From positions 7,897,166 to 7,961,165 of the forward strand of contig OZ199839.1 of assembly GCA_964304625.1 (NCBI GenBank): a DNA stretch of 64,000 nt, in the 5' to 3' direction. The notes under the pieces were generated by a model. It saw only the letters and a program-made list of their open reading frames with translations, had not been told where the DNA came from and made no database searches. The stretch comes from Kudoa neothunni (taxonomy: Eukaryota > Animalia > Cnidaria). The translations under genes were made by a program, and so were the position numbers. Shown here piece by piece: positions 1 through 64,000 of this stretch (its first letter is position 1; every line of letters starts with the position of its first letter).

Positions 1-3000
1 TAATATATTCAATAAGATTGTTGGTAAAATGCAATTTGTCATAATTTAAAATATTCATATATATTTGTAAAATTTTTTAATTTCATAAAGTTATACAGAG
101 ATTATTGTCGCGTATTATCTAATAAATCATTATTGCCCTCATTTATAATTCAAAGATATATATAATTCAATAGAAAAAAATATATATATTAGAACTCAAT
201 TGGTTCTATATTTTCTTAAAAGTTTTAAATATTTCGGCATATTTAATAGTTTTGAACATGCGAAGTTACTGACAATATTGGCGGGCATGCACAAAAAAAA
301 TTGATCGATGTAAGCATATTGATTATATTAGGCCATTGCTTGAAAATAAACTAAAAAATAAAATTCCTACACATTTTAAAGATAAAATGAAATTTTTACA
401 TCATTTTGATACATACAAATAGGTTTTTTATCTAATTTTCATTTTCATTGTAATTTGATGATAATGACTGACAGAAATTTTTTTATCATTTTCATCACTT
501 AATCTAACCATTTTTACGTAATATATTATTTTCGGACGGAAAAAAAAAGATTCGATATAAAAGAGTTAATAGGAATTGTTGGGACTAAAAATGGGTATCG
601 CAGAGGCGTTATACCATTTAATACTCAAAATATTTATAGAGACAGCCATTATTAATTAATAATTGTCATTAAAAGGTAAACGAGACATAAAAGAAAGGAT
701 TTAGTTTTACTTTTATAAATAAATGTAAAATAACTAATCCTAAAATATTTACAAACAAATGTATGTAACCATTTCTATTGAGTTTAATGGCCTTGAATAA
801 TAAACGCTTCAAACAACGCTATGTTCGCAACAAATCACACTGTGTAAACAACCTTTATTGAATTTTGATGTTGCTTAATTACCCCTTACGTAGAAGATAG
901 ATAATGCAATTTGGACAATATTTAATTTTATCATGAAACAAGAAAATTTTCATTTATTCTACGGATACATAATGTTTGAAACCTTATGAGAAAGAAATTC
1001 TTAAAAAAATCAAAACCAATAAAACGCCGATCATTAATCATTAAATCGATAAAAAGGTAAAGTTATAAAGCACAAACAGCTTTCTTCGAAGTATTTTTCT
1101 AGCGAGGCCAAATGAGTAACGATAGTTGATTATTGGTTCCAATAGGGTTGGGGTTATTTTGAGAGTGAGACAACATTTTTTTTCTTAAAATAACGTTAGG
1201 CTGGTGTAACTAAGAAACATAATTATACCTTATCAATGGTCGACGATATAGACAAATGATTGCAAGCAAGGAGCAAATGTTTCTTCTCAATCTCGCTTAG
1301 GTCATCTGGAAGATTAAGCTGGCTGATTTGGGGAGCATTTTTAAATTTACTTTAAAAATAAATTCTAAAAATGGAATAATAACATGAAGCATATTACTAT
1401 AATTTTTGATGAAAATGATCGTAAAGATCCTGACGATACATCGAGGTTTGGGCGAAACGCTCCAATTCGATTTTGTCACATTCTGAATCTATTCATCCAA
1501 ATGTTGTACATGTTAAAAATAAATTTAAAGGTTAAATTAAATTTCAGTTTACCAGTCACTCCAAACATTTTTTTAGTAAAATCCTTCAAATGCTTATTAC
1601 AGACTCCCATAAGTCTAGACAAACATCCATCAAGCTACATGAAAATTATTCTATCAAACATACGCATCGAGAGCTTTGAGTTCGTTGCACACGCCTACAT
1701 TGTTAGGAGAAAGTTCTAGACATTTGTTCAGATGAGATCTTGCTTTATCAAAATCTATTATGGATTTATATGCCTAATAATTTTTGAGAATTAAAACCCC
1801 TTCACCACAACAACAAATTACCTGACCAAGACGAAAGTGAGCTTTCATATTATCAGAGTCCATACTGAGAACCTAAAGTATATTTACACAATGTTCAACC
1901 AATATAACTAAAGGGGAAAAATATAATCATCAATTATTGATTATTTCAATAGAGCTTTAAGATATACTGTGTAATTTTTTAGATCAACGATTATTACATA
2001 GCTTGAATCATTGGTTCCCAATCTTTTTATTTTTAATAAAGCCCTATCTCTAGGTTACGTCTATTGTTACCAAGCTAATTTTAGCCGAAGTAATAAAATA
2101 CTACTTTTATAACATTGTAGGCCATACTCATGATACGTAAAAATGATTTTTTAAATATACTTAATGTAAATACATAGTTATATAAAATACAATATTAATA
2201 TGAAAATAATATGATTTTTCTTGCTTTGAACAAATATTTATGGAATTACTTCGTTAAATCGTAACCAGATCAATTAACCATCTATGTATGTATTAAATTC
2301 ACAGACATATTTTTTGTTTTTCACATTTTTCAAGCAAAATAAACTTAAAAACGTTTCCTTAAACACCAAATTCTCCATCAGTAGATTAAGATAATGATTT
2401 TTTGTTGAAATACACGAATAAAATTATAATTGGTTTAATCAAAAGAATAGCAATGTGTAGCATTATAATTTTTGTATTATCTATGATTGAAATCAAATCA
2501 TTTTTTTCATCGAGAATTTTATCACAAAATTCTGCATTTAAAATATAGCGTGAGGTCAGCTGTCCTATCTATTTTTAACTGGTTGTTGGATAAGTCATTT
2601 ATTTAGGAATAATCACTCTAAAATAGTTTTCTAGCAGGTCAAATATTCAAAAATAAAGTCAATCCAGACAAAGAAATGCCTAGCAAAAAAAACTTTAGGC
2701 CTCGTACAACCGTCTAAAAAAGAATATTGATAAAATTATCACATTATGATCTTCGTTTCTATAAATTTGTTTTTTATAAAGCTCTCATATTTTCATTAGA
2801 TTCAATTATATTGAGCCAAACTCCCCTAATTTTTAAATTGAGAGAGAATACTGCGTTGAAGATTTGAAAAAAATTTAAACTACGAACTAGCACTAAAACA
2901 CGAGTATTCTTGTAATATGAAATTTTCTTTTTACAATGAATAATTATTATATATAAAAAATTGAAAACTACAAAATTTGGTTAAAAACCACTTCAATAAG

Positions 3001-3559
3001 CTAAAAAGCTATATTCAAAGGTTTAAATTAATTTTTTGATTAAAAAATAATCAAATATTCCATTTAAATATATGTATTCTAATAAAAATATATAAAGTGG
3101 AAGGATATCAACTAATTATTAATTTATTTCCCAAATAATAAATGAAAAAATACATATAAATAGATCCAAAATGCTAAACAGAATGACATACTGCATAAAA
3201 ATTAATCATAATAATAAAATTTAAGAAAAAATATTAATTATTCATTAAGAAATAGCACAAAGAAATATATGAGGTGGAAGTTTTATAGCAGGAAGAAACA
3301 ATTATTGTAATCCTTTGCAGAAAATATATAAATTATCAAATTTTGAATGGAAGTTAAACAAATTTAAAAAAATAATATTTGAGCTATATAAAAAACGTTT
3401 AAATCAAGGAAATATTATTTTTTGTTAACTTTTATAAAATGTTTCAATACAAAAGTTGAAATATTATAAATACACCAACAGTTACGAATTAAGTATATTT
3501 AAGTATAAAATTATCAACAATATCCTCTTATAAATTAATTAATAATTTCCTACGATGAC

Positions 3560-4090
3560 TGCACACTTTAATGGTACAATTATTGTTGGATCCCTAGAAA
3601 ATGGAGATCTGCACAAGAAGATTTCCTCTAGTGAAAAATACATTTAATTCAACACGAAAAGGAAAACGCTTTTCCTTCAAAAATCAACAAAGTTCAGAAG
3701 GAGTTAAATCTAGAATTATTTCAAAATTTAACCTCTTCTTAATGCATATATTTTTTAAGATGGTCTTCAAAATAATATAAAAATTCTCATCCCACATGAC
3801 TTGCAATGATGTGGGATATACTTGTTTCCCGATCAATACGCTAATTCATACAATGCCATTAATGTTTGTTTATACAAAACAAATATTAATGGCAAGCAGG
3901 GCTATTGTTAATCAATTTATAATTACAGTTATGTTGAACTGAGCAATAGGTAATTTTATATTGATCATCTCCAATTAAATAGCTTTGCAAAATGTTTCTT
4001 CACTTTTATATACACCAGACTTGAACTGCTCAAGTGTAAATTGGGTGATAGAGCATTAAAGTCCCATGAATAACATCCACCGAATTCATT
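3560..4090 (-). pseudogene. Highly decayed reverse transcriptase remnant (Penelope/non-LTR-like)
   Basis: Minus-strand fragments SWDFNALSP (like SFDxxSLYT) and YKQT..NGI...ISHIIAS (like YxQxxGxAMGSPLSPIIAN), broken by stops and frameshifts. Confidence 0.3.
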
Positions 4091-4392
4091 TGTTATTTAA
4101 GATCCGTTCTTTACATATTAATATAACTATTATTTAATATTTTCTTAATTTAAATAAAATTGAATGCAAAGACAATAATCAATGTTAGAATGCGATTATA
4201 AAAAATGTGTTTCTGGTAATAAATCGTGAGTATCTTCTGACAACTGACGCAAATGTCCACAGAGTCACCTTATTACTTTTAATATAATAAATAAGATAAG
4301 AACAGAGCAATTAAAATATTTCTTATGCCTTATTTACAATTGTATCACCTAGTTACGGTAAGATGAAAAAACCCCTAATAAAACTCTCCACA

Positions 4393-5824
4393 TCAACTAA
4401 CGAAAGAAAGTAACCCGATTGGAAACCACAACTTTGATTTATTTAATCCCAGGAAGCTCGTGGAATGCTTTAATATACGAAAAACTACATAATTCACTAT
4501 ACCTTGTGGCACATATCAATAGCATGATCGTATTTTTTCAGCTGCATGCAACACAACGAAACATTCAGAAAAATTCTTTTGCACAACTCGTTCATGGTTT
4601 CCTCGTCGTCGTTATCGGCCAAACTGCAAGTTTCAGTTAAACGCAAAGCTTTACCATAACATCTAATGGCGGGCTTAGGATTGTGATTTTTGAAATGATC
4701 ATTTCCTTCCTACATCAACCGATAAATGCTCATTAACCAAATTATCGCATTATATTCAATTACCAAGATAAGAGTGTTGGCCACATGTACGATATCTCTA
4801 ATAGATAGAGAGCTTTGGTCGGTGCATTCATCGTTCTAAAAAAGAATAAAATCACACAACAATCCATCCAACACTAATCAAACTTTTTGCATAGTTTTGG
4901 TGTATTCGATCAAAGAAGTTCTATCGATGAATCCCAACATCTCAATTTCAAATAAAACTAATATTGAACAGATAAAACACCGTTCACACAACAAACAATC
5001 CAATGGGCTCACCATGCGAATGAGGAGGAATTCTGGGTGGGCAGCCAAATGCTCCATATGCGTAGTTAGGAGTCACCAAAAATTGAGCAGTTTCCCCTTT
5101 TTGCATGGATTTCAACCCAATCAACAATCCAGGAAGTCCATTTTCATCAGACCCCACTTTCATGAGACAATGTTTTCCTCGGGAAACAGTCGAATCAAAC
5201 GGATCGACTTCATCTCGTAAAAATGCCGAATAATGTACTATTATACTTATTAATACGGAGGATCTAGCACAACTGATTACTTCGACACAGCGCGTTAGAT
5301 GGACAAATTTGTCCATTACCGGCGCGAATAACCTTTTTGAATACACCTCCATCTCCTGATATATCTACCATTTTCCCAATCATACTATCAAAGTAGCACT
5401 AAATAAAAAGTTGAACGACCAAATCTATTAGTCAAATTGAGACGAGAGTACCTTTTCTTGCTGGTAGTGATCGTCATCCTCTTTTTCATTCCATGCAGCT
5501 GAATCATCCAAATCCTCAATATTAACTTCACCCGAGAATTGTTTGTTCGATTTATTATCTATGCAATAAATAAAATGATTCGATTACCCCCAACACAAAC
5601 AAAAAATATCACTGTCACCTTCAAATTCAACAATTTTCCCTCCATCCGGTAGTTCGCTTATTACTTTTTCATATTTCACATTATCCTTGTAACCCTTGGA
5701 AAAAATAATTTTATTTTACCACCCCCAGAAATACCGAAATCTCATCCAAAAGCAAATCGTCGGCCTCGTCAAAGTCCAACGATTGCACAAAGGCTTCAAG
5801 GGTTTCTTTAATAGAATCACTCAT
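4393..5824 (-). CDS. FKBP6: FKBP-type PPIase plus TPR co-chaperone, FKBP6/Shutdown-like, multi-exon; 3' end uncertain
   Basis: ATG at 5824 (MSDSIKETLEAF). Acidic N-terminus, then DGGVFKKVIRAGNG, VHYSAFL..DPFDST, GLLIGLKSMQKGETAQFLVTPNYAYGAFGCPPRIPP (FKBP6 hallmark), LFEIEML, and TPRs EGNDHFQ..AIRCYGKAL and IFLNVSLCCMQLKKYDHAIDMCHK. Confidence 0.8.
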
Positions 5825-6063
5825 TGATTTCTACGCAACGACACTCAAATATGGTAAACACTAGAGAGACCAACTACTAGCACACTCAAAACACAACTTT
5901 GGTCAGCTAAGCTGAATTTAAACAGGCGCTATTACTCTACTATATTAGTGTTTCAATTTTGGTGTTTTCGGTGTATATTTATTAATATTATAATTTATTG
6001 GTTTTGTTTTAAATTTATTGTCGTTTAGTTGTTATTGTATGTCAATATTAAAATAGAATTTCT

Positions 6064-7119
6064 GGCAAAATTACAGTGACCGTGTATCCAATCGACGATT
6101 TTCGGGTGGTCTCGATTCTGTCTAACGCGATGCAATCAAATAAAAAAATATTTACATTAGAGAATATTGATGAGATTTTAAACTTAGATTATGATTATTT
6201 TTGCGATGACATTGAATATAAAATAATTACAACGCAAAATCTGAGGCTTAAGAAGAGTTATTCAAAATGTTTTTATGGCGGTCGAACGTTTCTAATTAAA
6301 AGAAAAGACGCCGATGATGGATATTAATACAAGTGCATTTCATGCAAAAAAAAATAGTCGATACGAAATGGAACTATTTTTGAAATTTCTCGACTTCCTT
6401 TGTGGAAAATTTTTATTTTTAGAGTAACAGTAATCCAAAATCTTTCAATGACCTACTATCATATTCATAAACACACTAAAATTTCTTAAAATTCCACCAT
6501 AAATGATTGGAAAAACGTCATTACAGAATTTATGGCGTCCAAACTAGATGAGGAATTTTCAAAAATAGGCGGGAAGGGTGTTTAGTACAAATAGATGAGA
6601 CCGTCATATCAAAAAGGAAATTCAACGTTGGAAGAATTCTTCGTAATCAACGATATTGGATGATGGGAGGAATTGAAGAAAACGGGAATTTCTTTTTGAA
6701 AATAACTCAAAAAAGAAACAGGGACATTCTAGAAAGAATATTTATTGAGAATGTAGAGGAAGGGTCAACTATTTGGACCGATGGTTGGAAAAGGTACAAC
6801 AGTTTGAAGGATCTAGGTTTTATTCATGGTACCGTTATCCATAAAAGAAGGTTTGTTTCCATTGAAGGGGTACATAGTAAAAAAATAGAGTGTACATGGG
6901 GCTTTTGAAAGAAAATATAGGAACGCCACAAATAAAACCCCAGCGACCCTTGCTAACTATGTTGTTGATTTTATGTTTTGAAAAAAAATATACTGGAATA
7001 GAATTATCAACTTTATTTAAATATAAAATGGTTTTTAAGTAGTAAAAATTGATTTTTCCTACATTTTACAAAGTGTTTAATTTTTCACAGATTGGATGCA
7101 CGGTCAATGTAAATTAGCC
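6064..7119 (+). mobile_element. Merlin (IS1595/ISXO2-like) DNA transposon, full length, transposase inactivated
   Basis: 30-bp imperfect TIRs GGCAAAATTACAGTGACCGTGTATCCAATC / GATTGGATGCACGGTCAATGTAAATTAGCC. Perfect 8-bp TSD GAATTTCT (6056-6063, 7120-7127). Motifs KIGG..VQIDET, WMMGGIE, TIWTDGWKRY, GVHSKKIECTW with stops and frameshifts. Confidence 0.93.
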
Positions 7120-9534
7120 GAATTTCTATATGTATGTTCACTCTTTATAACATTAGCTGCACAGTGGATATTGTGTAAATTCCATCTTATTTAATAAATA
7201 AAATTTTAACGATAATTATTGCATTTTAAAATTTTTAAAAATATAAGATGAATATATTTTGTAATAAAATAATTTAAGAAATTATTAAATTTCAAAAAAA
7301 GAATAAATATCAGCTCGATATTATGACATATAACATTTTACAGCTTATTTTAAATGTATTATACAAAATAAAAATTATCATTTTTTAAAAAATAATTTTA
7401 AATTAAGATTAATCGGATAAAATTAAATCAATATAATTTACGTCATTTTCAAAACAATGGTTAAATCAACTTTTTATGACAAATCGCCATTACGTTAATC
7501 TGATTAATCTGATTAATCTTACTAATCTTACTTTTGTGGTATAATATTTAGCACTCCCGGTCCTAGATGAGTTTCTGCCTCACCACTAAACGGACGTTTT
7601 CTTTAATAATTAGATGTTATTTTATTTTCTAGCATTAAAATACCTTAATATGTTTCATTAAAAAAATTAAACTTAACTATTCTAAATATGAGTACATTTT
7701 AAATTGAATATCTATTATAGACATTAGCGCAAACTGCCCAGCGTTTCTTGGGAAGATTTCGCATAGATACACTTCTTAATAACATTCACAAAATAAATTG
7801 AAATCGTGAATTAACCCATAGAAGAAAAATAACTAAAAAATTTTAAGTATCATACATTAACGATTTGGATTGACCAAATTTAATTATGATCAATTCTGTG
7901 AAGGTACGTATCAATCCCGGCGTTCATTTAAAAATTTCATGACTCGGCACTAATGCTAAATAATTTAAGATCCGCGTCATTATTTTCTACATTCCCGAAT
8001 TATTTAAATTACCTTAAAGTGTTGTCTAAAATGTTATTTTTTGGCCTGTGGATTTTTCAAAGCCGACTCTGGTCCGACTTAGAAAATATTTGTCATTATT
8101 TTCTGGGGAGGTAAAAAAATAGAAATGGAAGAAAATTTACGATAATTGATTTTTAGTGCTCAAATTATTATCCCTTGTCCTGACATGAACATTAATGCAT
8201 TATTTCTCATAAACACTTTTAGATCGAGTCAATATCAACATAAATAATTAAAATAATAAGATGAAGTAAAAGTACAACCATCTGAATTGAATTTAATCAC
8301 AGAAAGTTAAACTTAGCTGGCGACTTCAATAAAATCTACAGACAGGGTGTTTGTATTATAATACTTAAATAAATATAATTTTAACGTTTTCCACCAATTA
8401 GTTATTCATGAAACGTATATAGATTTTTTATCTTATCTAAAACAATCAATAGAACCTTCGAATGTGTTTATCATGTCAAATACGTTAAAACTCCACAAAT
8501 AAGGAGTGTATCTGCGCAAACTCTCAAATATACATGCCAACATTATATAAAAAGTCAGATAACAACAGTTAATCAACATTTGATATAGCAAATAAGGAGG
8601 AAAATTAACTTCAACCGACCATCAGCAGGCCATAAGTAGGTGTTAATCCTATTGTTGAACTAAAATAATCCGTTGAACAAATTTGAATCGACGAATTCAC
8701 CATTTCTAAACTCTTTTGGAAACATTCAATAGTGTGAAAACGATTGAAAGATTTTTATAAACATTATGATTTTTAAAAAATTTCGACGCACATGCGTACT
8801 TGCTGACTCACACATGGACACTTCAGTGTTATATGTATAGTGGATAATAGATAGTGGATTGAAAATAGAATATTAATGGGATATATTTCACATATTTTTA
8901 TTTTTTACAATATAAAAGCTGAATATACACCAATATTTTTAATTATATCCTTGGAGGGACTAACAAAAAACAGTTTGGAGACCCATAGCCCAGATAATTG
9001 CAATCTGTTCTATGAGGTTAGCTATTGAAAAGCTTGTAATTGGTATTTCGCATGCATGTGCGATGACCAATTGCTCTGGGTATGCAGCGAAGGGATTATC
9101 ATATAGAAGAAAGCGTTTCTGAAATTTCGACTATTTTTTACAACATAAAATGGTCGCAATATATTTTTATCGTTAAATACGCGTAAATAGGGGTGAATAT
9201 TTTAGCTTTAATATAATTATCTAGAGAATTAATTGATTTAAAAACAATAAAAATATTTTAATCAACAAAATTTCGTTATGTATGTTAAATAAGCGACGTA
9301 TATTTCAATGTTCAAAATTATTTTCGAGATATTCTCACCATAAACCCAATTATTTATAACCATCATTTATATGTTAATTAAGATGCCTAATTTTATTTTA
9401 TAAATTAATTAATTAACTTTAACGTTGTGACCGCATTTAATAAAATTTAACAAACGACTATATAGGAAAAAGTTTGTCAATATTTTCCGGTTGTCTTTGA
9501 CTATTTTATTATGAATTTCAATGCTTAAATTCTT

Positions 9535-9920
9535 CTAAGTGTCAAATAGCAGATCAATTCTGGTAGATCCAAACGTTTTCAATAATATTTGATTATGATA
9601 TTGTTTTGCAGATCGCTCATATTTATTCAAAGTAGAATATCCTTCTTTCAACCAGATATTTTCATTAAGCGCCGAAAATAAATAACAGGAAAAGGAAATA
9701 AAAAAGTTTTTTGTTGTAGTACATCCACACAACCATTCTTTCCTCTCGTACCATATACTATGAAAGGTACGATTAATTTTCTCTCCTTTCTATTATTTAA
9801 GTTCATAAAGCTTTGGTGTTGGTCTACAATTTGTTGTGATTCTCATCTTTTCTTCGTAGGGAAGTTTTAAAAAGTGTTTGGGATAGTGATTATCCATGTT
9901 TAAAAGCAGCATGATAAAAT
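9535..9920 (-). pseudogene. Possible very old Merlin-type transposase remnant
   Basis: Weak resemblance of WLCG..KNFFI and IWLKEGYSTL to the WVFGG..FF and IxSDxWxxYxxL motifs. No termini found. Confidence 0.2.
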
Positions 9921-10663
9921 CAAAAAACACTTCAACAGATAATCAAAATAGAGATTAGGAATAATTTATTTGTAAATTGCATTTTCTCCGAAATATTACC
10001 TAATTTTATCGCTTCGGAGACACTGATTAAAATTTGGATATTTAATAATTCAAAAAATAACTAGAATTTCGCGTATGAGAGATGCAAATAGGCTCCCCTT
10101 ACTGTACATTGTCACGTGACTATGTAGGGTATGTCGAACTTAGTTTGCACATCCTGGCTAGTACAAAAAATAGAGATGCGTGGAATCGCACCGCACGTAC
10201 CAGTTACGCGCGTCTACCTTTACCTAAATATTTGAAACTTTTTTATTTTATATATATTTTTATAATATGTATATATACACTCACAGTTGAAATTTTTTTA
10301 TTGATATCTATTGGAAGTTGGCAAATCAAGCATCGCTGACTTTAATGTGCCAATGCTTTACACACCTGGACCTATGAAAATTATTCTATGTCGAGTTATT
10401 TCGGACTATTATTGATTCTGATTTATATATTTAAACTAATACTGAGATAAATGCGAATCATTTTTTTATTTGCGTAAAATATTGATTCAAACATTATTTA
10501 TTTTTGAGTCGGTAATATCCCATTAATTCTCATGTTACACCCTGCAATGTAGGTACAAAAATTTTCCAACCCAACCTATTCCAGGGTACACAGTGCATAC
10601 TCCTTCCCCGGGCACGTGACTGGTATTTCGTACATGCACGTATTCGTCTGAGATAATTTAAGA

Positions 10664-11532
10664 AAGGGGCTGTCAAAGATTTTAACTGACGGGCCAAATT
10701 TTTGATTTTCATCAGCTTTAAGGGCCGGATTAAAAAGTTTTCTTCGAAATACAGTTATAAAAATGAACCAAAAATACTACAAGTTGAAAAAAAATAATGA
10801 ATGTGAACCAGTAAACAGATTCCTGTGGGAGGATTTAGTATATTTCAATTTTGAGGCTTCAGTGAGATTACGAACCATAATCCATTGTGTGTTGTATAAT
10901 TCAAAAAATCATGAACTAGGTTAAATTTGTGGTTGTAATGAAGAATAACATTTTTTTCAAGCATAAAATTCATAGTTTATTTATATTATCATAGTAAAAA
11001 GTTGTGTAGATGCTAATAAGGTGTTCATTTGTTGTCTCACATATTTTTATTATAGCTTTATTAACCACCCACACTTTAGAGATAGGTCCATAATTTTGTA
11101 AAATACTGTACATGATGCTAGAAAATATCTAAGGAATGACGATTATTGCTTTATCGTTTAAAATTTTTAGTGTCCAATCAATTAAACTCAATCCGATTAA
11201 AAAATAGAGCTAATCTATATAATTTTTAGGTTTAAATACTTAATAACTTTAAACTATTAGAAGCATAGGAGTCGAATAAACCTTGAAACATGTATCTTAT
11301 CGATTTGTACGTTTTACGTTCAGAATCTTACTATACTAGTGTATTGATGTTCTCTTCTGTTTCAATTAGGATAAAATAAAAACGTTAAAGGGATTAAATG
11401 AGTAATTTAAGTTAACATTCATCTACCAAAGTAATTTATTGATAGTGTTCAAACAATTCAACACAATTTCGCGTGTGCAAGCGCCTTCGAATGTTAGGCT
11501 GGACACCACGGGTCGTAGTTTGGCGACCCCTG
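10664..11532. mobile_element. Non-autonomous hAT (Buster/Charlie-type) element
   Basis: Ends aAGGGGCTGTCAAA... and ...TTTGGCGACCCCTG. Subterminal GGGCC motifs. 8-bp TSD with central TA, ATTTAAGA / ATTTAAGG. Confidence 0.6.
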
Positions 11533-12115
11533 ATTTAAGGAATGACTAATGATTGAGTCGTTTTATTTTGAATTTAAAATTATTAGATAGAAAATAAATT
11601 TGAAAAAAAATTAAATACACATCTTAGATATAAACAGACAATATTTTATTTGGACGATGTACGATTTGAGTGAGCTCAGAAGGTTAAAGATAATAACACT
11701 AAGATTAGACGAATTTAACTTGGTTATATCAAATTTGATTAGACCCAATTATAATCAGAGAATCATGGGAGCGCAGCCGTACATGAGAGTCGCGATTGAA
11801 AAAACGCACGCACAGAATAAGTATCATTTCTGCGATCAGTTATAATAAAACTGTGTTACTACTTAAACTTTGAATAATTAAAAAAAAGTTGTAATCGTTA
11901 GACAAGCGTAATTAGTTGTGACGCTATTTAGCAAAATGCACGCATAATCAACGTATCAATTTATGAAAAACTATATTCTCATGTAATGTATTAGTTGAAG
12001 TTCCATAATTATTCAAGGTGGGCATATAACCTTCAGACAACCGTCTCACAAGAAACCACATGCTCGTATGGTTTCGCCAACCTTCGACGTCATATAGCGT
12101 GAGGTTCTGTCGATC

Positions 12116-12955
<840 letters not shown>

Positions 12956-14564
12956 TCTATTTGAGACTGCTACTTTTAGTTGTAGTTACACCCGCGTAGT
13001 CTTTTTGAAAGTTGTATTTGTTTTTTAGCGTTTGCTCGAGTTTAAGTTTAAACATTATTATTAATATCGATAATTGGTTATACAATGTATATATGTGAGT
13101 TTCTCGTTTGAATTTAATGTTTTATTATTTCCAAAATTATATATGACGCAACCCAAAATTTAAAAAAGCTTTAACATCACTCCCAATTTAATCTCGCACC
13201 CACGAAAAATTAAGAAACTGAGATGGATTATCACATACATTAATACATTAGTTAACCAAGTTGTAGTACCGACGACGGATTAAAGGAAAACACAGAAAGC
13301 GTTGCGTTTGCTAAGAATTTGGTTTTTTGGGTGATCGTTAAATTAAGCTTAGGATATTCTCATTGTGACATTTTTGAATGTAAGAGTTTATTTTATACCC
13401 TTTCGAATCAATGATTAACCTTCGAACTCGAAAACCTGGAGGTAGCCAATCAGTGCTTATTAGATTATTAGCTTATTAATCGATAACTTTCACAAAATAT
13501 TTTGTTTCTCTGCATGTAGTTTATAGTATAAAGGTGCTTTTAAAAATAATTAAATAATGGAGTTTACGTTTAATTTTTTCGCTTAAAATCAAATGGACAA
13601 ATTACACACACCTGAATATGCCCATCAACTAAATGTTTAGAGTGTTAAAATGTATAAAAAAGCTCTAATACAATAAAATAAAAATTATTAGTGTACTTTG
13701 AAGGAAGGAATTTTTTAAATTAGACTAATATTAAAATTTTTAACAATTTGAATTTTATTTTTTTCAACAAATAATCTAACTATAATTTAAAACATTTTTT
13801 AGTTTGTCCATTAGGATGAAAAATGGCAACGAAAGGATTAAAATAATTACATGAATGATTGGATTATGCATAAAAACAAAAGGGGGTCCGTACACAAGGG
13901 AGAAAGGTCAAGAACCACTGTCTTAAGGTATTCATTATGCATCCCCCGATCTGGGTGGGTTCATAAATTTATTGTAAACCGAATGAATTATATTATTCAA
14001 TAATACACTTAAAGTAAAATAAGCATGGATAAATAGTCATAAATAAATCGTTAGAATAAAACTTTATTTTCCAGCGAGGCGCACACATGCAAATACACGA
14101 TAAATCAGTTATCTATTGTGTTTAAATAAAAATATTTAATGCGTTTTTAAATTATTAACAACCAGATGTAAAAAATCATTTCGTCTTAATCATAACAACT
14201 CAAACTCCTTGCGATTTATTATTTATGTAATTATATCCATGTTAAATAAAAAGTGAATTTTTGTAATTGTGACATATTCCATTTATTTTATTTATTTCTG
14301 AAATATGCTGCGCATTTTTTAAATTTTAACAATATGATTTTGGTTCTAACAATTTTATTGACTTTAGTTCATTCGTTTCCCACACAAATAAATTTTAAGT
14401 GTGTTGGAAATTAATTTTTAATTGCAAAATACACATTGAATAAATAAAGCATCAATATCAAATTTAGAACATTTTCCAAATCAAATATAAAATCAGAAAG
14501 ATAATATTAATGCTAGAATAAACGATCTGAGGGGAATTTATAAGGAATATACAACGATTCAAAA

Positions 14565-16371
14565 TTAATTATGAGATTTATTTATGATCAGTTTCCAAAT
14601 GTTAATGTATCCATCGTCGCCAGCAGTGATAAAAAAAGATTTTGAATTTTCAGCTACCTCAATCACTGCATTAATATCTTGTGTATGTGCCTAAAAAAGT
14701 TTAATTCAAATCAAAGTGTTGGTTCAATTACGTTTGGAACTGTACGAACTAATTCTAATAGCTTTTGTTGAGGTGAAAAAGTATACACATTAATAGCATT
14801 CTCTCCTCCAACAGAAATGACAAGAAAATTATTGAAAAATCTAAACAATGTCGTTTTTAAGTTTTTCTAACGAATACATACAAAATATCATAAATAGGTT
14901 CTTGATATGCACTGTCATAACAGCAAACAAAAGAAGGATGACATTCATTATTGGGGTTGTCTGTCAAATCGATTAAACATACAAAGACAATTTCATATCA
15001 TATACCTCCTGCAACAGCTGATGAATTCGCATAATCACCAAGACCTTTAAATTTCAAAACATCCCATACAACAACACGCATATCAGCTCCACAAGAAACT
15101 ATAATTTATCCGGCTCATTACTCATTACTCAATTGTATTGTAAAATTATCCACCTAAATAATTGCCATCTGGGCTAAAATCAATGCTCCAAACTGTATTG
15201 TTGTGGTAGCAAAGAGTGTCAACACGATACCTAACAACTTTCAGTACATGAGGAAACAACAAGAATACCATTCATAATCATCGTCATAGTTAGGCATATA
15301 AATGTTGATATTATTGTCATAGCTTGAAGAAGCAAGCATCTATCAACCGAAAATCATCTCATTTAGGAACAACAGTATATTATTTGTTGTTTAATTAGTG
15401 CATAATTTATAGCATAAAATTATAGATTGTATGACTAACTCTAGCGCCACAATGTTTTTAAATATATCAATATTAAAATTGTATATCCGCAATAAATTAG
15501 TAATTTAGAGAAATATCGATTAAAAAAACTATTTAGATTAGTCGAAATAAACAATTAAATATTAAAATTAATGTTAATATAAAGAAATACCATTTTTTGG
15601 GGATGAAACTTTATTTTCTTCACATCTGCTTTGTGTTGGTAGAGAGCTGATTCATTTTCAAAAAACTTTTCATTCTCCTCAACTAATATTTGATATATAA
15701 GCATATTAAATACTAATAAAATAACATTTCCATATCCACACACTGTGGTCTCTGGAGCAGGTGGCCAAATAAGGTTGCAATGCGTGCCAACTCACACATT
15801 TGACTTCATTTTCATGTCCTTGTAATGTTTCGACCAAATTTAGATCGAATCCTAACCCAATAAATTTTCACCGGTCGAAAAACGATCAGTACCTTCCGAG
15901 GTGTTTATCGATGGTGAAACACTCCAAATGGACACTTGTGAGTCAAAACTTCCAAAAACTATGTAGTTTTCACATGGCGATACCACAACTATTTAAATAG
16001 AAATATTTATCATATTCTATAAAAATAATTATAATTAATTACTAGATCGTATAGATTTCTTATGAACTTCAAAAACCCCCTTTAAACTTCGATGTGATAA
16101 ATACTTCATGTCTTTTGATAAAAACCATGCAATAACCTAAAAAATCAAAATTCCCAAATGTAGTATGTGTAATAATATTTTACTTTTTTATTCGCATTAC
16201 TTGAAACAATCGCATTGTATCTCTTTAAAAATTGTAAACTCCATATTTGGTTTTGATCTACGAGAAAATGGATCTTAGCTAAAAATTAGAATATTTACAA
16301 TCGGCTTTATCCTTATTTTCAGTTATGGAGATAACCTTCTCCACGACGTACTCCTCCAAATTGTGGTCCAT
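14565..16371 (-). CDS. CIAO1: Cytosolic Fe-S cluster assembly WD40 protein Cia1/CIAO1, multi-exon
   Basis: Exon translations [98 protein letters not shown] match the Cia1 repeat order. Start at 16371 is less certain. Confidence 0.9.
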
Positions 16372-17308
16372 GACTACAAATGCGTGTTATTGTTGCATGA
16401 ATCGAACTACCAGCAGCGCACATGCAACAATGGTATTAAACATGCACGAGTTCGCTATCCAGCTAGATTGGTGCATATATTATCCTTAAATTTGTTGTCG
16501 CTCTGTGTTTGAATTCTTTAATAATTTTATAAGCTAAATAGTTTTTATCTTCTGATCGATGAAAAAAATAAAATTCATATTTCGATAGGCAGAATTTGAA
16601 ATAATAGTTTACTGGGTAACTTCTGTGCATTTTAAGTCATCCTCACTTTCGGTGATACTTCGTCATCTTAATCAATCTATTAAATAGTCAGATTCGCTTG
16701 TGTAATTGGACAAATTTCTGAATTGTCTATATTATATGCGATCTAGCTAGATTTATTCAGAATGATTGGCTTATTTTTTGTCTTTAATTCTATTAATCAA
16801 AAATTGAAATAGCTTAACAAAATATATATATTCGAAATGGATTGAATAATTTTAATCCTTGGAAAAGATTATCGAATATATTAAACTTCTTAAACACTGA
16901 AGCAAAATATTTTGTATCAAAAATAATCAAATATAGCATTCGCTAAGAAAAGTTCTTAAATTGATCTAGTAAAGAATGTTTTAGTGGTTAAAAATTGTAT
17001 GATGCGTGCGCATTCATTCAAATAAAAAAAATACAGCACGACTCAAAATCAACCTATTCACCCGTAATTATGGTAAATTAAATTTTGAATTTAATAATGA
17101 AATGCAATAAATAATTATTGAAAGGAAGACAATTACAAAATTTATAAAATATTAATTTTTAGCAGGAAAACTATTCAACTATTTTTATACATTCGGTAAT
17201 CGATTTTCCACATTTATTGTTAATTTAATTAATGATAACTCTAAATGTTTCCAATGTTTATGTACACAAATATATTCAATTTAACGGCAATTTTGGGTAA
17301 ATAATTGA

Positions 17309-17610
17309 CTGTAAAGGGTGCAAAAAATTAACCAAAATCACGTGACCTCCCGATTTTGCAGGCACTGGCGGCTATTGACACGGAAGTTTTTAATCTAAAC
17401 TGGCACAGTGTCCATTATTAATCCCTATTTATAGTCGATCTATAAAGTTTATTTTTTAGAATCTGTTGTATTTAATTATTTTTGGCCTTTGTATACCGCT
17501 CGCTCCTAAGGGCCAAAAATAATTAAATACAATCAAAACTATACCTACCTAGATCTAGATATTATGAGCCATGTCAATACTCTTTTACGATTTTTGCACA
17601 CTTTTTAGAG
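17309..17610. mobile_element. MITE-like element with an internal perfect 22-bp palindrome
   Basis: Imperfect TIRs CTGTAAAGGGTGCAAAAA / TTTTTGCACACTTTTTAGAG. Internal arms at 17466-17487 and 17511-17532. Confidence 0.5.
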
Positions 17611-18589
17611 ACACTCGGTTGTACAATATAACGTTATTTCCAAAAAAATTAAAAATTTAACGAAGATAAAACATATGAACATTAGAAGAAAAATAAAAAA
17701 TCATAAAATACTACTAATATCTTCCATGAATAAACATTAAGATAGTTACTGTGAGACATTTCAACACATCCAATATAACAATCCCCAATAGCCTCCCCGA
17801 AAAAATAATTAAATTTTTTTGCTAATTTAAAATAAGTTTCGACCTTTTTCGATTATTGTTAGAATTGGAAATTGAGGTGTACATGTCGTAGAGGGTCAAA
17901 ATGATTGATTTTTTGTCCATAGTAGTGTGTTTATTCATCATTGTTATTTCAGTAAAAAGGACGTCAATTTTTTTTAAATACCAAACAAGTGATATATAAG
18001 TATTATATTCATGCGTCTTTTTCATGGTCCGGAAGTGGTTGTGCAAAATCGATTGCGTACTATATTTTTAATTAATTAAATTATTTATGTAATTATTCGA
18101 TTTGAACTAAATTTTAACAAAAATTATTGAATAAAGCTGTTTCATATAACCTATCCGCTAAAATTTATTTATATTTAACTATACAAAATTACCTCAACTA
18201 TTTCGGTGTTTATCTCTCGTCGTTCCCCTAACATGAAAGGTTTTATATTATTTTTAGTTTAATAAATGACATTAGGTCTTATAGTTGAAACAGAAACAAT
18301 CTCGTACGCATTATTCAGCTAATATAACAGAATTTAAAAGAGACTTATTTGAACAGACAAAATTATTAATATTATTATTATTATTATTGAAAGAAATACG
18401 ATATGAAATATACAAGTAAATAAATATTTTTATCATTTTTCATTGTGAAAACTTACAATCAAATAACTAAAATTACATGTTCAATAAGTATTCTACCTTA
18501 AAATTATTGTTGTTATTATTATTAACTATCCAATAAAATTTCATTGCTTGAGATATTTTGTTATATACTTCAGAATATCCAGATATAAA

Positions 18590-18733
18590 GTATTTTACCA
18601 GGTCCTATTTTTTTATTAGATCTGATACTAAAAACTAACTCAAAAATTCCATTAGTTTTTATATTAGAAACTAGCTCAAAATGCCATTAGAATTTATTTT
18701 GGGGATAGGTCTTATAATCAGGAGAACACTGTA
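18590..18733. repeat. Probable pogo/Tigger-type MITE end with internal direct repeats
   Basis: Two copies of AACTAnCTCAAAA..CCATTAG, then GGTCTTATAATCAGGAGAACACTG followed by TA. The other end was not found. Confidence 0.3.
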
Positions 18734-18758
18734 TTCATTGGTGACAATATGTCTGAAT

Positions 18759-18889
18759 CAGGGACGGCCATTTCGTTCGTTCAAAAATTTTAAAATTGTG
18801 ATTTTGTTCTGGCTCGTTCACTTTTAACTTGTAACAAATTTTGTTCTTGTGAACGAACACGAACAAAGCTCACGCATTTGCCATCACTG
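18759..18889. mobile_element. 131-bp hAT MITE
   Basis: TIRs CAGGGACGGCCA / TTGCCATCACTG, subterminal CGTTC/GAACG repeats, perfect 8-bp TSD GTCTGAAT (18751-18758, 18890-18897). Confidence 0.85.
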
Positions 18890-19797
18890 GTCTGAATAAG
18901 ATTTCAAAGCAGGGGTGTATTGAAATAAAAATATGAATGTAATGATTGTTTAATTATGCTAGTTCCATAGTTAAATTGGTCATATGAAACCACTGATAGT
19001 TTTTAATTCAAATAATCCATAACTTTCATTATTTATTATATTAAATTACTCATAATAAATAAAAGATAATTTGTCTCTATCTCAACATTTACCTTGTCAC
19101 AATCATCGTGGTTGTATTTTGATGTTAAAATTCAGTATTATTTATGCATTTTTGTTTCTATTAATCAAATGTAAAATTCAACATCGATCGAATGTATCAT
19201 AAAAAGAAAACCACGCGACATTTTAATCAAGCGCCAATCCAAATTTTATGGTGGTTTCACCCAAAAAATATGAGTAAAAAGATGATCAGGTTAATCGCAA
19301 TATTTTTATTCAGAATACATATCAATTTCAAATAAACGAGATTCTATTGTATATAAACAAAATTTATAATTATTGTTGATAAAAATTAAAGTTAAAATTG
19401 CTTAAACAGAAATTTAATATTCACGTATGAATTTTGGTCTTGAAAAAATTAAGTGTCGAGTTCAATTGAGAAACCTTATAAAATGCCATTAAATAATAAA
19501 AAAATTAATCTGTAATAATTAGTTAAAGTCGCTTCATTAAATAATGTAAAATAGAATTGTATTTAGGGAACAACATTAACCTCCTAAAAGTATTTTCGTG
19601 GGATAAACTTGATTTAAGAGCACATTTTAGTGCATTATACATCTTGAAAGTTGAATATATATTCTAATACCAAAATAAAATTTCACATAGTTAAATCATT
19701 CAAAAGAAACAAACAAAATAATTTCTGGAAAGATTTACGCAGAGGGAGTGCTCACGCATTCGCAGTGTCAGTGTATTTGTAGGGCTGTCACATCATC

Positions 19798-20614
19798 ATG
19801 GTTGTAAGTTCAAATAATAATAATACCAAAATTCAATTATACATAGAAATTTGCACTTATGGTAACAGCTGCACTTGAAAATATTGAGTATTTTGTTCCG
19901 AAAACGGAGAATTTTCGTTGGTACATTAAAGTGAGAACATTTTGTCAGTGTGGACTGCGGTTTTTACAAAAAATGGCATTCTAGTTAAGATGTTCAAGTT
20001 GTCAAGAAGAAACAGAGGGATTCGTTTATTTTACCGCAGAAGTATGCAGCGGTTGTTACAAAATTAGCATAGTTGTGTAACTGCTGATAATAGGATTCGG
20101 TAGCTATACCAGGTAGCCGGGGGTACTGCTAATTTGGTGAAAAAGTGTGATTCTTGCAAAAAAAGTTGTAACATAAGTGATTAATTGGTTTTCAGTCAAC
20201 TTTATGGTATTTTGTTAACATAACTTTTAGGTCTTGTTGATAAGTCTGTAAAAAAATATCAAGTATTCATTTATACACAAAAAGTACCCTTATATAGGAT
20301 GAAAAAAGAATGATGATAAACAAAAATTCCAGCAAATTGCTGTTTTTGAAGCTAGAGGTGCCGAGCCTGTCAGCTATGAACCTCCGGTATATTTTTTAAT
20401 GTTGTTGCTGTTGTATATAATTGGTTTAGCTAAATGATTGGCTAGCTTTGTCTTCATTGTCGCCAAAAATTTACGATGTGGAATTCGATGACAATGTAGT
20501 TGATTTCCCATAACGTTTTTAATTGTTAACTAGGTGTGGATTGGCGTAGATGAAAAAAGTGGAGCTGTGATTTCGATATCTGATTTCGATTCTCATTTTA
20601 TAACTATTAAATAA
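19798..20614 (+). CDS. CZIB: CXXC zinc-binding protein (DUF866/C1orf123), about 8 exons; apparent +1 G at 20119-20123
   Basis: MV|KFALMVTAALENIEYFVPKTENFRWYIK|LRCSSCQEE..|DSVAIPGSR(G)TANLVKKCDSCKKSCNI..FQQIAVFEARGAEPVSYEP..WIGVDEKSG..ISDFDSHF follows the DUF866 pattern end to end. Confidence 0.9.
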
Positions 20615-23509
20615 CACTTTAAACTACTAGATGCAACCAATTTTATGATTATATAATTAAAGTAGTTTAGTTTGTGGCAAATTTCTCGAAAAGTTTAGAC
20701 TTATTTTTAATGTCAATACTGTCATTATTATTTTTGTAATTTATTATAACTTTTGCTGATCTATTACATGTTTTACTTTATACTGTTTCTCTATGTATCA
20801 GTTGCCAATCATCTTTACCTATAAAAATACATACATAAATATAGATAAATAAATAAACATAGGTTGTGATATATGTGTATGCCTGTTGCCACAAGCATTA
20901 CTATATAAGTGAGATATTCTCCATCTAAGAGCAAACATTTAAAACAAATATTCAGGTAAACATAGGTTAAAATTTTTATTTGTTCTGAAATTTTAGCCAA
21001 AGAAGTTAATTCTCCATTATTTAATGATGGGAGAAATCAAGCATATGAAAATAAAATTTGGACTTCAATTTAACTCATTACAAGGATATAATTATAGGAA
21101 ATAAATATGCTTATGATTAAGGCGGGAATAAATTGCTCAGCTAAGTTTTAGCGTATTTTTTGTAATAATAAAGAAACCAATTGAATAAGTATATCACAAA
21201 TTTCAACTACCTTATCGTTCTTCGCTACTTTTTAAAAATTGACTAAAAATGATTTATTATAAATTAAGTGGAAAATAGTTATCACATATATGATTTCGTG
21301 GATATTTTTCGGCATCTATAGCCTGTATAAACAATCTTTAATTAGAGTTAGAATAAATAATAGTGTAATAATTAAGTATTAGGTTAGGATTAATTCATTT
21401 CTGAGCGCAGACTATTTTTTATGACTTAGAACAGCCACATTTATGGTATTACTTAAGTGATAACAATATAATAAATATACAATTTATATCACTTAAAAAT
21501 TTGGATTTATTTATAAAAGTAACAAATTTAATAAACATATTTTTAAGAAATTATAAATAACATTATAATCACGTGAGTTGCCAATTTCGTGTACTTTTCT
21601 GCACCCAAAGTGTTCTATTATTATGTCCTGATATAGTTTTAGTTATATGCCTAAAACTGGGATCATTTCTAAAAAAATCCAATATATATATATATATATG
21701 TATATATATATTCTTAAGGTATACCTTCCAAGGATATGATAGGTTCAGTAATAGACAATTTTTTTATTTCATTTGCTCTCCCCTCAAAATAAGATGAGTC
21801 ATGCAGATTAACTGCTTACGATTCCTCACTTTTTAAATAATTATTAAAAATATAATAGTAAATATGAATAAAGTTTCGAATTCATCATCTGTCTAAAAAG
21901 CTGAAGAGAGAATATTCGTACATGTAATAAAAAACTGGAGCTTTTAACAAAATTCAAATTATATTTTGAAATACATGGAATATTAGAAAAAATTCATTAT
22001 TTATTTTTCAGATTTTCCCTTATTCAAGATATTATATAAAATAACACACAGTTCAAACATTAATGAAACCGATTAATTATTCCTAACTAATTTTCTCAGA
22101 TATCTACCTATTCAGCTTATTAACTTAATTATAATGCGAATATTTGAAAAATATAACCTTGAAATACATAGCGTTAGGATAAAACGTTATTTTTTCATTT
22201 ATGCGCTTACATATTTTCGTTAATTTGGTCAACCAGGGCTCGGCGCGCTTTTCCTTAGTTAATAAAAAAATTTAATTTTTAAATTAGTAGCAATGAATAT
22301 ATTGTGATTTCAATAATATTTGATAATTATGCCTGAGTTAATGATTTTATTTTATCATTGATTGCATAAAAATCATATATGTACAAACGTAGAACAAGTT
22401 TGTTGATTATAAGATATTCAACTAAAAAGATATATTTTACAATAATAGATATTAAAACGATTATTTTTACGCAATTTCACCTATGTTGAATATTTATATG
22501 TGTAAATATAATTTCTTATGGTGGATGGTGGATAACTAAAATTTTATTTTTATAATATAGAAAATATTTAAATAAACAAAATAATATAAATGATATGAAA
22601 TTCAGGGGAATTTTGTTCATAAAAAGGCTATCAATCACAATAAAATTGATAATTTCATAATTGTAATATATTTCACCAATCTTAATTAATTAATTAATGA
22701 ATGAATGAATTTCCTCATTAAAGATATAATGTGAGTGGAATTTTAAAAAATCAATGCAGATAAATAATTTGGTTAAATTTTTCAAGCAGATTAATAATTA
22801 ACTTGGCTGATTAATAGTTTGAGTTTTGTTAAAACTAGAAAACCAAGTGAGCACCTAACCAAATTAAATAATGAAAACTAAGGATTTTGTAATATTATGG
22901 CACTTACGTTAAACAAAGGATGCTCTATTTGTGATTTTCATTATAAATTTCATTGGGGAGCGAATAAAAAAGAAATATACAACGATATTCAAACTTAAAA
23001 AATTTTATTTTATTTGATGTGTATGAATATAATCAAAATATATATTTTCCAGTGGCGTGAGTATTCTGAGATATTTGTAGCTAAACAAAATAAATGTTTT
23101 AATCTTAATCATAACGATAAATGATCAAAATTTTATCAGAAATAAAGTCTATCGTCAAGCTTATCAAATTTAAATCTCCTCCCCGTACAAGAATATATAT
23201 ATACAATCGGTTATAGTATATAACTTACATTGATTAATAAATTAATCTCGATTTAAACTAAATTTAGTTCCATGAGTGTTTTCGAAAATCAAATATAAAC
23301 ATTGATTCAATAACGAAAAACTTTAGCAAAAATATCATTATTTTGTGGTTATTTATTTATAATCCCTATAACAATGAAAAAAAATATATTTTCCAATATT
23401 TTTCTGAATTTAATCTATTTATTGCATTACTTTAACATTATCCACAAGCTCATTACTCAAAAGCTAAGATTTCATCAATAGGAAAAATAAAAGTTTTTCA
23501 CTAGTTTTA

Positions 23510-25896
23510 CTATTCAAAATTAATTGTTTTATAAAAATGCTTCACATTTTGGTCGATATGTACATTTCCTGCTGAAAAACCATACACTTTAAGGTATTTT
23601 AGTGATTTTGCTCTTGACAGAGCGACGTAAGTTTGACCAGAAGCGAAAACTCTTGAGAGTGAAACTTGAACAACGTCAAGAGTCAGTCCCTAATTATTTG
23701 AGATCAGTGTATATATTGAGAATGCACATCACCTGGCTTTTGTGAATAGATAAAGCCCATGCTAGGGTAAGGGGGATCTGTGTGCGTGTACAGCTGGCGT
23801 TTTGATTTCGTTTCACTGTGAATTTTTCCGGTTTAATCAAAACCTCTTTTTCTGACATATTAAAATACACCACTGGATAACCTATCAAATAAATGGTCTT
23901 AAAAACACATTGCTCGAAAATGAGAGACAATACCTGTAGTAGGATCAAACCGTACCACATCGCCGGTGGAGCCATTGGTAAGACCAGACGTCACCGACAA
24001 ATTACAACACAACATCACCTAAATTTTCCATTGAAATAGCAATTGGGGTTTCAATGATAAACAATGTATGTATGTATGTATGTATGTATGTATTAAAAGG
24101 TATACTCTAGATCCAATTTTCAATTCCAAATTTGAGGGTACAATAGTTTGTGAGTCTAGCACATTGGAAGCGTCTGTAGGTTGGTCAATCGATTTGTAGG
24201 ATCTCTTCTCACCATCCAGCTCATCAAGATGTTTTTGATTGATCGACGACGCTTCAACTTTATGTGTACACAAATTAGTAGGAACAACTCCGTCTGGGAA
24301 GTTGTTAAATATGGTTTTTTTGATAAGGTTTTCCATAGCATTGTTACATCTATACCAAATCAAATTAGTGAGCACAGTCGACTGGATAAATTCATAGCTG
24401 TTTGAAGTGGGATAACGTACAGGCCAACTCTGAGATAGTTGAGCAGACGTGAAAATTTCTCATCGTTCTTTTGTCGGTGTATAGTTTTCAATTCGAAATT
24501 ACATTCTACACAATCCCTCCAACAGTCAACCTACAACACCAATAGAAATGGGTATAATAAAACAAACTACACCAAAACAAAAGTTGTTTGTCGATGGGGA
24601 TTTCGAACGGGAGCTTTTCTCAACTGGAGGAAGCTGGTAAAAGTCCCCACATAATATGAGTTGAATTCCACCAAAAGGTTTGTTGCAACGCTTCATTGCT
24701 CTCGCAACTGTTTCCAATTTGGAAAAGCAATCTGCCGAAACCATACTAATTTCATCAATCACAAGACATTGGCATCTTTTCCAAAAATCGGCGTAAGGTT
24801 TTCGGCCAGCCAACTCAATGCATTTCTCCACTGTGTGCTCCCCTGTGCCAATACCTATTATCATCACGATTAGCTCACACAAGCCCACTTTTGAAATAAC
24901 TCACCAGCAAACGAATTTATTGTGGTTCCATTGATCTGACTGGCAGCAATACCAGTGCTGGCTGTGACAAAAGTAGACGAAGGAGGTAGATGAGTGATAA
25001 GACATTTCATTAGGTAGCTTTTACCAGTTCCAGCACCACCTGTGATGAACACACTTTTGCCGCTTAAAATAGCTTTTAAAACTCTCTTCTGCTCGGCGTT
25101 TAGTTCGTATTCGTCGATTTTCATTTTCTAACCAATTATTCATACTCCAATTCGAATAAGATCATCAATCTTACTTTGGAAGCGTTAGAAAATTTAGTGG
25201 GACTAGCTTGAAAATCGTTTTCATCGTAATAACGCTTTGTTGTGGTATCTGTTTCAGTAAATCGTTTGCCGATAATATCACTTTGTGAGGCAGATTTGAG
25301 TCGGCGTAATTCAGCATACTTTGAACAACAAAATAATCGGTTTTTTTCCCATAACCAAAAAATACTTTTTTCATCTCATTATTTGTGAGTGGGCTTATTT
25401 TTTGAACGGAATTATTACGTATGACCATTCTTACCAAGCTCGACTCACTACTACTGTTATTGCTGTCAACAGAAGAAAGTGAAGTGTTGCAGCGATCAGC
25501 ATTTGAAAGAGTTCTTTTTACGAATAGTGTTTTCACAAAGACACTCAAATTTGCTGGAGGTACATTAGATAATAATATTAGAATTTGATCTTTCAATAAG
25601 GTTAACGTAATTTTTCCTATCGATCCGATTAAGCATTTAAACACACAAACACATTCATCTATACCTTCTCTTATAAACTTGGTACTACCTTTAAAATCCT
25701 CAAGGATGTATATGTGTTTTTTGTTGGTTTTCGAAGGTTTTAACACAATACAAATATTGCTGTGTGTGTTTCGGCAAAGTGAAACCTCGGTGTTGTTGCA
25801 TGAGAAAATTTGATGTTGTTTATTATTTGATGCAATTTTTTCAACTCGAACAACAGAACAAAAATTACACAGTGCTCCCACTGCCTCTCCCGCCAT
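23510..25896 (-). CDS. PIF1: ATP-dependent 5'-3' DNA helicase PIF1, multi-exon
   Basis: N-terminal PINT-like region (FIREGKITL..LLSNVPPANL), FITGGAGTGKS, TASTGIAA, LVIDEISMV, PFGGIQLILCGDFYQLPPV, RTQIPLTLAWALSIHKSQ, VFASGQTYVALSRAKSL. The start may be 25896 or an upstream in-frame ATG. Confidence 0.95.
24064..24093. repeat. (TATG)n microsatellite inside a PIF1 intron
   Basis: About 7 tandem TATG units. Confidence 0.9.
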
Positions 25897-27649
25897 TGAG
25901 ATTATTAATAGCAACGCGGTCATTCCCTCTATAAACTCATTTCCCGCCGGTGGCATTCAATTATCAATATAACGGCTAATGCTGTATTTTCTCAACATTA
26001 TAGTGTTATTTTTAGTTACGTTTAAAGTTAAAAATCACTTTTAGAGAGGTATTTTTGCTCCCAAAAATTTATTTATTCAAAAAATAATAAACATTAAAGT
26101 AAATTTGGGAAAGAATAATTAAACGAGTTATTCACTGATTAACATTAAATTTTTAACGGAGTTTCGGTTGAAGCAGAATAAACACCGCTAATCCGCCAGA
26201 TGAAACTTACCTGCGCATGAACAAATCATTTATTTCATAGACCTCTTTGAATGAGTTATTTTTGTAGGTATTGTTCTGCTCAACAAAATTTATATATCTT
26301 ATATATAAGGATGCGCCTACTAAAATATTAGAATGGATTAGGTATTAAGCTCTCAGGGAAAATTTCCTATATAATTCACGTATCGGCTTTATTCATGAGA
26401 AAATTGACTTCTACAGTATCTCGGCGATTTTTTACCGTTGTTTTCGTTTCGAAATATTTATTTAAATAATTTTGCAACAAAATTATCGTCGATCGAAGCG
26501 AAAACTAATCCTACATATTTCAGTTTTAACGACAAACCAAATATCTAACTGGAGATTATTGAAACCAATTTTTCATGATTTCATGGTAGATGTATTTTAC
26601 TATTATGTGTCGGCGAAAAATGATTTATAACTTGTTATGACGATGAATACTTCAGATTGAAAAGAGAGAATTTTCAACGAGATCACCCGAGAATGCGGGC
26701 GCCTTTCTTTCTGAGTCTGAAGAAGAGAATATATTTTCTTCTATGAAGTACTATTTTAATGATGTGATTTAAATTCTATTATTGAAATATTATTATCATT
26801 TTCTATAAATTCGAAATTTACGCAAAAAATCTTAATTTTAACTCTCTCAATCACACGAAAATTTACACCTTTCTAGAAAAAATGGCGTAGAAATCTACCT
26901 CGGAATTTTGTAGACGGCAAAAATTTACTTTAGGACCCTGGCGTGCGCATATATGTATCATATACGTAGATGTGTATGGAGAAAATCGAAAATTTTTTTA
27001 TTACATATAATTTGTTAACCGGAAAAATTAGTCTTATTTGATTTACAGCTTATTTAAATACTTCTAGCTTTTGAAAACTCATTTTTTAATTCGAATTTGA
27101 ATAGCCATGTTTAAATCAAAAAGGGATTTTTGTCACGAGTGGAGCTTATTGTATGAGTACAAGCACACAGAATACTCTCAGTTTTATTTGCGTTAACACA
27201 TTCGGTTGTAACAAATTGTAATAAGTAGTTGCAATTCCACGAAAAAAAACCAGAAACTTATCGACTGTGTTATGTGTGCGCGCCACGATCTTTAGTAAAC
27301 TCTGTTCTTGACGACTAAAACTGTTTAAAATATAAAGTTATTTAATCTCTAATAGTTTTGATAAATTCTATCGATCCGATTTTAGTAAATCAGGAAACAT
27401 TATTATTGAGAAAGGAAAGGAAGGAACAGCGAGAAAAACACACAAGTAAATAACGAAAATTTACGACTGCGCGCGATAACGAAAATGCCTGTATGTACAG
27501 TCTATTAGAGTCGTCAGTTGTTGTATTTTTTACCGTATAATGATTGGTAAGAATCAGCTATACTTTTTTACTTGAAGGTGGCTATAAGACGGTTTTTATT
27601 TACGTCATGACTCCTGGAGAAGGGCGAGGGGATAATAAGATAATTGTGT

Positions 27650-29368
27650 GACACCTAAAAAACACCCTTCTGCGCGTCTTTTTTCGCCAATTCTTTCACG
27701 ATTGTTTTTAATAAAATATAAGAATACCGAATGGAAGTATTCAGCTATTTATGGTGACATCTAATATTGGTGCAAAATCCCGAGTATAACACCGTCGGCA
27801 CACCTTAAATCTTCGTTATATTCACAACAACCAATGAAAACCCACTTTATTTTTCGCACATTAACTTCTACATTTATTATACATATTAATAAAAATAATC
27901 ATCTTTATCATTTTTATTTTATCGACTATAAATCTTTAAATAAATGTACAATAAATTTTGACTTTTTGTAGTTTATGTAGTTTTTTGGTTAATGTATTTG
28001 AGTTATGAAAAAAGTTATAATCATTTTATCGTCTAACTTTTATCATGAAATTTTTCTAGCGACAATATAATGAATCTTCAATATTTATTTTATTTGATAT
28101 CTGTCAAAAAATCGTTTAAACAATTAATTTGGGAAGAATAATTTAAACTAATGTTAATTATACAAAATTAAAGAATCAGCGTAAATAAGAATTTATTAAT
28201 ACATTATCAAACATATATAGCACACTTTATTTCTTTTTTAAATATATTTAGCCTTTTAATTTGATGTTCAATTTGTTCACATATTTTTAAAAATAACGAT
28301 TATATGTTATAAAGTACTTAAACTTGAAGAAAATATATAAATACGACGTTTGTTTAATTTGATATGGTATTTTACGATTTTACTAGCTGGTATATCATTA
28401 TATTATACAAAATTAAACTTTAATTCTCTATTTTGGCTGTCTTCCAAAAATCTCTCTTTAAATACTAGCCCCAATTATTTTTGCACTTTCCGTAAAGAAG
28501 CTTCTCATCAATCTCAATAACAGACTCATTGCCACCTAATGGTTTTTGCAGAAGAAAATTAGAAGCGCAAATATTTCTTATTTTGTTTAACCACGTTCCC
28601 GCTGTTGTGTGGTTGCATTAATATTTTCGAAGGCAGATCAAATAATTTCATCCATGCTCCAATTGGAAATAATTTTATATTTTTTGTTCATTGTTATATT
28701 TGAGGAGGGAGAAACAAACTTAAACCTGAAAAGAGAGTTTCAACTCGAGTAGATACCTTAGTTTTGGTTTTACATCTTCGAATTGTGAGACTAGTACTTA
28801 GATATAAAATAATTACTTTTTACTACAATAACTGAATAATATACATAATTCATTTCATGCCATTTAATTTTAGGCATCGGCCTCTGAGCTTTCAAATTCC
28901 TTTGGGTGAGGAAAAAACAATTGAAGTTGTAACAATCGTTACACCTAAAAGGAAGAGGAAGCAGACATTCTTTCTCTACAAGTATATTAAACAATTTAAT
29001 GGGATTATTAATCAATAAAAAAATGGGCATCGTTAATAAAACTCAAAGAACTTGTTTCTTGTACGCGCGGGAAATTTGATAAACTATTCGCTTATATATT
29101 TTAAATTTGATTATTAAAATGAAACAACGCATTCAAATATATGTGGAAGCTAATGTGTGCACAATAACGTGGGTTTTCAATGGATATTGGAAATTTAACG
29201 AAGATTTCAGGTGTGCCTACGGTGTGTTGTATTCGGGATTTTGTACCAAAATTAGATGTTATCATAATTAGCTGAATATTTCCTCTCGGTATTCTTTTAT
29301 TTTATGATAGCATTCACAAAAGAATTGGCGGACAAAAACGACGCACAAAAGGGTGTTTTTTAGGTGCC
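27650..29368 (-). mobile_element. Merlin element with ~200-bp imperfect TIRs, decayed and internally deleted transposase
   Basis: 27650-27850 is the inverted copy of 29165-29368 (GaCACCTAAAAAACACCCTT.. / ..AAGGGTGTTTTTTAGGTGCC). Minus-strand KPLGGNESVIEIDEK near 28500-28550. No TSD visible. Confidence 0.8.
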
Positions 29369-29369
29369 A

Positions 29370-30410
29370 CGGTTTACCATATTACCGGGCGAAGGTAGTC
29401 GGATTATGGCTTGAAAATTGGTAGAGGTGGGTTTTGGATTTTTCTAAGACCAGTGAAATTATCGTCAAGCTTGTAAGTGTGATGGATTAGAAGATCATAA
29501 ATTCAAGGGTGTTGTTGGCCACGTGAATTTTTTCTGATTGATGGGTGGTTGAATGTACCTAAATAAGAATATTGATGTGGTTATTCAAACTTACATGTTG
29601 GTTGGAGTCATTATTTGGAGATTTGGGTTGGTGTGATCTCTGAAATCAAACTTTCTCTTTTGGGGGAGGGAAAAGTGTAAACGTTAGGGATTCTGATAGA
29701 TTGTGCCCTATTACGTTGTTGGTGGTCGTGGGAAAGGTCGTATACTCCGAGTTGTAGATATAGCACGCCCAGTTGAATCGTTCAACGATATGTTTGGAAG
29801 ATTTTCATTATTGTATTGGATAGGTTGAATATTCCTGTTGGCGAAATTGGGCGCTGTTTTGTGAAAAAACGCCCCTATCTTTCTATACTTGAAAAAGGCA
29901 ATACATGGGATCCGTACCGGGAATAGTCAGTGCATTTGAACCGGGACTAGGATCAATGGCGGGTGGTAAATCTTGCGGACAAATTGTCTGGATTGATCAA
30001 TTCCATTCGCTTGGAGGTCGGTTGTAGGCTGATCGTTGTCATCGATTTCTAATGGTTTCAAACGGAACCAAGACTAAGATTTTGTTATCATCCTTTTGAT
30101 TGTTCTTTGATCATATCCCAAACTTATGAATTTTCCCCTTAGCAGATTCACAAAGATGTCCGCCATTAGAGGGTGTTAATGTGCAGAATTTGTGGGGATA
30201 TGATCGCTCTCTTTGTGGAATGCGGGTTCAATGAAGTAGAATGGATGGCACTGAATGAGTGGGTCAACTTGTAGTTGGCGGTATATAGTAATTTTTTAGA
30301 GTTTGATGTTTTTATGAAGTTTAGATCAAGAAAAGTGGCTGTGGAGTCTGTTTCCATCTCAATGCCAAGTTGGAATGTATGTTTACGTAATGTAAGTGAT
30401 TATTGGCTCC
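29370..30410 (-). pseudogene. Penelope-like retroelement, C-terminal RT/thumb fragment
   Basis: NIHSN..EMETDSTATFLDLNF..YKLTHS..IHSTSLNPHSTKRAII matches the PLE pattern FTxE...FLD...YxKPT..Y....S.HP...K..I. Relatively GC-rich. Confidence 0.65.
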
Positions 30411-33400
30411 CAGATTAGCATCGCATACTCAATGAAATTACTATAAATTGATGTAAAATTAAATTTAATATTCCAAATAGCATTTTTACGATAAGTATAT
30501 CTATCAATTAAGTTTCATTGAAGAAAATACTCAGAAACCTATTTAGACAAGAATAGAATCAAGATTTTCGTTATTACACTCGTGAAAAATGGTACTCATA
30601 CATAAACTAATATATTTATGAATTATTGGATTAATAAGGCTTAAATTTTCTATAAAAATATTAACATCATATTTACATATTCTGATGACTTAATTATGCG
30701 TTATATTGATCCCTTAAAATGCATCTAAAAATAATAGTGTTGAGATATATTTGATTCTTTTTGGGGCAATAATTAATAATTATTTATATCGGTCTGATAA
30801 TTTATTGATATTCGATCTCGATCGATTGATTCTTACTAATCGATTAGTTTACATAATGCGTAACAAACGAAAGTTCATTTAGCAAGCGGTAAAACAATTT
30901 GACAAAATTTGTATCGAAATACTATTTCAATTATGTTTACTATTTAAATAAGTTAAACTTTTGACGTTATTTCAAATGAATAAGTAAATAACTCCATCCG
31001 ATGTTCGAAAAAATATTAATCGTAATGGTATATTCTTAAACATGAAATTTACTTAATGTTGATTGTATATAAGACATCACAATCATCGTCGTCACCGTTT
31101 TAAACATATAACATCGTTATAGAATTTAATTTCAAAAACGATGCTTTAAATAAATCGATCTTATGATGGCCAATGCTGCCTACAAAAGGAATAGTACTTG
31201 TTCGATTGTCTACGAAATTAAAATTAAGATTTAATGTGTCATTACTCGTACTTGCAATAACAAAGTTTTGTATCCAGAAAAATCGTAAATAATTTTGAAA
31301 ATAATTCGAATAAGACTATTCATTTGTTGGGGAAATATTTTTATTCAGGTTTACAACTTTTGTTCTTTTATTTTTCTTTAAAAACTTTTTGCATTCGTTG
31401 CAACACCAATACATAGAATATGGGCTAGCACTGATATTTTAACATTTGAAATGACTCCATTCTATCTATATATCACAACCTATAGATGGTTCCATGTTCC
31501 CAATCGTGTTTTTACAGATCCTGCACCTATAGCCAGCAGCTTTTTTATTGTTTACAATAGTTTTAATATTATAAACGGCATCGTCAGTAAAATACGGAAA
31601 TATTTTTTCAATTTTAACCCATTGGTTAAGAAATACGTCATTTACATTGTCGGAAACAACCTCGACATCCTTTTCATTGATTTTTTCTTTATTAACCATA
31701 GCTTTTGTCACAATCTTTTTATGAATAAACCAACTCAGCATAGCTATCAATGATTTAAAAATTTATAATATACTCGAAATTTTTTGCTTTTCAGTTAAAT
31801 TCAAGAACGAACTCATGTGAACCTTAGATCTTTTTTACCAATTACAATCGTAGATGAACTTTTCGAGTGGCCTTTGTATTTAATTTTTGAAGGCAGAATT
31901 AATTCTACATTTTGAATAAAAAATGTGATTAACTACTACGTTACTTGCAAGTTGATTATTTTCTTCAAATATTGTAGATGTTTTTCACCATTATTGGATT
32001 TTTCTCTATAACTAGAATAAATATTTAAACAGGGATTCCGTTTTACTCTTGTTGAATTTCTTTTATAGATCAATGATATAATTCTGAATCTAAAAACATC
32101 TAAACTAATATTGCATTATATTATATAGAAAAATACTTTTAGACATAGTGATGTTTTCACTTGAGTTTGTTGAAACCTCACATTTTGAGTCATCATCGCT
32201 GTCGTTTTATCATTATTTTTCCATTATTTCAACGCATTCCACAAACTGTTTCAGCATATCTATCCAATAATTGTATTCAAAGCCTGTTTTTTCTGAGATT
32301 CTAGCAGCGACGGTTTTATTAACCTAGAAGCTTCAATAAAATTTTTCTGTTCTGAATATTAAACATTCTTGGATAAAGAACTGAAAGTAATCGAATCGCT
32401 TCCAAAGTCGACATCTTTTTTTTGCAAACATTTTCGTGTAGTCTGGGATTTTCAATAAAGTAATTTTTCGTCCATCTCCTGGAACATAAAGATTTATCAT
32501 TAGAAGACATTAAAACTGTCTGGAAAAGTTTTATCACCGATGTTTTCTAGCAATGGATGAACTTTAACATATTCATTTTAAACCATTTGAAATGGGTATT
32601 TGGTTAAATAATTATAATACTCGATTATGCCACGGTCCACGAATTTTTGAGGAGTCTTTAAAATTTCTTGAACAGCCTTATTATCATTCTCCATTCTTGA
32701 AGTATTTATGTAAACCAGAAACTTCTTGAAAAATTCTGAAAAATTCTTCAAAAGTAGAAAACAATGGAATCACTTGTTTCATTTTGGAATTGACACATTC
32801 AATTCTGTTATTGGTAAAATTTAAGAACATTCCATCGTATCTCCGTAAACCAATAACCCATTAATCTTTGACGGTATGCCAATTATTTTTAAAATATCGA
32901 TAAACGTTTTCTCCAACGTTATCCTTAAATTGTTATTTTATAGAATTTATTCATCATTGTATTTGACGTATGAGATATTTTATAGGTAAAAGAATGAAAT
33001 TCCTTTTTCCTTAGAATTAATGTTCAATCTCTCCACGTTTATTTCACTCCACCATGTCTTTATCTATCTTAAAAATTTTAATCTCGTTTTCTACAACTGA
33101 GTTATGCTTTTTAATTGTTTTAATAAACCATGGCAGTATTTCCTCAGTTTCTTCAGTGAGGATTCCTGTTGCCACAATCTCGCTCATTCCTCTTCCATCC
33201 ATTACTACAAGAAAATAAACTGGAGCCTTACAGTTTAATAATTTATATGTGGCGTCAACAAATATTGGTTCGGCTAATCTTTTAGACGTTCTTTCATGTC
33301 GAAATCTTGATAAAATAGTCCCTTAGAATTATTTTTACCTTCTAACACTTCAATCAATACACCAGGCTTATTTTTTATAGTGTTAACAGAAAATCAAGTG

Positions 33401-34340
33401 TGGTTGACTGGGATTTAATTGAATATTTAATGTTTCTTGGATTTTTCAATGAAACGTATTTCCCTTCTCCCTCAAAATTTTTCTTGAATTGCCTTTGAAT
33501 TACGGTCGACTTCAACAACCTGTGTAATATATATAATCTCTTCATTATTAAGTTTCTTTGTCTTTGACAAAAATTTTTGGGATAAACTAAGAGAATTGTG
33601 ATTATGTGATAAATCAAGAGATTTTAACACAAGGTTTTTCCCTTCGGTGTCAGTTAGAAACCTTAACAACATTGGGCATCCCTTATAATAAAAGTTCGTA
33701 TTTCGTTGGCCAGTTGATCGCTTTCTCTAAAGTAATAAAACCAATAAATAACTTAACAATTAAATAAAAATATTTCTAAAGACAAAACAATAAATAACAT
33801 TAAATGAATGAATAGTTAATAAAATAATTGACCCTGTTTCCAATGTGAATACAACAATATTTTAATTGATAATATATTAATAATGGATTTAATATGGACA
33901 TAGTATATTTATCGCTTAATTCCAACTGCTCTATTTTCCACTTTAACTCTTCAAAGCTATACTAATCGTATCAGCAACGTTAAAAAACCATTATCGTTAG
34001 TGTTAACATCGTGATTGCTTTCACCACCTTCGTTGCTGTCCATTGCGTACGAATAACCACGCTACATGAAATACAAGGTTCATAGAATTCATCGCCATTG
34101 TTTAATCTGTATCCTATCACCATATTAAATTATTCACAAATTTCCGCGGTAACATATAAGCTAAATTAATAATATTTGAAAAAGATAATCACGCTGTGCT
34201 GATAACAATTCCCAACTAGAGCGACTCGAATATTAAAAATATGTTTCTAAACGGTGTAATTTAACAATTAGGAAATAAAAATTCCAATTTTACCTTTTTG
34301 AATATTACAAAATCGCGGAACGATCGTAAAACTGATCTGT
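30410..34340 (-). mobile_element. Mutator/MULE element remnant (FAR1/WRKY-like, DDE, C-terminal PHD finger); ends approximate
   Basis: GCPMLLRF..LDLSHNH, IFVDATYKLLNCKAPVYFLVVMDGRGMSEIVATGIL, TNNRIECVNSKMK, and CRICK..SIGCDI..WSHFKC..WCCNEC. Many stops. Confidence 0.8.
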
Positions 34341-34620
34341 CGGGTCAAAAGTCACTGCCTTGAGTAATTGCTGGAATGACCTGTGTTCACAAATTGTTGG
34401 TGGATTTTGTTCATTACAATGGATGTAGAGTATATCATCCACGTATCTCCTATATATGACTGTGCCTTGGTGGTTGAACACGATCGCACCCGCGTCTAGT
34501 AAGTAGAGGTTTGCAAGGAGGGGAGATGGATGTGCTCATAAAGATTCCCTTCGTTTGGATAAATGCTTTATTGTCCAACTTGAACAATTAGCGGGCTGAA
34601 CCTTGGTATAGGATCCCCCA
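34340..34620 (-). pseudogene. Penelope-like RT, catalytic core fragment
   Basis: FKLDNKAFIQTKGIFMSTSISP..LANLYL followed by RRYVDDIL (about 34430-34455). Confidence 0.75.
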
Positions 34621-35035
34621 ATCCAAAGCCACATATGAAGTATTCAAATCGTCTTCAGAAAAACGTATGTTTCTTCCGTTAAGGAAATTTTACATCATTT
34701 TCTAATAAAAAGGACCTTTTATTAGTCTTTTTTAAATAAAGTTAAATAAAACGGGAATTCTGGAGCATGTTGCCCCTCAATTTTTATCGTTTTTTGCTGT
34801 TTTATGTCGAAAGTGGTCCCAAAAATTTTATTTGCTCCCCTCCTCTAGAGCCTGGGGTGAATCAAAATTTTTTCCAAAATGTTAAAAATAAATTTTTCAC
34901 CCAATCTCATACATGACTGCATGGTGTAAAATAATCCCCATCATGCATCGACGGATTAAGGGGCTTACATTAAACGAGACTTCAATTGGTGACTTAGTTC
35001 GAAGTTTACATTTGTGCATATAAAGGATTCTTGGG

Positions 35036-36780
35036 GGTCAAATTTCAGTTCCTCCTTCGGCGCCCACCGGTTTTCCACCATCGGTAAGAATCAGCGCCCG
35101 TTTCATAATATATAAATCCAATAAAGTCTAGTTTATTTTAATTATTCGTAATTAAACATAATTTATGAACTATAAAATAAGGTGTCAATTTATGTGCGCA
35201 ACAAAATAATATGATACAAGTTATTAAATGTTTTTATCTTAAAATTTGAAAATTATATATAAATGCATATTTTTAATAGTATTATAGATATTACTGAATA
35301 ATTATGGATTTTATTTGTTTTTTTTATACAAATGATAGATATACCGTTATAAAATCTAATGTAAGATTACATTTTACAGATGAATAGTAAATATTTTTTA
35401 TATTTTACAATATGTCCTTTTGAAATAAATTTTAAACTTAAACATGTCGACTTGTGAGATTTGTATCTTAATATAATTTTTAATAGTTTTTAGACGGATT
35501 AAAATCACTTATCATGCCATTTTTTTAATTATAACCTAGTGACTCAAAGTTAATGTAAAATAATCTGTCTTTTAGCTTAAGTTTTGGAAGATTTTGCTAT
35601 TTGATACAAAAATATTGATTATTTTATAAATGTGTACATAATCATTCCAAAAAATAATAGGTTAACATTTAACACTAATTAAAATAAACTTAACAACGCC
35701 GTAATTTACTATAGATATTTATTCATCGACGATTCGAAAAAGACATAATTATATAAATTTTTACAATAAAACAAAAGCTACAAAATATAAATGTGTTTAA
35801 TTGCTTCTAAAAATTTAGAAAGAACACAATTCCTGTGGAGTCTTTTTAAATATCCGTTCGGCAATACAGGAAGTGCTCATTTCCTTTTTTTATTCATCAC
35901 CGAGCGATATTTCCGCTTAAAAGCGATCCGCAGTCCCTCAGTTCGATTGGTATGGACTCCTGTAGACGAGGCAAACTCCCTATCATGAATTACTGTCTCA
36001 TGACCGTATTCATAACTTAGCTCAGTGAGTGAACTATGAACTATAGGCAGGCCATCCATCTGTATGTATAACAGAAACCCTCACAACATGAGTGGTAATA
36101 ATATTTTCAACAGTGGGAGTGTCTTTCTTTTCGGTTTCCCCCATAAAAACTCTTCTATCCCCATCCACACCACCAACTATCTATAGACTTTGGTTTTGTA
36201 GGATTCTACCAACCCCAAACGTTCTCGTACAGATTTAACTTTCGTCTATTTGGACTTTTACGCCAGGGCCACCAACTCTATTTGGGTTACAAATAAAGTG
36301 ACTTAAACAAATGTCACGTATAAAATTTTTCTAATCCACAATAGCAGCGGAAGAATTGATACGGCATTCTTTCTTTAAGAAAGGTTGTTCCGTCGTTCCC
36401 ACGCCCCAAAAATATAAAATCTTTAATATTTGATACAGGGAAGTTGGGATTGGTAGAAAAACATATTCTTTCGTAGCGATAATTCCTTCTTACATGACTT
36501 GGAACTTTAGCCATCAGCAGCAATGTTCCTTGAGAAAGTTTCATTTGACCTCCATAGGAACAAACCATTAACGTTGGTAGCAAATCAAGTTTCTGTAAAA
36601 AAAATTAATCTTCGGGTGATCCTTGAAATAACACAAGTCTTCAAAATTTAGGTTACCTAAATTTTTGTAAGTGAAGATTGCAGGAAACATAATCCCAAAA
36701 ATGCAAACAACGGGAAACTCGATTATTACTGATGGCGGATAACCGGCCGGCGCCGAAAGGGGAAGAATTGAATTTTAGCC
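35036..36780 (-). mobile_element. Merlin element inserted in the Penelope-like RT
   Basis: ~58-bp imperfect TIRs (35036-35092, 36721-36780) with GG/CC termini. Motifs NRVGGPGVKVQIDES, VGGVDG, HETVIH.REF..STGVHTNRTEGL. Confidence 0.85.
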
Positions 36781-37230
36781 AAAAATGAGATAGTTTTGCT
36801 GAGTTTGTTGTGGTTAGTTCGGAGAAACAGATCGCAAACATCAGCTGTAATTAATTTGGCACTTGATGGAATCTCTAGCAGTTCGATGTATTTTAGTAAG
36901 TCGTTGTAGGAATTGAGGATTTGTGGTTGCTTCATTACCTCTTGGTGCAATGCTATTTCCACCTTGGAGTATAAACCTGCATTAATTGTGCGGGCTCGTA
37001 CGATGATATAGCGTCCTGGTAGGGTGGCGTCATGATTCCGTTTAGAGCGTTCTTTGTTAGTCATTGGGAGGCAATAGAATTTTTTTACTTTTTTGCTGTC
37101 TTTTGTTATCGGTTATGGATGTGAATATTGGTTGCTTAGAAGACAGAGTAGAGTTACCCTCAAATCATTCTCTGGATTTAATGCGTTCCCGTATTTGTTT
37201 TTTATATACAGTAGAGAGGAAAATCCATAT
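36781..37230 (-). pseudogene. Penelope-like RT, N-terminal fragment
   Basis: KFYCLP..NK..PGRYII (like FYxLPKIHK..PGRPIVS) and ILNSYNDLL..IPSSAKLITADV.DLF, cut off by the Merlin TIR. Confidence 0.75.
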
Positions 37231-37232
37231 TC

Positions 37233-38922
37233 TTATAACCAGGTGGTGACACATGGGACCATGATGTCAAGCGCTTTTTTAAGTAAATTTACATCCGCCA
37301 TATTTTCTAGTTTGAAGGCAAAGGAATTAACGATCCACGTTTCTGACTCTTCAAGCACTTCGGTGACAAAGTAACCAATAAAAGATTGAGTTAATGAACA
37401 CAGATGACGACAAATATCTTCTTCAACTTTTAAAGAAAACGGTTGTTCATTTTTATTAATTATTTCTTCTAATGAAGAGAAATCGGAAAAAATTTTCTGT
37501 TTAATACGTTTGCTCCAATGTGAAAGTTTATTTTTTAAGGCACAAAGTTTTTCACATGCAGTAATTGTATTCATTTTTTTACCTTGAATTAAATAATTCA
37601 AGTCGTTTAAATGCTGAGATATATCATCTAGCTTAGCTAAGTAGAAACTGAAGTTTGAAACCTCGAAGATATCAGCAAGACCACAATTCTCTTGCAATAA
37701 AAACTGACGAATCTCTTTCTCAGCTCAAAAATTCTGGACAAAACTTTACCGCGAGAAATCCACCTAACTTTAGTATGAAATAATAAGACAGCAGTATTAG
37801 TGTCTGTTATGTATTTAAAACTGCGCCAGAGAAGACAGCAATGAACAGAACCGAACAACGTGTTACAGAAAGGGAACGATTGGTATTAATCACTGAATAT
37901 TAGCAACTACGTGACAGTGTCGAAATCGCTACAAAAAGCCTTAAACTGTGTATTATTGATTGCCCTACCTCTAATAAAATTCACAATTTTGACACAATAA
38001 TCAAGAACTTTTTCAAAAGTAAGAGGTAGTGTTTTTGACGTTAGAGCGTGGCGATGAAGAATGCAGTGAGTCGATTTAACTTCTGGGACTTTATTTTTGG
38101 CAAGTGCCACCAAACCGGAATGGCATCCCAACTTGTTAGGAGCGCTATCCGTACATACCGACCCTATAACGTCAAAAGGAATTTCATTTTTGTCAAAAAG
38201 CTTTCCAACTCATGAGAAACATCCATTGCAGTTGCCGTCGTCTTCAATTCTTTACAGAATAAGAAATCTTCCTCGATAACACCACCTTTAATGTACCAAA
38301 CAAAAACAATAAGATAGCTACAATTTACAACGTCTGTGGTTTCACCCATTTGAATTGATATCTTAAATGGCGATGTTTTTCTGTCCGAAACTACCTGATT
38401 TAGTATATCAACACTGATGTCATCGATTCTATTACTGATAACATTGTTTGATACGGGAATTTTTTGGTTATCTGCGGTTTCTTTCCCGAGAATGAGATTT
38501 GCACTTTCTTTCATACATGGCTTGATTAGGGTTTCCGCGATTGTGTGAGGTTTCCTCATTTTAGCAATCCCTTATGCGGTTTTAAAGGACGCCGTTAATA
38601 TCGGTTTCACATTCGAAGAAAATCCAAGCTTGGGAAGAGTTCCTCTTGCGTCAAAATGTATTTTTTCAGCCCTCAAGGACTCAAGGGCATTACCCGTTGC
38701 CGTACTTCCTCTATGTTTATTTTGAAAGTGGTCACCAAGCTTCGATGGTTTGAGGTTAGAATTCGCAAAGTTGGCACCGCAAAGTATACACTGTACTCTT
38801 TCTACTCCACTAATAACTACCTTGGTAAAACCATAAGCAGCATAGGTTTCTTTCCATTTTCTTATTTGCAGTTCGCTAGGCAGATCACAACGAACGATTT
38901 TTTCTAATGCGCTATAGATCAT
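37233..38922 (-). mobile_element. hAT (Buster/Charlie; ZBED5/ZBED8/SCAND3-like) transposase pseudogene
   Basis: YGFT..VQCILC..LKPSKLGDHFQNKH (BED finger), KPHTIAETLIKP, FLFCKELKTTATA, THCILHRHAL, LLFHTKVRWISRGKVLSRIFELR. Frameshifted; C-terminal dimerisation domain absent. Confidence 0.92.
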
Positions 38923-40004
38923 TAGACAGGGATGGAAAAGAATTAATTGCGATTATTACACTTACAAAAGAGATTCATTTAATCGTTAAAAATCCTTTGC
39001 TGTCGGTTTAGTCTTCTGGTTATAATAAAAATTTAACTGTTACAGAATATTTTTTAAATTTGAACGTTAAATTTCTATTTTTGGCGAACAACCAGTGAAT
39101 GCTTCAATTATTCCATGAAATGACGATAAAATTGTAATATATTTATTTTTTCCACACTGGGAGAATCTCAATAAACTGCGTTGTTATGTTCTTATGTTGT
39201 CAACGAGAAAATTCGGGACAGTTTTTATCTCCATCGCGCCATCTAAGAATTCAAAATTCCTAGGTTATCTAATATCGAAATAAGTTTGAAGCACATTTTA
39301 CTTAATTACGTTCGCTTATACTTCAAATTTTATTCGCTTCATTCATATTCGACGTATTTGTTGGTTTATCACTATTGGGTGGCTGCCCCATTTTGGGGAA
39401 TAATATTAAGGGTGATGAAATAACCTCAATGCCTGCCTTTAGCGCGGTATATTGACGAATAATATAAACCGATAGTTAATTTGCGTCGTTATAAAAAACA
39501 AGTGTTTTTATGGCTGCAAAAATTAATTTTATTAATAATAACACAAATACACATATCGACAGTCATCTTATATATATATATATATATTTAAGGACTATAA
39601 GGATAAAGTTTTTTTATACCAGCTTCGTTTAAAACATCTATAAAATCAATTCAATTAAATAAAATAAGTTATGTAGAGTTCAAAGTAAGGGTAATATATT
39701 TCAGCGTTTAAAACATTTTAGTATGTGACGATTGGGTGAATAAAAAGGGAATTCATGTTGCGTTTGATTGTGAAAAGTGTTCTCTAATCACTCCTATATT
39801 GAGAATATTAAATATAGAATAATATCAGTTCATCTTTAATATTTATGGAAAAATAAAATTTCTACTATAATTTTCATAAATCATAAATTTTACTTAGGTA
39901 AATATTAAGATATAGATGTTGTGGCGCACTGAAGACAATATAAAAAATATATATTTGTAAATAAATAATTCAATAAATTATTTTTTATAAAAATTGTGAT
40001 GATG

Positions 40005-43000
40005 TCAGAAACCATCTGGAATACCGCCTTTACGATAGTCGCAAACCGCCTCATAACTACCATCCTCCCTTCTAGCGATTGCTTGGATTACACCCATTAA
40101 TGCGTGTTGCTGACCTACACAAATCAGAATAAAAATAATTAGATATTGTCTTGTTGATCAGCCATTTAAATGATAAATTACCTGATACTTCATAGGTTTC
40201 ATTGGTGACCCTCTTGTGTAGATGACTGTACATCAGGGGAACAAAAGTTTTTGGCATGGTGTTTTCATAAACGATTGTAGGAGGGAACAATTGACAATGA
40301 ATACGAGGTCTTGTGACAGCAGTTGTGATATTGTCTTTGAGAAATAGATAGCTTGCCATTGTCTAAATGGTCCAATATAACACATTCCAATTACATCAAA
40401 CAATCACTTACCGATGCGATAGCTGAGGGAATAAAGAATCCTCCTGCCGCCCCAATAACAAGTTCTACATCACCAGTACTCTTGTTGGTCATAATAATAG
40501 GGGCGACTTTGGACATTGGTCTTTTGCCGCTTACTTGAGTATCAGGTGTGAATTTGTAGATTTTTGGCCAGTAAGTTGAAAAATCGGATATTTCGTTGTT
40601 GTAGATAAATCCAAGCTCCCTAGAGACATACTTTGATCCAAAACTAAACCTGATTTTAATTGTTATTGCAGTCAAGTGACATTTACTATGCATTTATAGA
40701 CGATGTGATTGAGCAAGCATCGCCTTCCGGGCCCAATGCAGACATATGAGACGTTCCATGGGCCAAAGATACGTTTATTTTGTTGTACGGTCCATAGTAA
40801 TCCACAATATGAGAAACGTTATCGATTTTATTAAACATATTCTGCACAACAGTGGGATCCATCATATACTTTAATACCTTTAGTTATCAGAAAATTAAAA
40901 AAGTACTTAAACTCTATTAAGTAATTGTTTAATTTGATAAAACACATTTATTAGCATTTGAGGCCAAAAATTTTTATCAAATTAAAATATATACTTCCTT
41001 GACGTGAGGTGTAAATTTTGGGTCGCCTAGAAAAGTTGAAGGGGCATAAGCGAATTTCATAGCTTCCACCATTTGATGATAAAATTGGCCCGGATTGGAT
41101 TTTAAGGAATTTAAACTCCAATTAAATTCTAAAAAAATATTTTCACCATTAAATGATCTATGCAAAAAATTACTATCCATAATTTTAAGCATGAGAGCAA
41201 CTGTTGCACTACTGGCAGGAGGTTTAACACCCAAGAATTTCATTCCAGCTACTTCAGTCACCAGCGCGGGATGCACACGAGCTTTATATCCTGCTAAATC
41301 ATCCTTGGTGATTATACCTCCGATAATGTTAACATCCGATACGATTCTGTCCGCTATATCTCCTCTTTTGGTCAATGTATAAAAACATTACACTCACTGC
41401 TTGATTACCTATAGAAAATATCTGCTCCTCCGGAGTCGGCAATTTTTTGGTAGGTGTCTGCTAATTTTTTCCTTCTCAGTAAAAAACCTTCCCTAACCTT
41501 CATTCCGTTCGGTGCAAACAGTTCCCTATCCTAATGTAGTGATTTATTCAAGAAAAGTACCACTACCTGAGACCTAAGTTGGTGTATATGAAATCTTGCT
41601 TTTTTTCAATTGCCAATGCCAGCATTTCGTGAACACGGAATCCATACCTTGCTAATTTAATGGCTGGTTCAAACAACATTCTCCAAGGTAATTTCCCCAT
41701 TCTTTTGTGAGCCGCTTCAAGACCCTTCAATACACCTGGAATCAAAATAGTGGTTCCTTGTGTTACTCCTAGGTGTGATGTAGCTAACTCATCGATTTCA
41801 TAAAAATATTACTTCCTGATTTGTTGTAATGACTTGGTAGGGATTCTCTAAAGTCCACAGTAAAGGCCTCTCCTAATTTATTTATATTTCGTATTAATAA
41901 AAGATGAAGGGTAAAAAAACTTTAAATACCCTTCTTTTTATCGTAGGCAAGAAGGAATCCGCCACCTCCCAGTCCAGTTGAATGAGAATTAACAACTTCC
42001 ACACATAAATGGACGGCAATTGCAGCATCTACTGAATTTCCTCCTTTTTTAAAAATATTCTTCCCTATTGTTGAACACAAATGGTGATCGCTAGCTACGG
42101 CTGCTTTTTGAAAAACATTGTGCTTGGTCGAAGTGAAAAAATCAGTTTGGTGAAGTTTGAAACGGTCTAAATCACACATAATTTCAGTTGGAAACGCTCA
42201 TTTTCAGAATACCATTAGCTAAATTTAAGTTATCCCGTTTACATGCAGAAACACAGTCAGCATCCAAGCAATCCTGACAGCCGTCCATTACATAGGAATT
42301 TGGAGGCATTACATATATAGGAGGAGGGGGAGGGGGTGGTGGTACGGTTGGAGGTGGTTCGCAAGGCGCGCTGCAATAAACCACCGAAGGAGGAGGTTGA
42401 ACAGGGCAGGGGCATGGGCATGGTATATACATTGGACACGGAACTGGGCAGTTAACGCACACAACATTTGGGCAACATGGAACCGCAGGTGGAACTGATG
42501 TAGAATTCGAAGGAGGTAAGGGCGATATTGTGACAGGTGTTACTGTGGTGTTTTTCTCGTGACTAGGGCTCCAGTAAGCGTGTGTAGGTCTAGTAACAAT
42601 GGGAGGAGTTGTACTGACAGTTGTTGGAGGTGTGACTGGGGTCGGTGGTGTTGTGGACTGCGTTGTAGTAGTTTCATTTTCTTTTTTCTTTTCTGCTGTT
42701 TTTTGGTTAGTATTGACCTTGGTTTCAGTTCTTGTGTTTGCAAAAGTCTTGACTTTGGCAGCAGCTGATGAATTGGATTTCGCATTGCTAGATGTGGATA
42801 TTTTGGTTTTGGTTCTGGTTTTGCTGAATGATTGTGATTCACTGCTGGAACTGCTGTTGCCCTTGGCTTTAGATCCGCCTAGTCCCAGAGCAGCCGATGC
42901 AGATTTTGCATTTTCCAAGGCCACTCCATTTGATTTCTTGCTCCCCAATTTATCCTTTGCAGATTCACAGTCTTTGTGCTTTACTCGTTTTGTAATAAAT

Positions 43001-43129
43001 GAATTTATACGATTTTTTTCTCTACAAAATATTTACATTAACTTTAACCCAATAATCATACTTTGATCTATATCTGCATTCACCTATTATTATTATTATT
43101 GAAAATATTACAAATACGAGGTTCCTCAT
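40005..43129 (-). CDS. Secreted gamma-glutamyl transpeptidase with a Ser/Lys/Thr-rich and Cys/polyproline N-terminal extension (nematocyst-type GGT candidate)
   Basis: Signal MRNLVFVIFSIIIIIGEC. Introns 43022-43061 and 42167-42212 join the extension in frame to AAVASDH..GGNSVDAAIA..STGLGGGGF, DFRE, IPGVLKGL..GKLPW..LFEPAI.LA, HGTSHMS (catalytic Thr), FGSK, NNEISDFS, GAAGG, RIHCQLFP, DYRKGGIPDGF*. Confidence 0.92.
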
Positions 43130-44068
43130 TTAGCAAAAAAAAACTTTTTCAATAGGATGTGAACTTAAAAATGTGTCAGCGTCCATACAGTTAATGACAT
43201 CGTTCCCATGGTGATACGATTGTGAGAGTATTAAATCAGAGTACAGCTTGAATCAAATCTCTACTTTAGATATTTTTTACAAAACATCACGATAAATGAA
43301 TATATACAATTAAAATAATTTGTGCCTAAATAATATTAACTAATAATTGCAATGAAGTATTTTATTTTATTCTTTCCTTTTTATCTACCGTAGAATGAAG
43401 AAATTTTTTAATTTATCCTTTTCATTAAACATAAATTACTGTTACTTTTATTTTCAAGATAACATAACAATTTATAAAAAATACTAAAACTGTAATTAAT
43501 GATAAGAAACTTAATTGAATTAAGAATTCGTACATAACACGTGATTATAACTTTAACAATTAACCTCAAATTTATTATAATAAAATATTTAAATTAATTA
43601 TTGTTAAAGCCCATTGGGAAAAATGTGGTCGTTTATGTATTAAAATTAGTAAAACAAGTTTCTTTTAAATAAATTTTTAAAAAGTTATTGTATTCTAATC
43701 TCCCTATAAAATTAAAAAAAATTCTATTTGTTAATTTTAATGATATTAACTTCCTGTGAAATAATCGCTACCTTTTTATATAAGGTGTGTGCACATTGAT
43801 ATTAAATTAGAGGTAGCATATATTTCTCCTCTAAATCGTAAAATTTTAAAGGTCTAAAATTCCAAAATAAGTTTTACCTCACGTGTTATGAAATTATTTA
43901 AAATTAATATATACTCGAAGAGAATTTGTAGATCGTCTAGCATTTGGAAACTTTAAATAACGGAAAAAGTAAAATCACTTAAAAATTCTAATTGTAATTC
44001 ATTTCTATTATATCTAAATTTTACTTTTATCTGCAAAGGAATGAAAAAGAATTTATTGACATGTTCTG

Positions 44069-44072
<4 letters not shown>

Positions 44073-44102
<30 letters not shown>
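44073..44102. repeat. (TA)n microsatellite
   Basis: About 15 TA units. Similar tracts near 21682-21710, 39569-39586, 47817-47836, 56762-56788, 58357-58373 and 59837-59863. Confidence 0.9.
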
Positions 44103-44106
<4 letters not shown>

Positions 44107-46020
44107 TCTTGTCTGTCAGTGTGTGTTTGCAGCAATACTCCTTCACCACGGAGAAACTTTTTTTAATACAACTTTTAGTCTGCATTTGAATAGACGATAC
44201 CATTAATAAAAATCGTTTGTTCACTTAGAATTATAAATATAATCAATACAGCGGCCAGAAGTAAGGAATTTTCCGGTTGTTTACATGAATTACCAGATTA
44301 AAAGGTACCCGCATAACATTGATGTCTGTTTACTTCAGAGTGATGCTCAATAAAAATGAAGTTTTACTCGCAATATACTAGGTAATTCCGTTAATTTTAT
44401 TATAGAATGTTTCAAAAATGTTACATATACCTGTTTGGAGTAATTTTAAGACAGATAATGCCATTAGAGTCATATTTACAAGAGATGTAACATTTCCCTT
44501 AAGATTTTAAGCATAAAAATATTTAGGATGTATTTTCACTTTTCAAGTGTTATGGATATAGTTAAGCGAAAAAGATTATGATAATTATAAACAATACACA
44601 TAATTTGAGATTATAAGTTGTTGCGACGTTGAAATAATTTGGGTCTCTATACGTATTCTAAAAACGATGTAAGATATATGTAGAGTTTTCAAATAATTGA
44701 ATATTTGTTATAACTTTTTGATTCAAAATTTCTTTTTATCCAATATATCGATTGAGATTGAAACTACATTTGTCTTTCGATAAGTATTTACACATTTTTT
44801 GATTTACCTAAACTTTCTTGTAAAACAGCTGGCATAACTAACTCAATAAGTTTCTACATTTGATGAGATAATTTTGTAAATAATGATTAAGTTCTTAATA
44901 ACCTCATTATTCCATATTTCCAGGCCTTAAGATTAATATTCAAATCAATATAAAATTTTCTTTTCGCTATAAATAATTCATTATGATATAAAAGCTGCCT
45001 GAAAACATGTGACACCCCATGTTATACGTAATTTAAGAATTTATATTCATGATTACTTTTGCACAAAATACAGTCCCCTCTCAATACGTGTCATGTAAGT
45101 TAATAAGAAATTATTAGCCTGTTCGATTTAACCGACATTTTAACATAGTCTTCGTTAATTTAAGAATAGTTCAATTCGAAGAAATTTTTTTTAAGGAAAT
45201 CAAACACTACGTTTATTTTTAAAAGAGTGCACTCGATCAAGAGAACCAGTTGATATCCAATCTTTACGGTTATTTTTCAAACCAAAAACACCTTCACATT
45301 TTAGATTTAATCGTATTTTGATAATTAAATTTGTATACTTTTGTACCAGTAATTATTTTTGTTAAAAAAGGTTGCATTTATTTAAAAATCGGGAAATTAT
45401 GTTTAAATAGTGAATACGAAAGATACCACTCACAGCTTATTAAAACCTCATTAACATCCTTTATAATATTGCAAAAAGGAGTAACAATTAATATTTTTAT
45501 TTCTGATCCATCTTAAGTTTATTTTATTTTTCTTATCGTTTATAGACTAATACTAAATTTTATAACTAGAAGGATTAATTTTTATCGCAAAATTTTAGAA
45601 AAATCTGAAAGTCCTATTTAAGTTATTTAATGAATTTTTTTTATAAATAAATTAACATTATCGTTAATTACATTTCATCGTTCATCAAATTAAGGTCATT
45701 ATATTTTTGGTTATTAATTTGTAAAATAAACTTAAAAATACTCATTTATTTCCTTCAATATTTCTATTTTTATTTGAATGGAAAGTGCGCGCATAATTTT
45801 ATTTTTCTAAATCATCACATTGCAAAAATAATGACAAGCTTTAAAATTCATAAATAAAATATAAGAAATAAAATTTACAGGGCTTAACGTGCTAATTAGA
45901 TTAAATCCTTCCTATAAGTTATCCATTCAAAAATAAAACTAAAAGTTAAAATTTTCCATCACATAGTGTCAGACAAAGTTGTGAATTAGCGCTAGTTATT
46001 AATATTTAAAGTTAAACGTT

Positions 46021-47198
46021 TTGATCCTCCTGTCCGGAGTGGGGTCGGCGTGGACCCCGAATCCGACTAATTTGAACCTAATTTTCGATAGACAAATTTA
46101 AACCACCCGTAAATTTCGGAATTCGTCTAAAAATGTGCAATTCTTGGAATGAAATGAAAAAAGTTCATTTTAAAAAATTATTATTGGCTAATTGTAATGA
46201 TTTTGGTTCCTTTAGAGACAAAAATATGTTTCGTTTTTAAGGAAAACACACATGTACTGAGAAAATTGATTTTTCTCTTATAATTGTAGATTTAATGATT
46301 TAGTATATAATATTTAATTGAGTAAATGATGAAACTTCGCTAATTATAGAATTTCACTGCGGATTTTCGAGTCTTAATCCCAAAATGACTTATCTAATTT
46401 TATATTTACTTTTCGTTACTATAAGCTTGTCGTTAGAAGGATATAAGTAGTTCATCCGTTAAACTTTTAATTTTAATGATTTTATGGAGAATCAATAACG
46501 TAGTTCAAATATAATGGAATTTTGTTGTTTTACTTAACTTTGTAATTATGAAAATCTACTTCTTATATTATTCAATTTATAAGGAAAAAATTTTGTAAAC
46601 AAGCTAATATAGTGAAAATTAATAATTACATAACAGGAATAACGTAACAAATCTAATTTTCTAATAACAAATTAGGTTTCAAAAAAGAACGTGTAAATCA
46701 AATATCAAGATTTTATTTGAACTGTGCCTTTTATATATGCCTTAAAAATTATGGTAAATTACAAATTAGAGCCAATACAACCTAACTCATTTTAACCCTT
46801 TTTATTTGTTAATTTGTTGTTTCCGATTTTATACGACCATGCCGCCGTTGCTGTCTGTTCGGATCAATTTTACTTATGGTTTCTTCTTTTGAAGTTGTTT
46901 TCATTTTGCAAATTACTTTTTTTCAGTTAAATATGTTTAATTTTAATTTTTTTATCATTAAATTGTTTCTTAATTTTAAATAGCCGATATTTGTGCATTA
47001 TAGGATTCTGTTTTGAAACCCACAAATGTTCCATAATCAATTTAATTTTCTATGCAGAGCATCTTGTTAATAATTGAAAAATAGCTTAAAGCTTGGCACT
47101 ACGAAATTAAAGACTATTAAGACAGTTTATTTCTGGGGTCTGGGCGGACCCCAGAGGAGCGTGTGTGATTTTTTTCCTCTCAGTACAAAGAGGCCTAA
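46021..47198. mobile_element. Decayed non-autonomous piggyBac-like element
   Basis: Ends ttga-TCCTCCTGTCC and GTACAAAGAGGC-ctaa resemble TTAA-CCCTCCTGTAC termini. Matching subterminal palindromes GGGGTC(n8-9)GACCCC near 46041 and 47135. Confidence 0.5.
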
Positions 47199-48348
47199 TA
47201 AGTAGAAATACACTTCATAGTTTATGAAAATTAAATTTTTTAATTTTGATTAGAGAGAAATAAATTCTTTCAAATTCTAATATTGGGAATTTTTTAAAGA
47301 ATTAAATAATCCAAGGAACCAATTTGATCAATTTTTATCAATGATTAACGAATTTTAATAATGAGTTTCATTTTTATTTATTTCTAGAATATAAAACAAA
47401 ACTTAAAGTTAGAGGTGGATTTAAATACCAAAAGTACCGTTGTTGAACGCCGCTTAGTATTGTTGAAAAAACTGTTAAACATAATACAAGGTTCCGACTT
47501 ACATCCACTCGCATTCGGTAATGTGCATTCAAAGTTGGCGATCTATATAGTCTTAAGAACTTCAGTATTCGCCAAGTTGAATAATATTAATGTTATATGA
47601 ACATATTTAACTTAAATATGAGTTCAAAAAGCTAATCACATTAATCTCAGGTCAGATTAGGAAGTAGATGCTAAGAGGTGAGGGTCAAACACGATGCATG
47701 TTTGGGATGTGTCGCTCATAATTTAAACCCCGTGACCAAACTAGGTGCATTATGAGTTAAAGAGCACCAGATTTTATACCATAAACCAATTATAAAATCG
47801 TTGATTGATTTATTCCATATATATATATATATATATTTTAATGGCTGGAAATCGAATAATTCAAAATGTTGAACATCTATTTATTCTCGTTATTATGTTT
47901 ATATTCGATAAAAATTTGTCATGAAAATAATTTAATTAAACTAAATCATGGTAAATGAAAGCTTGGAGAAAATTGTCGATTTAATTTTGAGCGTTAGTGT
48001 TGATTTATTTACCGCAAATAATCGGTTGCCTAAATGAGGATTTTCGGTTTAGAAACAATAATAATTAACACATAACATTAGAAAAGTAGAAATTTAACTT
48101 GTTATTCAGCCATTTTGTTCACCAAATATAACAGAAAACAATAAAAAATTGATCTTTCACGATGCAACATCAACCTCAAAAATATTTAATGGATCTGACC
48201 ATCAAAATCAATACTCTAACAAACCTGTGAATTACAACTAATCTTTAAATACGCAAAAGCCGATAAACTTTTACGCTAAATATAGAACCATTTCTTCAGT
48301 AGAGAAATAATTTAGTCACTGAACTTGGCTATTTCGCAACAGCGTACC

Positions 48349-51300
48349 ATGGTTTTTTCGAAACAGCTATTTCTATTAGCAACACTGCTATTGTTGTTTC
48401 GTACGAATTCTTGTCAAGCTAAGACTCTACCGAGTGATGCTGATCCAGTGGGTAGATATTTATTGTTATTCGACTAGAAATAATTGGAAATTGATCCCTT
48501 GATCATTCCTAAATATATATACATTTCATTAATTATTTAGGTCAACCAGTAATCGATATCAAAAGTCAACGAAATATTGAGGATATTGAAGATGAAGAGG
48601 AAAAAGATCGAATTAAGTTGTTGGCTGATTTGGACGGGCCTTCAAAAATATTTTTGAGACCAGGAGCGTCTCATATACTTGCCTGTTCGTCAATTGTTGG
48701 TCCCAATATTACGTTAATATGGCTGAAAGAAGGTGTAGAAATTAAGCGAGTCCAGGGCGAAAACAACATTGTCTTCAAGTTGAATTATATGGAACAAGTT
48801 GACAATGGTCGTTATAGCTGCGTAGCTATCTTCAAAGGGATTCTTGATCGTTCAACCACAGAACGAGTCTACCGAGATATGAAAGATATCTATCTTACTG
48901 TTATAAGTAATCACTTGATCATAATGATTGTTGAGTATGATCCTATATTGAGTATAGCGAAGCCCATTTTAGAAGTAAATCAACTCTACAACGATATCTA
49001 CTACGACATTGGTCAACAAGAACCCATAGAGCTGTCCTGTAAAGCGCAATCACTTATAGACCTGTCCTTTGAGTGGTTTGGAAATAACCAATCGGAAGTA
49101 TCAGAAATTCGTGTGCCCACGCTCACCATCCAAAATCTCACTGTCTCAACACCTCAAACCTATCATTGTGTGGTATCGAATAAAGTTGGCAAAATGACCA
49201 AATGGTTTCGTCTAATTCCCAAAGGTATTAACTCTAATTTTTGAGAGATAAAATTGGTTTAAGATTTTTGAAATTTAGTTTTAATTTTTTTATCCAATTA
49301 GAGATTTATAATCAAGTTATTTAATTTTCAACATCCATTAATTTATAACTATGTGATTATCATAGAAATTTTCTCCCAGTGAATAAATCAAGTATTCTTT
49401 AAAAAAATCAAAAATTATTCTTTTTAAAAAATATATAAATTTAATATTCCTTTTAAAAACAAATAAATCATTTAATAAGGCTGTATCTCAAAATTTATAA
49501 GTTAAATAGTGTTTTTCTCTAGATAAATAAATTACACAAGTTTTTTCTCTAAAAAAAATAACAACTAAATATCTTTTTCCGCAAAATTATCAAATTTAAT
49601 GTTGTTATTACTTTACTAAAAATAACAAAATATATATTCTTTATCAAAAATAAATTATTTAAATATTCTTGTTTAAAAATAAAATATATTAAATGGGAAT
49701 TTATAAAGCTCGATTATTCACAGAAATATCGTTGAAATTAATCATTATGCACAACGATAAAATCTTTATATATAGAAACCTATATTAAAAAATATAAGTA
49801 ATTAAAGTTATAATTATTTACAATATGAAAGACTTTATGAAAAAAGTTTTGGTCATATTTTAATTAAAGCAATATTATTAGATAAAGTTAAATCTAACAA
49901 TAAAAATATTCATATCAAATATACTTTACAAGTACTAAATATATATTTCTCTTTAACGATGTTTTTTATGTCTATCAATATCATGCGTTATTTTTTGGAT
50001 CTTTTATAATCATAAGTATTGTCAAAAGTAAAGATCGTTGTAATAAAAATTTAAAAAATAATTTAGCATAATTTTAAGTTGTATTTTGAGATATTTCAGC
50101 TTCAGTAAGGATTCACCGGATAATATTTTAACTGAAATACTTCAACGTTAACTTAAATAAAGTATTATCTTAAAAGATATAAAAATATCTTATTTTTTGA
50201 ATTTTTCAAGATTTGCCTATATTTTAACATGAATTAATAAATGTATAAAATTAAATACAATCCATAAGAAACTAAAATAATTTTTAAGTTAACTTAAAAT
50301 AAATATAATACTATATTTGTCATTTTATTATTTTGATGATTAAAATGTAATATTTATTACTAATGACAATCAGAATAAAAATTCTGTAAACAGCATTTGT
50401 TTTACTGTATTATATCTAAATACATTACAGTCAGAATATGAAAATTAAAGAACGAATAAATTATCTAAAATAATGTTTATTTATGATTCATTATATTTGA
50501 TCAAAAAACTATCACAAATCTTCTTTATTAAAATTCTTAAAAAATAATCACATTTACAACAATTACTCAACCTGATTGACTCAAATACGAACCTGCGATT
50601 ATTGAAAATGTAAAAATTAATTAAAAATACAGTCAAATGAGAATAATAACGAACAATTAATAGATCCATATTTATATTTTCTTATTTTATCATTACAAAA
50701 AAAACATTATTTTTCAGATTATTTATTTAAATAGATAATGAATTGGTTGAGAATATAAAATTAATTTGATAAATATGTTTAATTTTCGTTTTGATTGCTC
50801 GTTGAGAGAATTTAGGAGTTTAAGATATATTAAGATTTTAGAATCTGAAAATAATATTAGCTTTATTTTAATTAAATACAAGTCTATAATTTAAATACAA
50901 TTATTTAATGTAAAAACTTATCAATTCTGATTACTTTAATTCATTTAAATTTATATTTTAATCATTTGCATTATTCATTACAATAGTTCTTAAATTTCTA
51001 AAGTGAATATATATTACGGTTTTATTAGTGAAACTCGCTCCACCTCATATCGTGTCAAGGCAGCTGACCCAAAAACACGTCATCATCAATGTTCTTACTA
51101 GAAGAATAGATGAGTATAGCGGACAACCGATGCATTATTTGGCTAATTGCGGGAACAATACAACAGAGAGTTATTCCACTGAAGCAGACTACATGATGAT
51201 ACCTTACACGCGTACAGTCAATGTCGAGCACATAGAATGTTATGTACAACTGGGGAGTTTTTTGAAGATGTTTTCTGACAAGGTTATCACACGAGTGCCG

Positions 51301-54300
51301 ATCATTAAGGATGAAGAAATCCCAACAGAAGGAAATTTATATTTGCAGTCCATACCTCCGACCGGAAAAATACAATTTTCTTATTGGCTTTCACGGAAGA
51401 CACAACAGCGTCTGCACACGCAAAAATCCGAGTAAATTTTTATTATCCCATACACAAATATACGATTTGAGATATAATGTGAAATATTAATCTTGTAGGA
51501 TATATCTGTCAATAAGGACGAATGACGACAATCGAAATGAAACATTGACGTTGATTGAACATCATAACAAATCAAATGGGATAATAGAAATAGACACACT
51601 TAAGCTGAATACTAACTACACAGTGGAGTTGGTGGAAAGTGGAACACAAATAGGCACTCAAACCTTGACTACTCCAATTACGATTTTTATGCCTCCAGAT
51701 CTAAGTGAGGATCAAAGTTTGATTTTGCTCTCCTCATAATGTTAAAAAATAGGTTTCATTCATGAACAACACAAATTCTATCCTGAAATACTTGAAATCA
51801 CTTTGAAAAGTCACCAAAGCATGTTGATGAAAGTGTATTTCTACGAAGAGAATCCAGATTTTATTGTAATGTTGTGTGACTGTTGTGACCATTGCAACGT
51901 TACACCGGCTTTCGTTGTTCAAAAATTGCCGAATGACAACATTCTCACAGTTTACGTTACCAATCTTACCTCCCATTATGATTATGTGGTGAGAGTGTCG
52001 TTTTCTCCTCACGACACTCTAAGATGGTTAAAATCTTATCAAAAAACTTTTACTACTCCTAAAAAAAGTATTTCATTCTTAGAAATAAGTTTAAACTTTA
52101 TCATTCTGTTTTCTCTATGAAACGTTAAAAATGAAATTCTGTAGTATTATGTATGCCAAGAAACGTGTCGATTCAAGTAAATAATTCATCGATCAACGTG
52201 TCCTTCGAAGTAAGTTCAGCCGACAGTGATATGCTTGGTACCGCAGTTTTGGTACAGTACAGTGATATCTCAATCAAGTATTACGTTCCCATCACTTTAA
52301 TGAGAATCTCGATACCACTAAGAATAGGTTACATTATTTTCAGTATTCGAGTAGATTTTATTGAAATCCTACATACCATATATACGTCTTAATTTTTAAC
52401 ATTAGGTCTATCATTTCAATGGCGACGATGCCGGTGAATCCTATGCCAAATATGTCTATAGTGAAGGTAATATTGCCATAAAATTTCAATTTTAGATGAT
52501 TATTTCAAACGTGTGTGTAGCAACTGAAAAGGATCCTAAAATCGTTGTATATTCCGCTTTGTTTTGTGTGGTCGTTGGTACTTTGCTAATAATACTTGCT
52601 ATCTTTGTCTATTAGTATTCTACGTTGAAGTGGATAAAAATAATCAATATTTTTCTCTTTAGTGCATGCAAAGATCCCTTCAAAAGGGCTAGGTTTAGAA
52701 TGCAAAATGGCTCTTTGGTTTGTAGTAATGGTACAAAATTTAACTTTCTCATTTCATTTCATTTCGTTAAATTAAATTAAATTTAGTTTAATTAAATTAT
52801 TATGGTATTTATAGATAAATTGTTGTCAGACCAAAAACCCAACGTGGATGACTCCAACCTACTAACTACTGATCTGTCCACTCAAACCAATATCAACATT
52901 AATAAGTTTGAATTTGGATTGAACAATTTTACCGAAAAGTTAAATTCTCTCAAGAAAAATCACAACTATCCGTTGATATATGAATATAAAGTTTTACAAA
53001 TCTTGACCAAATCGGTTGGACGGCCTCCTGCAAATCAATCTCCCTTCAGTATGAGAGTGTTCAATGTAAATTAAAATGTAGTTAAGAGCGGCGTGTTACC
53101 TATTATTTAGCCTGATTCCCATACTTGTTATATCCTATTGAAGTGTAAGTTCTCATCTCTATTATATTTTTTGTAAATATCATCATGGCACATCACATAT
53201 TTAGCCCCTAAAGTTGATCAAAATATTCAATTTTTGTCCCTTCTCCAAGAGTTATCTCCTTCTCTTGTGATTTCATTGGACTACAAAGAATCTAATAAAA
53301 ACAACTACTGGGAGCACATCGATAACAGCTTATCCAACAACACTGTCCCCTTTTCTATTGATATGAATGTTAAAAAATATTACTATGGTTGTATATATAG
53401 AGAGATTAAAATCAATGCAAATGTAACTAAAAGTTTTGAAATTCTTTTATAGTTAAAACAATAATAACTCATCTTTCGTTAGGATTCCTCTGAAGGCTTC
53501 GAACTCAGTCACCTGGAATATTTGGATTGGTCTATAAATTCTCATATGCCCAATTGTTATGGATCTTACAGTCAGTTACAAAAATTATTGCTTACATTTC
53601 TTGTAAACAATCCGCAGCAGCCCGTAGTTTTGCACTGCAAGTAATCCTAACTAGATAATGAATATTAGATTAAACTGTATGTTGCAACGTTAAACTATTC
53701 ATTATTATATAGAAATGGGATAGATAAATGTGGCACCACCGTCGCTCTCAACTATTGCATCAAACGATACAATAACAGCGATGAGATAAATATCATAAAG
53801 AATATCGTTGAATTTACCAACTGGAATAATTTCTACTTAATCAGTGATTGGGTGAGTTGTGTTTATAGATAACTACTAATTGTATACAAATATAGGGGGC
53901 TCTGATGAGTGTTTACTGCGGTTGTTATGAACTGTTAGCGTTCTCCAATTTGATTCTCAAGGTGGACAATTACAATCGCTCGCTTTATGCCACCGAATAC
54001 AATGTAAGAAATTCCATTAATTTCACCCTTTAATTTTCCCTACTTATTTTGTTATTTCAAAATGTGTTACTTTTTAGAATGCTTTGTGCCATTTAAATGG
54101 GGGCTTCAAAAAGGACATAGCTAGAAAATTGAGTAACTGCAAAAAAAACACTAACAAGAAATACATTCCATGTAGACGCTTATCACTATTGCAATGGATT
54201 GATAGTTTTTTATTTTAGTCGATAGAAATATTCCTTATATCTGCGGGACCCAACAGTACAACTCCAATGTACATAAATGCCAGTTTGATTCGAGTAAATG

Positions 54301-55225
54301 AATAGCGTTACTAAATTATATCCTCTATCAAGACAAAATTTACTGATATACACTGTTTATAGAGCAATAGCCATCACACGCATGACTATATCATCACACA
54401 GAATCCGACTAAAAAAACTCTTGGGATGTTTTTGAATATGATTCATCGTCATAAATGCCCGCTAGTTATTAATGCAAATAATTTGGCATTATTCGATTGC
54501 TGTAGGCCTGTAACCGTTTTATTTATCTTAGATGATTTTATCTAAACAGATTTTTGGTAGATCCCATCGTATTATATACCAATAGACGATGATATTGAGG
54601 CAGAAATTTTCAAAAATCACACTCTCAATTCGATCACACCTAATATCAATTCTCATTTGAAATTTTGTGCACTGAGACAATACAATTGTCAACTGTCATG
54701 CAAACTAAGTGATAATAAACATAACTTTACTATCATCTCCATCCATACGACCCCCAATCAAGTTACTCCCAATGACGACATTGCTATCGTATGCAGATTA
54801 ATAATGCGAATGATTGGCAGTAGAAAAAAAACTTTTGGCGGTCCCATAGTCGTCCATTGTGTGTAAGTGTTTATATGGATTAAACATTATTTTTCGTTTA
54901 ATAACTTATTTGAATTTACTTACTATTGATCTCTAGTGAAGGAGGACCAACTTCTGGAATATTGGTAGCTAGCTGTATTCTAGTGGAACAATTTATCAAT
55001 TTTGGATTCACCAATCTTCCGGTTACGATAAGAAATTTGGTTAGACAACGAGCAAATCTCATAACCACCAGGGTATTGCCATTTTCGGTTGATGTATGTG
55101 TTAATCTTTTATATTTAATAAAGGCACAGTATAAAACTGTTTTCAATATTGTGAAGCACTTTATTCGAAACTACATAAAATCTCCTTATCCTCAACCTTT
55201 ATCGTATCCTTATGTCAAATTTTAG
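48349..55225 (+). CDS. Receptor-type protein tyrosine phosphatase-like (signal, 2 Ig, FN3-like repeats, TM, two degenerate PTP domains)
   Basis: Signal MVFSKQLFLLATLLLL. Ig motifs LIWLKEG..DNGRYSC and LSC..FEWF..YHCVVSNKVG. FN3 NLTSHYDYVVRVS. TM IVVYSALFCVVVGTLLIILAIFVY. D1 PVVLHCKNGIDKCGT. D2 YINASLI, YIITQNP, GPIVVHCVEGGPTSG, QRANLITTRAQY. Confidence 0.85.
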
Positions 55226-56788
55226 CATTTCATATTTCTGCGCTGGGAGAAATTTATTTTTGTAGTTTATTATTTTTCTGCGATGCCCATGTTTTTATGC
55301 CTATTTCAAATAAAATAAATCTATTATGTCTTATACATTTTAGTAGTTTTTTTTATTATTATATCATGAAGAAAATAAATTAATTCAACGATCGTGGTGA
55401 AGTTTAAAAAATTTTCGAGAGGTCATTTTAACCAAGCGTGTTTTAAAATGAAATGGGACTTCTTATAATACAAAGCTAAGTTATAATCATAAATGTTTGT
55501 AATTTTTTTATTTATATCTAATAATTTCACTATTAGATATAGATTTATAACAAGTTATACATTGCAAAAACAACGATTCATTCTCGTTAGATTCAAAACC
55601 CGCCAGCTGTGATTTTAATTGTGGTAAACTTTCCGGGTAAATAATGAATTCTCTGATACACAATCGTATGAAGCACAGTAAGAATAAATAAAAAAAATTC
55701 ATTGAGACAAATATAATACAGAAAATGTTCATGACAAAAACTTCGTGTATTCTTCTAATTTAGTACGATCATTCTCGAAGAAAGGAAGCACGATATTCTT
55801 AAAGAGATATACAGAGTCAATTTTCCTAGTAATATTCAAACAAAGTAAGAAATTTGTTTCTTGTTTCTTACAGATAAAATATTAATTGATTTATAGCATT
55901 TCACAAACAAAAATTTTGAACAAATATAACAAAAATTTCGAAGAGCATGTGATTGTGAAAATTTAGATTTGTGAAATCAAGGCATTTATAGCTTATATTA
56001 CTTTTTTGGGATAATAGAATCTAGTTTAACCCAGTTGAATGATGCTTAGTGTCAATTATTTTTTATTTGTAAAAGAAATTCAGCCAGAATATATTTTAAC
56101 TACAACAAAGATACTTACACTATGTGGTTGGTGTTCTGGTTTCCCTAAATCCTTATCAAAATTAACAGAGTAAGAGATTTTTGAAGTGTATTAATTCCTA
56201 CTATTTTAAATAATTCATCACTTTAGAATATCTGACAAGTGTCGTAATCTTCCGAATATTTAGAGAGAAATATGTTTTACGATAGATATACCGTCGAATC
56301 CTACTAAATATTGATTTTACATCTTGAATATAATGGATTTACCAATATTTTATATTTCTAACATGTATGTGATATTAATTTTCCAAATATGATTGTAAAA
56401 TACATTATAAATTTAGTCTTAATAACTTTTTAAAAGAGTATTCGTTTTTACGTGTAAGGTTAAATTTTCGGATTTTTTGACTAGAGTCAATTTCACCCAC
56501 GCGTGTTTTCCTGTATATTTTTGTGCGTTTTCCGAAGGATTAATTTCGTATAAGTATCTATTTTATTGTCAAGTGGGTGCTTCTCGTTGCGATTTTTTGG
56601 TGAACTCTTAGTACAGGATTGATTTTCCATGACCGTTTCGTTCTAAGTGATTTTACTTTAACTTAATAAAATACACTAAGTTAAAGCTAGATTTATCTTC
56701 AATTATTATTATTATTATAACTCCTAAAATAATAGTGCTTCAATGCTTTTATAACGAATTAATATATATATATATATATATATATATA

Positions 56789-58356
56789 CAGTATTTCAAG
56801 ATCTAAATGCAATTAGGTAAAACCAAAATGCAACTGCTTAAGATCAAAATGCAACATTTTTCTTTCGTTGGATATTTAAACTAATTATTGATAATCTCCA
56901 TATTTATACACTTTGGGAAATATGATTCAGCATGATTTGAATAATTATTCAAATGATTAACAGAAACTTCCGCTGGACTCTCCATAATAGTGGCCATCAA
57001 TTGTTCATGATTTTGAGGATATCTGTTTCTCACAATGGTTTTCACTTGGTGAAAAAACTCCTCAATAGGATTGAGGAAGGGGGAATAGGGCGGAAAAAAC
57101 AACAGTTTTTGATTGCTTGACTCTACAAGCTCAGTTGTGGTATTCGTTTTATGGAACCGAACATTATCCATTATGAGGAGAGCACGTTCGACCCCCTCGT
57201 TAGCTAGATCATCAAATAACTTGCTGATGAAATTATAAAATATATTTTGGTTAACGGATCCACTTTCCAAATGGAAGGTTCAAACCTTTTCAGCACTTAT
57301 AGCAGTTATTAAGGTTATATTTTTTGAGTGTACGCTCTTTACTTTGAGATTCGCTCCTGTTCCAGAGAGTGATCGCCCAAATGATCGCCGCATGGATAAT
57401 GAAAATCCCGCTTCATCAATGAAAATCACTGACGAATACATGGGCTTATTTTGTAAATACTCAAGCACATAACTATTTGATGTAAATAAATATCATAACT
57501 AAAATAATAACTTTTTTCTCTTTATAATGTTATTTGGCGAATTTCTAGCTAACGGGACGATCGAAATCCGTTTCAAGGTATAATGAAAATCACATAAGCA
57601 TTTACTTACAGTTTGTCTGGTTACTTCGATATTAAATTCGTCCAGAAGTTTTTCAGCGATTGTTTCCAAGATAACGGTGTAATCGTCATCCACTAATTCA
57701 CGAATATACTGTTTGTGAGATTCATCCAATTTCGATCTTCTGTCGCCACCCTTTTTTGCTGCTATTTCAGCCCCATTTTCTAAGCTTTTGCGTAATATTC
57801 TTCCAATGGTGGATTTATGAACGCCCGTTTATTCGGCAATAAAACTGTTTGTATAATTTTCCTAATAAATGTAAACTAAGAAAGGCAACAAAATAATTGC
57901 TTTCGATAACGTGACAACAAGATTCCTAATTTCATCACTGAGAGTAATGTATTTTCTTTTAGGAAGGTTGTTGTTTTGTTGGTTATTGCCGAGTGCTGAC
58001 ATTTTAACTTAGCGTGCGCTGAATTTACAAAAATTAAAGTTAAATGTCATGCAATTTCCTATTTAATTGAGATTAATCTTCAGAATTCATCTTTAGTTAT
58101 TAATAAGAATCATTGTTTAAATGATGGCATCGACGCAAAAACGGTAGCTTATAACTAGTTTGTAAGATGATCGTAGTAATTCAACTTAATTAAATTCTAA
58201 TAGTTTATTTTATGAGGTGTAACGTGTGATCGGCGCTTAAATTATATAATTATCAATTAAAATATAAGTTTTTTAGTTCTTGTATGAAAATTATGCGTCC
58301 ACGCTTATGGGTTTCATTTTGATTTTACCCAGTTGGATTTAGATCTTGAAATACTG
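56789..58356 (-). mobile_element. Tc1/IS630-like DD34E transposon, full length, inserted in a (TA)n tract; transposase 58002-56881 with two nonsense codons
   Basis: ~45-bp TIRs starting CAGTATTTCAAGATCTAAAT, flanked by TA. HTH regions, then VIFIDEAGF, LIMDNVRFH, PPYSPFLNPIEE (34 residues between the second D and E). Confidence 0.95.
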
Positions 58357-59987
58357 TATATATATATATATATACATGATATTCTTAGAAAGAAATTATG
58401 GTTTACATGAAGGGAAACTTATTTCCTCATTGATTTTTGTCACTTATTGTTTATAAATATAAATAGATACGAATAATAATTTAATTAAATTTAATAATAT
58501 TTAACAAAAAATTAGAAATTATCTGAACTGTTATAAGATTTAATAACCTTTTTTACAACATAACAAAAACCTATAAATATAGTGATACTTCAAAAATGTA
58601 GTTAATTATATATAAATTAAATTTTTCCGCAGATAATAAAATAAGAGCATTATTGATTAAATTTTAAAATCACATTACTTCCTATATATAATTTATTAAC
58701 TTTTTCATAGTTCTTTGAGATACCGTATGTTTAGCAATTATTAAAAAATGCATTATCGTCATAATATATTTCTATAATTCAAATATAGGTCTCTAAAATT
58801 CTGAAATCGTTGATAATTTCTCATCGAATAATTTTCTTCGATAAATTGATATATATGGTTAAGTTATAAAGAAAGTTTTATTGAAGTCAAAATTGAATAT
58901 TTAATGAGATTATTGTTACGATGAGCATAATTAACTTTTAATTGTATTGCAACACATTATTTTCCCATGAATATTGAGTATTAAAAGATTTCATAATAAA
59001 AAATTAAACGGGATAAAATAACAATGAAAAATTCAAATCAGGGATGATTTTATATTGGTCTAATTTTTCGTTTAAATATTATGATAATCGAATAAAACGT
59101 ACGAAATTGTACCGGTATTTAATACATTTTTGATTATTATATCAAATTTACGCAAATGCGAGCAATTAAATATTATTGTAATTCATTATAAATATTTGTC
59201 GATCAAATTATTATTCCGTAGGAAGTAATTCTATATACTGCTTTAAAATTATAATTATTAACGAGTGTCTTCAGGATTTAATATAATATTTTATTGGATT
59301 TTTAAAATAGGTTTGATATAGCGTTATTAGTTAAAAGATTTCATGCACCATCTATGAATATTCTTATAGGTCATTTTTTAAATTGTTTTGCCGGTTATAT
59401 CTGAATAGAAGTTAAATTTTACCCTCCTTAAGAAAATAAATATTGTTGAATTTAACATTTGAGTTATTTTATAATCATATGGATCCCATACTTTAGAAAT
59501 GACAATAAATTGTTTTACGTATACGAAAACCTCTTGAACTTTACCTGAAATAATAACTTATATGACGTACTTTTATAAAATAATCAATGTCATGAGAATC
59601 ATACAACCTCTTATATTTTTGATTGTAAATATGTGAATGGGTATTATACTGTGATAAATTGTTTGCGCTTGATTTCCTTCTGATTATTTAGAATCTATCT
59701 GATTTCTGCGATATTTATTTCAATTAATAATCAGGGTAATAAATTATTTCCCGTCAAAATATTAGTTAAGATGAATTAATATTTCCGAAATATTTGTATT
59801 GATGCTTCATTGAGTTTAAGTCGAACAATAATTCTGTATACATATATACATATATATATATATATGTATGAATTATAATCTGATCAAATTTTTGATTTTT
59901 ATATTGAACGATAGTTGTCGTTCAATATCTTGTGCAAAATATAATGAAGCATTTTATCCATCTTTTGGGAATTTATACTTTTCTGTC

Positions 59988-62860
59988 ATGTATGTACACA
60001 TACGACTAAAAATATTACTGATAACATATAGCCTACTTTTCTCTTACATACACGCAAACGACCCAGGGAAGTGCTTCAAATTTAGTCTCTACTGAAAGCA
60101 CATTAACTTACAAACTTGTAAAAGAGGCAAGTGAACTGAAGATTAATTTGATATTAAGTGGACCCGATTATACTGGGGGGAAAAATTGTCATATTAAACA
60201 ATCCAACAAAGATGACACAAATCTTAATGAAATTAACCAATGCCCTGGTGATACTCACAACACAGATAATACCAAATGTGTTTGGACATGCTCAGGAAGT
60301 GAAAATAAATTAACTTTTGACAAGTCTTCTTCGAGTGCAAAGTATATTGCCGTTTTTACAGAAAATAACGCAGGAACCGCAGCAACAAAAAATAATAATG
60401 GGGCTGTATTTGGTTTAGAATTTCGTAATTAAAGCATCTAATATTTTTTATAAATTTTTATTAGCATTATTGGTCAACCCGCAAGTAACAATAACGACAA
60501 ACGGCCAAAAATTAAAATTGAGCACAAAAACTTGTACACCGGTGAAATGTACGATATTTTACAAAGATGTTCAATATAACAGTGGAGCAGCTCAGGAAAG
60601 TTGCACCACAAATATTGAAAGTGAAGTGGAGTTTAATTTGATGATTCCACATTATGAAATAAAATGCGATAATTATCCCAGTTTCTTTTATACACTGCAA
60701 AATAAATATACTCTACTAAACATTGAGATTTATCAACCACAATATTACGTGACCTCTATTTCAGATGCTACAACGAAGTATATGGTAAAGTTTACAAACA
60801 AATTTCCCTTCGAAATGTGTCTTTTCAAAATAAAAGACGTGTCAACAACTGGCGTTAGCAATGACTACACATCAAAATGTGGTTCAGAAATGAGAAAATG
60901 TTATGCACCTTGTAATAATGTAGAACTGGAATATACGGCTTCCAAGTCTGTTGTTGAAATATTAATTCAAACTAGACACGTACCAATGACCATAAGTGGA
61001 AAAACCTATGAAGGATATAATCAGAAAAAATTTGGTATTTCATGGATATTTACTTATTTATAACCTTCTTATAGTTATCACAGGAACTACCACTCCTACC
61101 CTATTGTCAGCTCACACACCTACTGGCGTTACATTAAATGTTCAATTGTTTAAGCCAGATGGTGTACCTAATTTTGAGAGATGTACTGTAACTTATTATG
61201 AAGCGGACAAACCTAAACCTGCTGTTCCTGGAAACGCGAAATGTGAAGACGACAGTCAAACCTGTAGAACAGAGTGCACTACTGCTCTAAAGATTACAGA
61301 ACTTTCTAATGGAAAACCGTATATTCTCGAAATCGCAGCAGGAAATGGCAATGGTATACTTGCTAATTTTAAAGAACATATATTTTTTCGAACAGGTAAT
61401 ATAATATAAAAAAAAAATTTTTTAATAAATATATAGAAAAGAAACCTGGTTCTACCTATTCAACGACAAATCCGACAGTAACGGATACAACTGCATCAAT
61501 TAGAGCAATAGATAATAGCGAAGCACTCAACGAACAAGACAAGACTTGTGCTTACTATATAAGCCCTCATGGAAAGGATGTATATGTGTGTGCCATGTGC
61601 GAAGATAGTGATCCTTGCAGGGGTTTTTTGTAAGGATTCTCAAAAAATTATTGGGTTAATGCCCGGAACTAAATATGACCTAAAGGTTGTTGCACATGAC
61701 GATTATGGGGATAAGATACACCAAATTACAACGAGTATATAAATAATTGACCTCGAATTATATAACTAATTTTCTTTTAAGCATTGTCAACGCTCACATT
61801 ACAATCGGAATTTATAGAAAAAGGCTTCAAAGTGACTGGTGTACTGTCAACACCATATCCTACAGCTGTTTGTCACTATAAAGTAAACGTAAAAAAAGGG
61901 AATGAATCAAAGTTGGTCTACCAATGCCCACCATTGGCTTCTACAACAAACACTGGCCCATCCTCCAATGCACCAAAAACTTCTAAAATAGCACTAGCTA
62001 GGACAACTAATGGACAACAACCACAGAACGTACCGCCTTCAAATAAAAAAACCGGAATCACCTCATGCACACAACCTCCATTGTGCACTGATATTATATT
62101 CAATGAAGGATACGAAGCAGACAAGGAATATGATGTTTTAGTTACGGCTGTTGGCAGATCTGTAGAAACTACCGTCGAAATACCCATAAGTAATAAAACA
62201 CCTTATTCTAAATTAGTTAAATTTATATTTTAATTACGTTTTCAAAATTATTAAAAATATGTACAATAATTCTAGTTATACTAAATTTTAATGTAGATCC
62301 ACAACCTACCCCCACTAATAATCCAATCAAATTAACCGTGGTGTTTACAAGAGAAGACAAAAACATAATAATTAAAACTTCTCTTCCTACTGGTGTCGAT
62401 GAACAGTCGTTATGCAAATGGGAATTGAAAAATTGGGATGATCCATCAAAACCAATCGTCCAAAAATGCATGGCAACTGGTGAACAAGGTTGTTCTGTTT
62501 TTCCATCGTGCAAGGAATTTACAATTTCCAATGTGGATAACACCAACAATTACCGTTTGATGTTGTATCATAGTACCAATAACAATATCTCTGGTTTTGT
62601 CGAGATCCAGAAAGGTAATTGATTAAATATTATTGGTCATTATTTCTGATATTTTGATTAGATGATGAATCAAACAAATCCATGTAACATCAAGTTGTTA
62701 AATTATAATTGATTTACTTTAGGTCAAAAAATACAATGTACTTATTGATGGAGATATCTTGTTAATCAATTATTTTAGAATTATTGCTGTAGTAGTTCCT
62801 GCGCTCATCATTGTCGTTGGTGTGGGATTCTATTTCGGATATTGGAAAAATAAAAACTAG
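59988..62860 (+). CDS. Orphan type I membrane protein with about 7 Cys-containing FN3-like modules; apparent +1 indel near 61620-61629
   Basis: Signal MYVHIRLKILLITYSLLFSYIHA. Modules ending in FN3-like strands (LSNGKPYILEIAA, GLMPGTKYDLKVVA, YEADKEYDVLVTA, VDNTNNYRLMLY). TM IIAVVVPALIIVVGVGFYFGYW and tail KNKN. Confidence 0.75.
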
Positions 62861-64000
62861 ATTTTTATTTATGAAGAATTCTTTCACAAATTGATGTTCG
62901 ATTTAGAGACAGGATTAATATTATATCATATGCATTAGTTATTTATCAGATTTCTTCATTACATACTTTTAACAGCATAATTATTTAGTTTAATGCAAAT
63001 TTATTTATTCGAAAATTGTATTTCTGTCTTGATTTTTTATTTATTTGGAAAAACTAAAACATAATTTTTTCAACGGTGTATTAATTGTTATTAGAAAATG
63101 ATAATAAATTTTTGTTATAAATTACTTCTTTTATCTTATGACAATTAGTAGAGCATGGTGCCTATTAAAACGGGTAAAATTTTTTGAAATAATATATTGA
63201 AGTACTTTTGATTGTAAATTAATTGTTTTGATCATAAAACCTAATAATTTATAATAAATTAATCATCAATTTATGAGCTAACCTAGAAATCCTATATTAT
63301 TTGTGTCATTTATAATTTAAATGATGTACTAAATAAATAGTTTGATGTAGAATGTATTTTTCATCGTATTGCCAAACAAACAAACAAATTAATTAGTAAA
63401 CATGAATACTCTCAATTGATTTTTGGTTTTTTGAATAAGCCTTTTAATTCCGAATATCATTATGGTTGGAAAATACGTTTAAACCTAGTTAATAATAAAT
63501 GTAGAATCCACCTGAAACGAGGCTAAATAATTTTTTTCATGATGCATTTTAATAAATATAACGAAACACGTTAGTATTATCAATACATATCAGGCAGTGC
63601 TTATTGCTACGGGAGGGAATAAATCCTAATCTAAGAACCCAGTTAAAGTTTGAAATTCACATTTGTAATTAATGATTTTTGTCCTAATATAATTAATTGT
63701 TTTGGAAAAAATTTGAGTTACTGATATTTCTAATATTATGACTATAAATTTCGTGCTTTATGTTTTGTTATGAGTAATGTTAAATACATATTTTAATTTG
63801 TTCCTAATAAAAATTTCGTTAACTAAAAAACCAAATATTAGACAATGTGTTTTAGGTATAAAAACGCCCATCCCATTACCTCTGATTGAACCTAATATGT
63901 TTAATCTAGCTCAGCTAATGTAATCTGTTAAAATATGTTTATCTATGTTTTTATAAAATGAAATAATTGTATTAGTTATATACAGTAAGGTCTCGATATT

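What the first reader, a model, noticed from the sequence alone, without database searches (positions are those of the whole stretch)
42167..43129. GGT fused to a minicollagen-like leader: signal peptide, KR propeptide, Cys/polyproline module and a second KR
Seen: a cleavable-looking signal replaces the usual type II anchor. A propeptide ends ..NSFITKR, then come a Ser/Lys/Ala-rich tract, a Thr/Pro mucin-like stalk, 14 Cys around CCPNVVCVNCPVPCPMYIPCPCPC..CSAPC..P8..CQDCLDADCVSAC, and KR just before the enzyme. A 46-nt intron joins it in frame to GGT. Established: nematocyst wall proteins use signal + KR propeptide + Cys-rich + polyproline segments to polymerise by disulfides, capsules are pressurised by poly-gamma-glutamate, and nematocyst-specific GGTs have been reported. 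Inference: a polar-capsule enzyme tethered into the wall network and possibly released at the second KR. The Cys spacing is not the canonical CX3CX3CX3CX3CC, so it may be a new module.
Basis: partly seen in the sequence, partly recalled or inferred. Interest (0 to 1): 0.8.

Follow-up and report, generated by a model that had tools for sequence, protein, structure and literature searches.

The report
Capsule GGT with conserved Cys/Pro leader
A fish-parasite (myxozoan) gene really does join a secreted, lysine-, threonine/proline- and cysteine/proline-rich leader to a gamma-glutamyl transpeptidase, and the same undescribed leader sits on the orthologous enzyme of Hydra and Hydractinia, so it is an old cnidarian design for an enzyme that proteomics finds in stinging-capsule preparations.

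Summary
On the minus strand, 43129 to 40005, lies an 11-exon GGT gene. Exon 1 is a signal-like peptide. Exon 2 is the 268-codon leader with 15 Cys, 14 of them in the Cys/Pro module. A 46-nt GT-AG phase-1 intron (42212-42167) joins it in frame to the GGT domain.

No RNA reads covered the locus, so the splice rests on comparison. The leader lies directly upstream of the orthologous GGT in Thelohanellus, Henneguya and Myxobolus squamalis, and always ends in a phase-1 donor just after a conserved C-x-C-K-R. In M. squamalis the two are annotated as one 764-aa protein. Hydra (839/843 aa) and Hydractinia (832 aa) RefSeq models carry a homologous leader on the orthologous GGT.

The gene is not the published nematocyst GGT, NSP7, whose ortholog lies elsewhere in this genome. 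It is a second cnidarian GGT clade with Ser452 changed to Lys. The M. honghuensis member of that clade is in a published polar-capsule proteome.

The leader is not minicollagen-like: it has no Gly-X-Y and no canonical CRD. It is a conserved, predicted-disordered domain without a Pfam family. Wall tethering and release at KR remain inference.

An earlier scan note had already called this genome a myxozoan.

The parts
43062..43129 (-). Exon 1: start codon and signal-like peptide. In favoured model B it reads MRNLVFVIFSIIIIIG/ECRYRSK. In model A it ends at 43084.
   Evidence: In-frame TAA directly upstream of the ATG. Orthologs also begin with signal-like peptides.
43022..43061 (-). Intron 1. Favoured model B: 40 nt, GTATGA..TAG, phase 2. 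Alternative model A: 43083-43020, 64 nt, GTGAAT..GAG, phase 1.
   Evidence: The first intron is phase 2 in T. kitauei (22 nt), Henneguya (28 nt) and contig L015 (21 nt).
42213..43021 (-). Exon 2, the leader. Order: pro-region ending KR; basic core ESQSFSKTRTKTKISTSSNAKSNSSAAAKVKTFANTRTETKVNTN; Thr/Pro stalk with TRPTHAYWSPS; 14-Cys/polyproline module; CKR; phase-1 donor.
42167..42212 (-). Intron 2: 46 nt, GTATTC..TTTAG, phase 1. It holds the stop of the unspliced leader frame and an in-frame ATG at 42179.
   Evidence: A phase-1 donor lies at the homologous place in four other myxozoan sequences.
41930..42166 (-). Exon 3: conserved linker (..QTDFFTS..) and the start of the GGT domain (..AAVASD..HLCVEVVNSHSTGLGGGGF..).
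41813..41872 (-). Exon 4 (..FTVDFRESLPSHYNKSG), holding the Arg that corresponds to human GGT1 Arg107.
41567..41768 (-). Exon 5 of the GGT domain.
41409..41525 (-). Exon 6 of the GGT domain.
40995..41364 (-). Exon 7 of the GGT domain (Pfam positions 179-287). This piece was used for the representative search.
40687..40877 (-). Exon 8, with the autoprocessing and nucleophile Thr (..AHG-T-SHMSALGPEGDA..).
40412..40643 (-). Exon 9: pocket residues. D423, S451, G473 and G474 are kept. S452 is Lys and D422 is Ser.
40182..40362 (-). Exon 10 (..RPRIHCQLFPPTIVYE.., a signature of this clade).
40005..40114 (-). Exon 11 and stop codon (..DYRKGGIPDGF*). It lacks the C-terminal insertion of NSP7.

Best explanation
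The window holds one 11-exon gene, about 858 codons by exon arithmetic.

**What the precursor looks like, in order**
- a signal peptide
- a short pro-region ending in Lys-Arg
- a leader of about 250 residues that is conserved but predicted disordered
- a second Lys-Arg
- a complete GGT (Ntn-hydrolase) domain

The leader has three parts: a lysine-striped basic core, a Thr/Pro stalk, and a Cys/Pro module with a polyproline run.

**What it belongs to**
It is the only member in this genome of a cnidarian GGT clade distinct from the published nematocyst GGT, NSP7. In that clade Ser452 of the glutamate pocket is Lys or Arg. The leader was already present in the common ancestor of Medusozoa and Myxozoa.

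**Shown**
- the gene structure
- in-frame continuity across the 46-nt intron
- conservation of the leader and of its link to the GGT
- an intact catalytic core

**From the literature**
The M. honghuensis ortholog is found in isolated polar capsules.

**Inferred**
- The protein enters the secretory route to the capsule primordium.
- A proprotein convertase cuts at the dibasic sites.
- The Cys/Pro module and polyproline link the leader, or the whole enzyme, to the disulfide-bonded wall.
- The enzyme works on gamma-glutamyl compounds there.
For: **One gene**
- Phase-1 GT-AG intron, in frame.
- The leader ORF lies directly upstream on the same strand of the orthologous GGT in T. kitauei, Henneguya and M. 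squamalis.
- M. squamalis KAF1745193 is annotated as a single 764-aa leader+GGT protein. The window aligns to it end to end: 47% identity over the leader and 37-68% over the GGT pieces.
- The exon after the intron starts with a conserved peptide (Q-x-D-x-F-T-S) that has no start codon in T. kitauei.
- Residues after the donor are not conserved.

**Ancient design**
- Hydra XP_065657328 and XP_065680176 and Hydractinia XP_057299824 carry signal, KR, the homologous basic core, a Cys/Pro module and KR on the orthologous GGT.
- Myxozoa plus Medusozoa form a clade with SH-aLRT 100.

**Sole ortholog in this genome**
- A medusozoan member matches this locus at 47-65% identity, against mostly 36-37% (49-51% only on short conserved pieces) for the other GGT loci.
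- The leader is unique in the genome.

**Catalytic core**.

**Capsule proteome**
- PMC8773148, supplementary entry 18075_MH_MC, carries this clade's signatures.
- Its ortholog group is listed for all four myxozoan capsule proteomes.

**Convertase**: a nematocyst-specific subtilisin-like convertase (NSP6) exists in Myxozoa (PMC6134521).
Against: - There is no RNA evidence for this locus. The same-label RNA runs held no reads.
- T. kitauei is annotated as two genes. An in-frame ATG at 42179 could in principle start a leaderless GGT.
- No leader peptide was found in the stored part of the proteome tables. The mature capsule form may therefore lack the leader.
- The leader has no canonical CRD. 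The disulfide-tether idea rests only on composition and analogy.
- Hydractinia also makes a leaderless isoform, so the leader is not needed for the enzyme as such.
- Capsule preparations can carry contaminants.
Confidence: 0.7

Rival explanations
1. Two separate genes. An independent secreted Cys/Pro-rich protein ends at the TGA nine codons past the putative donor. A GGT then starts at the ATG at 42179.
For: - The unspliced leader frame closes at 42186-42184, and an in-frame ATG lies at 42179.
- The T. kitauei record annotates two genes.
- No RNA reads are available.
Against: - There would be no intergenic space for a promoter or a poly(A) site.
- Such a GGT would lack any signal or anchor, unlike every ortholog.
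- The T. kitauei and Henneguya GGT models start at internal Met residues inside the conserved domain, so they are truncated.
- In T. kitauei the exon has stops and no ATG upstream.
- The phase-1 donor is conserved while the read-through tails are not.
- The fused form is annotated in M. squamalis, Hydra and Hydractinia.
Confidence: 0.07
2. A real fused gene that is not a capsule protein: a general secreted or surface GGT (glutathione or amino-acid salvage) with a mucin-like disordered stalk. Its presence in capsule proteomes would then be carry-over.
For: - The leader is predicted disordered.
- There are no expression or localisation data for this species.
- GGTs are common ecto-enzymes.
- Hydractinia has a leaderless isoform.
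Against: - The ortholog group is reported in capsule preparations of four myxozoan species, with about 13 peptides in M. honghuensis.
- GGT transcripts rise together with minicollagen at sporulation in M. bejeranoi, although the paralog is not identified.
- The clade is restricted to cnidarians.
- The set of signal, KR propeptide and Cys/Pro plus polyproline is the usual make-up of capsule wall proteins (PMC6910907).
Confidence: 0.15
3. A polyprotein. The leader is a structural or matrix polypeptide in its own right. Cleavage at CKR frees it completely from a soluble matrix enzyme, so there is no tethering of the enzyme.
For: - The KR at the boundary is the most conserved feature of the module's end in all leaders that carry the Cys/Pro module; the Cys-less Sanderia leader has KK there.
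- Proteome entries were matched with leaderless models.
- The basic core is strongly cationic, net +8 over 45 residues in most of the myxozoan leaders scored. It could act as a counter-ion or binder for poly-gamma-glutamate.
Against: Nothing tested here separates this from the tether model. No cleavage data exist.
Confidence: 0.3

Closest known systems
Hydra vulgaris 'glutathione hydrolase 1 proenzyme' isoforms X1/X3 (XP_065680176, XP_065657328) and Hydractinia isoform X1 (XP_057299824). These are automatic RefSeq models. I found no description of them in the papers I could search.
   Same: - Same order of parts: signal, dibasic site, basic core (ESQ-x-F..SSNA[KR]S..AAAKVK..NTET[KR]V), Thr/Pro region, Cys/Pro module, KR, GGT.
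- Same GGT clade, with S452 as Lys or Arg and the motifs NNEL/I-x-DFS-x-x-WP and RPR-x-HCQLFPPT.
   Different: - The hydrozoan leaders have 22-23 Cys in another spacing.
- They lack the myxozoan TRPTHAYWSPS motif.
- They have a second KR (KRVHA) closer to the enzyme.
- Hydractinia can skip the leader.
NSP7, the nematocyst-specific GGT of Shpirer et al. 2018 (PMC6134521)
   Same: Both are cnidarian GGTs tied to capsules. Both are listed in polar-capsule proteomes, where two GGT ortholog groups appear.
   Different: - A different paralog.
- NSP7 keeps Ser-Ser and NNEMDDFS, has a C-terminal insertion, and is described as a single GGT domain.
- Its ortholog in this genome is at C1:13.058-13.060 Mb.
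Minicollagens and CPP-1 (capsule wall proteins of Hydra; PMC6910907)
   Same: Signal peptide, pro-region ending in a dibasic site, a polyproline run, and Cys clusters that could form intermolecular disulfides.
   Different: - No Gly-X-Y triplets.
- No six-Cys CRD of the CX3CX3CX3CX3CC type, even with loose spacing.
- The leader is attached to an enzyme.
Human GGT1 (PDB 4gg2, 4gdx)
   Same: Ntn-hydrolase core. The equivalents of Thr381, Asn401, Asp423, Ser451, Gly473 and Gly474 are present.
   Different: - A signal peptide plus leader replaces the type II anchor.
- Ser452 is Lys, Asp422 is Ser and Thr399 is Ser.

Membership tests
Gamma-glutamyltranspeptidase (Pfam PF01019, Ntn hydrolase) | Match to the family profile over its whole length | tested here: met
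   The exon pieces scanned cover profile positions 2-44 and 179-485 of 512. Three pieces score 57-74 bits on their own, against a cut-off of 27. The genome-wide scan adds positions 65-159 at this locus.
Gamma-glutamyltranspeptidase (Pfam PF01019, Ntn hydrolase) | Nucleophile and autoprocessing Thr, and the oxyanion Gly-Gly | tested here: met
   G-T-SHMS aligns with G-T-SH of the orthologs. GAAGG aligns with Gly473/Gly474 of human GGT1.
Gamma-glutamyltranspeptidase (Pfam PF01019, Ntn hydrolase) | Canonical glutamate pocket (Ser451-Ser452, Asp423, Asn401) | tested here: inconclusive
   S451, D423 and N401 are kept, while S452 is Lys. The change is shared by the Medusozoa+Myxozoa members of this clade (36 sequences) but not by its anthozoan sisters. 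Its effect on substrate is unknown.
Cnidarian leader-bearing GGT clade (Hydra XP_065657328 type) | Orthology of the GGT part | tested here: met
   A medusozoan member finds this locus as the best in the genome, at 47-65% identity. The clade has SH-aLRT 100. The signature motifs are present.
Cnidarian leader-bearing GGT clade (Hydra XP_065657328 type) | Leader with basic core, Cys/Pro module and KR before the enzyme | tested here: met
   Eight-species alignment. tblastn of Hydra P0185 aligns 31% over about 200 leader residues.
NSP7 (nematocyst-specific GGT) | Orthology to Hydra and Kudoa iwatai NSP7, and the C-terminal insertion | tested here: not met
   The published K. iwatai NSP7 row matches locus L001 at C1:13.06 Mb, not this gene. 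The window gene ends ..ARREDGSYEAVCDYRKGG.. without the insertion.
Minicollagen / CRD proteins | Gly-X-Y collagen triplets | tested here: not met
   No run of four or more G-x-x in any leader.
Minicollagen / CRD proteins | Six-Cys CRD, CX3CX3CX3CX3CC | tested here: not met
   No strict match and no loose match (2-6 spacing). The myxozoan core pattern is C-x2-C-x3-C-x5-C-x-C-x-C-x10/11-C-x3-C.
Minicollagen / CRD proteins | Signal peptide, dibasic propeptide, polyproline | tested here: met
   (P8 run). Signal cleavage itself was not computed, because no SignalP is available here.
Polar-capsule / nematocyst proteome | Detection of the protein in purified capsules | not testable with these tools
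   Only orthologs are documented. M. honghuensis entry 18075_MH_MC was checked by sequence signature. Its ortholog group is listed for C. shasta, M. wulii and T. kitauei (PMC8773148).

The most novel reading that the evidence does not exclude
The leader is an undescribed capsule-targeting and tethering domain that arose before Medusozoa and Myxozoa split.
- Its alternating-lysine core would bind the polyanionic matrix (poly-gamma-glutamate or chondroitin).
- Its Cys/Pro module would be disulfide-linked to the wall.
- The pocket-modified GGT (Ser452 to Lys) that it positions would be the enzyme that actually builds or remodels poly-gamma-glutamate at the wall-matrix interface.
Probability: 0.2. 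Interest if true: 0.8.

Novelty: new variant of a known kind. Interest (0 to 1): 0.6.

Why it matters
How cnidarian capsules make and confine poly-gamma-glutamate, the source of their roughly 150-bar pressure, is still unsettled. GGT is the usual suspect, but only one capsule GGT (NSP7) has been characterised in the papers I could search.

This work shows a second, cnidarian-restricted GGT clade.
- It has an altered glutamate pocket.
- It carries a conserved leader of about 250 residues with no family assignment.
- The leader is shared by Hydra, Hydractinia and at least five myxozoans.
- The M. honghuensis enzyme part appears in a published polar-capsule proteome.

That gives a concrete, testable handle, and Hydra and Hydractinia are tractable systems for testing it.

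It also shows that several public myxozoan GGT models (T. kitauei, H. salminicola, M. honghuensis) are truncated at internal Met residues. Proteome searches against those models could not have seen the leader.

Tried and rejected
- **RNA support:** the three metatranscriptomic runs and one contig set with the same species label held no read on 39600-44600. This is no test, because the label is probably the host's.
- **Spliced model:** Every search used single exons by reference or natural database proteins. The joined step is left out. The 858-codon length is exon arithmetic only.
- **'It is NSP7':** rejected.
- **'Minicollagen-like':** rejected.
- **ESM Atlas look-alikes of the leader:** none.
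- **Pfam on the leader:** none.
- **AlphaFold2 of the leader, 8-row alignment:** mean pLDDT 45.9. Only the polyproline stretch is confident, so no fold search was made.
- **Word search with the M. squamalis leader among 420-1337-aa proteins:** found only itself. No myxozoan transcript-derived fused protein was recovered. The tool also missed the Hydra proteins, so this blank says little.
- **Leader motifs in the capsule-proteome supplement:** none in the stored text, which is cut.
- **Hydra nematocyst proteome paper (PMC3323026):** not held.
- **NSP7 sequences:** could not be brought into the tree, so the relation between the two capsule GGT clades is open.
- **Exon-skipping idea:** skipping the leader exon to give a short isoform is possible only under intron-1 model A, which is the less likely model.
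Full report
**1. What is in the sequence**

The feature lies on the minus strand.
- An ATG at 43129, with an in-frame TAA just before it, opens MRNLVFVIFSIIIII.
- The frame read as window:42213-43017:- gives 268 codons. In order these are..NSFITKR; a Ser/Lys/Ala-rich stretch; a Thr/Pro stretch; 14 Cys within 79 residues around a P8 run; then ..CVSACKR DNLNLAN.
- At 42212 a GT opens a 46-nt intron that closes with TTTAG at 42167. The split codon (g+ac) continues into DRFKLHQTDFF..AAVASD..HLCVEVVNSHSTGLGGGGF, which matches Pfam PF01019 from position 2.
- Further PF01019 pieces follow down to 40072.

With three natural orthologs as guides I placed all splice sites exon by exon.
- There are eleven exons, 43129 to 40005.
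- Introns are 40-117 nt. All nine GGT-side donors are GTA, and the acceptors are (T/A)AG.
- The exon lengths sum to 2577 nt, or 858 codons.

The open frame is far beyond chance, about 2e-10 at the local base composition. The exon stands out at 45% GC against 23% GC upstream.

Intron 1 has two in-frame solutions. The 40-nt one (43061-43022, GTATGA..TAG, phase 2) is favoured for four reasons.
- It fits the gene's own splice pattern.
- It matches the phase-2 position of the tiny first introns in T. kitauei, Henneguya and contig L015 (21-28 nt).
- It keeps a G-E-C also seen in T. kitauei.
- It gives a plausible I-I-G cleavage site.

**2. Is the leader spliced to the GGT?**

No direct RNA evidence could be had. 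The RNA runs that share the species label held no read on the 5-kb stretch. That fits a parasite assembled out of host data.

The comparative evidence is strong.
- A word search with the leader exon found T. kitauei RF11_12131 (E 1e-37) and a Logan contig ORF.
- In T. kitauei that gene is followed 0.6 kb downstream, on the same strand, by a GGT.
- In Henneguya salminicola the leader ORF, a 74-nt gap and the GGT exon follow each other.
- In Myxobolus squamalis the depositors' model KAF1745193 is one 764-aa protein, leader plus GGT. The window aligns to it over its whole length.
- In all five myxozoan sequences the leader ends 7-15 codons after a conserved C-x(1,3)-C-K-R with a phase-1 G|GT donor. 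The read-through tails beyond the donor are unrelated.
- The next exon opens with a conserved Q-x-D-x-F-T-S peptide. In T. kitauei it is preceded by stops and has no start codon.
- The separate GGT models of T. kitauei, Henneguya and M. honghuensis begin at Met residues inside the conserved domain, so they are truncated.

**3. Which GGT is it?**

The published nematocyst-specific GGT is NSP7 (PMC6134521). It is described as a single GGT domain, with a membrane anchor in all cnidarians except Myxozoa.

I read the paper's NSP7 alignment.
- The Kudoa iwatai row (..LSYISRRKHV..ESFIYAESDFRKGGKPYGI) matches another locus of this genome, G000:C1:13.058-13.060 Mb (..LSYISRRIRVHQVESQIYAECDYRKGGRPYGD).
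- It does not match the window gene, which lacks the C-terminal insertion.

A search of 1.84 billion representatives with the 132-residue exon, followed by a word search with the best full-length hit, defined the real family. Members are:
- Hydractinia, Rhopilema, Sanderia, Hydra and Clytia
- many unnamed medusozoan transcripts
- T. kitauei, Henneguya and M. squamalis

All of these members share S452 as Lys or Arg, NNEL/I-x-DFS-x-x-WP and RPR-x-HCQLFPPT.

The medusozoan member matches the window locus at 47-65% identity. It matches the other GGT loci mostly at 36-37%, with 49-51% only on short conserved pieces.

A quick ML tree puts Myxozoa plus Medusozoa in one clade (SH-aLRT 100). That clade is sister to an anthozoan clade (100) and lies apart from bilaterian GGT1/5.

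Against human GGT1, the equivalents of Thr381, Asn401, Asp423, Ser451 and Gly473/474 are kept. Ser452 is Lys, Asp422 is Ser and Thr399 is Ser.

**4. The leader is old**

- Hydra isoforms X1 and X3 (839 and 843 aa) and Hydractinia isoform X1 (832 aa) carry the same order of parts on the orthologous enzyme: signal peptide, dibasic sites, a core aligning with the window's ESQSFSKTRTKTKISTSSNAKSNSSAAAKVKTFANTRTETKVNTN, a Pro/Thr stretch, a 22-23-Cys Cys/Pro module, and KR.
- Hydractinia isoform X2 (593 aa) skips exactly the leader.
- Sanderia has the basic core without the Cys module.
- The anthozoan relatives have only a hydrophobic N-terminus and a dibasic site.
- The leader has no Pfam family, no Atlas look-alike and no second copy in this genome.
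- It is predicted disordered apart from the polyproline run.
- None of the eight leaders has Gly-X-Y triplets or a canonical or loose six-Cys CRD. The myxozoan core spacing is C-x2-C-x3-C-x5-C-x-C-x-C-x10/11-C-x3-C.

**5. Capsule link**

- PMC8773148 reports gamma-glutamyl transpeptidase among 34 orthologs shared by the nematocyst proteomes of four myxozoans.
- Its tables list two GGT ortholog groups.
- The sequence of entry 18075_MH_MC (M. honghuensis, about 13 peptides per replicate) carries this clade's signatures, HLCVEIVNCHSTGLGGGGF and RPRIHCQLFPPTVV. It is therefore the ortholog of the window gene.
- GGT transcripts rise with minicollagens at sporulation in M. bejeranoi, although the paralog is not identified.
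- Leader motifs were not found in the stored tables. The searched models lacked the leader, so this is not informative.

**6. Mechanism**

Shown: a secretory-type precursor with conserved dibasic sites flanking a conserved leader, and an intact Ntn-hydrolase core with a modified pocket.

Inferred from established knowledge:
- Capsule wall proteins use a signal peptide, a KR propeptide and Cys-rich plus polyproline segments, and are cross-linked by disulfides (PMC6910907).
- A capsule-specific subtilisin-like convertase, NSP6, exists in Myxozoa (PMC6134521).

From this I infer routing to the capsule primordium and convertase cleavage. I also infer that the Cys/Pro module becomes disulfide-linked to the wall.

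Whether the KR before the enzyme is cut, giving a polyprotein, or is spared, giving a tether, cannot be told here.

The alternating-lysine core has net charge +8 over 45 residues in most of the myxozoan leaders scored. It could bind poly-gamma-glutamate. That is speculation.

**7. Verdict**

- The fusion is very likely real.
- The capsule reading is plausible through orthologs.
- 'Minicollagen-like' and identity with the known nematocyst GGT are wrong.
- The design is visible in automatic annotations of Hydra, Hydractinia and M. squamalis. I found no description of it in the searchable literature.

Noticed in passing
window 40412-40643 (minus strand): Pocket changes relative to human GGT1: Ser452 is Lys, Asp422 is Ser, and (in exon 8) Thr399 is Ser. 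The Ser452 change to Lys or Arg is shared by 36 medusozoan and myxozoan members of the clade. It is therefore a family trait, not a local mutation. This is the subject of note s1-699133.
   Followed up: partly
G000:C1:13058452-13060253 (L001, L002, L008): This genome's ortholog of the published nematocyst GGT, NSP7. It has the C-terminal insertion and a peptide close to, but not identical with, Kudoa iwatai NSP7. This supports a Kudoa-like myxozoan that is not K. iwatai.
   Followed up: partly
L014:8095-8122, L015:~436-456, L016:~939-966: The first intron of the leader gene is only 21-28 nt in T. kitauei, in the Logan contig and in Henneguya. These are very short spliceosomal introns, if the models are right.
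   Followed up: no
L016:1882-1935 (Henneguya salminicola SGJC01003327): The exon after the leader changes frame between ..VSQIEIYS and ..IVAADHYKCSE. This is either an assembly indel or a damaged gene copy.
   Followed up: no
P0185 versus P0187 (Hydra), P0289 versus P0174 (Hydractinia): Hydra isoforms share about 410 N-terminal residues (the leader plus the start of the GGT domain) and then continue into two different GGT bodies, which suggests tandem duplicates served by one leader. Hydractinia isoforms differ by presence or absence of the whole leader.
   Followed up: no
L014:9683-11403; L016:2197-3743; PMC8773148 entry 18075_MH_MC: The public GGT models of T. kitauei, H. salminicola and M. 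honghuensis start at internal Met residues (MDAAIT.., MTQGD..). They miss the leader and part of the domain.
   Followed up: partly
window 44065-44112: A (TA)n microsatellite in the 23%-GC region upstream of the gene.
   Followed up: no
window 42599-43066 (plus strand): A 155-codon open frame antisense to the leader exon. It is a mirror effect of the low-complexity coding strand and not a gene candidate.
   Followed up: no
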